Virus record (IMG/VR): IMGVR_UViG_3300009071_002060
Location: 62,001 to 116,711 of that record
Direction: 5' to 3' (one strand)
DNA from: an uncultured virus (IMG/VR IMGVR_UViG_3300009071_002060)
Lineage: Duplodnaviria > Heunggongvirae > Uroviricota > Caudoviricetes
Length of the DNA: 54,711 bases
Under the pieces are notes generated by a model. That model saw only the letters and a list, made by a program, of their open reading frames with translations. It made no database searches and was not told the origin of the DNA. Position numbers and translations under genes: made by a program. Numbering within the stretch: position 1 is the stretch's first letter; each line of letters starts with the position of its first letter. Of this stretch, positions 1-54,711 are shown in pieces.

Positions 1-237
1 CAAGATCTTGTTATATCATCAAATAAACAATCAAATTTACGTTTAACAGTTGATGGAACTACACAAGTACAAAAATTACAAATGGGTACTATGACTTTTA
101 AAAGCTCTGATAAACCACCAAATTATACTGATGGTAAAGGTGCAGTAGTATTCAATGCTAACCCAAGTCTAGGTGGTCCATTGGGCTGGGTTTGTTTAGG
201 TGGAACTAACTGGGCTAACTTTGGCGTCATTGACTAA
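1..237 (+). CDS. C-terminal fragment of a hypothetical, probably structural, protein (truncated by window start)
   Basis: Frame 1 is open from base 1 to TAA at 235-237 (...VVFNANPSLGGPLGWVCLGGTNWANFGVID*). The GWVC-G-W ending resembles fibre/tailspike C-termini. Confidence 0.6.
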   Translation, partial: QDLVISSNKQSNLRLTVDGTTQVQKLQMGTMTFKSSDKPPNYTDGKGAVVFNANPSLGGPLGWVCLGGTNWANFGVID

Positions 238-261
238 GTGAGGTATTTTGGAGATTAATTA

Positions 262-1233
262 ATGAAAGAGACTGTACTTGGAAAAAATTTCGGCTTGATG
301 CTAGAAGACGTTGACTTAGTCAAGTATTCATCCGAAAATTTTGAAGAATTATATAGCAAATTTGTACACAATAAATTCTTGGTTATTCGAGGACATCGCG
401 AATTAACTGATCACGAGTTTTCAAACACGTTTACTATGTTTGGAGATGGGTTCGTTTGGGACGAGGCATTTGAACGAACTGGAGTTGGTGAAGTACATAA
501 AATCATTCATAGAGATACTCCTCCATCAGCAGGAAAAGAAAATGCCTGGCACAACGAACTTAGTTGGCAAAAAAATCCTTGTAAGGCTGTGGTAATTAAT
601 TTAAAAGTTGTTCCAGCATATGGCAGTGATACATTATGGATTGATACTAATAAAGTATGGGAAAACTTGCCGGCGCCATTGCGTCAACTTATACATAAAA
701 AATCAGCATTACATTCTCCACCAACAGAAAATTATCATACAGAAATTGTAAAAATGAAAGAGCAACAAGCCGATAAAGGTTTTGAAACAGATGCTATTCA
801 TCCAATGGTTATTCAGCATCCAGATACAGGCTTGTGGCACGTATATGTTAATCCGTTGTTTACTCAATACATCAAAGGCATGGCAAAGAAAGATAGTTAT
901 TGGGTACTTCATCAAATATACGACACATTTCATATACCTGAATTCCAGTATAGACATAGATGGCAACCAGGTGATATTATCCTATGGGACAACAGATCCA
1001 CAGTACATTATGCATGTAGTGGGTACTTTCCAAACTATCGTGAAAGCAGACGATTAATGCTCATAAGCCAAAAAGGTAAACCAGAGTGGAATACAGTTGA
1101 TCATCTTCCGTTGCCTTCTGAAGAAGAATACTTTAGAAGTAACCCAGAGTTCTACGGAGGTATAAGACGCCACCGAAATAGAAAACAATGGTTCACTAGA
1201 GATATTGAAAAATTGCTTGAACAATACGGTTGA
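262..1233 (+). CDS. TauD/TfdA family Fe(II)/2-oxoglutarate dioxygenase
   Basis: WHNELSW (HxE ligand motif), DTLWID, HPMVIQHPDTG, HRWQPGDIILWDNRSTVHYA and RRL; GGAG SD upstream. Confidence 0.9.
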   Translation: MKETVLGKNFGLMLEDVDLVKYSSENFEELYSKFVHNKFLVIRGHRELTDHEFSNTFTMFGDGFVWDEAFERTGVGEVHKIIHRDTPPSAGKENAWHNELSWQKNPCKAVVINLKVVPAYGSDTLWIDTNKVWENLPAPLRQLIHKKSALHSPPTENYHTEIVKMKEQQADKGFETDAIHPMVIQHPDTGLWHVYVNPLFTQYIKGMAKKDSYWVLHQIYDTFHIPEFQYRHRWQPGDIILWDNRSTVHYACSGYFPNYRESRRLMLISQKGKPEWNTVDHLPLPSEEEYFRSNPEFYGGIRRHRNRKQWFTRDIEKLLEQYG

Positions 1234-1258
1234 CATTATCTAATATTTGTGTTACATT
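1228..1258 (+). promoter_or_regulatory. sigma70-like promoter upstream of uvsE
   Basis: GGTTGACA followed by TGTTACATT at roughly -10 spacing, in the intergenic gap. Confidence 0.45.
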
Positions 1259-1291
1259 GTAGTTTGTATTAAGTAACATAGAGTTCACACA

Positions 1292-2326
1292 ATGTCTTTT
1301 GATCAAAGTACACATCGTGTTGGTTTTGCCTGTAAATATTTGCACCCAGACCAAACACAAAAGAAGAAACTGCTAGAAGAAATTCAGCGTCCGTTAACTG
1401 AAAAGTGTACAACAGTACAATGGCTCAATAGACAAACTGTAGATGTTGCAGAACAACGGCTGTGGGATATTATGGTTCATAACACTCAAGCAGTTTACAA
1501 TCTAGTTGAATGGGTTGGCTCACAAGAGCCAGAGCTTAGAATGGTACGTATTGGCAGTAATCAATTGCCTATGTATACACAACCAGATTGGCGTTATTTT
1601 TGGCAACAACCAGATGTTAGAGAATATGCATCTAAAGAATATGCCAAGGCAGGTGATCTTGCACGTAAACTAGATGTGCGTCTAAGTATGCACCCTGGTC
1701 AGTTTACTGTTCTTGCTAGTGATAGCCCAGATATAGTAAATAGAAGTATAGAGGAGTTTGAATACCATGCAGATATTATCAGATGGATGGGCTACGGCCA
1801 ACAATTCCAGGACTTTAAGTGCAACGTCCATATCTCGGGTCGAGCCGGTCCACAAGGCATCAGACAAGCATTACCGCGACTCTCCCCAGAAGCAAGAAAC
1901 ACAATCACGATCGAAAACGACGAAATGTCGTGGGGCCTCGAAGCATCGCTCGAACTCCAAAATGATGTCGCACTCGTACTTGACATACACCACCACTGGG
2001 TCTCTTCAGGAGAATACATACTACCCACCGACGATAGACTTCGACGTGTAAAAGATAGTTGGCGTGGTGTCCGACCTGTTATACATTATTCTTACAGTCG
2101 TAACGAGCATTTACCAGCAGATTTTGCACACGACACTAAGCCCAACATGGAGCAACTGCTAGAATCTGGTTCTAAAAAGCAGAAACTTAGAGCTCATAGC
2201 GATTACTATCCTAATCCACTTGTTAACCAATGGGCGGCTACATTCGCAGATAGCTTTGATATAATGTGCGAAAGCAAGTGTAAGAATCTTGCTAGTATGA
2301 AATTCTACAACGAATATATTAAATGA
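1292..2326 (+). CDS. uvsE: UV DNA damage repair endonuclease (UvsE/UvdE)
   Basis: GFACK, RLSMHPGQFTVLAS, TIENDE, VLDIHHHW, HYS, RAHSDY and DIMCESKCK motifs. Confidence 0.93.
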   Translation: MSFDQSTHRVGFACKYLHPDQTQKKKLLEEIQRPLTEKCTTVQWLNRQTVDVAEQRLWDIMVHNTQAVYNLVEWVGSQEPELRMVRIGSNQLPMYTQPDWRYFWQQPDVREYASKEYAKAGDLARKLDVRLSMHPGQFTVLASDSPDIVNRSIEEFEYHADIIRWMGYGQQFQDFKCNVHISGRAGPQGIRQALPRLSPEARNTITIENDEMSWGLEASLELQNDVALVLDIHHHWVSSGEYILPTDDRLRRVKDSWRGVRPVIHYSYSRNEHLPADFAHDTKPNMEQLLESGSKKQKLRAHSDYYPNPLVNQWAATFADSFDIMCESKCKNLASMKFYNEYIK

Positions 2327-2538
2327 ACAAACATTTTGAAGTCAATGGTTACGAATATTGGACTGACCTTGACGTAGAACCTGATGGCGACAATCAAAAA
2401 CTATGGCACTATTGCTTTAAGAAAGAAACCGAGATTCAAATGGGTAATGGTTTCTACAGTCATAGCCCATATAAATATATGAGTAAAGAAGAGTTTGCCA
2501 AACACATTCAAACTGTAGAAGTGTTTAATCAAGGATAA
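2323..2538 (+). CDS. hypothetical protein
   Basis: 71-aa ORF coupled to uvsE by an ATGA overlap. Confidence 0.7.
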   Translation: MNKHFEVNGYEYWTDLDVEPDGDNQKLWHYCFKKETEIQMGNGFYSHSPYKYMSKEEFAKHIQTVEVFNQG

Positions 2539-2542
2539 CAAA

Positions 2543-3031
2543 ATGATTGGAATTGCAAGTGACCACGGCGGTTTTGTCCTAAAGCAATACTTGTTAGACA
2601 AAACACTGGGTTTCTCAAAAAATGCCCTAAGCGACTTTGGTTGTTACAACCTAGACAGTGTTGACTACCCAATATATGGTCATAAGATATCCGAGTCAAT
2701 AACCAATGGAGAGATGGAACGTGGAATTATTATTTGCGGTACTGGTATTGGAATTAGCATTTCTGCTAATCGTCACCCTGGTGTAAGAGCCGCACTTTGT
2801 TACGATGTAACAACGGCTAGACTGGCACGTGAACATAACAATGCAAATGTACTAGCACTAGGTGCTCGAATGACAGCACCAGAATTAGCATTAGAAATTT
2901 TAGATGTGTTTCTTAAAACAGAATTTGAAGGTGGGCGTCATAAGAATCGTGTAGATGCTATTGAACTGCCAAACAAGAAATCATTCAGTACCCGCTGGCG
3001 ACCATACATACTTGGGAGCAGGTCCAAGTAA
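2543..3031 (+). CDS. rpiB: ribose-5-phosphate isomerase B
   Basis: IASDHGG, DYP, ICGTGIGISISANRHPGVRAA, REHNNANVLALGAR and FEGGRHKNR. Confidence 0.95.
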   Translation: MIGIASDHGGFVLKQYLLDKTLGFSKNALSDFGCYNLDSVDYPIYGHKISESITNGEMERGIIICGTGIGISISANRHPGVRAALCYDVTTARLAREHNNANVLALGARMTAPELALEILDVFLKTEFEGGRHKNRVDAIELPNKKSFSTRWRPYILGSRSK

Positions 3032-3232
3032 ACGACGAGCAACGGCTACGGTGTGTTTACATTTACCTCTAAATCCAAAGCCAGGACAACTACAATCAAA
3101 TCCTTTTGGATGTAGCTCAACTTCGTAGGTGTTACCTTTACTTCCTTCTACAGGCCACACCATACCAAGAAAACAATGATTTTCAGTGTTCATATCTTCC
3201 GGCTTGTAAAAAGTTGGTTTAAATTTAGGCAT
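2981..3232 (-). CDS. small SWIM zinc-finger protein
   Basis: VEGSKGNTYEV...CSCPGFGFRGKCKH (CxC-xn-CxH); overlaps the rpiB 3' end convergently. Confidence 0.8.
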   Translation of the reverse strand: MPKFKPTFYKPEDMNTENHCFLGMVWPVEGSKGNTYEVELHPKGFDCSCPGFGFRGKCKHTVAVARRLLGPAPKYVWSPAGTE

Positions 3233-3446
3233 TATCAGTTACCTCAAAATTTGGGTCGTTATGCAGTTTGACCCAACGTCCATCAAAACCTTTGTGGTCT
3301 CGCGGACCTTCTGTTTTATTTTCGCTACGTAGCATCATAGCACCACGGCGAATCTCTTCAACAAGCCAACGAGTACCATGCTGATGTATCCGGTTTTTGC
3401 CGTGGCGTGTTTTGCCTTTGAGCTCTATCCAGTTTCCTACTTGCAT
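3225..3446 (-). CDS. hypothetical early protein
   Basis: AAGGAG SD precedes ATG at 3446 (MQVGNWIELKGKTRHGKNRI...), directly downstream of a promoter cassette. Confidence 0.75.
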   Translation of the reverse strand: MQVGNWIELKGKTRHGKNRIHQHGTRWLVEEIRRGAMMLRSENKTEGPRDHKGFDGRWVKLHNDPNFEVTDNA

Positions 3447-3452
3447 CGTCTG

Positions 3453-3502
3453 CTCCTTAATTGTTATGTACATTATACGGCAATTTGCCCAAAAGGTCAA
3501 CC
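3453..3502 (-). promoter_or_regulatory. early promoter cassette copy 1
   Basis: Minus strand GGTTGACCTTTTGGGCAAATTGCCGTATAATGTACATAACAATTAAGGAG: TTGACC-17 bp-TATAAT plus SD. Confidence 0.85.
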
Positions 3503-3544
3503 AAAAAAAGGTGGATTTTTCTGGTAAAATCAGGCAGATTTCAG

Positions 3545-3584
3545 TTGACAACTGCTTATACATATGCTATAGTGTATGTATAAG
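3545..3584 (+). promoter_or_regulatory. sigma70-like promoter whose -10 is flanked by a 10-bp inverted repeat
   Basis: TTGACA-17 bp-TATAGT; CTTATACATA (3555-3564) and TATGTATAAG (3575-3584). Confidence 0.7.
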
Positions 3585-3611
3585 TTAACATAGCAGAGAG
3601 GGATACACGCT

Positions 3612-3800
3612 ATGACATTCCAACAACAGGTAGCCAAGTTCGTAAGCGATAACCTAGATCGTACAGCCGACCGCTATGAACAGATTTGGTCAATCAAGTC
3701 GGCACTGCTCGCACATGGTCATCAACTGCTGGCAACAGACAGAGAGACTATCGATAGTGTGCTAGATGTGCTGTTCGAAGAATACAATTTTCCAGCATAA
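3612..3800 (+). CDS. hypothetical protein
   Basis: 62-aa ORF with GAGAGGG SD, downstream of a promoter. Confidence 0.7.
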   Translation: MTFQQQVAKFVSDNLDRTADRYEQIWSIKSALLAHGHQLLATDRETIDSVLDVLFEEYNFPA

Positions 3801-3839
3801 AGAGGTTGACAAAACACTAGGATGTGCTATTATATGTGT

Positions 3840-4160
3840 ATGATAAGGAAAAAACGCACAGACAGAAACCACATTATCTACAAGATCTCCAGTGGAGAAG
3901 ACTTCTACATTGGTGTTACTGCTAAGACACAGAGCACCGAAAAGAAGTCCTTGCAGGTACGTTTTAACAAGCACGTATACCGTAGCCGTAGCGAAAACAA
4001 GGGCTGGTTGCTATACGAAGAAATGCGCCGTAAGGGTGTAGACGAATTTACTGCTGAAGTACTCGAAATAGTACGCGGAAAGACACCTGCTCACAAACGA
4101 GAACGTGAACTTATTTCAGAGTTACAACCCACTCTAAACACCGATATGCGAGGGTGTTAA
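3840..4160 (+). CDS. small GIY-YIG domain protein
   Basis: HIIYKI...FYIGVT...RFNKH...HKRERELI...LN; ATG 3840 lies about 7 nt after TATTAT of a TTGACA promoter (3806-3833). Confidence 0.8.
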   Translation: MIRKKRTDRNHIIYKISSGEDFYIGVTAKTQSTEKKSLQVRFNKHVYRSRSENKGWLLYEEMRRKGVDEFTAEVLEIVRGKTPAHKRERELISELQPTLNTDMRGC

Positions 4161-4164
4161 AAAA

Positions 4165-4212
4165 GGTTGACCTTTTGGGAAAGATGTCGTATACTACAAG
4201 AACAATAAGGAA
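4165..4212 (+). promoter_or_regulatory. early promoter cassette copy 2
   Basis: GGTTGACCTTTTGGGAAAGATGTCGTATACTACAAGAACAATAAGGAA. Confidence 0.85.
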
Positions 4213-4500
4213 ATGGAGAAACAAATGAACGCCTTAGATATTGCCCGTGAAATTAAACAAGGTACTTTTACTGCCGATGAACTTGAACTGTTAACTCAGT
4301 CATTGAGGTTTGCTCGTGCAGAAAACGGTCGTGATACCATTCGTAAACTTATGGTAGGCGACAAGGTTAAATTTAATGGTCGTAGGAACAGAGTTGTTAA
4401 AGGTACTGTTACGAAGATCAAGATCAAAAACGTTGTGGTTAAGGATGACAGCTCACATTCGAGTTGGAATGTTCCTGCCCAGATGCTTGAGTTGGCTTAA
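4213..4500 (+). CDS. hypothetical protein with an SH3-like C-terminus
   Basis: LMVGDKVKF...GTVTKIKIKNVVV...WNVP pattern; start may be the downstream ATG (MNAL). Confidence 0.7.
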   Translation: MEKQMNALDIAREIKQGTFTADELELLTQSLRFARAENGRDTIRKLMVGDKVKFNGRRNRVVKGTVTKIKIKNVVVKDDSSHSSWNVPAQMLELA

Positions 4501-4730
4501 TGATTACAGAGCAACTCACAAAGAGCTTGGAGGGTCTTGCACATGGTGCAGACCCGTCCCAAGAGCTGACGAAGCTAACCTCAGATGAGATATATAGTCT
4601 TCAGCTATTCGTCGACAATTTAAATAATCAACTTCAGGACATAAGGGAATCTGTTCTTGGTACTACGTTTGATTTGTCTTCTTCTCACCCCTTGTTAGAC
4701 GTAGGAATAAAAAGTGCAAAAGAAAAATAA
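4500..4730 (+). CDS. hypothetical protein
   Basis: Coupled TAATG start; 76 aa. Confidence 0.65.
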   Translation: MITEQLTKSLEGLAHGADPSQELTKLTSDEIYSLQLFVDNLNNQLQDIRESVLGTTFDLSSSHPLLDVGIKSAKEK

Positions 4731-4731
4731 G

Positions 4732-4902
4732 ATGGAACCAATGAAGCCTGAGAAAGCGGCCGCTAAGGCTGTTTTTGAAATGCAGATGAATACCAAAGAA
4801 GCAATTCGTTTTGTTGAACGAAGAGCTAGGGTTGATGAAAAAACTGCTAAGAAAGCGATTGAAGATGCACCAGTCTGGTACAAAAATAAAGACAAAGATT
4901 AG
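4732..4902 (+). CDS. hypothetical protein
   Basis: ATG immediately after the upstream stop (MEPMKPEKAA...). Confidence 0.6.
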   Translation: MEPMKPEKAAAKAVFEMQMNTKEAIRFVERRARVDEKTAKKAIEDAPVWYKNKDKD

Positions 4903-5137
4903 CATCGTGGCTTTAACGGCTATGTTGGCAATGGGCGGTTGCACTGCCTATCATAAGCCACAGTATAGCATGGCTGTTGAATCTGGAGTAAGTGTTGATT
5001 GTCGTAATGCTCATATTATGATTAATTATTATGCTGAGCTACTAGACAAAGAGATTAACGAACCCATTTATGCCGACGATTACAATCGTGGACTTATGCA
5101 TCAAATTACAAGAATTCGTTCAGTGTGCGGAGTATAG
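4865..5137 (+). CDS. putative lipoprotein
   Basis: Basic N-terminus, hydrophobic stretch, then MGGC lipobox-like motif. Confidence 0.55.
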   Translation: MHQSGTKIKTKISIVALTAMLAMGGCTAYHKPQYSMAVESGVSVDCRNAHIMINYYAELLDKEINEPIYADDYNRGLMHQITRIRSVCGV

Positions 5138-5140
5138 ACA

Positions 5141-5608
5141 ATGAAAGTTAAACATGTATTAGGAATGTTTGCTGTATTTGCAACTCTAACATCTGGTGCT
5201 ACGGCTACAGTAGCCAACGAAACTTGGAGAATGAATCCCGATCATCTTAATAATTTTAGGTATGATTGTAGAGTAAAAGAACAACAACTTGCCTTTTTGG
5301 CATCGCAATTACCCACACCATGGGAAGTATTTAAAGGTGATGTATTTGGCAATGGTATACTTTCACAGGTGCTTCACTTACATGCTGGCACATATAAACG
5401 ACACCGAGCAGTACGTAATCGCTCACAACAGGCTGTCGTAAAATGGATCATGCATGATATTGTTACAAACTGTGATTGGCACACAATTAGATCACCGCAA
5501 TGTATGCAAATTACTGATGAATCAGATTATGGTACTTCTGTTGCGAAACGTTGCTATGATGGGCGAAACCCACAGCCTATTATTAACAAGTGGGAAAAGG
5601 TTGACTAA
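5141..5608 (+). CDS. putative secreted Cys-containing protein
   Basis: Signal-peptide-like N-terminus (MKVKHVLGMFAVFATLTSGATA); GGAG SD. Confidence 0.65.
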   Translation: MKVKHVLGMFAVFATLTSGATATVANETWRMNPDHLNNFRYDCRVKEQQLAFLASQLPTPWEVFKGDVFGNGILSQVLHLHAGTYKRHRAVRNRSQQAVVKWIMHDIVTNCDWHTIRSPQCMQITDESDYGTSVAKRCYDGRNPQPIINKWEKVD

Positions 5609-5662
5609 TGGTAACTTCTGTGTTACTATATCAACAATGTTAAATGTTTATGGAGAAACATT

Positions 5663-6262
5663 ATGAATAAGAAGCTAGTTATTGTTCCGTTGATTGCTAC
5701 GGCGTTCCTTGGTGCCTGTTCTTCGCAGAACAAGTGGGAAGAACGTGCTGAGCGAAGGATGGAATTACGCCAGGAACGAGTTGAAAGTGCTCTCGACGAG
5801 GCTCCAGACTGGATGACTGAACTCCCTGAAAATAGTAATTCTGTAGTGTATGCGAGCGGAACTGCTTCTTCAGGAGACTTTAATATGGCAATGGGTGTAG
5901 CCAGGACAAATGCTTTTGAAGGTATTTGTATGGCGGCAGGCGGAGCCGTAAAGAGTCAGACTAAAGTGTACAGAAATGATACACAAAAGTCAACATCAAG
6001 CATGAATACTACTGCTATTAAGAGTATTTGCCCATCAGTTGATATTACTGGTGCAGAGATTGTTGAAAGCAAGATAGTGCCAGAATACGGTATGTTCAGA
6101 GCATACGTTTTGGCCGCATTGCCAATTGGTGAAGCTAACGTGTTAAAGACTACTAAAGTTAATAACCACCTTAGCAAACTTAGCATTCAATCACGATCCG
6201 CTGAGTTTAAGGAACTTGATAAAGAGTCTGATAAACTCGTAAATAGAGTTCCGGTTCAATAA
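5663..6262 (+). CDS. lipoprotein, LPP20-like
   Basis: LGAC lipobox; APDWM...YASGTASS...AMGVARTNA pattern; own TTGACT promoter near 5600. Confidence 0.7.
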   Translation: MNKKLVIVPLIATAFLGACSSQNKWEERAERRMELRQERVESALDEAPDWMTELPENSNSVVYASGTASSGDFNMAMGVARTNAFEGICMAAGGAVKSQTKVYRNDTQKSTSSMNTTAIKSICPSVDITGAEIVESKIVPEYGMFRAYVLAALPIGEANVLKTTKVNNHLSKLSIQSRSAEFKELDKESDKLVNRVPVQ

Positions 6263-6277
6263 TACCAATATATAAAC

Positions 6278-6309
6278 AAAAACGGCGCTTCACAGGCGCC
6301 GTTTTTTTT
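6278..6309 (+). terminator. intrinsic terminator (possibly bidirectional)
   Basis: AAAAACGGCGC-TTCACAG-GCGCCGTTTTTTTT. Confidence 0.85.
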
Positions 6310-6328
6310 GACTAAAAATAGAACACCT

Positions 6329-6334
6329 TAAATA
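6329..6334 (+). promoter_or_regulatory. T4-late-like TAAATA promoter giving a putative leaderless mRNA
   Basis: TAAATA-CTAAT-ATG with no SD. Confidence 0.6.
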
Positions 6335-6339
6335 CTAAT

Positions 6340-7380
6340 ATGAATATATGTTACCAACCTTGGGTAGGACTTGATATTAGTCCACAAGGAGAATACAAAC
6401 CTTGTTGCAAATACTCACATGCAATCAGTGACAACTACAACGATTATCGTAACAGTGATGAACTTAACCAATTAAAACTAGATCATCTCAACGGTAAACG
6501 TCCTGACGGTTGTGCCAGATGTTGGAAAGATGAAGATAACGGGTTACCCAGCAAAAGGCAAATGGATTACGAATATCATTTGAATTCACAGCCTCCTGAA
6601 CTTGAAAAAACGTTGTTGTTAAGTGTAGCATTTGGTAATACATGCAATCTAGCATGTCGCATATGTTCTAGTTATAGCAGTAGTCGCTGGAGCAACGAAG
6701 CAAAAAAACTTGGCGCTTTGTTTCCCAAGTTCATGCATCAGCAATTCTACAAAACAGATGAGTTTAAATCAATGTTGAATGACCTAAGTGGAGACTTGGT
6801 TCATATTGATATTCCTGGCGGAGAGCCATTTTTAACTGAAATACCAGAACATATTGAATTCTTAAAACATTTGATTGCTATTGACAATACACCAAGTCTA
6901 CATTACACAACTAACGGAACTCAATGGCCAAAAGGATTAACCAAATTATGGAACCATTTTCCAGAAGTAGATATACAACTAAGTCTTGACGGTACAGGTT
7001 CTAAATTTGAATACCAACGTTGGCCTGCTAAATGGGATATTGTATACGAGAATATTAAACAATTCCAAGAACTATCAAATAAACATCAGAATATAAGGTT
7101 AAGTGTTAGTCATTCTGTTAGCATATATAATATATTAGACTTAGACAATTTCAAAACATGGTGTGATGCAGAAGGACTACCAACACCATGGATAGGCTTG
7201 GTAACAAGACCCGAGTACTTAGATATAAAGTGTGCTCCGGAAAATTTTAAAGATAATTTGGATAATATAGACTTTGACAATTTTATAAAATATGTTAATA
7301 TACTAGACAGTTCACGAGGACAAAACTTTAAAACTACTTTTCCTGAGCTATGGAATTTAATTAACGATAGGAAGAAATGA
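6340..7380 (+). CDS. radical SAM protein with an N-terminal twitch/SPASM-like domain
   Basis: CNLACRIC (CxxxCxxC), GGEPF, YTTNG and LSLDG; N-terminal C...PCC...CARC cysteines. Confidence 0.9.
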
Positions 7381-7970
7381 TGCCCAATTTAATACCCACA
7401 GTTCTTGAAAAAACAAGCGAAGGTGAACGTGCCTATGACATTTATAGCCGTTTGCTCAAAGATAGAATTGTATTACTTGATACTGAAGTAAATGAACATA
7501 GTGCAAGTTTGCTTGTTAGTCAATTTTTATTCTTAGAAGCAGATGATCCTGATAGCGATATTATGTTTTATATTAACAGTCCTGGTGGTAGTGTTACTGC
7601 TGGTATGGCTATATATGATGTTATGCAATTTGTTAAAAGTGATGTTTCAACCATTGTTATGGGACAAGCCTGTTCAATGGGTAGTCTATTAAGCACGGCT
7701 GGTGCCGCTGGAAAACGTTTTATTCTCCCACATGCAAGACACATGATTCATCAACCAAGCGGTGGTGCCAGAGGACAAGCAACAGACATGCAAATACAGG
7801 TAGAAGAGATTATAGAAATGAAACGTTATCTAACTCAAATCTACGTTGACCACAATAGCAAAGGAAAAACATTTGAAGAGTTTGCTGAAGGTATGGAAAG
7901 AGACAATTTTATGTCCGCACAACAATCAGTTGATTTTGGACTGGTAGATGAGATTCTAACCAAACGATGA
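7377..7970 (+). CDS. clpP: ATP-dependent Clp protease proteolytic subunit
   Basis: [30 protein letters not shown] (Ser), MIHQP (His) and ERD (Asp). Confidence 0.96.
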
Positions 7971-8563
7971 CCTTAGAAAATAGTCTAAGTAAGAAGTTCA
8001 ATATCAAACGTCTTGAAGATTTAAAGTATGATCCTGTTCATCCTGATAGCATACACAATCCTCGACGTTTAGGTGATGACAGAGAAATATTTTTCTTATT
8101 AGAAGAAGATACAACAACGTTTGTTTTATGTGTAGCATATACTGATGTATTACCTAACACAATGGATGAAATTTTAGATACTAGTCATGTAGCTAAGAAT
8201 CCTAAGTTTGCTATTTTTTACAGTGTTTTTAAAACTCCACACATACAAAATACAGTACACAAAGGTGGTTGGTTAATACTTAGTGCGGCCAGTTATATTA
8301 AAGAAAACTATCCCACCATTGAACATTTTACTACAATGAGCCCTATACCTAGTCTCTCTAAAAAGTTTGATGCAACTGTTACAGAACAGCAAATAAATGA
8401 TTATATTATGACACGTAAAGATCCTGTCAGTTCATTTCATTTAAAGAACGGTGCTGATTTGATTAGAATTATTCCTGACGCTGATAGTACTGCAATACGT
8501 ATTAGTCAGAGCTGGGGATACATGGCCAATTACGATTATACGTCACTCGTCAATACTCTCTAA
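7967..8563 (+). CDS. compact malonyl-CoA decarboxylase-like protein (catalytic C-terminal domain only)
   Basis: PVH...[31 protein letters not shown] and QSWGYMANY follow the MCD motif order. Confidence 0.75.
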
Positions 8564-8569
8564 TACAAA

Positions 8570-8597
8570 TAAATAACACTATAATCGATTTATAGTG
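8570..8597 (+). promoter_or_regulatory. TAAATA late-type promoter followed by a hairpin abutting the RBS
   Basis: TAAATA 8570-8575; CACTATAA (8577-8584)-TCGAT-TTATAGTG (8590-8597). Confidence 0.55.
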
Positions 8598-8605
8598 AGA
8601 GTAAA

Positions 8606-9049
8606 ATGTACGAGTATAAATGTAAAATTCTAAAAGTAATTGACGGCGACACCGTTGATATTGATATTGACCTAGGTTTTGACGTAGTATTAACTAACCA
8701 ACGTGTTAGAATGTTTGGAATTGATACTCCAGAATCCAGAACAAGAGATAAAGAAGAAAAGAAATTTGGACTACTAAGTAAAAAGTATGTTCTTGACAGG
8801 CTACCTAAAGGAAGTTACCAAACACTTAAAACTGAAATTGACAGAGATGGCGATGATGCAAGAGGAAAATTTGGTCGTATACTTGGTAGTTTTATGGTAT
8901 ATGATAGTGTTGATGATCGACAAAGTAGTATCAATGAAATGATGATACGAGATGGGTATGCTGTAGCATATCACGGTCAGAACAAAGATGATATACTTGC
9001 AGAGCATATGTCCAATAGAGACAAGCTAAAGGCCGCTGGCGTTATATGA
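8606..9049 (+). CDS. thermonuclease (SNase) family nuclease
   Basis: KVIDGDTVD, RVRMFGIDTPE, GKFGRILG and NEMMIRDGYA. Confidence 0.9.
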   Translation: MYEYKCKILKVIDGDTVDIDIDLGFDVVLTNQRVRMFGIDTPESRTRDKEEKKFGLLSKKYVLDRLPKGSYQTLKTEIDRDGDDARGKFGRILGSFMVYDSVDDRQSSINEMMIRDGYAVAYHGQNKDDILAEHMSNRDKLKAAGVI

Positions 9050-12000
9050 AAATCAAAGAACTCAAGATAGACAAACCAGTTGATAGCAACTGGGGCATTC
9101 CTCGTTCACAAATGCCTCAGATACAAACCAACGACTATCCTGCGTTCCTTGACTACCTAGATTCGCATGGTGTTAATTTTGTAAAAGATACTGTTCCAGC
9201 ACACTCATTAAAACCTATACAAGGCGAATTTAGTGATAAAGGTGTTGAGAAAGCACTAGCTAAACGTAAACTTGATAAACCTTGTATTGTTAGCAGTGAT
9301 GGTCATATCATTGACGGACACCACAGGTGGTTGGCGGCACTTAACACAAAGCAAAACGTTAGTGTATACAAAGCTGATATACCAGCACACGATTTATTAA
9401 AGTTAGTAAACGATTTTCCTAAAGTGTATTACAAAAACATATACACTGAAAGTGATGTTAACTATGTTAAACCACAGTTTGATGTAGAATGGGAAGAAGC
9501 AAATCGTTATAACTACTTTGACAAACTAGGACAAGCAGGTTGGGAAGAACTTGCAAGTAAAGGAAAAGTTGTAAAAGTTAATACAAATAGTGTAAAGAAA
9601 ATAGGCAATACAGGTGCAGACGGAAGCGAATCATTAGATGATTTAGAAACAGATAAAGTTGCAAGATTAAAAAAAGCAATGGCCAGCGGTACAGTTGAAA
9701 TGCCAATAGTTGTTAAACAACCAAATGGAAGTTTAGATTTGGTTGCAGGAAACACTAGACTAATAGGACTTATAAGCACACAAGGTGAAGCAAAAGTTTG
9801 GTTAGTGGATGCAAGTAAGTTAGAAGAAAACTTTGCAGACGGTAAAGTAAAAGGTAAAAGTAGACCAGGACGAGTTAAAAAGTCCGGTGCTAGTTGTAAT
9901 GGATCAGTAACAAGTCTTAGAGCCAAAGCAAAAAAAGCAAGTGGCGAAAAAGCAAAAATGTATCATTGGTGTGCTAACATGAAATCAGGAAAGAAGAAAG
10001 CCAAGAAAGAATCAGTGGAATCAGACAACATAATATCTGATGAAGTTCGTGTACTTGGAAAACTGTTTACCAAAAACGGATACGAAATAAGAGTGGTAGG
10101 TGGTGCAGTTAGAGATGTAGCACTTGGAAAAGAACCAAAAGACATTGATTTAGCTACAGATGCAACACCAACAGAGATGCAAGCCATGTTTGATAAGGCT
10201 AACCTTAAACATATACCTACAGGCATAGAACACGGTACAATTAGTGTTATAATTGACAAAGAACCCTACGAAATTACCACCTTAAGGGCAGATAAAGAGA
10301 CTGACGGACGACATGCTGAAGTAGAGTTTGTTCGTAGTTGGGAACAAGATGCTGAACGTAGAGACTTAACATACAATGCAATGAGCATGGACATGGATGG
10401 TAAAATTCATGACTACTTTAATGGCATGGATGATCTACAAGATAAAGTAAGTCGTTTTGTTGGTGATCCTACTAAACGTATACAAGAAGATTATCTACGT
10501 ATATTACGATACTTTCGTTTTCAAGCAAGGCTAGACAAACCAAAGTTTGACAAAGAAGCAATTGATGCTATTAGCAAAGAAGCAAAAGGACTTAAACAAA
10601 TAAGTGCCGAACGTGTATGGATGGAAATATCAAAGTTATTGATTGCACCAAGTGCAATACCAGTGCTAAAGCAAATGGGAGAAACTGGCGTAGCTGATGT
10701 TATTGGATTAGATGTTAGCAATGCTAACAGTGTTAAATTTGATAATCCTATTATGAATCTAGCAATGTTATCAGATGATGTTGGTATTGGTGCTAAGTGG
10801 AAAATGTCCAACGACAACAAAACTGAATTAGCATTTTATATAGCACACAAAAATAAAAAATTAAGTCAACAAGATGTTGAGGATATGATCAGTGATGGAG
10901 CGCCTGCAACCTACTTAGCAAATGTTCTAAAGATACAAGGGCAAGATCCAAATTGGGCTAAGGCACAAGTTCCGCAATTTCCTGTAACAGGTAAAGACTT
11001 GATTAATTTTGGAATTAAACCTGGTCCAAACATGGGTAAGATGCTTGATGTATTAAAACAGCAATGGAAGAAATCACGTTTTACAGCCAGCAAAGAAGAT
11101 TTATTAAACACATTAAAGGAATCATTGATTAATCCTGATCCAAAATTACCAAATCTTAAAGAACCAAAAAAATTAAGCAAGTATTCAAAACGTAAAAAAG
11201 TGTTCAGTGATAATAAAGATAAACCTGAAAACGAGGAACCCGAAAACTCCACCGATAACATTGTTGAAGACCTATCAGCTAATGCAGAATTGTATGTAGA
11301 CATGGATGGTGTACTTGCGGACTTCTTTGGCGAGTGGGCAAAACTAATAGGTGTTGATAGCTGGCGTAATATTAAAAACATTGAACCAGCATTAGAGAAG
11401 ATCAGGCAACAAAAAGATTTCTGGATTAACTTGCCAATGACAAGCAATGCTCTACAATTATTAAGTGCTATTAAAGCATACAAAGGCAAGTATAACATAT
11501 TAAGTGCTCCGTTACCCGGTGATAAGAACTCTGAACCACAGAAACGTGCATGGATTAAAAAGAATTTAAGTTCTTTCCCGCCAGAAAAAATTATTATTGA
11601 TCATAACAAGGCCGCCTATGCAACCCAACCAGATGGAACACCAAATGGATTGATTGATGACTTTGGGCAAAATGTTAGTAAATGGGAAGCCGCAGGTGGA
11701 ATTGCTATTAAACATAATGATCTAAAAATAGATAGAACTATAAGCAAATTGGACAAAGAAACAAGTACACCTTCGTATAGTATAAACGAAGATGATGTTG
11801 AAGTAAGCATGTATGGTGATGCTGAAAAAGGTTATACACTAAGCAAAATTGTAGTACCAAAAGAATTACGTGGGACAGGTATTGGTTCCAAGAAGATGCG
11901 AGAGCTTGTTGATAAAGCAGATAACGAAGGCGCTATTATTGCACTCACACCAGACACAACGTTTGGAGCATCATCTAAAGGACGATTAATTAAATTTTAT

Positions 12001-12108
12001 AAAGGATTTGGATTTGTACCGAATGTAGGCCGTAACAAAGATTTTCGTTACAGGGAGACCATGATTCGTTACCCCAAGTCGAGTGGAGGTAAAGATAGCA
12101 CTCAATGA
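9046..12108 (+). CDS. multidomain polyprotein: ParB/Srx-like x2, basic Cys/His module, CCA-adding tRNA nucleotidyltransferase, HAD 5'(3')-deoxyribonucleotidase, GNAT acetyltransferase
   Basis: IIDGHHRW; LVAGNTRL; ENFADGK...C...HWC; VGGAVRD, DIDLAT, EITT, RRDLTYNAM, EDYLRILR; YVDMDGVLADF...LIDD; IVVPKELRGTGIGS...FYKGFGF. Confidence 0.9.
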   Translation: MKIKELKIDKPVDSNWGIPRSQMPQIQTNDYPAFLDYLDSHGVNFVKDTVPAHSLKPIQGEFSDKGVEKALAKRKLDKPCIVSSDGHIIDGHHRWLAALNTKQNVSVYKADIPAHDLLKLVNDFPKVYYKNIYTESDVNYVKPQFDVEWEEANRYNYFDKLGQAGWEELASKGKVVKVNTNSVKKIGNTGADGSESLDDLETDKVARLKKAMASGTVEMPIVVKQPNGSLDLVAGNTRLIGLISTQGEAKVWLVDASKLEENFADGKVKGKSRPGRVKKSGASCNGSVTSLRAKAKKASGEKAKMYHWCANMKSGKKKAKKESVESDNIISDEVRVLGKLFTKNGYEIRVVGGAVRDVALGKEPKDIDLATDATPTEMQAMFDKANLKHIPTGIEHGTISVIIDKEPYEITTLRADKETDGRHAEVEFVRSWEQDAERRDLTYNAMSMDMDGKIHDYFNGMDDLQDKVSRFVGDPTKRIQEDYLRILRYFRFQARLDKPKFDKEAIDAISKEAKGLKQISAERVWMEISKLLIAPSAIPVLKQMGETGVADVIGLDVSNANSVKFDNPIMNLAMLSDDVGIGAKWKMSNDNKTELAFYIAHKNKKLSQQDVEDMISDGAPATYLANVLKIQGQDPNWAKAQVPQFPVTGKDLINFGIKPGPNMGKMLDVLKQQWKKSRFTASKEDLLNTLKESLINPDPKLPNLKEPKKLSKYSKRKKVFSDNKDKPENEEPENSTDNIVEDLSANAELYVDMDGVLADFFGEWAKLIGVDSWRNIKNIEPALEKIRQQKDFWINLPMTSNALQLLSAIKAYKGKYNILSAPLPGDKNSEPQKRAWIKKNLSSFPPEKIIIDHNKAAYATQPDGTPNGLIDDFGQNVSKWEAAGGIAIKHNDLKIDRTISKLDKETSTPSYSINEDDVEVSMYGDAEKGYTLSKIVVPKELRGTGIGSKKMRELVDKADNEGAIIALTPDTTFGASSKGRLIKFYKGFGFVPNVGRNKDFRYRETMIRYPKSSGGKDSTQ

Positions 12109-12401
12109 AGTCCAGAAAAGTCTTACCTATTCTGATAGTAGCAATGCTAACAGGATGTGCTGGGCCACTGGAAATAGTAAATACCATAGGCTATTTCTTT
12201 GTGGATGGAGTTACAGAAGCCCAAACAGGAAAAGGGGTTATTGATAACGCAGTTAGCACGGTAGTTGGCAAAGACTGTAAAGTTAAAAACGTATTTAAGT
12301 CAAAGGAAAAACTCTGCATAGAGCAAAAAACAAATAAAAACCATGGAGAGGTTAATGGAGATAAAGACAATCAACGAAGCAATAGATCTATTGAAAGATA
12401 A
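12105..12401 (+). CDS. putative lipoprotein
   Basis: MKSRKVLPILIVAMLTGC lipobox. Confidence 0.7.
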   Translation: MKSRKVLPILIVAMLTGCAGPLEIVNTIGYFFVDGVTEAQTGKGVIDNAVSTVVGKDCKVKNVFKSKEKLCIEQKTNKNHGEVNGDKDNQRSNRSIER

Positions 12402-13143
12402 AGACTGGGATAATGAATTATGGTGTGATGCACTATTTGCACAAATTTCTCGTATTTCATATTTAGATGGTAAACCAGCTAAGAAAATATTCAAACAACT
12501 AGGATTTATTAAACATAAATTTATTGAAAATGATGGAGCACAAGCACATATCATCGAAGATGAATCCAATTTGGTTTTTGCATTCCGCGGAACTGAACCA
12601 ACACAATTTAATGATATAGCCGCTGACCTTAAAGCATGGAAAATGAAGAGTCGTACTGCTGGAAGAGTACATGATGGATTTTTTGATGAAACAAACAAGT
12701 TATGGCCAATGATTGAAAACTATCCAATTAATAAAAAGAAAATTTGGATTTGTGGGCATAGCCTTGGCGGTGCAATGGCAACGATATGTGCAACACGTTT
12801 ATGTTTAGCGTCGCCGATGTTATACACATATGGATCTCCGCGTGTGGGAGATAGAAGATGGTTAAAAAACAATAACAGTATTAATCATCATAGATTTGTT
12901 AATAACAATGACATAGTTCCTAAAGTACCTTTAGCAATGATGGGATTCAAACACCAAGGATTACAATGTTACATCAATTATTATGGTAATATACGACATC
13001 CAACTTTTTGGCAAAAAACCAAAGATCAATTTAGAGCTAGACGAAGAGCATGGAGTAAAGGAAAGCCGTTCAGCGGTTTTACTGATCACAGTATCAGTCG
13101 ATATTCACAAAAACTCTTAGATTTATATTTAAGTTCTGATTAA
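12343..13143 (+). CDS. class 3 lipase (alpha/beta hydrolase)
   Basis: AFRGT, VHDGF, GHSLGGA (GxSxG), TYGSPRVGD, NDIVP and DH. Confidence 0.9.
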   Translation: MERLMEIKTINEAIDLLKDKDWDNELWCDALFAQISRISYLDGKPAKKIFKQLGFIKHKFIENDGAQAHIIEDESNLVFAFRGTEPTQFNDIAADLKAWKMKSRTAGRVHDGFFDETNKLWPMIENYPINKKKIWICGHSLGGAMATICATRLCLASPMLYTYGSPRVGDRRWLKNNNSINHHRFVNNNDIVPKVPLAMMGFKHQGLQCYINYYGNIRHPTFWQKTKDQFRARRRAWSKGKPFSGFTDHSISRYSQKLLDLYLSSD

Positions 13144-13334
13144 GTCCAAGGTCTTCCGGGAACAAGACCGCCGGCATTGTCAACAACATTATTTCCGCTA
13201 TATTTAGATGGCAATAAGTCTCTGTTATAGGTGTCTCTGCGACCACTTGACGTACGATTAATTTTTGCTAAATCTAGTTTCGCAATCTGACGAAGTTCTT
13301 TGTTGGCTAGAGTGCTGATTCCGTTTGCGGCCAT
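13140..13334 (-). CDS. small hypothetical late protein
   Basis: AAGGAG SD and a perfect TATAAATA upstream on the minus strand (13358-13365). Confidence 0.75.
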   Translation of the reverse strand: MAANGISTLANKELRQIAKLDLAKINRTSSGRRDTYNRDLLPSKYSGNNVVDNAGGLVPGRPWT

Positions 13335-13408
13335 ATAATTTCTCCTTTTGTTAAATATATTTATAATAAGAGGTTGACAATGCGATTGATGTGTGTAATA
13401 CTGTGTTT

Positions 13409-13549
13409 ATGATTATAGAGCATTTTTTAATTCGAACTGACAAGCCAATGGACTTTGTTGTTATAGATACACGGACAAATCATGTGATTATGAAGACGTC
13501 CAGCCGTAATATTGCACTGAGAACCGTACAAAACTTGCTGAACTCTTAG
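13409..13549 (+). CDS. small hypothetical protein (46 aa), possibly leaderless
   Basis: Manually translated MIIEHFLIRTDKPMDF...; follows a TTGACA at 13374. Confidence 0.45.
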   Translation: MIIEHFLIRTDKPMDFVVIDTRTNHVIMKTSSRNIALRTVQNLLNS

Positions 13550-13584
13550 ATTTTCACAAAAAAGTGAAAAATCTGGTAGATTCT

Positions 13585-13639
13585 GGTTGACCTTTTGGGA
13601 AAATTGTCGTATAGTATATACACAATAAGAACTTAGGAG
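13585..13639 (+). promoter_or_regulatory. early promoter cassette copy 3
   Basis: GGTTGACCTTTTGGGAAAATTGTCGTATAGTATATACACAATAAGAACTTAGGAG. Confidence 0.85.
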
Positions 13640-13645
13640 AAGGTT

Positions 13646-13903
13646 ATGTACACAGTTGAAATTTACCGAGCAGACCGTCGCAAGAAAGAAGGCGAACGCC
13701 TTGTGCTCAAGAAGGACTACGACACTGACAACCGTTCAATGTTGGAGCACACGGTGAAGACCACCATGCAGAAGGGTGAGCGGTATGAGATCCACGAGAC
13801 CTTCGTAACGAAGAAAAGCCTAATGAACGGAAAAGAGTTTCAGGAGCGATATGACACTCCCTACTACTGTTCACCTAGTTCTGAAGCATACTGGAGCATG
13901 TAA
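13646..13903 (+). CDS. hypothetical early protein
   Basis: AGGAG SD; ends in DTPYYCSPSSEAYWSM. Confidence 0.8.
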   Translation: MYTVEIYRADRRKKEGERLVLKKDYDTDNRSMLEHTVKTTMQKGERYEIHETFVTKKSLMNGKEFQERYDTPYYCSPSSEAYWSM

Positions 13904-13904
13904 T

Positions 13905-14141
13905 ATGAAAAAGATCTCAGACAATTTCCACAACGAACTATGGGTAGGTATGAATGCCGCCCTAGCCAGAACAGAGAACTATTATAGTGATGGTGCTGTT
14001 AATTGGAGTTATGTAGATGCAGATGTGTATATGCATATGGCTAAACAGTATGATGTAAGGACTAGCAATAGCCTTAATGACAAGTATAGGAATCTATTTG
14101 AAGCGGCATGTGATACGATAGATGAGGGTATGGCAATATGA
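13905..14141 (+). CDS. hypothetical protein
   Basis: GGAG SD; ATG at 13905 in frame with the listed ORF. Confidence 0.7.
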   Translation: MKKISDNFHNELWVGMNAALARTENYYSDGAVNWSYVDADVYMHMAKQYDVRTSNSLNDKYRNLFEAACDTIDEGMAI

Positions 14142-14659
14142 AAGAAAATGAAGTTAAACCGTTGGCTCTAAGAGCCTTACAGTTTGCCACTGAAGCACAT
14201 GCATCAATTGGGCAGAAACGAAAGTATAGTGGGGAAGACTATATAGTACACCCCATCGAAGTTTCTGGACTAGTTAAAAAGTATGGCGGATCTGCTGAAA
14301 TGCAGGCCGCGGCTCTGTTGCATGATACAGTAGAAGATACTCCTGTTACCATTGGTGATATTAACAGTGAGTTTGGTCCTGTTGTGGCCAAATTGGTTGC
14401 TGATCTAACTGACATCAGTAAACCTGAAGATGGTAATCGTAAACTACGTAAATCCATGGATAGAGACCATACTGCTAATGCTAGTAGAGATGCTCAGATC
14501 ATCAAGTTGGCTGATTTAATCAGCAACACGGTAAGTATCAAGGCGGAAGACCCTAATTTTTGGAAAGTATACAAAGTAGAGAAAATTGCTTTGCTTGATG
14601 TTATGACCAAAGTTACAGATCATCCGTTGTACAAAATAGCATTGGAGCAAATCAAATGA
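14138..14659 (+). CDS. HD-domain (p)ppGpp hydrolase-like protein (Mesh1/small alarmone hydrolase type)
   Basis: AH..GQKRK..GEDYIVHP, AALLHDTVEDT, FG..VA.LV..LTD and IKLADLISN. Confidence 0.85.
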   Translation: MKENEVKPLALRALQFATEAHASIGQKRKYSGEDYIVHPIEVSGLVKKYGGSAEMQAAALLHDTVEDTPVTIGDINSEFGPVVAKLVADLTDISKPEDGNRKLRKSMDRDHTANASRDAQIIKLADLISNTVSIKAEDPNFWKVYKVEKIALLDVMTKVTDHPLYKIALEQIK

Positions 14660-14880
14660 CCTTGAACGAAGGCGATAAAATTATAGTTACTTGCACTGAT
14701 ACAAACAATTCTGTTGAAGGTGTTGTGCATAGACGCAACGGAAATACCCTATGGGTGCTGATCAATCCAGCAGTGCCTGCCATTGGAATGCACCTTACTC
14801 ACCCAGGATTCTATGTGGGCAAACAGGGCGGAATGGAGTTTACTGTGGGTAAACGTGAAAAAACTTCAAAAATTTCTTAA
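14656..14880 (+). CDS. hypothetical protein
   Basis: ATGA-coupled 74-aa ORF. Confidence 0.65.
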   Translation: MTLNEGDKIIVTCTDTNNSVEGVVHRRNGNTLWVLINPAVPAIGMHLTHPGFYVGKQGGMEFTVGKREKTSKIS

Positions 14881-14895
14881 AAAATGGTAAAAAAA

Positions 14896-14944
14896 GGTTG
14901 ACCTTTTGGGAAAGATGCCGTATACTACAAGAACAATAAGGAAA
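14896..14944 (+). promoter_or_regulatory. early promoter cassette copy 4
   Basis: Differs from copy 2 by one base over about 50 bp. Confidence 0.85.
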
Positions 14945-14961
14945 CGAAGGAAATAAGCGAA

Positions 14962-15306
14962 ATGACAATGACCCGCAAAGAACGTGAACTTAGTGATGCA
15001 AAAGCAAAATTTGAAGCTGGCGATCACGTTATTGAGAATGACGTTATTCTTTGGAAGTCAAACAACCGTTCGCCCATGGACGATTTGATGACGAATTGGT
15101 TGGAACTGGGTCTTATTTTGCAGGTTGAATTTGATGCAACCGAAAAAGCTCGGGACGCTCAAAACCAGGATTTCTTTGCACAATACCGACAAGCTCGTGC
15201 CAATCGCACCCCGGAGCAGATTGCTGAAGAACAGTTTGAAATGAGAGCCGCTTTTGGTTCTGGTACGGTAGTTAACATTATTACCGGAGAAAGGACGGTC
15301 CTCTAA
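14962..15306 (+). CDS. hypothetical early protein
   Basis: Directly behind a promoter cassette; ends in EMRAAFGSGTVVNIITG. Confidence 0.75.
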   Translation: MTMTRKERELSDAKAKFEAGDHVIENDVILWKSNNRSPMDDLMTNWLELGLILQVEFDATEKARDAQNQDFFAQYRQARANRTPEQIAEEQFEMRAAFGSGTVVNIITGERTVL

Positions 15307-15425
15307 TGACAATGGAACGAGGCATATTTTTGATAGGCGTTGCGGTATTAATCCACGTGCTATATCAAATTGGTTTAGACGTAGTTATTGGTGTTGAATA
15401 TTACGGCGACATCACTGGCTATTAA
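15306..15425 (+). CDS. small hydrophobic protein (39 aa)
   Basis: Manually translated MTMERGIFLIGVAVLIHVLYQIGL...; TAATG coupling. Confidence 0.5.
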   Translation: MTMERGIFLIGVAVLIHVLYQIGLDVVIGVEYYGDITGY

Positions 15426-15494
15426 AAAAAAATGGTTGACAAAATGGGCATACTATAGTATATTATGGTTATGCTAAGAGAAAGAGGTTTGAAG

Positions 15495-15626
15495 ATGAAG
15501 AGTTTTATTTTAGTATTTGGGTGTTTATTCATGCTTAATGCATGTGGAACAGTTGGAGGCGCAATTGATGGCGCGGGCGACGATCTAAAGCAGGCAGGAA
15601 AATGGGTAAAGCAAGTAGGAAAATAA
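15495..15626 (+). CDS. entericidin-like small lipoprotein (43 aa)
   Basis: Manually translated MKSFILVFGCLFMLNAC-GTVGGAIDGAGDDLKQAG...; GAGG SD; TTGACA promoter near 15436. Confidence 0.7.
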   Translation: MKSFILVFGCLFMLNACGTVGGAIDGAGDDLKQAGKWVKQVGK

Positions 15627-15649
15627 TTTACTGGATAAGGAGAGTTTTC

Positions 15650-15808
15650 ATGATGAAATTTATTATGGGAGTAGTAGTTGGTATCGCATTATCTACATGG
15701 GGTATTGAAGGATCTACCGCAATGGTGAAAAAAGGTATTGGCCTTGTGCAAGATGGAGCACAAACAGTACAAAGCACTATCACTTCATCTAAAGGCCTAA
15801 AAGACTAA
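15650..15808 (+). CDS. small membrane-anchored protein
   Basis: AAGGAG SD; MMKFIMGVVVGIAL. Confidence 0.65.
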   Translation: MMKFIMGVVVGIALSTWGIEGSTAMVKKGIGLVQDGAQTVQSTITSSKGLKD

Positions 15809-15898
15809 ATGGCTTTAACTAATTTTGGGAATGATCCCAGAACAACAGACGAATGCAATGAAGCATCGTCACAATCAACTAACTTTGGAGAATCAAAG

Positions 15899-16285
15899 AT
15901 GACTGACAAACTATACTCGATCGTTGGCGTTGCACTTACACCTTATGGATATAAGGTTCGTTTCGCTAATGACATGACCCGAATTAAGGTACTGTCTAAG
16001 ACTGATAGAAATATTGAGCTTTATAATATGCCGGAGCCTTCAACTAAAGCAGAAGCAGTAAAGTTTATTAAGACCAAGAAGGCTTATACTGACGAAACGT
16101 TTTTGGATTCAGACTCAGTCCGTGAAGCGATTGATAATGCAATCCTGAAATACAATGCGGTACGTGCAAAAGGCAAGCGAGTAACCGCTGGGCCTAGCAT
16201 GGCGTCACTTGTGGAAAGGGCTAATGCTCAAGCCGCTCAGACAGAGACTGTTCAGGTAGAAACTTCTGAAGCAGTGACTGAGTAA
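15899..16285 (+). CDS. hypothetical protein
   Basis: GGAG SD before ATG 15899 (MTDKLYSIVGV...KVRFAND); followed by a terminator. Confidence 0.75.
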   Translation: MTDKLYSIVGVALTPYGYKVRFANDMTRIKVLSKTDRNIELYNMPEPSTKAEAVKFIKTKKAYTDETFLDSDSVREAIDNAILKYNAVRAKGKRVTAGPSMASLVERANAQAAQTETVQVETSEAVTE

Positions 16286-16300
16286 ATACTCCTGCATTGG

Positions 16301-16330
16301 GAGAAAAGGACCTTCGGGTCCTTTTCTTTT
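16301..16330 (+). terminator. intrinsic terminator with a cUUCGg tetraloop
   Basis: GAGAAAAGGAC-CTTCGG-GTCCTTTTCTTTT. Confidence 0.9.
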
Positions 16331-16362
16331 GAGTGTCGTGTCAATAGGCATTAAATAGCAGT

Positions 16363-17670
16363 ATGTTAGAACTACTGTTAATTGGTATACTAGGACTAGT
16401 TGTTGGAATGGCACTAGGACTGTTTAGTGTTTTTCCTATATATTTTGCAGGCTTTGTTGTGTATGCATTACACACGGCTTGGACACCTGAGTTGTTATTG
16501 GTGTTTTGGGCTACAGCCGCTATTGGAAGTCAGTTCTTTGGAAGTGTTAGTACAATCACACTGGGTATACCTGGAGAAGCAAGTGCCTTAGTATGGATCA
16601 AAGACCTCAAAGGCATGAGTTTACAAGAACGAAACTATTTGCTATACCATACTGCTAAAGGTAGTTTGTTTGCAGGATTAATAGCTCTAGGTGTTGTGTG
16701 GTTAGCCTATCATTGGGTAAGTGCTTACAGTTACTTTCTATCAAGCGTCAATTTTGTATTAGCAATGTTCCTGTTGGTTATTGCACTATTTGCATTTACC
16801 GATCGTAAACCTTTAATAGCAATTGGTTTGTTATGTTTGGGTACGTTCTTAGGCCCTGTTAATAACTTTGCATTGCCACCCTGGTGGTATCATGTGCAAC
16901 TTTGGTTTGAAAATACCAGCTTCTTTATGCTTATTGCAAGTATGATGTTGATACCAGATCTAATAATGGACAGAGCTAACTTTAAACATATAAAAACAGA
17001 TCATTTTGAACCCAGTGATAACGACGAACGAACATGGTGGACTATATCTAAGAGTACCGTTATTGGTTTATTCAGCGGATTGGTACCAGGACCAGCGGCT
17101 GAAACTGCTAGTGCATTGGCATACCATGCTCACAAAAAGAAAGGTAGATTCCATCAGATTGTTGGTGCCGAAACTGCTAACAATCCCGGAGTGGTAATGA
17201 TGTTACTTCCTTTCTTTGCAATGGGTTTACCAATTACTGCTAGTGCTTTGATTATATCAACAGTACTAGATGTTAAGAACGTCGATCCTGTAGAATTTGT
17301 AGCAAGTGCATCATCAGTCATTCCAAGTTTCAGTGTATTTGATGTTATCATAATGGTAGCTTCAATTGCTACAGTATTTTATTATCTACTCAGCACTCGC
17401 TTTATTGATCTGTACGTAAACATTGTAAAATTCTTATACAGTAAGAGTGCTTACTTGTTGGTCATTATTGTGTTTGCAATGATAATAGCAGATATGAGTG
17501 TTAACGAAACGCCAGTCTGGCTTTACTCAATCTTACTACTTTTTTTTACCGTCGGCGGTATCTTGCTTAAATACTTCAGTATTAATCCTATCCTGTTTAT
17601 ATTTGGAACAATGTTCGGCGATAAACTAATTTGGACACTCATGCAGTTTACATCAATAAACTTTTCATAA
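16363..17670 (+). CDS. tripartite tricarboxylate transporter TctA-like permease
   Basis: Polytopic hydrophobic protein; GSVSTITLGIPGEASA, GLVPG, ETANN and GLPITAS repeats typical of TctA; TAAATA-N5-ATG start. Confidence 0.8.
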   Translation: MLELLLIGILGLVVGMALGLFSVFPIYFAGFVVYALHTAWTPELLLVFWATAAIGSQFFGSVSTITLGIPGEASALVWIKDLKGMSLQERNYLLYHTAKGSLFAGLIALGVVWLAYHWVSAYSYFLSSVNFVLAMFLLVIALFAFTDRKPLIAIGLLCLGTFLGPVNNFALPPWWYHVQLWFENTSFFMLIASMMLIPDLIMDRANFKHIKTDHFEPSDNDERTWWTISKSTVIGLFSGLVPGPAAETASALAYHAHKKKGRFHQIVGAETANNPGVVMMLLPFFAMGLPITASALIISTVLDVKNVDPVEFVASASSVIPSFSVFDVIIMVASIATVFYYLLSTRFIDLYVNIVKFLYSKSAYLLVIIVFAMIIADMSVNETPVWLYSILLLFFTVGGILLKYFSINPILFIFGTMFGDKLIWTLMQFTSINFS

Positions 17671-17699
17671 ACATCAACAATTTAAGGAGATAAAATCTT

Positions 17700-18617
17700 A
17701 TGAAAAAAATACTACTTTTAACTTTGGCCGGCTTGGCTTCTTTGGTTGTCACTGCAACCTCTGCAACCGCCAAAGACACTATCACTGTAGTCAATCCTAG
17801 CAACAAAGCTAGTCCAGCAACAGTATTTGCTAAGAGTTACGAACAAGCTCTAAGAGACGCACAATCAGACTATAACGTTGAATTTTATCAGGCATCAAGT
17901 TGTGCAGATGCTGACAAGAAGTATAAATCAACTGATAATGCCGTAATGGTATTTAATGCAGACGTTCGTATTGCTAGTATGGCAAAAGGCGTTGGTTGTG
18001 ATTTTTCTGCAAGTGCCAAAAACACAACATTAATCACGAAGAGCTATTTGAAGTTTTGTCGTGCTCCTGGATCAACAAAGGAATTTGGTACAGAAAATAC
18101 TACAGTAGGTATTGCTAGTGTTATTCTAAGTAAAGGTTTATTTGATGATTTAAACGGTGGAGTTAGAAAACTTAAAGGTGTTCCTTACTCAGGTTCAAAG
18201 ACAGTGTTAGCGGCAGTACTTGCTGGTGATATTGACTATGGAATTATTGGCGCAGGTGTTGTTAATTCACCATTGAAGGCCGGTAAGATTGAATGTGTTT
18301 ATGATTACGATCCAAGTGCGCCTAACTTTATTGGTGCAACTTTAAAGGAACTACAAGTTCCAACATTACCTATTATCCAAATGATTCATCATAACGGTGA
18401 TAGTGCAATGGGTAAAGCCGTAGCAAAAGCAGGAACAAATAAAAAGTTCTTAGACGGTATTGCATTTAATGGATTTAGTGATACTAAGAATGCAGGTGTG
18501 AACGCAGATGATGTAACTGTCGTTGATAACCACATTGTTAACGTATACGAAAACTACTGGAAAGCCGATGGCGAAGAAGGTGGTATTTGGAGTACAATCA
18601 AAGGTTGGTTTAACTAA
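17700..18617 (+). CDS. periplasmic substrate-binding protein, TctC/Bug-like
   Basis: Signal peptide, ITVVNP and VPYSGS..VLAAVLAGDIDY; adjacent to the TctA-like gene. Confidence 0.7.
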   Translation: MKKILLLTLAGLASLVVTATSATAKDTITVVNPSNKASPATVFAKSYEQALRDAQSDYNVEFYQASSCADADKKYKSTDNAVMVFNADVRIASMAKGVGCDFSASAKNTTLITKSYLKFCRAPGSTKEFGTENTTVGIASVILSKGLFDDLNGGVRKLKGVPYSGSKTVLAAVLAGDIDYGIIGAGVVNSPLKAGKIECVYDYDPSAPNFIGATLKELQVPTLPIIQMIHHNGDSAMGKAVAKAGTNKKFLDGIAFNGFSDTKNAGVNADDVTVVDNHIVNVYENYWKADGEEGGIWSTIKGWFN

Positions 18618-18636
18618 GCAACCAAAACAAACCCAT

Positions 18637-18672
18637 TAAAAAAGCCCGGTTTTTATACCGGGCTTTTTCTTT
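18637..18672. terminator. bidirectional intrinsic terminator between convergent transporter genes
   Basis: AAAAAAGCCCGGT-TTTTAT-ACCGGGCTTTTTCTTT. Confidence 0.88.
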
Positions 18673-18693
18673 GACTTAAAAATTAAGTAAAAA

Positions 18694-19647
18694 TTACTTA
18701 GCTTCTAAAATCTGACCTACTAAGTCTTGGCTGAAATAACCATCAAACTGGTCATAAACTGTAGAAGTTGCGTCTTTAAATTCTGCAACTGCTTCAGGTG
18801 TCCATTCGATAACTTTAATGCCTTCTTCAATAGCACGACTTTTAGCGGCCGCACCGTCGATTAATGACTCTTCTCTTTCAGCTACTGCGGCAATCTTTGC
18901 ACATTCAGTAATAACAGCCTGTTGTTCGGCTGTTAGGCTATTCCAAATCTTGTCTGAAATAACAATGCTTGTTAAGAATAAAGCATGTTCAGTATCTGCA
19001 ACTGTATCAGTAACAGTGTTGACAGCAGAACGGAAGTAACGTGGGAACACGTTCTCGCCGCCTTCACACTCGCCAGATGCAACTGACTGTGCAAAACCAT
19101 CAACGCCCATTGGTACTGTGTTAACACCAACTGCTTTGAAAGTAGCTTCTGAAACTGGGCTTGTACCACATCTCATTGTTGTACCAGCAAAGTCTGCAAT
19201 ACTATGAACTTCGTCATTAGTAGCAATCATTTTGAATCCACCACTGTATGTGAACGCAAGTCCACGTGCGCCGGAAGTATCAGCTAGTCCGTCTAGTAGG
19301 TAGTGTCCTACTGGTCCGTCTAGTACACGAGCGGCATGATCGTGATTTTCAAAGATGAAAGGCATATCGAGTGAATAGTAGTCTTCATTTAAAAGACCAA
19401 GAACAGTACTATAAGTTTGGCTCATAGAAACTTCACCTTGCTCTAGCTTCTTTAGAAGAGCACGGTTTCCAATTTCTTCACCGTTATTGTACTTGTCTTG
19501 CCATTCGTTTTTACCTAGGACTTCAACTTCAATTGCTCCATCAGTTTTTTCACTTACTGCCTTACTGAAAGCTTCAGCTGAGCGAAGGAAAAGATCGTAT
19601 GGAACATGAGCTAAGACCCAAGTAAGTTTTAGGGTATCTTTGTTCAT
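18694..19647 (-). CDS. TRAP transporter substrate-binding protein (DctP-like) lacking a signal peptide
   Basis: VSEKTDGAIEVEV, LDMPFIF, GGFK, DFAGTTMR and GGEN; AAGGAG SD favours ATG 19647. Confidence 0.85.
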   Translation of the reverse strand: MNKDTLKLTWVLAHVPYDLFLRSAEAFSKAVSEKTDGAIEVEVLGKNEWQDKYNNGEEIGNRALLKKLEQGEVSMSQTYSTVLGLLNEDYYSLDMPFIFENHDHAARVLDGPVGHYLLDGLADTSGARGLAFTYSGGFKMIATNDEVHSIADFAGTTMRCGTSPVSEATFKAVGVNTVPMGVDGFAQSVASGECEGGENVFPRYFRSAVNTVTDTVADTEHALFLTSIVISDKIWNSLTAEQQAVITECAKIAAVAEREESLIDGAAAKSRAIEEGIKVIEWTPEAVAEFKDATSTVYDQFDGYFSQDLVGQILEAK

Positions 19648-19831
19648 TTTATACATTCTCCTTATATATGCATATATTTTAGCTTTACATCTATTCAACA
19701 AAAAAATTTACTAGTATATATCTTTGTTGGGGGAATCTACAACGGGTTGGTTGTAAAGTATAAGATTTCTGCTAATGTTATTTATGCTGTCTAGGAAATC
19801 TAGTCAACATATCTTCTAGTTTACTACCTTA

Positions 19832-20308
19832 TTATTCAGGTAGAAAAAACGGGTCAGCTTGTTTTGCGGCATCAGTATAATCCACTGCGACACTTTTAAC
19901 TTCTAGTGTAGTATTATCATGTAACTTAGTTACTAATGCATCACTGTCATCAAGAATTTCAATTTTAGTTCTGATGTCGTTAGCAATATGATAAGCATTG
20001 ATTGTACTCATGTTACCGTGTGTAACAAAAACTCTACTGAATGTAGTTGCATCTGCTTCAGATCCAAAACCGTCCCACATAATTGTGAGTTGTTTTTTAC
20101 CATTCTCAAGTGTAGTAACAGTACCTGTGTCTACTTTTTGAGGTGAAGTTTCAGCATTCTCATTATTATCCATGGATTCGATCAATGCTCTATTTCGATC
20201 CCATTGTTGCTCCTTGATAGCATTCAGTGAAGCATCATCAGTCTTTTTTTGCACAAAGTCTGCTTCGTTATCTGCTACGTATGAGAAGCGAATTTTAAAA
20301 TTGGCCAT
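19832..20308 (-). CDS. hypothetical late protein
   Basis: AAGGAG SD; TAAATA at 20357-20362 on the minus strand. Confidence 0.75.
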   Translation of the reverse strand: MANFKIRFSYVADNEADFVQKKTDDASLNAIKEQQWDRNRALIESMDNNENAETSPQKVDTGTVTTLENGKKQLTIMWDGFGSEADATTFSRVFVTHGNMSTINAYHIANDIRTKIEILDDSDALVTKLHDNTTLEVKSVAVDYTDAAKQADPFFLPE

Positions 20309-20460
20309 TTTATGTATTCTCCTTAGCTAAAAGAGGGTTTTTCTCTTCTTCAGTATTATTTATCAGATACTGGTGTATACAATTAAAATAGCTTTATTAA
20401 TAGGTTGACATCCTGGAAGTATATGCTATAATTAACTAACTTTTTTACAGAACCTAATAA

Positions 20461-20473
20461 AATCAATGACTTA
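20461..20473 (+). promoter_or_regulatory. IHF-consensus site upstream of an early promoter
   Basis: AATCAATGACTTA matches WATCAANNNNTTR. Confidence 0.5.
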
Positions 20474-20487
20474 ACGGGGCAGAAAAT

Positions 20488-20545
20488 GGTTGACTTTTTG
20501 GTAAATCCACCGTATAATATATACATAATAAGGAATTAGGAGTTT
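20488..20545 (+). promoter_or_regulatory. early promoter cassette copy 5
   Basis: GGTTGACTTTTTGGTAAATCCACCGTATAAT...AATAAGGAATTAGGAGTT (TTGACT-17 bp-TATAAT). Confidence 0.85.
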
Positions 20546-20550
20546 AGCCC

Positions 20551-20970
20551 GTGAACAAGAAAATAGCCAAAACAGCCATAGCAATAATTATAGCACTGAT
20601 AGTTGCTCTGTTTGCTACAGATGTGATTGCAGAAGGTGTTGGCAAACATATTGATGTAAACGGTGTTGAATGCCCTACAACAGAATCTGGACGTTATCAG
20701 ACTGATAGCTGGGGACAATGTGAGATGAATCCTAAAGAATTTAACTTTAGACTTGCAGATACATGGCAGGACGAGATTGATGTCGTTCTTATGGTAATTG
20801 CAGGATTTATACTGTTTCCAGTTCTATGTATTATCCTTATTAACATCTTGCCAGTGGTACTTAGCTCACCATTTAAGATACTTGCAGTTGGTGTAGCAGG
20901 ATATGGATTCTACATTGACCATTTTGGTATCACTACATTTATAAAAACAACCGTAACAGGAATTTTCTAA
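20551..20970 (+). CDS. hypothetical membrane protein
   Basis: GTG start with AGGAG SD; N-terminal and C-terminal hydrophobic helices. Confidence 0.7.
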   Translation: MNKKIAKTAIAIIIALIVALFATDVIAEGVGKHIDVNGVECPTTESGRYQTDSWGQCEMNPKEFNFRLADTWQDEIDVVLMVIAGFILFPVLCIILINILPVVLSSPFKILAVGVAGYGFYIDHFGITTFIKTTVTGIF

Positions 20971-20980
20971 GGAGATACGA

Positions 20981-22288
20981 ATGAAGCCGTGGGAAGTAAT
21001 TAGCAAACTTGAAAGTGACAATAGCAGACTAGCCAAAGAGGCTATTGTTTTACAGGAAGCCCAAGAAGGTAACGATGCATTTTTTAATGGTGCTAAACTA
21101 GCACTTGACAGTATGGTAACATTTGGAATAAAACAAGTTCCAGAAGCAACCAAGTCTGGTGCTGGATTACAGCCTGAAACATTCTTTAAGTTTCTTAATC
21201 AATTTGCTGACAGAGAAATAACAGGTAATGAGGCCATTGCTAATGTTAATTTTCTACGTATGAAAGCCACAGTAGATGAATGGAACAGTTGGTACAGACG
21301 TATTTTGATTAAAGATTTACGTTGTGGCGTTACTGAAAAAACCATTAACAACGTAGTTAAAAAAGAGTTTCCGCAATACGAGATTCCAGTATTTTCATGT
21401 CAACTAGCACACGATGGTGCCAAGCACGAAAAGAAGATTGCAGGTACTAAAATGGTAGAAGTAAAGCTCGATGGTGTTCGAGTTATTACAATAGTATACC
21501 CAGATGGTAATGTAAATCAGTATAGCCGTAACGGTAAAGAACTACACAACTTTGCACACATCAAAGAGCAATTTGCACAATCTGCAAAATTACTTTCACA
21601 GCCTACAGTGTTTGACGGCGAAGTTATGAGTGCTAACTTTCAGGATCTTATGAAGCAGATCCATAGAAAAGAAAATGCAGAAACTACAGATGCCGTACTA
21701 CATTTGTTTGATATCTTAACACTTGCTGAATTCAAAGCAGGCAAAAGCGAGCATAGACAGTTTGAAAGATCTCAAACATTGCATAATTGGCATAAACATC
21801 TTGAAGGAATGATGCCTAATGTTGTTGTATGTGGTTTTGCTACTATAAACCTTGATTCTGATGATGGTATGGAAGCATTTAAGATAATTAATAATGATGC
21901 CATTGCTAAAGGGTACGAAGGGATTATGATTAAAGATCCAATGGCAATATACGAAACAAAACGTACTCATTCATGGCTAAAACAAAAACCTTATATTGAG
22001 GTAACATTGGAGGTAAAGGATGTCGAAGAAGGCACAGGACGTAACGAAGGAAAACTTGGAGCTCTTGTCTGTGAAGGAGAAGATGACGGACAAGTTATTT
22101 CAGTTAACGTTGGCAGTGGACTCACAGATACTAATCGCGATGATTTTTGGAGTTCTCGTGATAAGTTGCCTGGTCAGCTTGTAGAAGTTAGAGCTGACGC
22201 AATTACACAAAACCAAGATGGCACATATAGTCTAAGGTTCCCTCGTTTCTTAAGGTTCCGTGGCTTTAGTGTTGGAGAAAAAATTTAA
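20981..22288 (+). CDS. ATP-dependent DNA ligase
   Basis: EVKLDGVR (motif I), FDGE, FDIL, EGIMIK, WLKQK and SLRFPRF. Confidence 0.95.
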   Translation: MKPWEVISKLESDNSRLAKEAIVLQEAQEGNDAFFNGAKLALDSMVTFGIKQVPEATKSGAGLQPETFFKFLNQFADREITGNEAIANVNFLRMKATVDEWNSWYRRILIKDLRCGVTEKTINNVVKKEFPQYEIPVFSCQLAHDGAKHEKKIAGTKMVEVKLDGVRVITIVYPDGNVNQYSRNGKELHNFAHIKEQFAQSAKLLSQPTVFDGEVMSANFQDLMKQIHRKENAETTDAVLHLFDILTLAEFKAGKSEHRQFERSQTLHNWHKHLEGMMPNVVVCGFATINLDSDDGMEAFKIINNDAIAKGYEGIMIKDPMAIYETKRTHSWLKQKPYIEVTLEVKDVEEGTGRNEGKLGALVCEGEDDGQVISVNVGSGLTDTNRDDFWSSRDKLPGQLVEVRADAITQNQDGTYSLRFPRFLRFRGFSVGEKI

Positions 22289-22494
22289 TGTCTTTACGTG
22301 AAAGAATTGAAACCAGGCTGGATGCACTTCAGCACTGGATGGAGAGTGACTACCATTTAGAACGACCAGACGAAGTTATGCAACTATCATTAAGTATTAG
22401 TAAATTTTGGTCAGTGCTTAGTGAAGAAGATCGGGAATACGTACAGTATGCCCAACTTGCAATTGAAGATAAACTATCATGGAAAGGAAAGTAA
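22288..22494 (+). CDS. hypothetical protein
   Basis: TAATG-coupled 68-aa ORF. Confidence 0.7.
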   Translation: MSLRERIETRLDALQHWMESDYHLERPDEVMQLSLSISKFWSVLSEEDREYVQYAQLAIEDKLSWKGK

Positions 22495-22767
22495 ATGACA
22501 TATACAAAAGATGAGATTCAAGCAATGTTGCGAAGTGGGCTATTTACAGTCACCTTTAATAAAGTCAATGGTGACGAACGTGTTATGCCGTGTACCTTGG
22601 TTGAAAGTTATATCCCGGAGAGTGCCAAACCTAAGGGTACTAGCAAAGAACCAACTGCAAAACAACTTGAGAATCTTGGTGTTTGGTCCCTTGAAAGTGA
22701 AGGGTGGAGAAGTTTTAAGATTGAAAATGTTACTAATGTAGAGCCTTACATTCCGGAACCAGCCTAG
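22495..22767 (+). CDS. SH3-like beta-barrel protein of a family common in T4-like phages
   Basis: VTFNKVNGDERVMPCTL...VWSLESEGWRSFK. Confidence 0.75.
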   Translation: MTYTKDEIQAMLRSGLFTVTFNKVNGDERVMPCTLVESYIPESAKPKGTSKEPTAKQLENLGVWSLESEGWRSFKIENVTNVEPYIPEPA

Positions 22768-22772
22768 TCCAA

Positions 22773-23120
22773 ATGGACTATGATCCAAACCAAGATCTCG
22801 AGTACGTATTAAAAACTAGCGAATATATTAGGAGTAAATGTACTTCTAGTAGGAGTTATTCTGAAAACCTATACAGAGCTTTGTGCGATGTTGTATGGAT
22901 CAGTAAACACCCATTTGCTATTCTTAAACGTGATTCCTGGAACTGTTCATGGCGATATGCCGCTGAAATAGTTGGCGACTTAGCTTCTACTACAGAAGAG
23001 ATGTCTGACCATTTAGATTGGTACTCAGTTGGTGGAGAAGGGATCGTATCAAAAGAACTACTAGAAGATTTAGACAAATTAGGATTTATGCCTGTGTCTT
23101 TTGGTAAAACTAGTAGTTGA
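22773..23120 (+). CDS. hypothetical protein
   Basis: ENLYRALC...SWRYAAEIV...DWY..GGEG. Confidence 0.75.
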   Translation: MDYDPNQDLEYVLKTSEYIRSKCTSSRSYSENLYRALCDVVWISKHPFAILKRDSWNCSWRYAAEIVGDLASTTEEMSDHLDWYSVGGEGIVSKELLEDLDKLGFMPVSFGKTSS

Positions 23121-23204
23121 CTATACTAAAACGTTATGTTATATTATGTGTATTGTTTCAGTAGAATAGCTGAAGCAACGAACAAACTTAAAGGAGAAAG
23201 ACAT

Positions 23205-23489
23205 ATGTCTAATACTGTTCAATTTACGTCAAAGCAAAGTAAGGTTCTATCAGCTCTAACATCTGGTGAAGCTCTTACTGCAAAGCAGATCGAAGCAAGA
23301 TTTGGTGTTGGTAATGCCAGGTCAACTGTTTCAGCTCTTCGCATGAAAGGTTATGCAATCTTTTTGAACAGCCATAAGGATACTAAAGGTCGTCAGACTC
23401 AGAAGTATCGTATTGGTTCTGCGCCAAGAGCAGTTGTAGCCGCAGGTTATAAAGCACTTGCCGCTCAGGGTGAATCAGTTCACTCTTAA
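23205..23489 (+). CDS. winged helix-turn-helix DNA-binding protein
   Basis: LTAKQIEARFGVGNARSTVSALRMKGYAI; AAGGAG SD; TTGACT promoter near 23118 and a 5' hairpin at 23154-23177. Confidence 0.8.
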   Translation: MSNTVQFTSKQSKVLSALTSGEALTAKQIEARFGVGNARSTVSALRMKGYAIFLNSHKDTKGRQTQKYRIGSAPRAVVAAGYKALAAQGESVHS

Positions 23490-23496
23490 TAGCTAG

Positions 23497-23685
23497 TTAA
23501 ATAGCTAATTCAGAAGCCGGAGTCGTACTTGTCTCCGGCTTCTTCTTGATCATTAATTCAAATTGACAAACGTCATCACAGTCACATTTTGGTAAAAATT
23601 CAGGATCATTTATAAATCCATCAAAAAAGCCGCCGGTAATCGTAGAGCCCATAACACGCTCTTTCTTTTTACAAAGGGTTTCCAT
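23497..23685 (-). CDS. hypothetical Cys-containing protein
   Basis: Coupled to the upstream minus-strand gene; its 3' end runs through a terminator hairpin. Confidence 0.45.
   Translation of the reverse strand: METLCKKKERVMGSTITGGFFDGFINDPEFLPKCDCDDVCQFELMIKKKPETSTTPASELAI
23513..23548 (+). terminator. intrinsic terminator
   Basis: GAAGCCGGAG-loop-CTCCGGCTTC followed by TTCTT. Confidence 0.75.
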
Positions 23686-24128
23686 TATCTTATCTCTGGG
23701 AAGGTATGCTCGACTTCTTCAAACTTAATGCTTTTGATGCCAAGTCTTATTCTATTTGTGTTATTCCATTTTTGGAATAAATTGTAACGTATTGTTCGTT
23801 CGGGTTCGCCGGGTAGTTTAATTTGTTTTACGGTATCCCAGCAATGTGTTGAATCTAAGGCTCTCCTAGCATTCCAAAACCAAAGTTTAAGATCGCTAGG
23901 AGTTTTACTTGGATAGTCAAAAAAGTGATAGTATCTATAACATTGACTTGGATTTACTGAAACTGTTTCTGACAGATACTCTGCTTCGCCAGCCCGTGAT
24001 CCATAGTAATATATTTTTGATTCGAGATAGTTGAATGATTCTTTGATTTCTGTAGTCGGGCATAGTCCACTTTGCATGGCTAGTACACCTTCAGGAGATT
24101 GGTAGGTAATCTTGATCATTCTAGGCAT
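23685..24128 (-). CDS. hypothetical protein, tandem paralog A
   Basis: Shares MP.MIK.T, F.DYP..TPS.LK.WFW...RA.D, RT..YN..QKW and EEVEH.FPE with 24208..24654. Confidence 0.85.
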   Translation of the reverse strand: MPRMIKITYQSPEGVLAMQSGLCPTTEIKESFNYLESKIYYYGSRAGEAEYLSETVSVNPSQCYRYYHFFDYPSKTPSDLKLWFWNARRALDSTHCWDTVKQIKLPGEPERTIRYNLFQKWNNTNRIRLGIKSIKFEEVEHTFPEIR

Positions 24129-24147
24129 TCATCTACCTTATTGTAAA

Positions 24148-24175
24148 AATGATACGGCTCGAAGGCCGTATCATT
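24148..24175 (-). terminator. intrinsic terminator with a UUCG-containing loop
   Basis: Minus strand AATGATACGGC-CTTCGA-GCCGTATCATTTTT. Confidence 0.75.
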
Positions 24176-24207
24176 AATTTATTATACTAACGTACCCAAA
24201 TTATATA

Positions 24208-24654
24208 TTACTCTGGAAAGGAGTGTTCTACTTCTTCCCACGCGGTAAATGTAATTCCATTGGCGTTAAAATATTCGTTAATCCATTTTTGATAAACATT
24301 GTAATTTAATGTTCTAGCATCACCAGTGATTGGATCAGTAATGGATTTAGTAGTGTCTGATAGTTCGGCGGTATCGATAGCTCTTTTCTTATCCCAGAAC
24401 CAGCTCTTAAGGTTTGATGGAGTTGAATCTGGATAGTCATTAAATTTAAAATAAATTTGCATGTGTAGGTCGTCTGGGCTATCAAATACAGTTTGTTTTA
24501 TATAAGCGGCCGGATCAGTACTAGTATATAGTGTTTTAGCTTGGACTGCGGCATGCGACGTAACTACAGCATCTCCTGGGTTTTCGTCAGCAACAATACC
24601 CCAACCAATACTGTTAGATGGGCGTTTGAGTGTGACTTTAATCATTTTAGGCAT
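24208..24654 (-). CDS. hypothetical protein, tandem paralog B
   Basis: See paralog A; AGGAG SD; perfect TATAAATA at 24705-24712 on the minus strand. Confidence 0.85.
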   Translation of the reverse strand: MPKMIKVTLKRPSNSIGWGIVADENPGDAVVTSHAAVQAKTLYTSTDPAAYIKQTVFDSPDDLHMQIYFKFNDYPDSTPSNLKSWFWDKKRAIDTAELSDTTKSITDPITGDARTLNYNVYQKWINEYFNANGITFTAWEEVEHSFPE

Positions 24655-24735
24655 TTAGTATCTCCTGTTTAGAATCCTGCACGAGGGCTTTTCCTCTTAT
24701 AATGTATTTATAAAACTTTAATGATACAGCCTTAT

Positions 24736-25203
24736 TTACCCCATCCAAGTAGATACTTTTGAACTATCAACAACAGTGATATCAGAAACAGTTAAATTTT
24801 TCTCACGTTTATATACAGTTGCCCAGTATGCATATTGATTGTAGTCAAAACCATCACATTCACGTATACCGGGTCGTGTTACGGCTTTGCTGGATGCATC
24901 TGCCGCTATTTGTGTTAAAATTTCTCTAGTGTTAGTTAAGTACCAGTCCATTAAATATTCTGGCTCGGGATCTGGTAAATTTTCAAACCAATAGTATTGA
25001 TAGCAGTAAAGTGGATCTTCTTCTAATGTATAATACTTTGGATCAATACGTATTGTAGTATCTGTTCCGTCTTTTGGATCTGTTATTGCTGTTAAATTTT
25101 TAAACGATTCAATAACGTTTTCATCTTCACAATGGAATACAGCCTCTGTGGGCCATTCGTCGTCAGTGAATTGTCTTTGGTGTGTCACCCTAACTAATCT
25201 CAT
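24736..25203 (-). CDS. hypothetical protein, divergent tandem paralog C
   Basis: CYQYYWFENLPDPEPEYLMDWY and YNQYAYW align with paralogs A and B; GGAG SD. Confidence 0.75.
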   Translation of the reverse strand: MRLVRVTHQRQFTDDEWPTEAVFHCEDENVIESFKNLTAITDPKDGTDTTIRIDPKYYTLEEDPLYCYQYYWFENLPDPEPEYLMDWYLTNTREILTQIAADASSKAVTRPGIRECDGFDYNQYAYWATVYKREKNLTVSDITVVDSSKVSTWMG

Positions 25204-25288
25204 TTATGATTCTCCAATGATTATTTTATCAGCTTACTTTTACTTAGCGGTAAGTAATACGATGTATAAGTTTTAAATTGGTACATGA

Positions 25289-25687
25289 ATGACAGACATT
25301 TTTGACATGATAATAACGGGGATTATGATATGGGCCGCAGTCCACATAGTCGGCCGTATACTATATCGGTTTCTTGAGGTTTATAGACATAATCAGAATC
25401 GGCGCGAATACAATCGAGCATTGACAATGGGTTATGAAATAGAAAATCTTAAAAATGAAATAGATAAAAAGTTTGTTGTTGTAGACATCGAAAGAAATAA
25501 TGATCAATTGTATGCATATAATAACAGTACAAAAACATTCTTATACCAAGGAAAGACGTTGGATGAATTAAAAACTGGAATTGAAGAACGGTTTCCAGGA
25601 GTTCATTTAATGCTAACAGAAAAATCTGAAAACTTATTTAAATCTGACCTTGCTAAACTCAGATCAAGAAAGGACACGCAGGAATAA
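25289..25687 (+). CDS. hypothetical protein with an N-terminal membrane anchor
   Basis: Hydrophobic N-terminus; LYAYN..TKTFLYQG.TLDEL...IEERFP. Confidence 0.7.
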   Translation: MTDIFDMIITGIMIWAAVHIVGRILYRFLEVYRHNQNRREYNRALTMGYEIENLKNEIDKKFVVVDIERNNDQLYAYNNSTKTFLYQGKTLDELKTGIEERFPGVHLMLTEKSENLFKSDLAKLRSRKDTQE

Positions 25688-25693
25688 CCGCAT

Positions 25694-25921
25694 ATGGCAA
25701 AAGATGAAAAACTGACAGTATCAGGTGAAATCACAGATATTTTACCAAATACTATGTTTAAAGTTAAGTTACTAGAAGAAAATCTGAATCACGAAATAAT
25801 TGCATACTTAGGAGGAAAATTACGTCAACATAATATTAAAATCATACAAGGTGATATAGTTGATGTTGAAATGACTCCATACGATTTGTCGAAAGGTCGT
25901 ATTGTATATCGAAACAAATGA
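25694..25921 (+). CDS. infA: translation initiation factor IF-1
   Basis: MAKDE...[15 protein letters not shown]...AYLGGKLR...[22 protein letters not shown]. Confidence 0.95.
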
Positions 25922-25947
25922 TATTAATAGAGTTGATAAATAGTTGC

Positions 25948-26505
25948 ATGTCCGATGATATTATAAAAAAATCTATACAAATAGTTGAACGTAGCGAACG
26001 CCCGCAGATGTCTGTGTTTAAGCCTCGTTATAGTGTTCCTTATGGGCTAAGTCCAATTACAAGTAGTTCAACTCTTGACAACCATTATAATAAACTTTAT
26101 AAAGGTTATGTTGACAAATATAACAAAGGTATCAATGTTGGCACTAATAAAGCCGGTGCTTATTTGCACGAAAAATGGTTTGAACAATTTAGACCTCGTA
26201 GACAAGTTAATAGACCCTCTGGCAAAATACTAGACTTAGTTAACAGACACTACGGAAGTATGAAAGACTTCAAAGATGCTCTTGTTGATGAGTGCCAAAA
26301 AGTATATGGAAGTGGTTGGGTTTATGTTAATCGCAATATGAAAATTAAACAAATACGCAATCATAGAATTCCACCAGATGGAATTATTTTAATAGTAGAC
26401 ATGTGGGAACATGCATGGGTAAGAGATTACGGATCTAATAAAAAACAGTATGTACAAAATCTTTGGAAACTGTTTGATTGGACTGTAATTAATGCTAGGA
26501 CATAA
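25948..26505 (+). CDS. Fe/Mn superoxide dismutase family protein
   Basis: LSP..S..TLDNHYNKLYKGYV, LHEKWF, GSGWV and DMWEHAW; likely start ATG 25948 after TAAATA-N5. Confidence 0.85.
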   Translation: MSDDIIKKSIQIVERSERPQMSVFKPRYSVPYGLSPITSSSTLDNHYNKLYKGYVDKYNKGINVGTNKAGAYLHEKWFEQFRPRRQVNRPSGKILDLVNRHYGSMKDFKDALVDECQKVYGSGWVYVNRNMKIKQIRNHRIPPDGIILIVDMWEHAWVRDYGSNKKQYVQNLWKLFDWTVINART

Positions 26506-26828
26506 TGATTACAATAAATGAAGTTGGAGCCGTACGGGTTCAACAATTACAAAAAGAACAAGATAAACCAGATAGTCCGCTAAGAGTCTTTATTCAAGGC
26601 GGCGGTTGTTCAGGATTTCAATATGGACTTGAACTTGATAATACAATTACCGACGAAGATGACGTATTCGAAAGTAATGGTATAAAACTGGTGGTAGACC
26701 GCGTAAGTCAACTGTACTTGTTTGGCAGTGAAATTATATTTAAAAATGAATTGGGCGGGTACTCATACTCTTTAGAGAACCCAAATGCGGCCAGTGGTTG
26801 TAGTTGCGGATCTAGCTTTTCTGTTTAA
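26505..26828 (+). CDS. HesB/IscA/ErpA Fe-S cluster carrier
   Basis: LRVFIQGGGCSGFQY...NPNA..GCSCGSSF. Confidence 0.93.
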   Translation: MITINEVGAVRVQQLQKEQDKPDSPLRVFIQGGGCSGFQYGLELDNTITDEDDVFESNGIKLVVDRVSQLYLFGSEIIFKNELGGYSYSLENPNAASGCSCGSSFSV

Positions 26829-26832
26829 AATA

Positions 26833-26880
26833 TTCGTTATACATTGCTAAATACTGTATAATATACCTACGTATAACGAA
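26833..26880 (+). promoter_or_regulatory. TAAATA late promoter enclosed by a perfect 10-bp inverted repeat, at the head of the structural operon
   Basis: TTCGTTATAC (26833-26842), TAAATA (26848-26853), GTATAACGAA (26871-26880). Confidence 0.6.
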
Positions 26881-26896
26881 ATTAGGATGAGAAAAG

Positions 26897-29800
26897 ATGC
26901 CGTTTACTAACATTAATACCAGCCCTGGATCAGGTGATTCATTAAAAGCCGCTTTTGACATTGTTAATGCAAACTTCGATCAAATCGAAGATGGTACGTA
27001 CACTATCACTTCATCTGCTCCAATCAGTACAGTAGCAGGTAGAACTGGAGATGTTGTACTAACTGTTGGAGACATAACAGGTGCCGCGAGCACCGGATAT
27101 GTCGATGGTGTAGTTGCAGGAATAAATGCCGTAACAGAAGGAACTGTTGATAGCAAAATTACACTTGCTATAAACAATTTACTTGACGGGGCACCAGCCG
27201 CGTTAGATACACTAGCAGAACTAGCTACTGCAATCGGAAACGATGCAGATGTAGCAAACACATTAACTGGACAAATATCAAGTTTAAATACTACAGTTAC
27301 CAACAACAACAATACATTAACCGCAGAAATCAACTTAATTAACGGTAAACTTACAGCATCAGGCATCGGTGCTGGAGGTGATATATCCGCCGCAACAATT
27401 ACAGCAACAACAGAATTCGTAGGTAACCTAACAGGAAACGTAACAGGTAATACAGCAGGAGTACACACTGGTGCAGTAACTGGTGCAGTAACAGGTAATG
27501 TTACAGGAAACTTAACTGGCAACTCTGCAGGAGTACATACAGGTGCAGTAGTTGGAGATGTTACAGGTGACTTAACAGGTGATGTAACTGGTAACGTAAC
27601 AGGTAATGTAACTGGCAACTTAACAGGTGATGTAACGTCAGGCGGAACAAGTACATTTACTACAGTTGATATCAATGGAGGTGCCATTGATGGTGCAATT
27701 ATTGGTGCTAACTCAGCCGCGGCAATTACAGGTACTACTATAACAGCAACAGGCTTTGTAGGTCCAATCACAGGAAATGTAACAGGTAATACCGCAGGAG
27801 TACATACAGGTGCAGTAGTTGGAGATGTTACAGGTGATATAACAGGTAACTCAACTGGAACACATACTGGTACAGTAATTGGTAATGTAACTGGTAATGT
27901 TACAGGTAACGTAACTGGTCAAGTTAGTCTTCTTGATAACCACTCAACAAACGGACTAACAGAAGGTGGAAATAATCTTTACTATACAGACGCCAGAGCT
28001 GATGCACGTATAGGTGCCGCAGATATAAGTGCATTATCAGATGTACACACAACAGCGGCCACTGACGGTCAAATACTTGCATGGGATAATGCAAACAGTC
28101 GTTGGGCACCTGCTAACAATACAGACACAGTTTATACAACTTTTGCGTCAGACTTTGACACAAGACTTGGAACTAAAACAACCGCTAACCTAACAGAAAA
28201 CACAAACTTATATTATACAGATGCAAGAGTTGACAGCCACCTAAGTGGCGGAACAGGCGTTACGTACAATGCTGGTGCTATCAGTATTGGACAGGCTGTA
28301 GGAACAGGTGATAATGTAACATTTAATAATACTACAATCACTGGAAACTTAACAGTAAACGGAACTACTACAACTATCAATGCAACTGATTTAAGTGTAA
28401 CAGATTTAAATATTACAGTGGCCAAAGATGCCGCTGATGCAACTGCGGCAAACGGTGCAGGACTGACAGTTGCTGGTGCAAGTGCTACATTAACATATGT
28501 TAGTGCATCTGACTCTTGGGCAATGAACAAAAATTTAAGTGCTAACGTAGTTGGAAACTTAACAGGAAATGTAACAGGTAATACCGCAGGAGTACATACA
28601 GGAAATGTAACTGGAGATGTAACTGGTAATACAGCAGGAGTACATACAGGAAATGTAACTGGAGATGTAACTGGAAATGTAACAGGTAATACAGCAGGAG
28701 TACATACAGGTGCCGTAACAGGTGATGTAACTGGTGATGTTACAGGTGCAGTAACTGGTAATGTTACAGGAAACTTAACAGGTAATGTAACCGGAACAGT
28801 TTCAAGTATTGCTAATTTTACTACTGCTAACCTAACAGAAAACACAAACTTATATTATACAGATGCTAGAGCAGATGCACGTATAGGTGCATCATCAATA
28901 AATGCTTTGTCTGATGTTAATACCACAGGCGCCGCAAATAATAAAATTTTAAAGTATAACGGTACAAACTGGGTAGTAGCAGACGAAACCGCAGGATTAA
29001 CAAACACTGATGGATTAGCAGAAGGTACAACTAACCTTTACTACACAGATGCTAGAGCAGACGCTAGAGTAGCTGGTTGGTTGGCAACCGCAACGTCAGA
29101 TAATATACCCGAAGGTACAACAAGTTTATATGCCACCGGTGGCAATTTAGATACCTATCTCGCTACTAAAAATACTGCTAATTTAGCTGAAGGGTCAAAC
29201 CTTTATTATACCGATGCAAGAGCAGATGCAAGAATTGGAGCCGCAGTATTAAGTGCATTGTCAGATGTGCATACAACCGTAGCAACAGATGGACAAGTTT
29301 TAACTTGGGATAATGCTAATACTAGATGGGCACCAGCAACACCAGGCGGAAGTGCTAATGTAGGTAACTTTACATTTACTAGTAATACAATAGCAGTAAC
29401 TGATGCCAATGGCGGAATTACAATTGATGCTAACGGCAATGGTGAAATTGTAATGGGTGATAATGTTGGTATTAACAATACCAACCCAGGTGTTTGGTTG
29501 CATGTTGGTAACCAAGGAGACTTAACAGAAACTGGTAGTATTGCGATTGCATATGGAGATGTAACTCAAGTACAAGAAAGTAAAACACAAGGTGGTGAAG
29601 CATTACTTACATGGGATTGGTCAAACGGAGTTTCAGCAGGTAGCAACGTAGACGGAACTAACCATGCAATATTTGGAATTTACAATGGTGCGTTAGCACA
29701 ACCTTTTATTACGTTTGATAGACCAAGTGCAGGTAGATCAAGTCCATTACACATTGATGAAACTGGTAATGCAACATTTAAAGATGATATTATTCTTAGC

Positions 29801-31033
29801 CAACCTGCAGAAATAAAATTCCAAGACGGAGACAAGTCAAACTATGTTGGATTTACCGCTCCGGTTACTGTAGGAGCCAATGTTGTTTGGACACTTCCAA
29901 ACACAGACGGAACACCAGGACAATACCTAATAACAGATGGATCCGGAGCACTTAGTTGGGCCGCAGGACTAGCATCAGGATTAGCCGCAACAGATTTAAG
30001 TGTTACTGTCGCAAGTGTAGGTACCGCAGGATTAACATATGATAACGCAGGTGTGTTTACATATACTCCGCCAGACCTAAGCACATATTTAACAAGTGTT
30101 CCAGCACAAACTTTTGCTAGTTTAACTGGCAAACCAACTACAATAGCAGGTTATGGAATTACTGATGCATTGGCATTGGGTACAACTAGTACAACAGCTT
30201 TAGCAGGTGATACTGCACTACTAGCATTGGGTACAACTAGTACAACAGCTTTAGCAGGTGATACAGCTATTCCTAGTGCATTAACAGATTTAGGAATTAC
30301 AGACGGTACCGCAGGACAACAACTAACAACAGATGGTAGTGGAAACTTTACTTTCCAAGCCGCTGGTAGTGGTAGCGGTATTGCACTAACTGATCTAAGT
30401 GTTACAACTGGCTCAGCAAGTAGCGGTGGAACACTAGCTTATGATAACTCCACTGGAGTGTTTAGTTTTGCACCAGCAGACACGTCAACATTTATTACAG
30501 CAACTTCAACTAATACACTCACAAATAAAACAATGGGTGCTACTACAATGGGTGGGCATCTAATTCCAGATTCCGATGCCGCATACGATTTTGGTAATGC
30601 AACTAACAAAATTAGACATTTGTTCCTGAGCAATAACAGTATTAAATTTGGAGATTCTGAACTAGCCTTGGGCGTTGATGTTACAGCAGGTACTATTCAG
30701 TTTAACACACATACTATTGCAACAAGTACTACTGAAGTTAACGATACGCCAGGTGCTCTTGACATTACAAAACGCAATCATTTTGTTACCCCAGGTGTAA
30801 ATTACACACTAGCAGATGGAACTTATACAGGTCAAGAATTGCATATATGGAAATCAGGACTTGCTACTGGTGTTTGTGATATTACAATAGCAAATGCAAT
30901 ACATACCAATGCCGGCGATGTTACAGCGGCAGTAGCCGCCTTTGTTTGGAGACTAACAGGTGCTCAAGGTAGATTCAGTTGCATATGGAACGGAACACAA
31001 TGGATTATTGGAGACGGTGGAATTGCCGCTTAA
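26897..31033 (+). CDS. large repetitive virion structural protein (tail-fibre-like)
   Basis: N-terminal GDSLKAAFDIVNANF attachment-type motif, many G[ND]VTG repeats, repeated NLYYTDARADAR modules, GAPAALDTLAELA motif. Confidence 0.8.
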   Translation: MPFTNINTSPGSGDSLKAAFDIVNANFDQIEDGTYTITSSAPISTVAGRTGDVVLTVGDITGAASTGYVDGVVAGINAVTEGTVDSKITLAINNLLDGAPAALDTLAELATAIGNDADVANTLTGQISSLNTTVTNNNNTLTAEINLINGKLTASGIGAGGDISAATITATTEFVGNLTGNVTGNTAGVHTGAVTGAVTGNVTGNLTGNSAGVHTGAVVGDVTGDLTGDVTGNVTGNVTGNLTGDVTSGGTSTFTTVDINGGAIDGAIIGANSAAAITGTTITATGFVGPITGNVTGNTAGVHTGAVVGDVTGDITGNSTGTHTGTVIGNVTGNVTGNVTGQVSLLDNHSTNGLTEGGNNLYYTDARADARIGAADISALSDVHTTAATDGQILAWDNANSRWAPANNTDTVYTTFASDFDTRLGTKTTANLTENTNLYYTDARVDSHLSGGTGVTYNAGAISIGQAVGTGDNVTFNNTTITGNLTVNGTTTTINATDLSVTDLNITVAKDAADATAANGAGLTVAGASATLTYVSASDSWAMNKNLSANVVGNLTGNVTGNTAGVHTGNVTGDVTGNTAGVHTGNVTGDVTGNVTGNTAGVHTGAVTGDVTGDVTGAVTGNVTGNLTGNVTGTVSSIANFTTANLTENTNLYYTDARADARIGASSINALSDVNTTGAANNKILKYNGTNWVVADETAGLTNTDGLAEGTTNLYYTDARADARVAGWLATATSDNIPEGTTSLYATGGNLDTYLATKNTANLAEGSNLYYTDARADARIGAAVLSALSDVHTTVATDGQVLTWDNANTRWAPATPGGSANVGNFTFTSNTIAVTDANGGITIDANGNGEIVMGDNVGINNTNPGVWLHVGNQGDLTETGSIAIAYGDVTQVQESKTQGGEALLTWDWSNGVSAGSNVDGTNHAIFGIYNGALAQPFITFDRPSAGRSSPLHIDETGNATFKDDIILSQPAEIKFQDGDKSNYVGFTAPVTVGANVVWTLPNTDGTPGQYLITDGSGALSWAAGLASGLAATDLSVTVASVGTAGLTYDNAGVFTYTPPDLSTYLTSVPAQTFASLTGKPTTIAGYGITDALALGTTSTTALAGDTALLALGTTSTTALAGDTAIPSALTDLGITDGTAGQQLTTDGSGNFTFQAAGSGSGIALTDLSVTTGSASSGGTLAYDNSTGVFSFAPADTSTFITATSTNTLTNKTMGATTMGGHLIPDSDAAYDFGNATNKIRHLFLSNNSIKFGDSELALGVDVTAGTIQFNTHTIATSTTEVNDTPGALDITKRNHFVTPGVNYTLADGTYTGQELHIWKSGLATGVCDITIANAIHTNAGDVTAAVAAFVWRLTGAQGRFSCIWNGTQWIIGDGGIAA
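30173..30264 (+). repeat. perfect 41-bp direct repeat (period 51) inside the fibre gene
   Basis: GCATTGGGTACAACTAGTACAACAGCTTTAGCAGGTGATAC at 30173 and 30224. Confidence 0.9.
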
Positions 31034-31067
31034 TAACATGATAAATACTGTAAGGAAAGATTAAAAT

Positions 31068-32048
31068 ATGCCTAGTTTAGATACAATTAATATTGGTGCC
31101 TCAGCAAACGATGGGTCCGGCGATAGCATACGTGAAGCATTTAGTAAAGCACGTAATAATTTTAACACAATTGAAACTACTTTAGTTCCAACTCTAATTA
31201 GTACGGCCGTTGCTAATATTAGTGCAACTTTCTCAGGCGGTACAATTACTAACGACACTAGTTTTACTTCAGCAACCAATGCAACTAACTCAACATCAGG
31301 TGCGTTACAAGTAACTGGTGGTGTTGGCGTAGGTGGAGATGCATTCTTTGCAAACAACTTAACTGCTACAACGATTAATTCATCTTCGTATACAGCAACT
31401 GGAACAGTTACAGCAAATGCTTTTGCTGGCCCAATTAACGGAGCAGTCGGTGGAACAACACCAGCCGCTGGTGCGTTTACAACTATTACATCTAGTTCTG
31501 GATATACAGGTACAGTAACTGGAGCAGTGACAGGAGACGTAACTGGCAATTTAACAGGTAACGTAACAGGTAACGTAACTGGTGACTTAACTGGCAGTTC
31601 AACTGGTGCTCATGATGGTACAGTTGGAGCAACTACACCAGCAACAGGTGCATTTACAAATGTAACTGCCACAGGAACTGTTACAGCTCAAACTGGAATG
31701 ACTGCTACTACAGGTAACATTCGAGTATTAAACGGAAACTTGTATTGTTTAACAACTGGTACCGGAGACGGTAGAATTGAAACAACTGTTTTTGTATCAG
31801 GCTTTGGAGCTTTTAGACGTGGACAAATTGGACAGTCAGGCGGAAGTGGCGATCCTAGTAATCCAAACAATTTTGCAATTTATACAGAAGACGGCAACTT
31901 AATAGTTAAAACTAATAGTATTCCAAGTAGTGCAACTGATACCGGCACTGAAGGTGAAGTTATTATTGGCACCGACTCTGGAACAACATATATCTATTAT
32001 TGTACTGCCGCAAACACTTGGGTACGTAGTGCTTTCGCTACTTGGTAA
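31068..32048 (+). CDS. virion structural protein (short fibre-like)
   Basis: INIGASANDGSGDSIREAF N-terminus, GNVTG repeats, YIYYCTAANTWVRSA C-terminus; TAAATA at 31042. Confidence 0.8.
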   Translation: MPSLDTINIGASANDGSGDSIREAFSKARNNFNTIETTLVPTLISTAVANISATFSGGTITNDTSFTSATNATNSTSGALQVTGGVGVGGDAFFANNLTATTINSSSYTATGTVTANAFAGPINGAVGGTTPAAGAFTTITSSSGYTGTVTGAVTGDVTGNLTGNVTGNVTGDLTGSSTGAHDGTVGATTPATGAFTNVTATGTVTAQTGMTATTGNIRVLNGNLYCLTTGTGDGRIETTVFVSGFGAFRRGQIGQSGGSGDPSNPNNFAIYTEDGNLIVKTNSIPSSATDTGTEGEVIIGTDSGTTYIYYCTAANTWVRSAFATW

Positions 32049-32058
32049 GGAATAGATA

Positions 32059-35000
32059 ATGGCAATCGGTGAAGTTGCACGACATAAGTGGATAACACAA
32101 GGTGGAGATATCGGGACTGTTCCTGAACTTGAGTTCATTGACATTCCGCTTGAAGTTACCAATCCAACTCAAGACAATATTATATTTGATTTAATTAGTG
32201 GTGAGTTGCCTCCTGGTGTGCAAATTGAACGTATGCCTGGTGCAATTCAAGGTGTTCCTGTTGTACTGGATCCATTACCAGTTGACGAAGCAAGAACATA
32301 TCGTTTTAGTATTAGAGCTTCATCAACCTCAGGCATTGTTACAGACAGAAGTTTTGAAATAACTGTTACTAACTTATTTCCTCCTTATATTACTCCTCGT
32401 ACTGCCAACCTTGGTACAGTATTTGATGGAACATATTATAAGAAACAACTAAGTGCTACAGAACCAAACCCAAATGCAGTATTGAATTGGACTGTAGCAA
32501 GTGGGCAACTACCACCAGGCATTACACTGAGTTCAAGCGGATTAATTAGTGGATATATTACAATTGAGTCCACTGATGCAGACAATGTTATTCCGGGTTA
32601 CGATGCACAGAGTTCAGGTGGATCAGTAGCATTTTATGATGTAGCCGGTTGGGATACTTTAGGTCGCAGTAGAAATAGAAAATATACTTTTACTGTACAA
32701 GTATCTGATGGAAGCAGTGTTGATAGTTTAACTTATCAACTTGGTATTGCAAGTAAAATATTATTCACAGCAGACCAGGATCATACATCTATTAGCGGTA
32801 GTGCAGAACAACCAATTGCTATTAGTGCAGACAACGACGAACTCTCAATAGATGCTGACAACAGATACGTTCCGGTTATTACAACTCCTCCAGCAAGTTT
32901 ACCACAAGTTAGACAAGAAAACTTCTTTGCATATAAATTTGATGCATTGGACTTTGAGGGAGACCCAATTGAGTTCCAATTTAGATTGGCTGAGGGCGGA
33001 AGTTTTGATCAAGGTGGCGGTGCTATATTTGGTTGGAAAGATCCACGCAACGGTAATGGTGTCACTGGACAATTTGAACCCAACGAAGGCAGAGCAAAAA
33101 ACAACCCACGTACAGTACAGTATTTTGATACTGATGAACATGAACTAGCATATAACTTAATTACAGAAAATTATCCAGTAGGAAGTCAATTTGATATTAT
33201 AGGTGTATGGTATGAAACCGACGCCGGTGTTGTTACTATATTTGAAGAAGGTGTTGACTTTACTGTTAACGTAACCAACACATTGGTTACAGTAACTGAT
33301 CCTGCTGATGTTCCAGACAATGGACGTCTTGCAGTTGACTTTTATATTATATTACCAGACAATACATTTGGTGTTGGTAGCGGATTAGACGAAGGACTTT
33401 ATGATCAAAGTGAAAGCAAACTTCCACCAACATTAACAATTGATGCCAATGGCTGGCTTAATGGTTATGTTGATCCTCAAGTTGAAGATAGAAAAGTATA
33501 CGAATTTATTATTTCTGCTAACAAAATAGAAGATGCAACATACGAAAGTGCTCCTGTACAATTTGCTTTAACAATATTAGGTAGTTTAACTGATACAATT
33601 ACTTGGGTAACTCCAACAGACTTGGGTTCACTTATTCCAGGTGAAGTAAGTCAGTTGAGTGTACAAGCAACCAGTGCCAACGGACAGGCAATTACATATA
33701 GTATTGAAGAAGACACAAAAGTTAATACACCACAAGGTTTAAGTTTAGATATATTACCAAATGGGTTTATTAGTGGACGTACCTCGTTTAGAACATTTCA
33801 AATGGATTCAGGTGTAGTTACATTTGATAAAGGTAAAACTCTTTTTGATAATAAATACGAGTTCACTGTAACTGCTACCACTGTAGACGGATTAGTTAGT
33901 AGTAACAGAACATTTACTCTGCGTCTAAATCCACGTTACACAAGACCATATGAAAACTTGTATCTGAAAGCATTGCCAACACAAGCACAAAGACAATCAT
34001 TCTTGGATATTGTAAACAACCAAGCAATATTCCCAGACAACTTGATATTCAGAAAAGAAGATCCATGGTTTGGTAGAGCTAAAACTATTAAGTTCCTTGC
34101 ACTTGCTGGAGTTAATCCAAGCACACTTGCAAGTTATACCGAAGCCATTGACAAAAACCATTACACTAAAAAGATTGATTTTGGTAAAGTAAAAACAGCG
34201 AGAGCAGTTGATGAGTTCTACAACGTAAAATACGAAGTAGTATATGTTGAAGTTGAAGATCCGCAAAACATCAATGATACTGATGTTACTTTGTCAAACA
34301 AAGTTGGAACAATAACTCCGCCAATGGGAGGACAGTTCTTCCTTGACAGTGAACAGCCAACAATTAACAAATACATTGACGAACAGGGTGTGGAATACGA
34401 TACTATCTATCCTAATACATTTGAAAATATGAATACTAGAGTTATCAATTCATTGGGCTATAGTGCTAGAGGTGTATTCCCAGACTGGATGTTAAGTGTA
34501 CAAGAAGATAAAACAGTAATTGGATTTAAACGTGCGGTGGTATTGGCTTATACAGTACCGGGTGCAAGTAAGTTAATTGCTTATAGATTAAAAAGTAATA
34601 ACGTAAGTTTCAGCAAAATTGAATTTGTTGTAGACAGATACCAACTTGATAACGTACTGAGTAAAAACTTTGACATTCCGCAAAACCAGTTTCTACCAAG
34701 TGAAGAAACAACCTATGATAGACTATTAATTGGCCCAGGTGAACTACAATACCCAGTTACATATGCTGTTGAACAATCATTCGATAGTATTCATTTAAGA
34801 ACCAAAGCATATATTAATGATAACCAAGCCGCCAATCCTTTATTACCTCCAGGAATTGATGGTACTAAGAATTACAAACATGGCGAAACTCTTATCTTTG
34901 CTAAACAGGAAGGTTTTGCTAATGTAGCAAGTCCTGATACAGATGGATGGGTCGAATATCAAAACTTATTTGTTGGTGATATTCCAGGAGATGGAATTGA

Positions 35001-37404
35001 AAGTGAAGCCGTTACAGAAAATGGCGAGCGTGTTAGCAGTAGCCTTACAAGCGGAAATGCAAATTGGACATTTAGTAATGGAACAGTAAGTATAAAAGCA
35101 ACAGGGTTACCTTATCATAGTAGAGGCAATCCAGCGGCACCGTTTAATTCAGCCGCTCAATCATATAGTATGACATGGTCGAACCATGCCGGTAGAGATT
35201 ATCCAAACTCAGGAACTAAAACACCATTACCATTGAACCATATTGGTTTTTGGCTAAACGGAGTTGCAATTTATAACCCTGCAGGAGGTGATCGTGCTCC
35301 AATTGGTATGTCACCTATTGCAGGAATGAACTTTAACCTTGCTTTTCAAAGTGCGACTGACTTAGGATATTCTTTTGGAGATGATTTAGCTGGCGGTCAT
35401 GCAGATGTTAACGGAGTGTATAGTTATAGAGATCGCACATTTACACAATCCTGGACAAGTGGAATTGGAGCAACAGACAATTCAGTTGGCGGTAAAGAAT
35501 TAGAACAAATTCCTTATATAGGTAGCAACTTAGCTCACCCTGATGGACATAGTAAAATACTTGGTTGGTCATTAGACGGATATCCAATTTACGGACCTAA
35601 TGGTTATACTAACTATAACGACAATACTTCAGCAGTAATTAGAATGACTAGTGCTTGGGCTATCAAATCAGATTTTAGTCACAGGACTGGTGTTGCAAAT
35701 GATCCATCAACATATCCATTGGGCATATTCATTGAAGATTTTGAACATGTAGGTGGCGGAACTCTTGACAAGTGGAACGGAAGGTATTGTGTTACACCTG
35801 ACTATCCAACTGGAACTTATGCCTACTTTGTTACAGAAGATGCCGACGGTGATGCAGTTTATCCATATGTAATTGGCCAAGAGTATTACGGTTATGCAAG
35901 TGCGTTTGATATTAGCACTAGCAACAGTGGTTTAGGATTTGAACCAGCTGGCACTGATTTAATTAGTTCAGGGTCAATGACTGACTACGATGGTGTATTT
36001 GGATTTGATTCATATAAAGTTATTCCGGGTTTCCGTGAAAGAGGATTAACTATTTCACAATTACTATTAGTGAATACTGCGGCAAGTGGTTCAACTAGTT
36101 TTGATGTTGAATACCAATACGGAGCGGATCTAATAGGAAAAGCCTTTTTAGCACCTAGTAACGATGCCATACCAGATAATACAAAAATCTTACAACAACA
36201 GACAGTTGATATTAGTGTAACGCCAGGCGTTGTAAGTTTAGTTACACGTCTTGTAGTTAACAACCCAAGTACTATTGGTTTAACCAAAGGTTCACCAGTT
36301 GATATTGTATCAGCAGTAACTTCAACACAGATTGGTGTTGGAGATACTATTATTGTTGACAGTATTCCAAGCGATCTAAAACCAGGTATGAGTATACAAG
36401 GAAAAAATATACCAGCTGAAACTTATATTAGAGCAGTTGATAGTGGTACAAATAGAATCGAAACTACTAGTCAACTTAGTACAATAGAGAGCGGTACTAT
36501 AATTAGATACCTACAAACAAATCAACGTGCTGGTATCTGGAGAATCAATATCACTGGAACACAAACACTAGTAAACTTTGATCATACAGCTCATTATGCA
36601 TTGAACTATAAATGGAGTGACATACATGGACAAGCCTGGAGTACATTCTTATTAAACAATCCTAATGCAATTGATGGTGTTCGTAGTATTGCTGACCTTC
36701 AAGATAAAGAACTTATTTTCCTAGGCGACATAGGTAACGAAGACGGCTGGACACCTAAGGATATATGGGACTTAACAAGGTATGATCCAGATGCAATCAG
36801 CGGAACCACTATTCCGTATCATAATAGACGTCAAGTTTGGAAACTAACATTCCAAGAAACAGATATAATTATTAATCAGAGAGTTGCACCCAGTGACGTA
36901 CTAGACTTTGATGCGTTCGATGAGGATAAGCAGTTTCAACCATTTATCCTTGGTAAAGAGTATATTATGCAACTTACCCTAGTAACTGCAAAAGATGTAG
37001 AGCGTGGCGATAGAGTACGTGTTACGCTAGGAACATATAAAGATAAGGACATGTCACTTGATTTTGCTGATAATTACACTGAAACTGAAATAATTATATC
37101 AGATGAACTAGTTAGACTTGATTTTGTTCGTGAAATTGACGTTGGAACGAAGATTAAAGTAGCAAAAGGGCAGAGTTACGGTTTCTCTTTCCTAACGTAT
37201 GATGCTACATTAGAGGCCGATCAAACCGTGCCAAAGTATAAATATTGGAAAGGGAGTGTAGAAGCAGAGCCCGGCACCGACAACAAAGACTATACCAGGT
37301 TTGATGGTGGAGGTACCCGTTTCTTCAATTACAGAGATAGTTATCATAAGCCTGAAGACGGTGATAAATATATTAAATTCCCACAGATAGGAGTGTTTAC
37401 ATAA
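32059..37404 (+). CDS. large baseplate-wedge-like structural protein with Ig-like repeats and an embedded YHYH-type domain
   Basis: SGELPPG/SGQLPPGITLSSSGLISG Ig-like repeats; GFWLNGVAIYNP, GHSKILGWSLDGYPIYGP, NGRYCVTPDYP.GTYAYF; ends in DKYIKFP. Confidence 0.75.
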   Translation: MAIGEVARHKWITQGGDIGTVPELEFIDIPLEVTNPTQDNIIFDLISGELPPGVQIERMPGAIQGVPVVLDPLPVDEARTYRFSIRASSTSGIVTDRSFEITVTNLFPPYITPRTANLGTVFDGTYYKKQLSATEPNPNAVLNWTVASGQLPPGITLSSSGLISGYITIESTDADNVIPGYDAQSSGGSVAFYDVAGWDTLGRSRNRKYTFTVQVSDGSSVDSLTYQLGIASKILFTADQDHTSISGSAEQPIAISADNDELSIDADNRYVPVITTPPASLPQVRQENFFAYKFDALDFEGDPIEFQFRLAEGGSFDQGGGAIFGWKDPRNGNGVTGQFEPNEGRAKNNPRTVQYFDTDEHELAYNLITENYPVGSQFDIIGVWYETDAGVVTIFEEGVDFTVNVTNTLVTVTDPADVPDNGRLAVDFYIILPDNTFGVGSGLDEGLYDQSESKLPPTLTIDANGWLNGYVDPQVEDRKVYEFIISANKIEDATYESAPVQFALTILGSLTDTITWVTPTDLGSLIPGEVSQLSVQATSANGQAITYSIEEDTKVNTPQGLSLDILPNGFISGRTSFRTFQMDSGVVTFDKGKTLFDNKYEFTVTATTVDGLVSSNRTFTLRLNPRYTRPYENLYLKALPTQAQRQSFLDIVNNQAIFPDNLIFRKEDPWFGRAKTIKFLALAGVNPSTLASYTEAIDKNHYTKKIDFGKVKTARAVDEFYNVKYEVVYVEVEDPQNINDTDVTLSNKVGTITPPMGGQFFLDSEQPTINKYIDEQGVEYDTIYPNTFENMNTRVINSLGYSARGVFPDWMLSVQEDKTVIGFKRAVVLAYTVPGASKLIAYRLKSNNVSFSKIEFVVDRYQLDNVLSKNFDIPQNQFLPSEETTYDRLLIGPGELQYPVTYAVEQSFDSIHLRTKAYINDNQAANPLLPPGIDGTKNYKHGETLIFAKQEGFANVASPDTDGWVEYQNLFVGDIPGDGIESEAVTENGERVSSSLTSGNANWTFSNGTVSIKATGLPYHSRGNPAAPFNSAAQSYSMTWSNHAGRDYPNSGTKTPLPLNHIGFWLNGVAIYNPAGGDRAPIGMSPIAGMNFNLAFQSATDLGYSFGDDLAGGHADVNGVYSYRDRTFTQSWTSGIGATDNSVGGKELEQIPYIGSNLAHPDGHSKILGWSLDGYPIYGPNGYTNYNDNTSAVIRMTSAWAIKSDFSHRTGVANDPSTYPLGIFIEDFEHVGGGTLDKWNGRYCVTPDYPTGTYAYFVTEDADGDAVYPYVIGQEYYGYASAFDISTSNSGLGFEPAGTDLISSGSMTDYDGVFGFDSYKVIPGFRERGLTISQLLLVNTAASGSTSFDVEYQYGADLIGKAFLAPSNDAIPDNTKILQQQTVDISVTPGVVSLVTRLVVNNPSTIGLTKGSPVDIVSAVTSTQIGVGDTIIVDSIPSDLKPGMSIQGKNIPAETYIRAVDSGTNRIETTSQLSTIESGTIIRYLQTNQRAGIWRINITGTQTLVNFDHTAHYALNYKWSDIHGQAWSTFLLNNPNAIDGVRSIADLQDKELIFLGDIGNEDGWTPKDIWDLTRYDPDAISGTTIPYHNRRQVWKLTFQETDIIINQRVAPSDVLDFDAFDEDKQFQPFILGKEYIMQLTLVTAKDVERGDRVRVTLGTYKDKDMSLDFADNYTETEIIISDELVRLDFVREIDVGTKIKVAKGQSYGFSFLTYDATLEADQTVPKYKYWKGSVEAEPGTDNKDYTRFDGGGTRFFNYRDSYHKPEDGDKYIKFPQIGVFT

Positions 37405-37405
37405 G

Positions 37406-38179
37406 ATGTCATCAGAAATCAACCCATTTAACATTAATGGCAGTTTTCCTATTGCAGGTCAAGACAACGATAGCCAAGGCTTTCGTGATAACTTTACTAA
37501 TACCCGCAATAACTTTAACTTAGCCAAAACAGAATTAGAGGACTTACAGAATAAAGTAGTTCTCAAAAGCCCATTAAGCGGAGAGCTGGCGACAGACGCG
37601 GCTTACAATAATCTTAATGGCACAGTATTAACGGCGCCAGAACTTAAAGCATGGCGCTCAACCAAAGTTCTTAAAGATCCAGCAGGAGCCAGCGTAGACG
37701 TTGACTTCTCAGCAGGAAACTTTTATCAACTTGTAACAAATGCTTCAACAACCTTAAGTTTTTCAGGTTTTCCAAACGATGCTTATTCAGCAATACGTGT
37801 TTGGTTAACAGTTGATGCTTCACATACAGTTACATTACCAAGTGGTGTAATGGTTGGAGCAAGTACAATTGAAGGATTTAATGTAAGTGACGACAGTGTT
37901 ACTTTTGCCGCAACAGGCAGTTATTTGTGGGAAATTAGTTCTTACAATGGTAGCACATTCTTTATTGAAGACTTGAGCAGAAACAGAAATGCAGTAACTA
38001 CACTAGCTATTTCTAATCTTGTTACATTTACTCCATTAGCCGCTGAACCATCTGGTGCAATTGATGGCACTGTGGCAGTAGCAAACGGACTTGCCGCAGG
38101 ATGGGATCCAGCTTCAGTTGGTGGAACAACATCATATCCAGTATACTATGATGGAGCCGCTTGGCACAAGATGATTTAA
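37406..38179 (+). CDS. putative virion structural protein
   Basis: FPIAGQDNDSQGFRDNF N-terminus; last gene of the structural block. Confidence 0.7.
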   Translation: MSSEINPFNINGSFPIAGQDNDSQGFRDNFTNTRNNFNLAKTELEDLQNKVVLKSPLSGELATDAAYNNLNGTVLTAPELKAWRSTKVLKDPAGASVDVDFSAGNFYQLVTNASTTLSFSGFPNDAYSAIRVWLTVDASHTVTLPSGVMVGASTIEGFNVSDDSVTFAATGSYLWEISSYNGSTFFIEDLSRNRNAVTTLAISNLVTFTPLAAEPSGAIDGTVAVANGLAAGWDPASVGGTTSYPVYYDGAAWHKMI

Positions 38180-38198
38180 GGTAATTAACTTACCTTTT
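38178..38198 (+). terminator. weak intrinsic terminator ending the structural block
   Basis: AAGGTAA-TTAAC-TTACCTTTT. Confidence 0.55.
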
Positions 38199-38212
38199 GG
38201 TTGATTTTTACA

Positions 38213-38264
38213 TTGACTCCTTGTTGTAACTAATATATACTATTAGTAATTAGTTCCAAGGAGT
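38213..38264 (+). promoter_or_regulatory. sigma70-like promoter embedded in an SD-sequestering hairpin upstream of mazG
   Basis: TTGACT-17 bp-TATACT; ACTCCTTG (38216-38223) pairs with CAAGGAGT (38257-38264); AACTAAT pairs with ATTAGTT. Confidence 0.65.
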
Positions 38265-38270
38265 TTTTGT

Positions 38271-38684
38271 ATGACTAAAGAAATTGATCTCGACAAATAT
38301 GCCGAGTTTGTTGATGCTGTTACTAGCAATGAAAGTAAAGCAAACAACGATTATATTATGCGTTGGACTACACTTGTAAATCAACGCAATGCCAACCTAC
38401 CTCGAATGTTAACCGCATGCCTCGGACTTAGTGCTGAAGCAGGTGAGTTTACTGAAATTGTTAAAAAAATTGTATTCCAAGGCAAACCATTGGATGACGA
38501 TAACATCTTTCACATGAAGCGTGAGCTTGGTGATGTAATGTGGTATTGGATGCAAGCCTGTATGGCATTAGAGCTTGATCCCAATGATGTCATTGCAGAA
38601 AATGTAAAGAAGTTAGAAGCACGTTATCCTGGAGGTAGCTTTGATGCATTTCAGAGCGAAAATAGGAAAGAAGGAGATTTATGA
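38271..38684 (+). CDS. mazG: MazG-like nucleotide pyrophosphohydrolase
   Basis: GLSAEAGEFTEIVKK, RELGDVMWY and NVKKLEARYP. Confidence 0.9.
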   Translation: MTKEIDLDKYAEFVDAVTSNESKANNDYIMRWTTLVNQRNANLPRMLTACLGLSAEAGEFTEIVKKIVFQGKPLDDDNIFHMKRELGDVMWYWMQACMALELDPNDVIAENVKKLEARYPGGSFDAFQSENRKEGDL

Positions 38685-38872
38685 GTTATCCTAAACGTAC
38701 AGGTCCAAACAGTTGGATAGTAGAAGTAAAACAGGACGGAAAATCAAAAGAACTATACTTAGAGTTTCCGGTTGGCAGTATTGATCAAGCTGGTTGGGAT
38801 GTCGGTGATGATCTTATTTGGGAAGAATTAGATGAAAAAACATGGTCAATATCTAAAAAAGAAACACAATGA
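38681..38872 (+). CDS. AbrB/MazE-like small DNA-binding protein
   Basis: LYLEFP..SIDQAGWDVGDDLIW swapped-hairpin pattern. Confidence 0.6.
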   Translation: MSYPKRTGPNSWIVEVKQDGKSKELYLEFPVGSIDQAGWDVGDDLIWEELDEKTWSISKKETQ

Positions 38873-39078
38873 GTGGACAAAGACGTTATCTAAGAGTTTG
38901 GGCTAGAACAGTTGGTATGCCAATTGGTTTAAATGATGAAGATAAACCAGAGTTTCTTCCTATTACTCAAACAGAGGTACGTAGGGCTTTAGCCTTTCGT
39001 ACTTTTTGGATTGTATTACATGTACTAACATGTTTTATGATTATAGCTGGAAATGCTAAAGCATTAGGCTGGTGGTGA
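38869..39078 (+). CDS. small membrane protein
   Basis: C-terminal hydrophobic helix; coupled start. Confidence 0.7.
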   Translation: MSGQRRYLRVWARTVGMPIGLNDEDKPEFLPITQTEVRRALAFRTFWIVLHVLTCFMIIAGNAKALGWW

Positions 39079-39157
39079 TACCAAACCATTTAAAAATTGC
39101 AAAAAACGCAAGATACGACAATAAGTAATGTTGTATAAACGACATAAGGAGAAAACA

Positions 39158-39346
39158 ATGTCAGCAAGTAAATCAGAAATGGAAGCACATATGGCTTCAT
39201 TTTTAGCAGAGCATGAAAAATTCACTGGTGGTAATGCATCAGCTGGTACTCGTGCAAGAAAAGCACTTAGTGAAATGTCAAAGTTGGCAAAGGTAATTCG
39301 TAACGAAATTACTGCTGAAAAGAATGCACGAAAAGAAGGCAAGTAG
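39158..39346 (+). CDS. histone H1-like (Hc1-type) small basic protein
   Basis: KF..GNASAGTRARKALSEMSKLAKVIRNEI; AAGGAG SD before ATG 39158. Confidence 0.8.
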   Translation: MSASKSEMEAHMASFLAEHEKFTGGNASAGTRARKALSEMSKLAKVIRNEITAEKNARKEGK

Positions 39347-39351
39347 TTTCA

Positions 39352-39603
39352 ATGCACCCTCTTGGTAGCGATCTGTCTGAATTGAGTGACTCTGATTTAC
39401 AAGAACGTATTTCAGAATTGCATCAAAAAAGAATGACAGCAAATCGAGTTGGCAGTATGGATTTACTGAGACAAATTGATATGTTGTTAGCAGATTGTAA
39501 CCAAGAGGTGTACGACCGCAATGCAAAGATTATGCATAAAATGGATACTAAACGTGAAGAGAGCGGTTTAGATAAACTTATTAATGTATCGAAAAAGAAA
39601 TGA
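39352..39603 (+). CDS. hypothetical coiled-coil protein
   Basis: MHPL..DLSELSD.DL pattern. Confidence 0.7.
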   Translation: MHPLGSDLSELSDSDLQERISELHQKRMTANRVGSMDLLRQIDMLLADCNQEVYDRNAKIMHKMDTKREESGLDKLINVSKKK

Positions 39604-40121
39604 TTAACTACGATAAATTTGGACAAGCATATTGCACACAGGAAGATTTATGTGATGTATTATACAAAAATCCTAACCAAGATATTTCAAAGTTTCTCTT
39701 AGTACAAGAAGAAACAGATTTATATAATAAGTCTGTTGAACGTTACTTTAATCAAGTACCAACAATCAATGCATACAAAATGCTTGATGGTGACATTGAA
39801 GACTTTGATAATTTTAATCAATCCCATTGGGATATGCCCAATGAGTATAAAGAATTAGACATCTGTGCATGGTTACTTGAACAATGCAATCACGACACAG
39901 AATTACAAAGAGTAGGAGAAGAACTTTTACTCTATCAAGAAAGAGATTTATTTGACTTGCTTAAATTTCTTAAGTATTTTATTGACACACTTAGATCTAA
40001 CGATATAGTATGGGGTGTTGGTAGAGGAAGTAGTGTAGCAAGTTTCGTGTTATACCTAATAGGTGTACACAAAATTAACAGTATATATTACGATTTAGAT
40101 ATCAGTGAATTTTTACGATAA
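39600..40121 (+). CDS. DNA polymerase III alpha (DnaE) fragment, one piece of a split family C polymerase
   Basis: RV.EEL...WGVGRGSSVASFVLYLIGVHKINSI.YDL...EFLR*; ends just before the PDIDID motif. Confidence 0.8.
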   Translation: MINYDKFGQAYCTQEDLCDVLYKNPNQDISKFLLVQEETDLYNKSVERYFNQVPTINAYKMLDGDIEDFDNFNQSHWDMPNEYKELDICAWLLEQCNHDTELQRVGEELLLYQERDLFDLLKFLKYFIDTLRSNDIVWGVGRGSSVASFVLYLIGVHKINSIYYDLDISEFLR

Positions 40122-40152
40122 ATAGTAATATACACATATAACGGAGAATAAC

Positions 40153-40770
40153 ATGGCAGACAAATCAATGTATCGTTCAGCAATGGGAAAGAATATCGAC
40201 ATCGATAGTCTAAGAGTTGCAAACGAAGAATTAATTGCCGTTGGTAACATGAGAGTTAATGCAAGAGGTGATGAATTAGGGCCTGGTGGTGTAGTACTAC
40301 GTTCAAGAGAAGAAGTACTAGCAGATACCAATCCGCCTTCTAAACCAACACCAACCCATGCAACAGCAACTAACCCTAATTTACCAGTCAATGCCCCCAG
40401 AAAAGAAACCCCAAAAACACCAGTGGAGGAAGCAATGGCTCAAGCACCAGTTCCAGTTGAATTTCCAGATGATCTTGGCAACGAAGATGAAGTAGTATTA
40501 AGACCAGATCCGGTCCCTGCTCCAATTCCAGATCCTCAGCCTATAGTTGCTCAACCAGTTCCACAAGTTGTTCCAGACGTAGTTCCGGCACCAACTCCAC
40601 CAGTGGTTGAAGAGCCAGTGGTTGAAGAATCATCAGGATTTATTGAGCCCGGAGCACCAGTTGAAAGAACTGTTAGAGGATCATTGGCGGCATCAGTAGC
40701 AGGTGGAAAAACTGTTACGCAAGAAGCTCAGCCAAATCCAAAAAAAGCAAACGGTCCAAGGAGACTATAA
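40153..40770 (+). CDS. hypothetical Pro-rich late protein
   Basis: YRSAMGK.ID...AVGNMRVNARGDELGPGG; TAAATA at 40119; GGAG SD. Confidence 0.8.
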   Translation: MADKSMYRSAMGKNIDIDSLRVANEELIAVGNMRVNARGDELGPGGVVLRSREEVLADTNPPSKPTPTHATATNPNLPVNAPRKETPKTPVEEAMAQAPVPVEFPDDLGNEDEVVLRPDPVPAPIPDPQPIVAQPVPQVVPDVVPAPTPPVVEEPVVEESSGFIEPGAPVERTVRGSLAASVAGGKTVTQEAQPNPKKANGPRRL

Positions 40771-40773
40771 TTA

Positions 40774-40914
40774 ATGGCTAAGAAATTAATGTCGGGTAAA
40801 GATCCAAAAGCAAAAGGTAAAAAAGTATCGCATGGTAACTCACATGCCAGTGCTGATGAAGTACGGTGGGACGAAACTGCACACAAATGGGTAACAAGAA
40901 ATAAAGGAAACTAA
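40774..40914 (+). CDS. small basic protein (46 aa)
   Basis: Manually translated MAKKLMSGKDPKAKGKK...; AGGAG SD; fills the gap exactly. Confidence 0.6.
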   Translation: MAKKLMSGKDPKAKGKKVSHGNSHASADEVRWDETAHKWVTRNKGN

Positions 40915-40915
40915 A

Positions 40916-41290
40916 ATGTCAAACTATCTACCAATACATAGTTCAAGTGGAATCAGAGCATTGCGTGATCACGTTATAGTTGAAGATATTCAATTTGGTG
41001 AACGTAAAACATCTGGTGGTATTATTGTTCTTGATGACGATGGAAAAACTCAAGGCATCCGTGCTAGATGGGCTAAAGTACATGCAGTTGGTCCAGAACA
41101 AACAGATGTTAAAGTAGGACAATGGGTTCTAATTGAACACGGTCGTTGGACACGAGCACTTAAAATTGAAATTGAAAGTGTAGTTAAAATGATTTCTCGT
41201 GCTGATAACGATGGTATTCTTGCTGTCAGTGATGATGCACCAGACGATAATGCTGAAACATGGGCATCGTCGAGTGTAATGCATGCCTAA
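40916..41290 (+). CDS. groES: co-chaperonin GroES (Cpn10)-like
   Basis: ALRDHVIV, KTSGGIIV, AVGP, VKVGQWVL and ILAV. Confidence 0.85.
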   Translation: MSNYLPIHSSSGIRALRDHVIVEDIQFGERKTSGGIIVLDDDGKTQGIRARWAKVHAVGPEQTDVKVGQWVLIEHGRWTRALKIEIESVVKMISRADNDGILAVSDDAPDDNAETWASSSVMHA

Positions 41291-41444
41291 ATGGGGTGTT
41301 GAATACGAGCCGAGAATTGAAGATCCGGTTATCGTTGCAAAGTTTGATACTAAAGATGAAGCAACTGCTCATTTAGAGTATATAAAAAATGTAAGACCAA
41401 AAGCAAGTCCATATCATACAATAGTGGAGATTGATGATGCATGA
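41283..41444 (+). CDS. small hypothetical protein (53 aa)
   Basis: Manually translated MPKWGVEYEPRIEDP...; overlaps both neighbours and fills the gap. Confidence 0.55.
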   Translation: MPKWGVEYEPRIEDPVIVAKFDTKDEATAHLEYIKNVRPKASPYHTIVEIDDA

Positions 41445-41700
41445 AGTTCGAATACAATCAGATAAAGTTACTCAACGAGGACGTTGGGTTGGTGAAGAAT
41501 CCGGAACCAGTGTTGAAGGTGGTGCGTTGAATGCAAACTATCGAGATACCGAAGCACTTGCTATTGTAGCAAATCGTTTGGGACAATATAGTTTAGAATA
41601 TGGTAAAGATTTCCATTTTAAGACTTGCGGATTAGACGAAATTGTGTTAGAATTTAACGATAATAAAGATGCACTTCTCGCACATTTGAAATGGATATAA
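41431..41700 (+). CDS. hypothetical protein
   Basis: GGAG SD; exact start codon uncertain. Confidence 0.65.
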   Translation: MMMHEVRIQSDKVTQRGRWVGEESGTSVEGGALNANYRDTEALAIVANRLGQYSLEYGKDFHFKTCGLDEIVLEFNDNKDALLAHLKWI

Positions 41701-41703
41701 CAC

Positions 41704-42633
41704 ATGAAAGAACTTTGGACAGAAAAATACAGGCCTGCAACTGTATCCGACTACGTATTTACAGACCAACAACAACGCTCACAAGTTGAAAGCTGGGTAA
41801 AAGATCAAACTATTCCACACTTGTTACTAAGTGGAAGCCCAGGAACAGGCAAAACAACTCTTGCTAAAGTTTTAATTAACGAACTAAACATTCAAGACTT
41901 TGATATTTTACACATCAATGCCAGTAGAGATAATGGTGTAGACTTTATTAAAAGTAGAGTTGAAACATTTGTACAAACAATGCCATTTGGTGAGTTTAAG
42001 ATTGTTTTATTAGACGAAGCTGATTACCTCTCGCACAACGCACAAGCTATTATGCGTGGACTAATGGAAACATATCACGAAGCGGCAAGGTTTATTTTTA
42101 CTTGTAATCTTCCACATAAAATTATGCCAGCATTGCATAGTAGATGCCAAGGCTTCCATATCAGTAAAACAGATCATGTTGAGTTTACTGCAAGAGCGGC
42201 AACTATCTTGGTTGGAGAAAGTGTTGAGTTTGAACTTGATATCCTTGACAGTTATGTAAAAGCAACATATCCAGACTTGCGTAAATGTTTGAATTTGCTA
42301 CAAGCAAATAGTATTGAAGGAGTTCTTAGTAGCCCAGGTGAAAACGATTCAGCAGTACATGATTGGAAACTTGGTGCAGTTGATTTGTTTAAGAATGGTG
42401 ACATTCTTAAAGGTAGAGAAACTATTTGTAAACAAGCAAGTGTTGAAGATATTGACGAAATGTTTCGCTGGATGTACGACAACCTTGAGCTATGGAGTGA
42501 TACGCCAGATGGACAAGACAAAGCAATCCTTGCAATTCGTGATGGTATGGTCAATCATAGTATGGTAGCAGATCCTGAAATTAATTTAAGTGCAACTCTA
42601 GTAGAATTAACAACTATTAACAATGAAACGTAA
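41704..42633 (+). CDS. sliding-clamp loader AAA+ subunit (RFC small / T4 gp44-like)
   Basis: LWTEKYRP, GSPGTGKTT, INASRD, LDEAD, SRC and DLRK. Confidence 0.93.
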   Translation: MKELWTEKYRPATVSDYVFTDQQQRSQVESWVKDQTIPHLLLSGSPGTGKTTLAKVLINELNIQDFDILHINASRDNGVDFIKSRVETFVQTMPFGEFKIVLLDEADYLSHNAQAIMRGLMETYHEAARFIFTCNLPHKIMPALHSRCQGFHISKTDHVEFTARAATILVGESVEFELDILDSYVKATYPDLRKCLNLLQANSIEGVLSSPGENDSAVHDWKLGAVDLFKNGDILKGRETICKQASVEDIDEMFRWMYDNLELWSDTPDGQDKAILAIRDGMVNHSMVADPEINLSATLVELTTINNET

Positions 42634-43060
42634 AGACGTATATATAACTGCCAAGTATACCCGAGTACTTCGTGACGGTGTAGATAAGACCCTTAAAGGG
42701 TGGAAAACCGATGAAAACAACTGGTCATGGACCGAAAGAGTTGAAGTTACGAACCGTATGAAGAAGCAAAAAAAGATCGATAACCAAGTGGTAGTTAATG
42801 TAACAAAAAGAGAAGTTCTTAAGAACGATATAGGTGCAACAGGTACAGTGCCTAATTTTTGGCTTACGTGGGACTATTTCTGTCGCACAAACGGTAAGTA
42901 TATACAAGAAACCATGATTCCGTTGGATGATAGATTATTTAAAGATGTAATGGCTGAAATGGATCTTAAGAAGTTTGAAGCTGAAATGCACAAGAAGCAA
43001 TTAGAAGAAGATTTAAATGAACAAATCAATGTACAAACAGAAAAAGAAGAGAGCAGTTAA
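42623..43060 (+). CDS. hypothetical protein
   Basis: 145-aa ORF overlapping the clamp loader end. Confidence 0.7.
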   Translation: MKRKDVYITAKYTRVLRDGVDKTLKGWKTDENNWSWTERVEVTNRMKKQKKIDNQVVVNVTKREVLKNDIGATGTVPNFWLTWDYFCRTNGKYIQETMIPLDDRLFKDVMAEMDLKKFEAEMHKKQLEEDLNEQINVQTEKEESS

Positions 43061-43247
43061 TCCTAACATTGTTCGCCCTAATCTGTTTAGCCACGAAAAA
43101 ACTATTAAAGAACAAGCTCAAACCCTTGGTGAAATGTCTCATCGTACTGACACATTGAGTCGTACAATTGAAGCACAAAATACACGAATACACAACCTCG
43201 AAACTACAGTATCGCAATTATTAGAAGTTTTACGTAGACGAGGTTAA
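43017..43247 (+). CDS. hypothetical coiled-coil protein
   Basis: 76 aa with a heptad-like C-terminus. Confidence 0.65.
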   Translation: MNKSMYKQKKKRAVNPNIVRPNLFSHEKTIKEQAQTLGEMSHRTDTLSRTIEAQNTRIHNLETTVSQLLEVLRRRG

Positions 43248-44122
43248 CTTAATATTTCCTTTAAAAGAAACTTACGAACAGCAAGTCCATTAGACATTTG
43301 TTCAAAGTACCTAGCACGTGGATCGTCATCGAACCATGTAGGCAATTCGTCAACCCTTGGTAACGGATGCATAACAATACACTTTTGATTTAGATGTTCA
43401 ACATCGCCTTCTTCAAACTTATATGATGCCCATGCTCCACGTTCAGCTTGAACTCGAGTGATATACAATACATCAGACTCTTGTAATACTGAATAGTTAA
43501 GTTCATTAAATGAAGCAAACGAAGGATCACTATAATCCATTGGTAACTGTAAGTTTGGTGGGCTAACTAGATTTACTTTACAATTAAACATCTTAAGCAC
43601 ATTAACCAAACTATGCACAGTTCTACCAAATTTTAAATCGCCCATTACTGTTATTGTAAGGCCATCTAGTGTTTGATATTCTTTATATATTGTATATAAG
43701 TCAAGCAGTGTTTGTGTTGGATGTTCGCCAACTCCGTCTCCAGCATTTATAATAGGTACATCACTAACTTCAGTCGCACGTAAAGCCGAACCAACTTCAG
43801 GATGTCTAAGTACAATACAATGCGTATAACTTCCTAAAGTGCGTATTGTATCTTCTAATGTTTCACCTTTGCTAACACTAGAATACTGTACATTATTGAT
43901 GCTGAGAACTTCATGTCCAAGATATTTTGCCGCCGCATAGAAACTAGAACTAGTTCGTGTACTAGGCTCATAAAATAGATTGCAAATTAATTTTTTAGTT
44001 TGGGATTCTTGGAATACTTTTAGTTTGCTAGTTTCGGACTTTTGAATTTTGTCCAATAGTAGCATTATAGATAATTTAGTATAATTGTTTAAGGTAATAA
44101 AATGTCTACCTTGTTTTATCAA
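43244..44122 (-). CDS. pyrB: aspartate carbamoyltransferase catalytic subunit
   Basis: FYEPSTRT, SSVSKGETLEDT, NAGDG.GEHPTQ, GDLKFGRTVHS, RVQAER and HPLPR. Confidence 0.95.
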   Translation of the reverse strand: MIKQGRHFITLNNYTKLSIMLLLDKIQKSETSKLKVFQESQTKKLICNLFYEPSTRTSSSFYAAAKYLGHEVLSINNVQYSSVSKGETLEDTIRTLGSYTHCIVLRHPEVGSALRATEVSDVPIINAGDGVGEHPTQTLLDLYTIYKEYQTLDGLTITVMGDLKFGRTVHSLVNVLKMFNCKVNLVSPPNLQLPMDYSDPSFASFNELNYSVLQESDVLYITRVQAERGAWASYKFEEGDVEHLNQKCIVMHPLPRVDELPTWFDDDPRARYFEQMSNGLAVRKFLLKEILS

Positions 44123-44165
44123 AATCCGTCTCCACTTCCTTTGACGTTATATTACTTATGCTTAA

Positions 44166-44831
44166 TTAACGCCAATAGAATCCTAAGCGTTTGGATTCGG
44201 ATTGTCCATGTGCATCATAAACAGATTCTTTAAAAGTATATCCTGCATCAGCTAATGTTAAATGACTTGACATCGCATTTTCACCGTCGTCCCAAATTGG
44301 GATTATTTCTTTTGCATTCTGTGGGAACCATTCATTGTGATGTAAATGTATTTCAATGATCTTGTCTCCAATCCATTCAATATTAAACTTGAAAAGACTG
44401 TGTAAATCTTTGACTATAAATGGTGGTATTTCAAGCTGAGGTAATTCCTTTACATCAACTCTTGTCCAACTTGAGTAATGTACATTTTGATCATTCTTGT
44501 GCCCATGAAAACAACGTTGGGGATATATTTCACTTCTATGAGTTGAATAATCAATTGTTAAATGATCTCCATCAAATTTCTCGCACCAAAAGAGGCTAGG
44601 ATCATTTATAGTTTCACCTTCTTTAAGAGTAACAATTTGTGTGTTGGCACTTAATCCTGACAAGTTATATATTGGGCGAATAATGTATTCACCATCATGA
44701 GGCACAGGGGTTCCTGCTGGACCGGCAACATATTCTAATTTTAACGAAAGATCAAGTTTGTTAAAATAAGATCTAAGATGCGGATAACTATCCCAGGCGT
44801 CTTTATCTTTTTTCGGATAAAATTTTGACAT
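44166..44831 (-). CDS. hypothetical protein, possibly ATP-grasp-like
   Basis: YIIRPIYNLSG...FWCEKFDG.HLTIDY...NIEWIGDKIIEIHL pattern. Confidence 0.6.
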   Translation of the reverse strand: MSKFYPKKDKDAWDSYPHLRSYFNKLDLSLKLEYVAGPAGTPVPHDGEYIIRPIYNLSGLSANTQIVTLKEGETINDPSLFWCEKFDGDHLTIDYSTHRSEIYPQRCFHGHKNDQNVHYSSWTRVDVKELPQLEIPPFIVKDLHSLFKFNIEWIGDKIIEIHLHHNEWFPQNAKEIIPIWDDGENAMSSHLTLADAGYTFKESVYDAHGQSESKRLGFYWR

Positions 44832-44848
44832 TGTAGTACAAAGAAGAA

Positions 44849-44871
44849 ATAAGAGGGAAAACCCCTCTTAT
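44849..44871 (-). terminator. hairpin, probable minus-strand terminator
   Basis: ATAAGAGGG-AAAAC-CCCTCTTAT; on the minus strand followed by TTCTTCTTT. Confidence 0.6.
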
Positions 44872-44897
44872 CTCAATAATCTATAATAACCTTTGTG

Positions 44898-45233
44898 TTA
44901 TGAAGTAACAGTTTTCATGCGTTCTTCCCAATCAGCAGTTGCTGGATCGGGTGCAGGAAGGTCGGAATCATCATATTCTGCAGTGTCCGGTACATCACTA
45001 GAAACACCTTTCATGCGTTCTTCCCAATCAGCTGATGCAGGATCAGGTGCTGGTAAGTTATCTTCTTCACCATCACCATCCATATCAGGTTCTACCCAAC
45101 GTCCGATGATATCATCCCAATGACCGTAATCGTCTGGCCACCAGTCTGGGCGGTTATCTTTGTCAGTGAAAGTAGATTCTTCAGCAAGTTTACTTGCCGC
45201 AATAAAATCTTCTTCAGTTACATTCTCAGCCAT
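44898..45233 (-). CDS. very acidic protein with an internal duplication
   Basis: LPAPDPA[ST]ADWEERMK occurs twice; DNA repeat at about 44913 and 45009. Confidence 0.75.
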   Translation of the reverse strand: MAENVTEEDFIAASKLAEESTFTDKDNRPDWWPDDYGHWDDIIGRWVEPDMDGDGEEDNLPAPDPASADWEERMKGVSSDVPDTAEYDDSDLPAPDPATADWEERMKTVTS

Positions 45234-45517
45234 TATTTGCTCCTTTGCTCTAATTTAGCGATCCTATTTTCAAGTTCATCTATTTTACGAGAGATATTTG
45301 GATTTACCGATCTCCATGCATCCGGCTTTTGATCAAACCATGTCCATCCATATCTGTCACGAACATAATCTAAAATTGAATCCCATTTTCCATATACCCA
45401 CAAACCAATATTAGTATCACGCATATATGCTACAAACAACGCACCAAATACACTTCCTATTATTCCGGTATATATCCAAGTACGATTTGTTGCCATTTCA
45501 GCAATCATGTCCCACAT
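45233..45517 (-). CDS. small membrane protein
   Basis: GAGG SD; TAAATA at 45546-45551 on the minus strand; one TM segment. Confidence 0.7.
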   Translation of the reverse strand: MWDMIAEMATNRTWIYTGIIGSVFGALFVAYMRDTNIGLWVYGKWDSILDYVRDRYGWTWFDQKPDAWRSVNPNISRKIDELENRIAKLEQRSK

Positions 45518-45557
45518 ATAGTATCCTCTAATTATATAACAAAACTATTTAGCCAAT

Positions 45558-45896
45558 TTATTCCCATTTCTGGGTATCTTCGTTCCAAATAGTGCCTGCT
45601 GTGGTAGTCTCGCCTAAATTTTTTGCAATTTCGATTGATTGAGCACGTTCCATAACCTCTTGGTCTGTCATTAACTTTGATGTGCTATTTTTGTAGAATT
45701 CTGTAACCAGTTGCTCAGCATCTAACCATGTTCTGTTTTCGTTGCTAACAACTTCTAATAGTCTGGCACCAACATTAAATTGATCACCTAAGGTAACTAA
45801 TTCATTAGCACCTTGTTCAATCATTTCCCAGCTGTCTTGTCCAATGCCTTCCCAAACAAGATCAATACCGCCAAGATGTTCTACTGTATCTGTCAT
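45558..45896 (-). CDS. hypothetical protein
   Basis: GGAG SD; follows the 2OG oxygenase gene. Confidence 0.7.
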   Translation of the reverse strand: MTDTVEHLGGIDLVWEGIGQDSWEMIEQGANELVTLGDQFNVGARLLEVVSNENRTWLDAEQLVTEFYKNSTSKLMTDQEVMERAQSIEIAKNLGETTTAGTIWNEDTQKWE

Positions 45897-46778
45897 TTAA
45901 TTCTTCTCCATTTTTAATAAAGTATGTTTAGTTTCTGGAATCTTAACTCTAAAGGCAATACGATACGAAGGTGTTGGAGCAAATGCCGCTGACGTTCGAT
46001 GTGTTGCATAATGTGGGTAAACTATAACCCGCCCAGGCTTATTTCCAATCATCTGATTTGGCCAGCCAATATTGTACAGTTGTTTCCAATGCTTTTCCCC
46101 ACTTGGTTCATCGCCATAAAAAAAGAACTCGTTACCCCACGATGGTTTCCACTCTTCGTTTGCAATAAAAAGTACAGTATAATATTGATCTTGTCTTGTA
46201 AAACCAGGACCTGAATCTTTGTGAATTGATCCAAGTATTCCGGACTCAGTTAAACTGCTTCTACTATGTCCGGCGATTACTCTTCCTTCTCGAGCATTTA
46301 GGTAACATGTAAATTCTCTCTTATTCCGAGGACAAGAATACTTGTCGTAAAAATCCACACCGTCTGAGTATCTATCACCTGAGTCATGAGTTACTACGTC
46401 TTTACTAAGATGTGGAGCAACTTTACTCATTTGACGTAACACACTTCTGCTTTTTTCTCTTATACCCAAACCGCCAATGCCTTCGGGTATACCATCTAAA
46501 TTAGCAAGAGAATTAAATACTCTATCATTGATGTCAGTCCATAATTTATAAATCAGTGGATTTCGTTCCATTGTGCTTTCGGTATCCCATCCAATTGGAT
46601 GTCTCCACATTGATCTAATTATAGCACTTGCATGGTTGTCTCCACGTGGATCAAAATCGTTTTGGTGATGCATTTTTAAAATACCTGCATACCATTTTAC
46701 ATCTAGACACCATTCTGAAATGTCTTTGTGCTGGTCTCTGGGTATAATATCATCAAAATAAGTGGGTTGACTGTACAT
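45897..46778 (-). CDS. 2OG-Fe(II) oxygenase (prolyl-hydroxylase-like)
   Basis: IHKD (HxD), N.EW..SWG.E, KPGRVIVY...THR and RIAFR; start ATG 46778 after TAAGTA-N5. Confidence 0.75.
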   Translation of the reverse strand: MYSQPTYFDDIIPRDQHKDISEWCLDVKWYAGILKMHHQNDFDPRGDNHASAIIRSMWRHPIGWDTESTMERNPLIYKLWTDINDRVFNSLANLDGIPEGIGGLGIREKSRSVLRQMSKVAPHLSKDVVTHDSGDRYSDGVDFYDKYSCPRNKREFTCYLNAREGRVIAGHSRSSLTESGILGSIHKDSGPGFTRQDQYYTVLFIANEEWKPSWGNEFFFYGDEPSGEKHWKQLYNIGWPNQMIGNKPGRVIVYPHYATHRTSAAFAPTPSYRIAFRVKIPETKHTLLKMEKN

Positions 46779-46862
46779 ACTAATACTTATTGGCGAAAAT
46801 AGAGGTTGCATTTTTTTTCTATTGGATATATACTAATAGTACACAATGAGAGGTGTCACAAA

Positions 46863-47051
46863 TTGATAGAAGACTTTGAGCATTGGTGTTCTGAGAAATG
46901 GTACGAACATAAACAGGAAAAGAAAGACTGGGAACGATTAAGTGTTCTACCATACACACAAGAACAGTACATCGAAAAAAACTCCGTATTTTTACGTAAA
47001 TTATACGAAGATAAAGTTAATAGGGATGATTCTAAGAATACGGAATTGTGA
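46863..47051 (+). CDS. hypothetical protein
   Basis: GAGG SD before TTG 46863; TTGCAT...TATACT promoter upstream. Confidence 0.6.
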   Translation: MIEDFEHWCSEKWYEHKQEKKDWERLSVLPYTQEQYIEKNSVFLRKLYEDKVNRDDSKNTEL

Positions 47052-47502
47052 TCCAATAATTAAAGAAGCGGTTCGTGCTTATGTAGGTTTCGCTGGTCCG
47101 ATACTCTTTGGCCGTAGGCTATCTAAAAACATTAAAGTATCAATTTGTTTCAGTAACAAAATACCTGATTGTGGCAGTGCAATGTCAAACGACGAAAAGT
47201 ATTATCCTCGTTCATTTTTAATACACTTACATTCTGATTCAAAGTACACTGAAACGTTACAGACTCTTGGACACGAACTTACCCATACTAAACAGTTTGC
47301 CAGAGGCGAGTTGAGGTATCCTAGTACCGGACATACTGTATGGCACAATAAGTTGTATAAGGACGAGGAAGTTGCATATTATCGTGAGCCATGGGAAATT
47401 GAAGCATTTGGCGAAGGATACTGTTTGACTCAGCTATTTTTTGAAGAATTACCCCAATACCATCCTAAATTAAGAGCAAAAATATTAACTCATTCTAGCT
47501 AA
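47026..47502 (+). CDS. zincin-like metallopeptidase domain protein
   Basis: TLGHELTHTKQ (HExxH) and PWEIEA. Confidence 0.8.
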   Translation: MILRIRNCDPIIKEAVRAYVGFAGPILFGRRLSKNIKVSICFSNKIPDCGSAMSNDEKYYPRSFLIHLHSDSKYTETLQTLGHELTHTKQFARGELRYPSTGHTVWHNKLYKDEEVAYYREPWEIEAFGEGYCLTQLFFEELPQYHPKLRAKILTHSS

Positions 47503-47512
47503 GTCATTGATA
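47500..47512 (-). promoter_or_regulatory. IHF-consensus site upstream of an early promoter
   Basis: Minus strand TATCAATGACTTA matches WATCAANNNNTTR. Confidence 0.5.
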
Positions 47513-47538
47513 TACAACAAATCTTTTTTCACATTTTT

Positions 47539-47596
47539 GGTTGACATTTCGGTAAAAGTATCGTATACTGTATAGACAATAAGGAATTAGGAGTTA
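47539..47596 (+). promoter_or_regulatory. early promoter cassette copy 6
   Basis: GGTTGACATTTCGGTAAAAGTATCGTATACT...AATAAGGAATTAGGAGTT. Confidence 0.85.
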
Positions 47597-47601
47597 CCCA
47601 T

Positions 47602-48300
47602 ATGTACTACCGTTCAAAAAAAATGATGAAGATAAAGAAGCAACCAATGCATAACATGGACAATGTCCTTGGTTTTGTTGTACGTGTTTTTAATGATCAA
47701 GGTAATATGGTTGTTAAGGCTCCAGTATGGGGCGAGCAAGTTGCTAAGGAAGACCAGGGAAAATCCAATAAAGAAAAGGTACTGGCCTTGCTTGAATCTG
47801 GTACTAAGCCTAGCAAAGAAGAAATTGATGAAGGTCGTAAAATGGCGTCACAGTTGCAGGGCAAGATTGTTCTAAACGAATTGTCCGGTGTTCGTACTAA
47901 CGATTTTATGGCCAATGTTAATACAAACTCACAAGGTGATGAGATTGAACAACGTGCTATTGGTATTGTAGTGTGGTTGCCTAAGATTGCTAAAGACCTT
48001 GATACCGCAGAAAAAGAACAAGAGACAATGCAGGTAAGCGGATCTACAAGCGAGTTTATTGGCAAGGTCAAGGACAAACTTACATTAGACATCGTTCCTA
48101 TTAAAGTTCGCAAGGTAGTGTCTATAGGTAAGTTTAGTGTTACTGGTACAGTTGATGGTAACTTAGTTACTTTTTGGCATAGTGACGAACCAGAAGTTGG
48201 TAAGCAAATGACAGTGTCGGCTCGTGTCAAAGAACACAAGCAATGTCAGTACCACTTCCAAAACAATGTTACTCAGCTTCATTACGTAAAGGTTGCATAA
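47602..48300 (+). CDS. hypothetical protein with a C-terminal OB-fold-like region
   Basis: SEFIG.V.DKL...GNLVTFW...ARVKEH...TQLHYVK. Confidence 0.75.
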   Translation: MYYRSKKMMKIKKQPMHNMDNVLGFVVRVFNDQGNMVVKAPVWGEQVAKEDQGKSNKEKVLALLESGTKPSKEEIDEGRKMASQLQGKIVLNELSGVRTNDFMANVNTNSQGDEIEQRAIGIVVWLPKIAKDLDTAEKEQETMQVSGSTSEFIGKVKDKLTLDIVPIKVRKVVSIGKFSVTGTVDGNLVTFWHSDEPEVGKQMTVSARVKEHKQCQYHFQNNVTQLHYVKVA

Positions 48301-48485
48301 TGGAACACCCAGCAACATATGAAATTAGCCGCGATGAGTGGTTGACAATTAACAGGGCTTTGTGTGGAGCAAGGTTACAAATGAATAATATCCCGCCATA
48401 TGGTGTTGACCGTAAAGCACAGGTTAACGATTCATTAGATATTATTTCAAAGATTTATCAACAAGCAAAGGAGAAGACAATATGA
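48300..48485 (+). CDS. hypothetical protein
   Basis: TAATG coupling; MEHPATYEI... Confidence 0.6.
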   Translation: MEHPATYEISRDEWLTINRALCGARLQMNNIPPYGVDRKAQVNDSLDIISKIYQQAKEKTI

Positions 48486-48640
48486 AGTTAAAAGGTGCAA
48501 TGACAGTCCTTAAGAAGGACATGGAGTTCTTAGGATTAACATTTGAAGAATTGTGTATCTTTATTGAACGTAATCCGTATGCTATGAAGAATAGCACTAT
48601 TGATGCATACACAGTTTATAAAACGCAGACGCAAGGATGA
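48482..48640 (+). CDS. small hypothetical protein (52 aa)
   Basis: Manually translated MKLKGAMTVLKKDMEFLGL...; AAGGAG SD. Confidence 0.65.
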   Translation: MKLKGAMTVLKKDMEFLGLTFEELCIFIERNPYAMKNSTIDAYTVYKTQTQG

Positions 48641-48795
48641 ACTGCTATCATTGTGGGACAGAATTAATTTGGGGTGGTGACCATGATTGTGATGAACACA
48701 TGGAAGACTATCTAATTGAAACAAATCTGTCATGTCCTAAGTGTAATAGTCTTGTAATAGTTTATTACCCAAAAGAAGAAGGAGAAGATGTTTGA
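48637..48795 (+). CDS. small zinc-ribbon protein (52 aa)
   Basis: Manually translated MNCYHCGTELIWGGDHD...NLSCPKCNS (two CxxC). Confidence 0.75.
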   Translation: MNCYHCGTELIWGGDHDCDEHMEDYLIETNLSCPKCNSLVIVYYPKEEGEDV

Positions 48796-49202
48796 CCCCT
48801 GTGCTTTACATATTAATGCGAACTGATCTGGACAGTATGAATCCAGGCAAAGCAATGGCACAAGCCAGTCATGCTAGTAATGCATTTGTTAACCACGATA
48901 TGAACGTCAACACTATTATCGGTCACATCGCCAGCAACATGAGAGAGGACTGGAAACATCAGACTGAACAAGGGTTTGGTACTGTATTGGTATTAGGTGT
49001 AACAGAAAGTCAAATGCGAACCGCGGTCACAGTTGCAACAGTATCCAACTTTGTAAGTGGTATAGTACACGATCCAACCTATCCATTACGCGATGGTGAC
49101 ACCACACATTTTATTCCACTGGATACATGTGGTTATGTATTTGGTGACAAAGATGATCTATTGCTACAATCGATCTTGGGCAATTTTGAATTGCACTATT
49201 GA
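48792..49202 (+). CDS. peptidyl-tRNA hydrolase 2 (PTH2)-like protein
   Basis: ILMRTDL.SMNPGKAMAQASHA...W...G..TVLVL...VHD...T. Confidence 0.75.
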   Translation: MTPVLYILMRTDLDSMNPGKAMAQASHASNAFVNHDMNVNTIIGHIASNMREDWKHQTEQGFGTVLVLGVTESQMRTAVTVATVSNFVSGIVHDPTYPLRDGDTTHFIPLDTCGYVFGDKDDLLLQSILGNFELHY

Positions 49203-49212
49203 GGAATAAGAA

Positions 49213-49806
49213 TTGAAAATTAAAAAGAAGATAATACTTACAGATGCAGATGGTGTATTGCTTAACTGGGAATATGCTTTTAACGTCTGGATGGACCAAC
49301 ATGGCTTTGAAGAATTGCCTGATGCAAAGTTTAATTATGATATGGGAGAACGATACGGTATTCCTAAATCGCAGGTTGCAAAGCTAGTCAGGATATTCAA
49401 TGAGAGTGCCGCAATAGGCTTCTTACCAGCATTTAGAGATGCAATGTATTATGTGAAACGTTTACACGAAGAACATGGATACGAGTTTCATTGTATTACG
49501 AGTTTGAGTTTAGATGCTAATGCTTACAAGTTACGTAAAATGAATTTAGATAAATTGTTTGGCGAAGGTGCATTTACCAAACTGATCTGTTTAGATACTG
49601 GTGCTCCAAAGGACGAAGCATTATCTAAATACAAAGACAGCGAAATGTGGTGGCTTGAAGATAAGCCCGAGAATGCAGAAGCAGGTATTGCACAAGGACT
49701 AAAGCCTGTACTGTTTGAGCATGGCCATAATATGAATTACCGCAATGACTTGATACCAATCGTAGATAGCTGGAAACAGTTTTATAAACTTGTTACCAAG
49801 AAGTAG
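49213..49806 (+). CDS. HAD-superfamily nucleotidase-like protein (T4 gp30.2-like)
   Basis: LTDADGVLL (DxDG), ITS and WLEDK. Confidence 0.8.
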   Translation: MKIKKKIILTDADGVLLNWEYAFNVWMDQHGFEELPDAKFNYDMGERYGIPKSQVAKLVRIFNESAAIGFLPAFRDAMYYVKRLHEEHGYEFHCITSLSLDANAYKLRKMNLDKLFGEGAFTKLICLDTGAPKDEALSKYKDSEMWWLEDKPENAEAGIAQGLKPVLFEHGHNMNYRNDLIPIVDSWKQFYKLVTKK

Positions 49807-49827
49807 TGTTCTATAACAGAACACTAC
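49803..49827. terminator. hairpin between convergent genes
   Basis: GTAGTGTTCT-ATAAC-AGAACACTAC. Confidence 0.6.
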
Positions 49828-49846
49828 CTCCTCCTATGCTACATTA

Positions 49847-50608
49847 TCACAGATCTTTATAAAGTCTAAGAATCTCTGTTACGGCTGGATCACGTTGAAT
49901 ATCTGTACCTGTAAATTCTACTCCTGTAATATGGTCTAGTTTTCCATAATTGTCAACTAAACGTTTAAAATCTAATAGACCGTTCTCAGGATCTTTGCGA
50001 TCCGCTTGTCTGGTATCTCCAGTGACAACAATCTTACTTCTTTCGCCTAAGCGGGTCAACAACATTTTCATTTGACCTGGGGTCGCGTTTTGCATTTCGT
50101 CTGCAATAATATAGCTATTCTTAAATGTTCGACCTCGCATAAAAGCTAGTGGGGATATTTCCAATACAGAATCTTCTAGCATTTTATTGATTTGGGCTTT
50201 CGTGTAGTATTCTTGAATATAATCAAAAATTGGTCTAGTCCATGGAGCCATTTTTTCATTTAAGTCTCCTGGTAGGAACCCATGTTTCTCATCATCAACT
50301 CCCACAGCCGGGCGAGTAACTACGATTTTATTAAATTCTCCTTCTCGTAATAATTTTAGGGCTGTAATCACGGCAAGCATTGTTTTACCAGTGCCTGCTG
50401 GTCCTGTTGCAAAAACAATCTTGTTTGTTTCCGATTCTAACATATCTATATATGTTTCTTGTTTAAGACTTTTAGGAATAAGTGTGATTTTAGTCTTCTT
50501 TTGACGGTATCTGTCAAAATCAACTACATTCTGATCGAATGCTGGATGCTGATAGTTTTGTTTGGATTCGCGTTGTTTACGAGCGAGTGCTCTCTTTTTT
50601 CTAGACAA
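49847..50608 (-). CDS. phoH: PhoH family ATPase
   Basis: GPAGTGKT, TRP, GFLPGD..EK, FMRGRTF, DEMQN, LTRLG and GD..Q.D; TTG start with AGGAGG SD. Confidence 0.95.
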   Translation of the reverse strand: MSRKKRALARKQRESKQNYQHPAFDQNVVDFDRYRQKKTKITLIPKSLKQETYIDMLESETNKIVFATGPAGTGKTMLAVITALKLLREGEFNKIVVTRPAVGVDDEKHGFLPGDLNEKMAPWTRPIFDYIQEYYTKAQINKMLEDSVLEISPLAFMRGRTFKNSYIIADEMQNATPGQMKMLLTRLGERSKIVVTGDTRQADRKDPENGLLDFKRLVDNYGKLDHITGVEFTGTDIQRDPAVTEILRLYKDL

Positions 50609-50725
50609 TTTGTTAGCCTCCTATGCTTGTTATGGTGTCCACAGCTAGGAATCTTACATTGGTTGCTAAACTTATACGTGGACGTTAACAACCAGTGTAA
50701 GGTCTGTGTCCACTATTAATATTTA
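50609..50725 (-). ncRNA. candidate structured cis-regulatory 5' leader of phoH
   Basis: TAAATA promoter, 17-bp stem, loop GUCCAC complementary to two flanking GUGGAC copies, and an SD-sequestering hairpin. Confidence 0.55.
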
Positions 50726-50840
50726 AACCTATGACATCAATCATAAAGTGTACATTTAAGATTGACCTTATCGAAGCTAATTATATGCCACATAAGATTT
50801 GTCCAAAGGTAAATACACTAAACAACAGAAGGTGCCCAAG

Positions 50841-51401
50841 ATGTCATCAGCCGCAGTATTACACGACATTATAGATAACGTCAAAAACATATATCAAAAT
50901 TCAAGTAGTATTAGTACACTTATGGATTTTGAACGTGTACTTGATACTCTTGACTTATATAGTTTTAAAAATTGGCAATCAGGTGAAATTGTTGAAGGTC
51001 CTATCTTTGAAAAGTATTTTGTTACTGTTACATTAATGTTTCCATATAGAAAAATGCCCGACCCCGACGGAGCACAACGTTTATTAGATTATGATTGTCA
51101 TGTAAGATTTCGCAGGAGTGAACTTGAATCACCAGTTCAAGTTAAAGGTCCTGAAGATTACGAAGGTGGCACAAAGTATCCTAAAATGGAACGTTATCCA
51201 ATTTGGTTAGTTGAAATTGTTATGACAAAATCATTGATGTCAGAAATTTCACGTGGTAGTGTTGAAATACAAGGTGATCAAATCAATGTTGAAGAATTAG
51301 AATCTGCTTATGAACAAGGCGCTGACGAACAAGAGGTGTCAGGTGACGTTGTAGCAGACAATGATGCAACAGGTGACGAAGTAGGGAGTGAAGTAGCATA
51401 A
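50841..51401 (+). CDS. hypothetical late protein
   Basis: TAAATA at 50810 makes ATG 50841 likely; LMDFERVLD.LDLY..KNW...MPDPDG. Confidence 0.8.
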   Translation: MSSAAVLHDIIDNVKNIYQNSSSISTLMDFERVLDTLDLYSFKNWQSGEIVEGPIFEKYFVTVTLMFPYRKMPDPDGAQRLLDYDCHVRFRRSELESPVQVKGPEDYEGGTKYPKMERYPIWLVEIVMTKSLMSEISRGSVEIQGDQINVEELESAYEQGADEQEVSGDVVADNDATGDEVGSEVA

Positions 51402-51955
51402 TGAATTACAATCTACGAGAAGGTTTAGAAATAAACGATCTAAACAGAGGTTTAGTTGAAAAGACTGTACAGATTGACCGCTTCAAAAGTAAAATTGGTA
51501 GAGACGAAGATGTCTGCGTAATGAATTTTCTAGTCAATGGAAAAGAACCTGCATTAGATTTAATGGGTTTTATTGAAAGAGGCTATGATTTTGTAATTGA
51601 CTCAGATACAAGCCCAGGAGAAAACAAAGACGGTTCATATGAAGTATTTGTTGAAATGGATCGTGACGAAAAACTACACGAGAATATTTTAAAGATTATT
51701 TCCCAAGTATGTAACTTAACTGAAAACAAGGAAGAAGATTGGTCCTTTACATATCGTGGAAATTTTAAAGATGTGTCTCAACTAACTGCTGAATCTCTAG
51801 AAGAAAAAGTTCCATCAGACCCAAAGATATACAATGAAAAGTATGCTGATGAAGAAATTGCTAAACTAAAAGCAATGGCCCACTTGAAAGTGGATAGCAA
51901 GGCCCCCCAAACAGAAGAGATGAATGCAATTAGAAGAGCCGCTGGTATAATTTAA
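51401..51955 (+). CDS. hypothetical protein, possibly head-associated
   Basis: N-terminal LRE; ID.FKSK.G; two C-terminal amphipathic motifs (EIAKLKAMAHL, EMNAIRRAAGI). Confidence 0.75.
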   Translation: MNYNLREGLEINDLNRGLVEKTVQIDRFKSKIGRDEDVCVMNFLVNGKEPALDLMGFIERGYDFVIDSDTSPGENKDGSYEVFVEMDRDEKLHENILKIISQVCNLTENKEEDWSFTYRGNFKDVSQLTAESLEEKVPSDPKIYNEKYADEEIAKLKAMAHLKVDSKAPQTEEMNAIRRAAGII

Positions 51956-51979
51956 TTATTATCATAAGGTGAACTAATT

Positions 51980-52807
51980 TTGGATTTTATTACTGTCGTA
52001 TATGCAGATGAGATAGATATGCTCGTGACACAAGGTCGCAGTATAGATCTGTATGCTCCGGATATAGCAGAAAATATATTTGTAATTGTGAATGACGAAG
52101 AAAGTGTTAACATTGAAATTGATAAACTTTGGTGGGGAAGCCAACGTAGTCGAGTTCACATTCTAAATAGAAAACAGATTAGTTGTACTCCATATGGAAC
52201 TGGTTGGGATAGCCAACAACTATGTAAACTGGTAACAGCAGGAATGAGTAAAGAAGATTATGTATTAATCTTTGATGCTAAAACTTGGTTTGTTAAACCA
52301 TTTAATACTGCTGATATCTTTCCAGAACCAAATAAAATTAATGTTGCGATGCAAGAAATACAACCAGTATTTAAAACTGGTTGGGATTGGCTTGTAAAAG
52401 AATTTAACATAAAAGATCCAGGGTGTCAACCTGGTCCAGCTGGCGTTCCAGCAATAATGAAGCCTCAGGCTGTAAGGCAACTGTTTTCTTACATTGAAAA
52501 CAAATACCATCAAAGTTTTAGAACTTGGTATAGAGAATATAGCTTAACTCCTACGTTCATCACCGAGTTCTTATTGTATGCAAGTTGGATCTATATGAGC
52601 GAGGGGTATTCGCAGTACACTGGAGAGCAACCTTGGAATCCAGTGAATATTGCTAGAGATGAGGGGAAACTGTTTAACCAGAAACTCAATGAAATGAAAA
52701 ACGATAATACATTAACTGCAAGTATACATGCAGATTGTAAATTATCAGCAAAACGTAAAAAAGAATGGAAGAGCTTTTTACAGGAAAAAGGCTTAACCCA
52801 GGAATAA
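51980..52807 (+). CDS. glycosyltransferase-like (GT-A-like) hypothetical protein
   Basis: GWDSQQLCKL, YVLIFDAK and TEFLLY; TTG start. Confidence 0.6.
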   Translation: MDFITVVYADEIDMLVTQGRSIDLYAPDIAENIFVIVNDEESVNIEIDKLWWGSQRSRVHILNRKQISCTPYGTGWDSQQLCKLVTAGMSKEDYVLIFDAKTWFVKPFNTADIFPEPNKINVAMQEIQPVFKTGWDWLVKEFNIKDPGCQPGPAGVPAIMKPQAVRQLFSYIENKYHQSFRTWYREYSLTPTFITEFLLYASWIYMSEGYSQYTGEQPWNPVNIARDEGKLFNQKLNEMKNDNTLTASIHADCKLSAKRKKEWKSFLQEKGLTQE

Positions 52808-52845
52808 ATATGTGCATAGCACTAATAATATGAGGAAGTATCAAA

Positions 52846-53463
52846 ATGAACTTTGAATTTACAGAAGACCAACTGGACCAAATGGTACCTAGGTGTAAGC
52901 ATACAGAAGAGCTTTACGAAGCACTATTAGATGTATGTCCCCGTTATGAAATTAACACTGAAGACCGTTTAGCGGCATTTGTTGCTCAGTGTGGTCATGA
53001 AAGTGCAGATTTTAATACACTTAAAGAAAATCTAAACTATTCTGGAGATGCATTATGTCGTGTGTGGCCTAGACATTTTGACCAAGACAATAAAGAGTTT
53101 TATCATCGTAACCCAGAACGTATTGCAAATCGTGCATACCGTGATAGAATGGGAAACGGCAGTGAAGAAAGTGGTGACGGTTGGCGTTATAGAGGACGTG
53201 GTGCTATCCAACTAACTGGTTGTCATAACTATACCAAGTTTGCTGATTACAACGAAATGGATGTTGGAGATGCTGTTGAGTATCTTGAAACTCTTAAAGG
53301 AGCAGTTGAAAGTGCGGCTTGGTATTGGCTAGAGCATGGATTAAATGAAATGGCTGACGACAGAGATAACACTAAAATGACAAAGAGAATCAATGGTGGA
53401 ACACATGGCATTGAGGATCGAAAAGAAAGACTCATCAGGAACCTAGAGGTTCTGTTAGGATAA
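52846..53463 (+). CDS. glycoside hydrolase family 19 endolysin
   Basis: AAFVAQCGHES, ENLNYS, GDGWRYRGRGAIQLTG..NY and TKRINGG; TAAATA at 52805. Confidence 0.93.
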   Translation: MNFEFTEDQLDQMVPRCKHTEELYEALLDVCPRYEINTEDRLAAFVAQCGHESADFNTLKENLNYSGDALCRVWPRHFDQDNKEFYHRNPERIANRAYRDRMGNGSEESGDGWRYRGRGAIQLTGCHNYTKFADYNEMDVGDAVEYLETLKGAVESAAWYWLEHGLNEMADDRDNTKMTKRINGGTHGIEDRKERLIRNLEVLLG

Positions 53464-53467
53464 AAAA

Positions 53468-53974
53468 ATGTTTGCGAGTATTGGATTAAAAATTGCAATA
53501 GGAATTGGTATCATTGGAATTGCTGGTGGTGCGTGGTTCTATGTACAAAACCTACAATCTAAATTAGATTTAGCGGCAGAACGCCAGGCTAGAACAATGG
53601 ATGTAGTTAATTCTCAAGTGGCGGCACTAAACCAATTACAAGAAGATATTAAAAAAGTGCAACAAGTAACCAATACACTCAACGAGAAAATAGCAGAAGC
53701 AAACGCATCTGTAAGTAAACTTGACGATAAATTTAACAAGAATAGCTCAGGTAAGGCAAGAGATATCGGCAAGGATGCAGAAGCAAAGCCCGAAGTAGTA
53801 GAGAAAATTATAAACAGAGCAACTAAAGATGCAATTAGATGTGGTGAACTCCTTACCGGTGCACCACTTCTTCCTAAAGAAACTAACAGTCAATGTCCCG
53901 AGCTAACTGTAACTAACTTTAAAAAAGAAGATAAAGCAGATAACAAGGAAGACATTAGGAAGTCAGTAAAATGA
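53468..53974 (+). CDS. i-spanin-like inner-membrane coiled-coil protein
   Basis: N-terminal TM segment plus long coiled coil, directly after the endolysin. Confidence 0.65.
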   Translation: MFASIGLKIAIGIGIIGIAGGAWFYVQNLQSKLDLAAERQARTMDVVNSQVAALNQLQEDIKKVQQVTNTLNEKIAEANASVSKLDDKFNKNSSGKARDIGKDAEAKPEVVEKIINRATKDAIRCGELLTGAPLLPKETNSQCPELTVTNFKKEDKADNKEDIRKSVK

Positions 53975-54330
53975 AAAAAATAATTTTAATTGGAGCACTG
54001 TTATTTGTAATGACTGGTTGTTCTAGTATCAAAGAAACACTAGCAATTAAACCTGAGATTGTAGAGAGACCACCATTGGTACTTCCAGACTTAGTACCAG
54101 CAAAAGGATATGACTTTAACTTTATTATTATTACAAAAGATAACTTTGATAAAAAACTTAAAGAATTAAAAGAAAGCGGAGTTGATGTTGTTTATTTTGC
54201 ATTGACAGATGAAGGTTATAAAGCATTAAGTTTGAGCGTTGCAGAGCTAAGACGCTACATTGCACAACAGAATGCAACAATTCGTGCTTATAAAGAGTAC
54301 TATCAACCCGACGAACCTGCTAAAAAATAA
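53971..54330 (+). CDS. o-spanin-like lipoprotein
   Basis: MTGC lipobox and Pro-rich segment; follows the i-spanin-like gene. Confidence 0.65.
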   Translation: MKKIILIGALLFVMTGCSSIKETLAIKPEIVERPPLVLPDLVPAKGYDFNFIIITKDNFDKKLKELKESGVDVVYFALTDEGYKALSLSVAELRRYIAQQNATIRAYKEYYQPDEPAKK

Positions 54331-54367
54331 TAAATACTAGTGTCAAATAGTTATATGAGGTTCAACA

Positions 54368-54711
54368 ATGTCAGAAGAGCAACAAGTCAAGAAGAAACTT
54401 GACTGGTGGTGGCACGCCCCCGAATACTTTAGTAGATGGAGATTATTTCCACGTGCTTTTATTAGCATGTATATCTACTTGCTTTATACTGTGGTAACAT
54501 GGTTTATGGCACTCGAAGATCCAAACATGAATCAAGCAGGTTTAGTATCAGTTGTGGTTGGTGCTGGTGCCGCATGGTTTGGATTATATGTTAACAGTGT
54601 TGGTAGCAACAAAGAATCAGAAAGTCCTTTGATGCGAGTTAATACAACGACATCAACAACTACAAGAACAGTTGAACCAGTATTTTCAGACGCAGACAGA
54701 AAAACAAAACC
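54368..54711 (+). CDS. membrane protein, possible holin (truncated by window end)
   Basis: Manually translated MSEEQQ...WRLFPRAF...WFMAL.DP...AGLVSVVVGAGAAWFGLY; two TM segments; TAAATA at 54331; GAGG SD. Confidence 0.55.
   Translation, partial: MSEEQQVKKKLDWWWHAPEYFSRWRLFPRAFISMYIYLLYTVVTWFMALEDPNMNQAGLVSVVVGAGAAWFGLYVNSVGSNKESESPLMRVNTTTSTTTRTVEPVFSDADRKTK

Follow-up and report, generated by a model that had tools for sequence, protein, structure and literature searches.

Autogenous control through leader structure is known from genes 32 and 43 of phage T4, as outlined in PMC3014915. The phoH leader described here is alike in combining structure upstream of the ribosome site of a phage mRNA with a putative nucleic-acid-binding protein and feedback, the last being our proposal. 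In gene 32, the operator consists of a fixed pseudoknot and an unstructured A+U tract that is coated by the protein (PMC3014915, in outline), whereas the phoH leader has rival folds and hides its Shine-Dalgarno sequence (SD) by pairing. In the 5' UTR of the MS2 maturation gene, the fold adopted during synthesis keeps an anti-SD strand occupied so that translation can proceed, and at a later stage the SD is covered by a rival fold (described in PMC4615214). The phoH leader is similar in this respect, but unlike its levivirus counterpart it belongs to the late mRNA of a DNA phage, the strand that switches lies at the predicted 5' end and can pair with a second, conserved partner, and the OFF state is not always the more stable fold. 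Hairpins in T4 e, soc, 49 and I-TevI likewise bury the SD or start codon in a helix just downstream of a TAAATA-type late promoter, but there the late transcript lacks the inhibitory strand (PMC3014915, in outline). The phoH leader has no inhibitory strand upstream of the late start, as a length gate of the e/soc type would have; all of its strands lie 3' of the late promoter, so that one transcript can adopt both folds. Translational riboswitch platforms use the exchange of anti-SD and anti-anti-SD strands. The logic of the phoH leader is the same, but it has no conserved aptamer core and no match in Rfam.

In phages, phoH is usually annotated as a phosphate-starvation gene, and to our knowledge its role during infection is not established. 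Twelve candidate structured RNAs within 25 bp of phage PhoH genes are listed by Fremin et al. 2023, of which 10 are flagged as terminators (PMC10690425). Two marine, unflagged motifs, DNAVirus_3467 (74 nt) and DNAVirus_5585 (89 nt), could be sister leaders, as far as the supplementary listing allows a comparison. The main text of that paper does not name phoH and offers no two-state model for the PhoH motifs, and a term search of the main text of Weinberg 2017 (PMC5737381) did not return the gene. We found no published account of a phage phoH leader as an RNA motif, pseudoknot or translational regulator. The first-pass annotation had offered the leader as a candidate new RNA, and it is indeed new to Rfam: the covariance models gave no match in the window at gathering score, none at E ≤ 10 in positions 50550-50800 and none in 10 related loci. 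A blastn search for leader homologs in cultured phages returned only two chance matches at E = 1. Sequence-pattern scans gave mostly chance matches, with phoH downstream of 6 of 74 in one scan and 1 of 119 in another; a further scan had 17 viral matches, four of them at phoH loci that were already known, and 57 in cellular genomes, none of them at phoH, and yet another returned only four known phoH loci.

Two predicted rival folds in the phoH leader

The window, i.e. the whole stretch of 54,711 nucleotides analysed here, is part of a 116.7-kb virus record that is about 34% complete. Judging from near-identical records of up to 228 kb at 65% completeness, the genome is about 350 kb in size. A leader RNA of 105 bases precedes phoH of this marine jumbo phage on the minus strand. 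Upstream of it, a virion structural gene (PHROG 12928; 50799-51401, plus strand) is read divergently and has a TAAATA of its own at 50810-50815; its true start is likely the ATG near 50841. The same divergent layout is found in Pseudomonas phage PA5oct, and a homolog of the divergent gene is present in the locus of 110 of 184 leaders; a search with this gene yielded two near-identical records. Elsewhere, the window holds an aspartate/ornithine carbamoyltransferase-family gene (Pfam OTCace_N and OTCace; 43244-44122, minus strand), which is probably pyrB, an acidic 111-residue ORF in which a segment of about 17 residues is duplicated (44898-45233, minus strand), a peptidyl-tRNA hydrolase gene of the PTH2 family (48792-49202, plus strand) and a lysis block with a chitinase-like endolysin followed by two Rz-like spanins (52846-54330, plus strand).

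Inspection of the sequence located every leader element claimed in the first-pass annotation on the minus strand. TAAATA at 50720-50725 is a predicted promoter core of the T4 late type, from which transcription would start near 50714. The transcript would thus begin with strand a (GUGGACACAG, 50704-50713), the switching strand, of which the first 9 nt are invariant in all four leaders of the close clade. It is followed by the 5' arm of a long stem, S2 (50685-50701), which pairs with a 3' arm at 50653-50669 over 17 positions, including one C-A and one U-G, and carries compensatory changes among the four close leaders. Within the loop lies a' (GUCCAC, 50678-50683), the proximal partner of strand a, which pairs with it at six of six positions in each of the four. 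The distal partner, a'' (CUGUGGACAC, 50635-50644), is followed by the SD (AGGAGG, 50617-50622), which is invariant in the close clade, and by the UUG start codon 8 nt downstream.

The leader folds better than most shuffled versions (z -2.34; 3 of 200 shuffles equally good), and among 25 TAAATA-led candidate leaders of the genome record only that of phoH and one terminator-like stem have a fold energy below -25 kcal. Simple counts are unremarkable: GTGGACAC occurs twice in the window, as it does at least twice in 46 of 100 shuffles, and TAAATA is found 49 times where 79 are expected. The case for the leader therefore rests on its relatives.

The T4 late promoter is an 8-bp TATA box about one turn 5' of the start (PMC2988020) and is spelled TATAAATA in PMC3014915. 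A late sigma factor of the gp55 type is encoded in both near-complete relatives; none was detected in any of the three partial records, among them the genome of the window. For PA5oct, TATAATA and TTGAC motifs are reported, and phoH goes unmentioned in the part of that paper available to us (PMC7318152). Marine metatranscriptome contigs from four runs of one study span phoH and its leader, and cross the promoter in three of the four; such contigs may include DNA and consequently inform on neither start site nor expression level.

The close clade comprises four distinct leaders only, that of the window and L156, L001 and L204, with PhoH proteins 83% (L156, over a partial gene) and 74% (L001 and L204) identical to that of the window. 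Since MAFFT misaligned S2 in these leaders, pairs were read in register by script. All three relatives retain strand a and GUCCAC, and preserve S2 via compensatory changes. In the window, GUGGACAC is present both at 50713-50706 and at 50642-50635, and it had been suggested that the loop pairs with the 5' copy in the OFF state and with the 3' copy in the ON state. The proposed ON pairing amounts to -11.1 kcal in the window and falls to between -2.4 and -2.7 kcal in all three relatives; what is kept in all four leaders is instead a pairing of the 5' strand with the distal strand. In the relatives, the distal strand is a complement of the 5' strand rather than a GUGGACAC repeat, and the a:a'' helix has 9-10 pairs in each of them. 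In the window, the two "copies" pair with each other because GUG-GA-CAC is quasi-palindromic, giving 8 pairs and a tandem G-A, a feature that had been overlooked. A natural variant at 50707, seen in one contig, breaks the repeat and keeps the a:a'' pair as G-U. The conserved rival of a:a' is accordingly a:a'', and the ON state as previously drawn would at best be limited to the genome of the window. The conserved logic is that of one 5' strand with two rival partners.

In the model that follows from this wiring, strand a would pair with a'' in the ON state, enclosing S2 and leaving the ribosome site free. The OFF state would combine the a:a' hairpin with a long helix in which a'', the 3' arm of S2, or both cover the SD, the spacer and UUG; the S2 arm would there pair with the spacer and start-codon region. 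As computed for the window, opening of the region from SD to start costs 3.5 kcal in ON and 11.6 kcal in OFF, with the two folds differing by 1.7 kcal. In all four close leaders, 11-12 bases of the ribosome site pair with far-upstream strands in OFF and none do so in ON; in L204, a 15-bp helix takes up the end of the SD and UUG. In the window and L156, the OFF helix includes the SD-masking hairpin (50618-50651) of the first-pass annotation, whose counterpart in L156 carries compensatory changes. The earlier view of the OFF state, with the 5' strand on GUCCAC and a downstream strand masking the SD, is thus borne out, as is the broader claim of a conserved two-state leader able to hide its SD, and the computed folds are mutually exclusive and gate the SD in the manner of riboswitch-type leaders. 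We consider it likely, judging from these models, that the leader operates as a switch between two folds.

The pseudoknot of a:a' and S2 that had been put forward as a stable OFF state fares less well. The topology is crossing in all four close leaders, yet the 3' arm of S2 is taken up by the OFF helix of L001 and L204, where S2 is thereby excluded and a pseudoknot cannot be the OFF state. Among 70 leaders examined across the family, 34 have a stem of at least 4 bp around the proximal partner and 36 have no enclosing stem. A linker of 6 nt is also short for a 17-bp stem in an H-type pseudoknot. A pseudoknot of this topology could form, and S2 may invade by way of it.

Conservation of the leader among phoH loci

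From 257 phoH loci we obtained 184 unique leaders, labelled with L-numbers. Of these, 176 have TAAATA no more than 150 nt from the start, six have TAAGTA and two have neither, and in 85% of the 182 leaders with a promoter the sixth base downstream of TAAATA is a G. phoH starts with UUG in 123 of the 184 although SDs are strong, suggesting that low or tunable initiation has been selected for. The leader of the window is the longest version of the design and the most elaborate leader of the set.

Among the 182 promoter-bearing leaders, 35 could not be scored because of short length or the lack of a partner. Of the long phoH leaders, 65 of 99 have a second, non-overlapping partner of strand a (p ≤ 0.05); the counts are 4 of 48 for short phoH leaders and 2 of 32 for control leaders led by TAAATA at genes other than phoH. 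At -7 kcal or stronger, the figures are 63 of 99 long phoH leaders vs 0 of 32 controls. A significant second partner is absent in 117 of 182, many of which consist of a single 5' hairpin or are very short; the cultured phages Atu_ph07 and Phosso belong to this group. The leader of PA5oct (L356:1288-1395) retains a 5' hairpin directly after TAAATA, and has a weak second partner just 5' of the SD, placed like a'', that is not significant (p = 0.25). On a FastTree tree the second-partner trait requires 17 changes, against a mean of 53 when shuffled. It is clustered, yet reappears across numerous clades whose strand sequences differ. Strand a varies by clade (GUGGAC, GUAGGAC, GUGAGC, GUGUUC, GGAGGC) and both partners track it, an observation that is partly circular as partners were selected for fit. 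Diverse phage clades have one three-strand leader design in common.

The effect on the ribosome site was computed for 70 of the 99 long leaders, selected at p ≤ 0.1. In 59 of them the site costs over 1 kcal more to open in the a:a' state, and in none does it cost less. When own and foreign ribosome sites were exchanged, native coupling was the stronger in 10 of 16 hand-defined clades (p = 0.065), so that coupling of the switch to the ribosome site is only suggestive for the family as a whole; in the close clade, the amplitude is 6.5 vs 1.6 with foreign sites. The energy balance of the two folds was considered as a selected trait and rejected, as 43 vs 43 of 70 leaders is equal to the control.

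In a subfamily of 22 members, each of the rival folds is retained in 98-99% of pair cells; the range for the folds counted within two subfamilies is 94-99%. Covariation in related phages had been named as a check on the leader, and within subfamilies double-sided compensatory changes are nearly absent: four counts gave 0, 1, 0 and 0. Such scarcity is expected for strands with two partners, but it provides no positive evidence from covariation.

Two variations on the leader deserve mention. In a clade of 22 leaders (L041, L045, L047, L050-L052, L058, L061-L065, L067, L068, L076, L078, L080 and kin), the switch is replaced by a leader of about 30-40 nt with a near-invariant 5' sequence resembling GCAGGUYG, which may bind a protein or pair with the start region. 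In another group (L022, L026, L032, L035, L037, L046, L049, L055, L135, L138, L143, L148 and L159), the strand that switches resembles an SD (GGAGG or GGGGG), and the distal strand chooses between decoy and real SD; two of these clades are among those with the largest computed switch amplitudes.

Folding order, trigger and competing explanations

We propose that, in aquatic jumbo phages related to PA5oct, the late mRNA of phoH carries in its leader a translational switch that acts in cis and is built on a 5'-terminal strand with two mutually exclusive partners. During transcription, strand a would first close the hairpin with a'; S2 would then displace this hairpin, a would join a'', and the SD would emerge free. 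With the a:a' hairpin held or re-formed, a'' and the 3' arm of S2 would come to lie over the SD and UUG. PhoH, a putative RNA-binding ATPase of a helicase-type family, would bring about the latter and so exert negative feedback on its own synthesis.

The folding order is seen in computed prefixes. In the close clade a:a' forms first, then S2, then a:a'', all before the SD emerges; a:a' precedes a:a'' in nine of nine leaders tested. Pairing of a' with strand a has a probability of about 1.0 in prefixes of 42-54 nt. The barrier between ON and OFF is 21-29 kcal in the close clade, with a median of 15.7 in the 70 leaders, all upper bounds from direct, pseudoknot-free paths. From 10 to 37 °C, the difference between ON and OFF in the close clade changes by no more than 2.3 kcal, and hence there is no thermometer signal. 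With a gap of about 2 kcal but a high barrier, interconversion of the folds in this model probably needs a protein. High barriers and a product that is a putative RNA-ATPase lead us to prefer PhoH feedback, and we infer that PhoH itself, one of the triggers suggested in the first-pass annotation, is the likeliest. The complete scheme of a two-fold switch with feedback by PhoH is more tentative than the switch, and we would rate it at somewhat less than an even chance.

The MS2 maturation-gene leader (as described in PMC4615214) provides a precedent for a timer that needs no factor, in which ON is trapped during transcription, ribosomes load and the RNA relaxes to OFF. Consistent with this, ON forms ahead of the emergence of the ribosome site in nine of nine prefix series, and the a:a' fold wins at full length in three of nine leaders (L001, L204 and L032), the winner in the window being an SD-paired fold. 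We nevertheless find such a timer unlikely: the close-clade barriers, albeit upper bounds, look too high for unaided relaxation, and ON is still favoured at full length in L156, L012, L019, L029 and L066.

Rather unlikely, too, is that no switching occurs in vivo, with the 5'-terminal stem protecting the mRNA and a' acting as a transient guide that occupies strand a until a'' is made. This would leave the long helices between upstream strands and the SD or start in L204, L001, L032 and the 22-member subfamily without a purpose, although it agrees with the pairing of the mRNA 5' end in both folds, with the many short leaders that keep just a 5' hairpin and with the small ribosome-site effect in clades c011, c088 and c012.

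We regard as improbable a start-site gate of the T4 gene e type, in which a longer early or a 5'-trimmed RNA would be OFF and the late TAAATA transcript ON. A sigma-70-like site (11 of 12 matches; 50897-50868, minus strand) lies within the divergent virion gene and is directed at phoH. The transcript predicted from it folds OFF, with an opening cost of 9.7 vs 4.9, and in the window the cost rises to 7-8 when the RNA is shortened by 1-9 bases at its 5' end. Against a gate, the site is not conserved (a score of 11 in 1 of 178 loci, with scores on the opposite strand similarly distributed), 5' extensions of up to 60 nt have scarcely any effect in the window, and trimming of 1-3 nt has no effect in L156, L001 and L204.

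A small-molecule riboswitch, whose pseudoknotted OFF fold would be stabilised by e.g. a nucleotide or a ligand related to phosphate, would fit the anti-SD/anti-anti-SD logic and the 34 of 70 leaders that are pseudoknot-compatible, but is highly improbable. The riboswitch-like character suggested in the first-pass annotation would call for an aptamer; visual inspection of eight subfamily alignments placed most of the conserved bases in a helix of one or the other fold, and only the 5' G-U start and the SD are common to subfamilies. The lack of a common unpaired core in these alignments argues against an aptamer, as do strand sequences that are replaced from clade to clade and the absence of an Rfam match. 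Alternative pseudoknots of the loop with the 5' copy or the 3' copy are scarcely credible: both duplexes reach about -11 kcal in the genome of the window alone, and in three of three distinct close relatives the pairing with the 3' copy is lost and a:a'' kept.

PhoH and the possible control of its dose

Returning to feedback by PhoH, the protein of the window (253 residues; 49847-50608, minus strand; UUG start) matches Pfam PF02562 (E 4e-68; 229 bits, cutoff 27) and PDB 3b85 (E 1.5e-47), and does not reach the equivalog cutoffs of NCBIfam for either cellular PhoH or PhoH2. phoH was matched in 3,747 of 50,697 cultured-phage records, the closest cultured proteins being those of PA5oct, a jumbo phage of Pseudomonas, with its relatives (55%) and of Atu_ph07 (45%). 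Walker A and B, RPAV/GFLPG and RGRT motifs are intact and the N-terminal tail is basic; across loci, the motifs are 97-100% conserved, bar two positions of GDTRQ. We take the RPAV, GFLPG and RGRT motifs of phage PhoH to be the RNA-binding motifs RRB1 and RRB2. In mycobacterial PhoH2, the PhoH domain is described as an RNA helicase (PMC7390352). The mycobacterial PhoH2 target motif shows enrichment over all leaders taken together (158 vs 105), and hardly any clade by clade (15.3 vs 12.6). That PhoH is an RNA-remodelling ATPase that drives the trapped ON fold to OFF, or clamps the first 5' hairpin, and that the clade as a whole has a helicase-operated mRNA switch, is an extension of the feedback scheme that we hold to be doubtful.

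In conclusion, the phoH leader is a real, conserved and uncatalogued translational leader with two folds, and its most likely function is to limit the amount of PhoH protein made. It offers a short and defined RNA for probing binding and unwinding by phage PhoH, with rival helices that are cleanly separable by mutation. If PhoH does act on its own leader, phage PhoH would have its first defined RNA substrate, and a conserved switch on the phoH mRNA would mean that the dose of PhoH in these phages is controlled after transcription.
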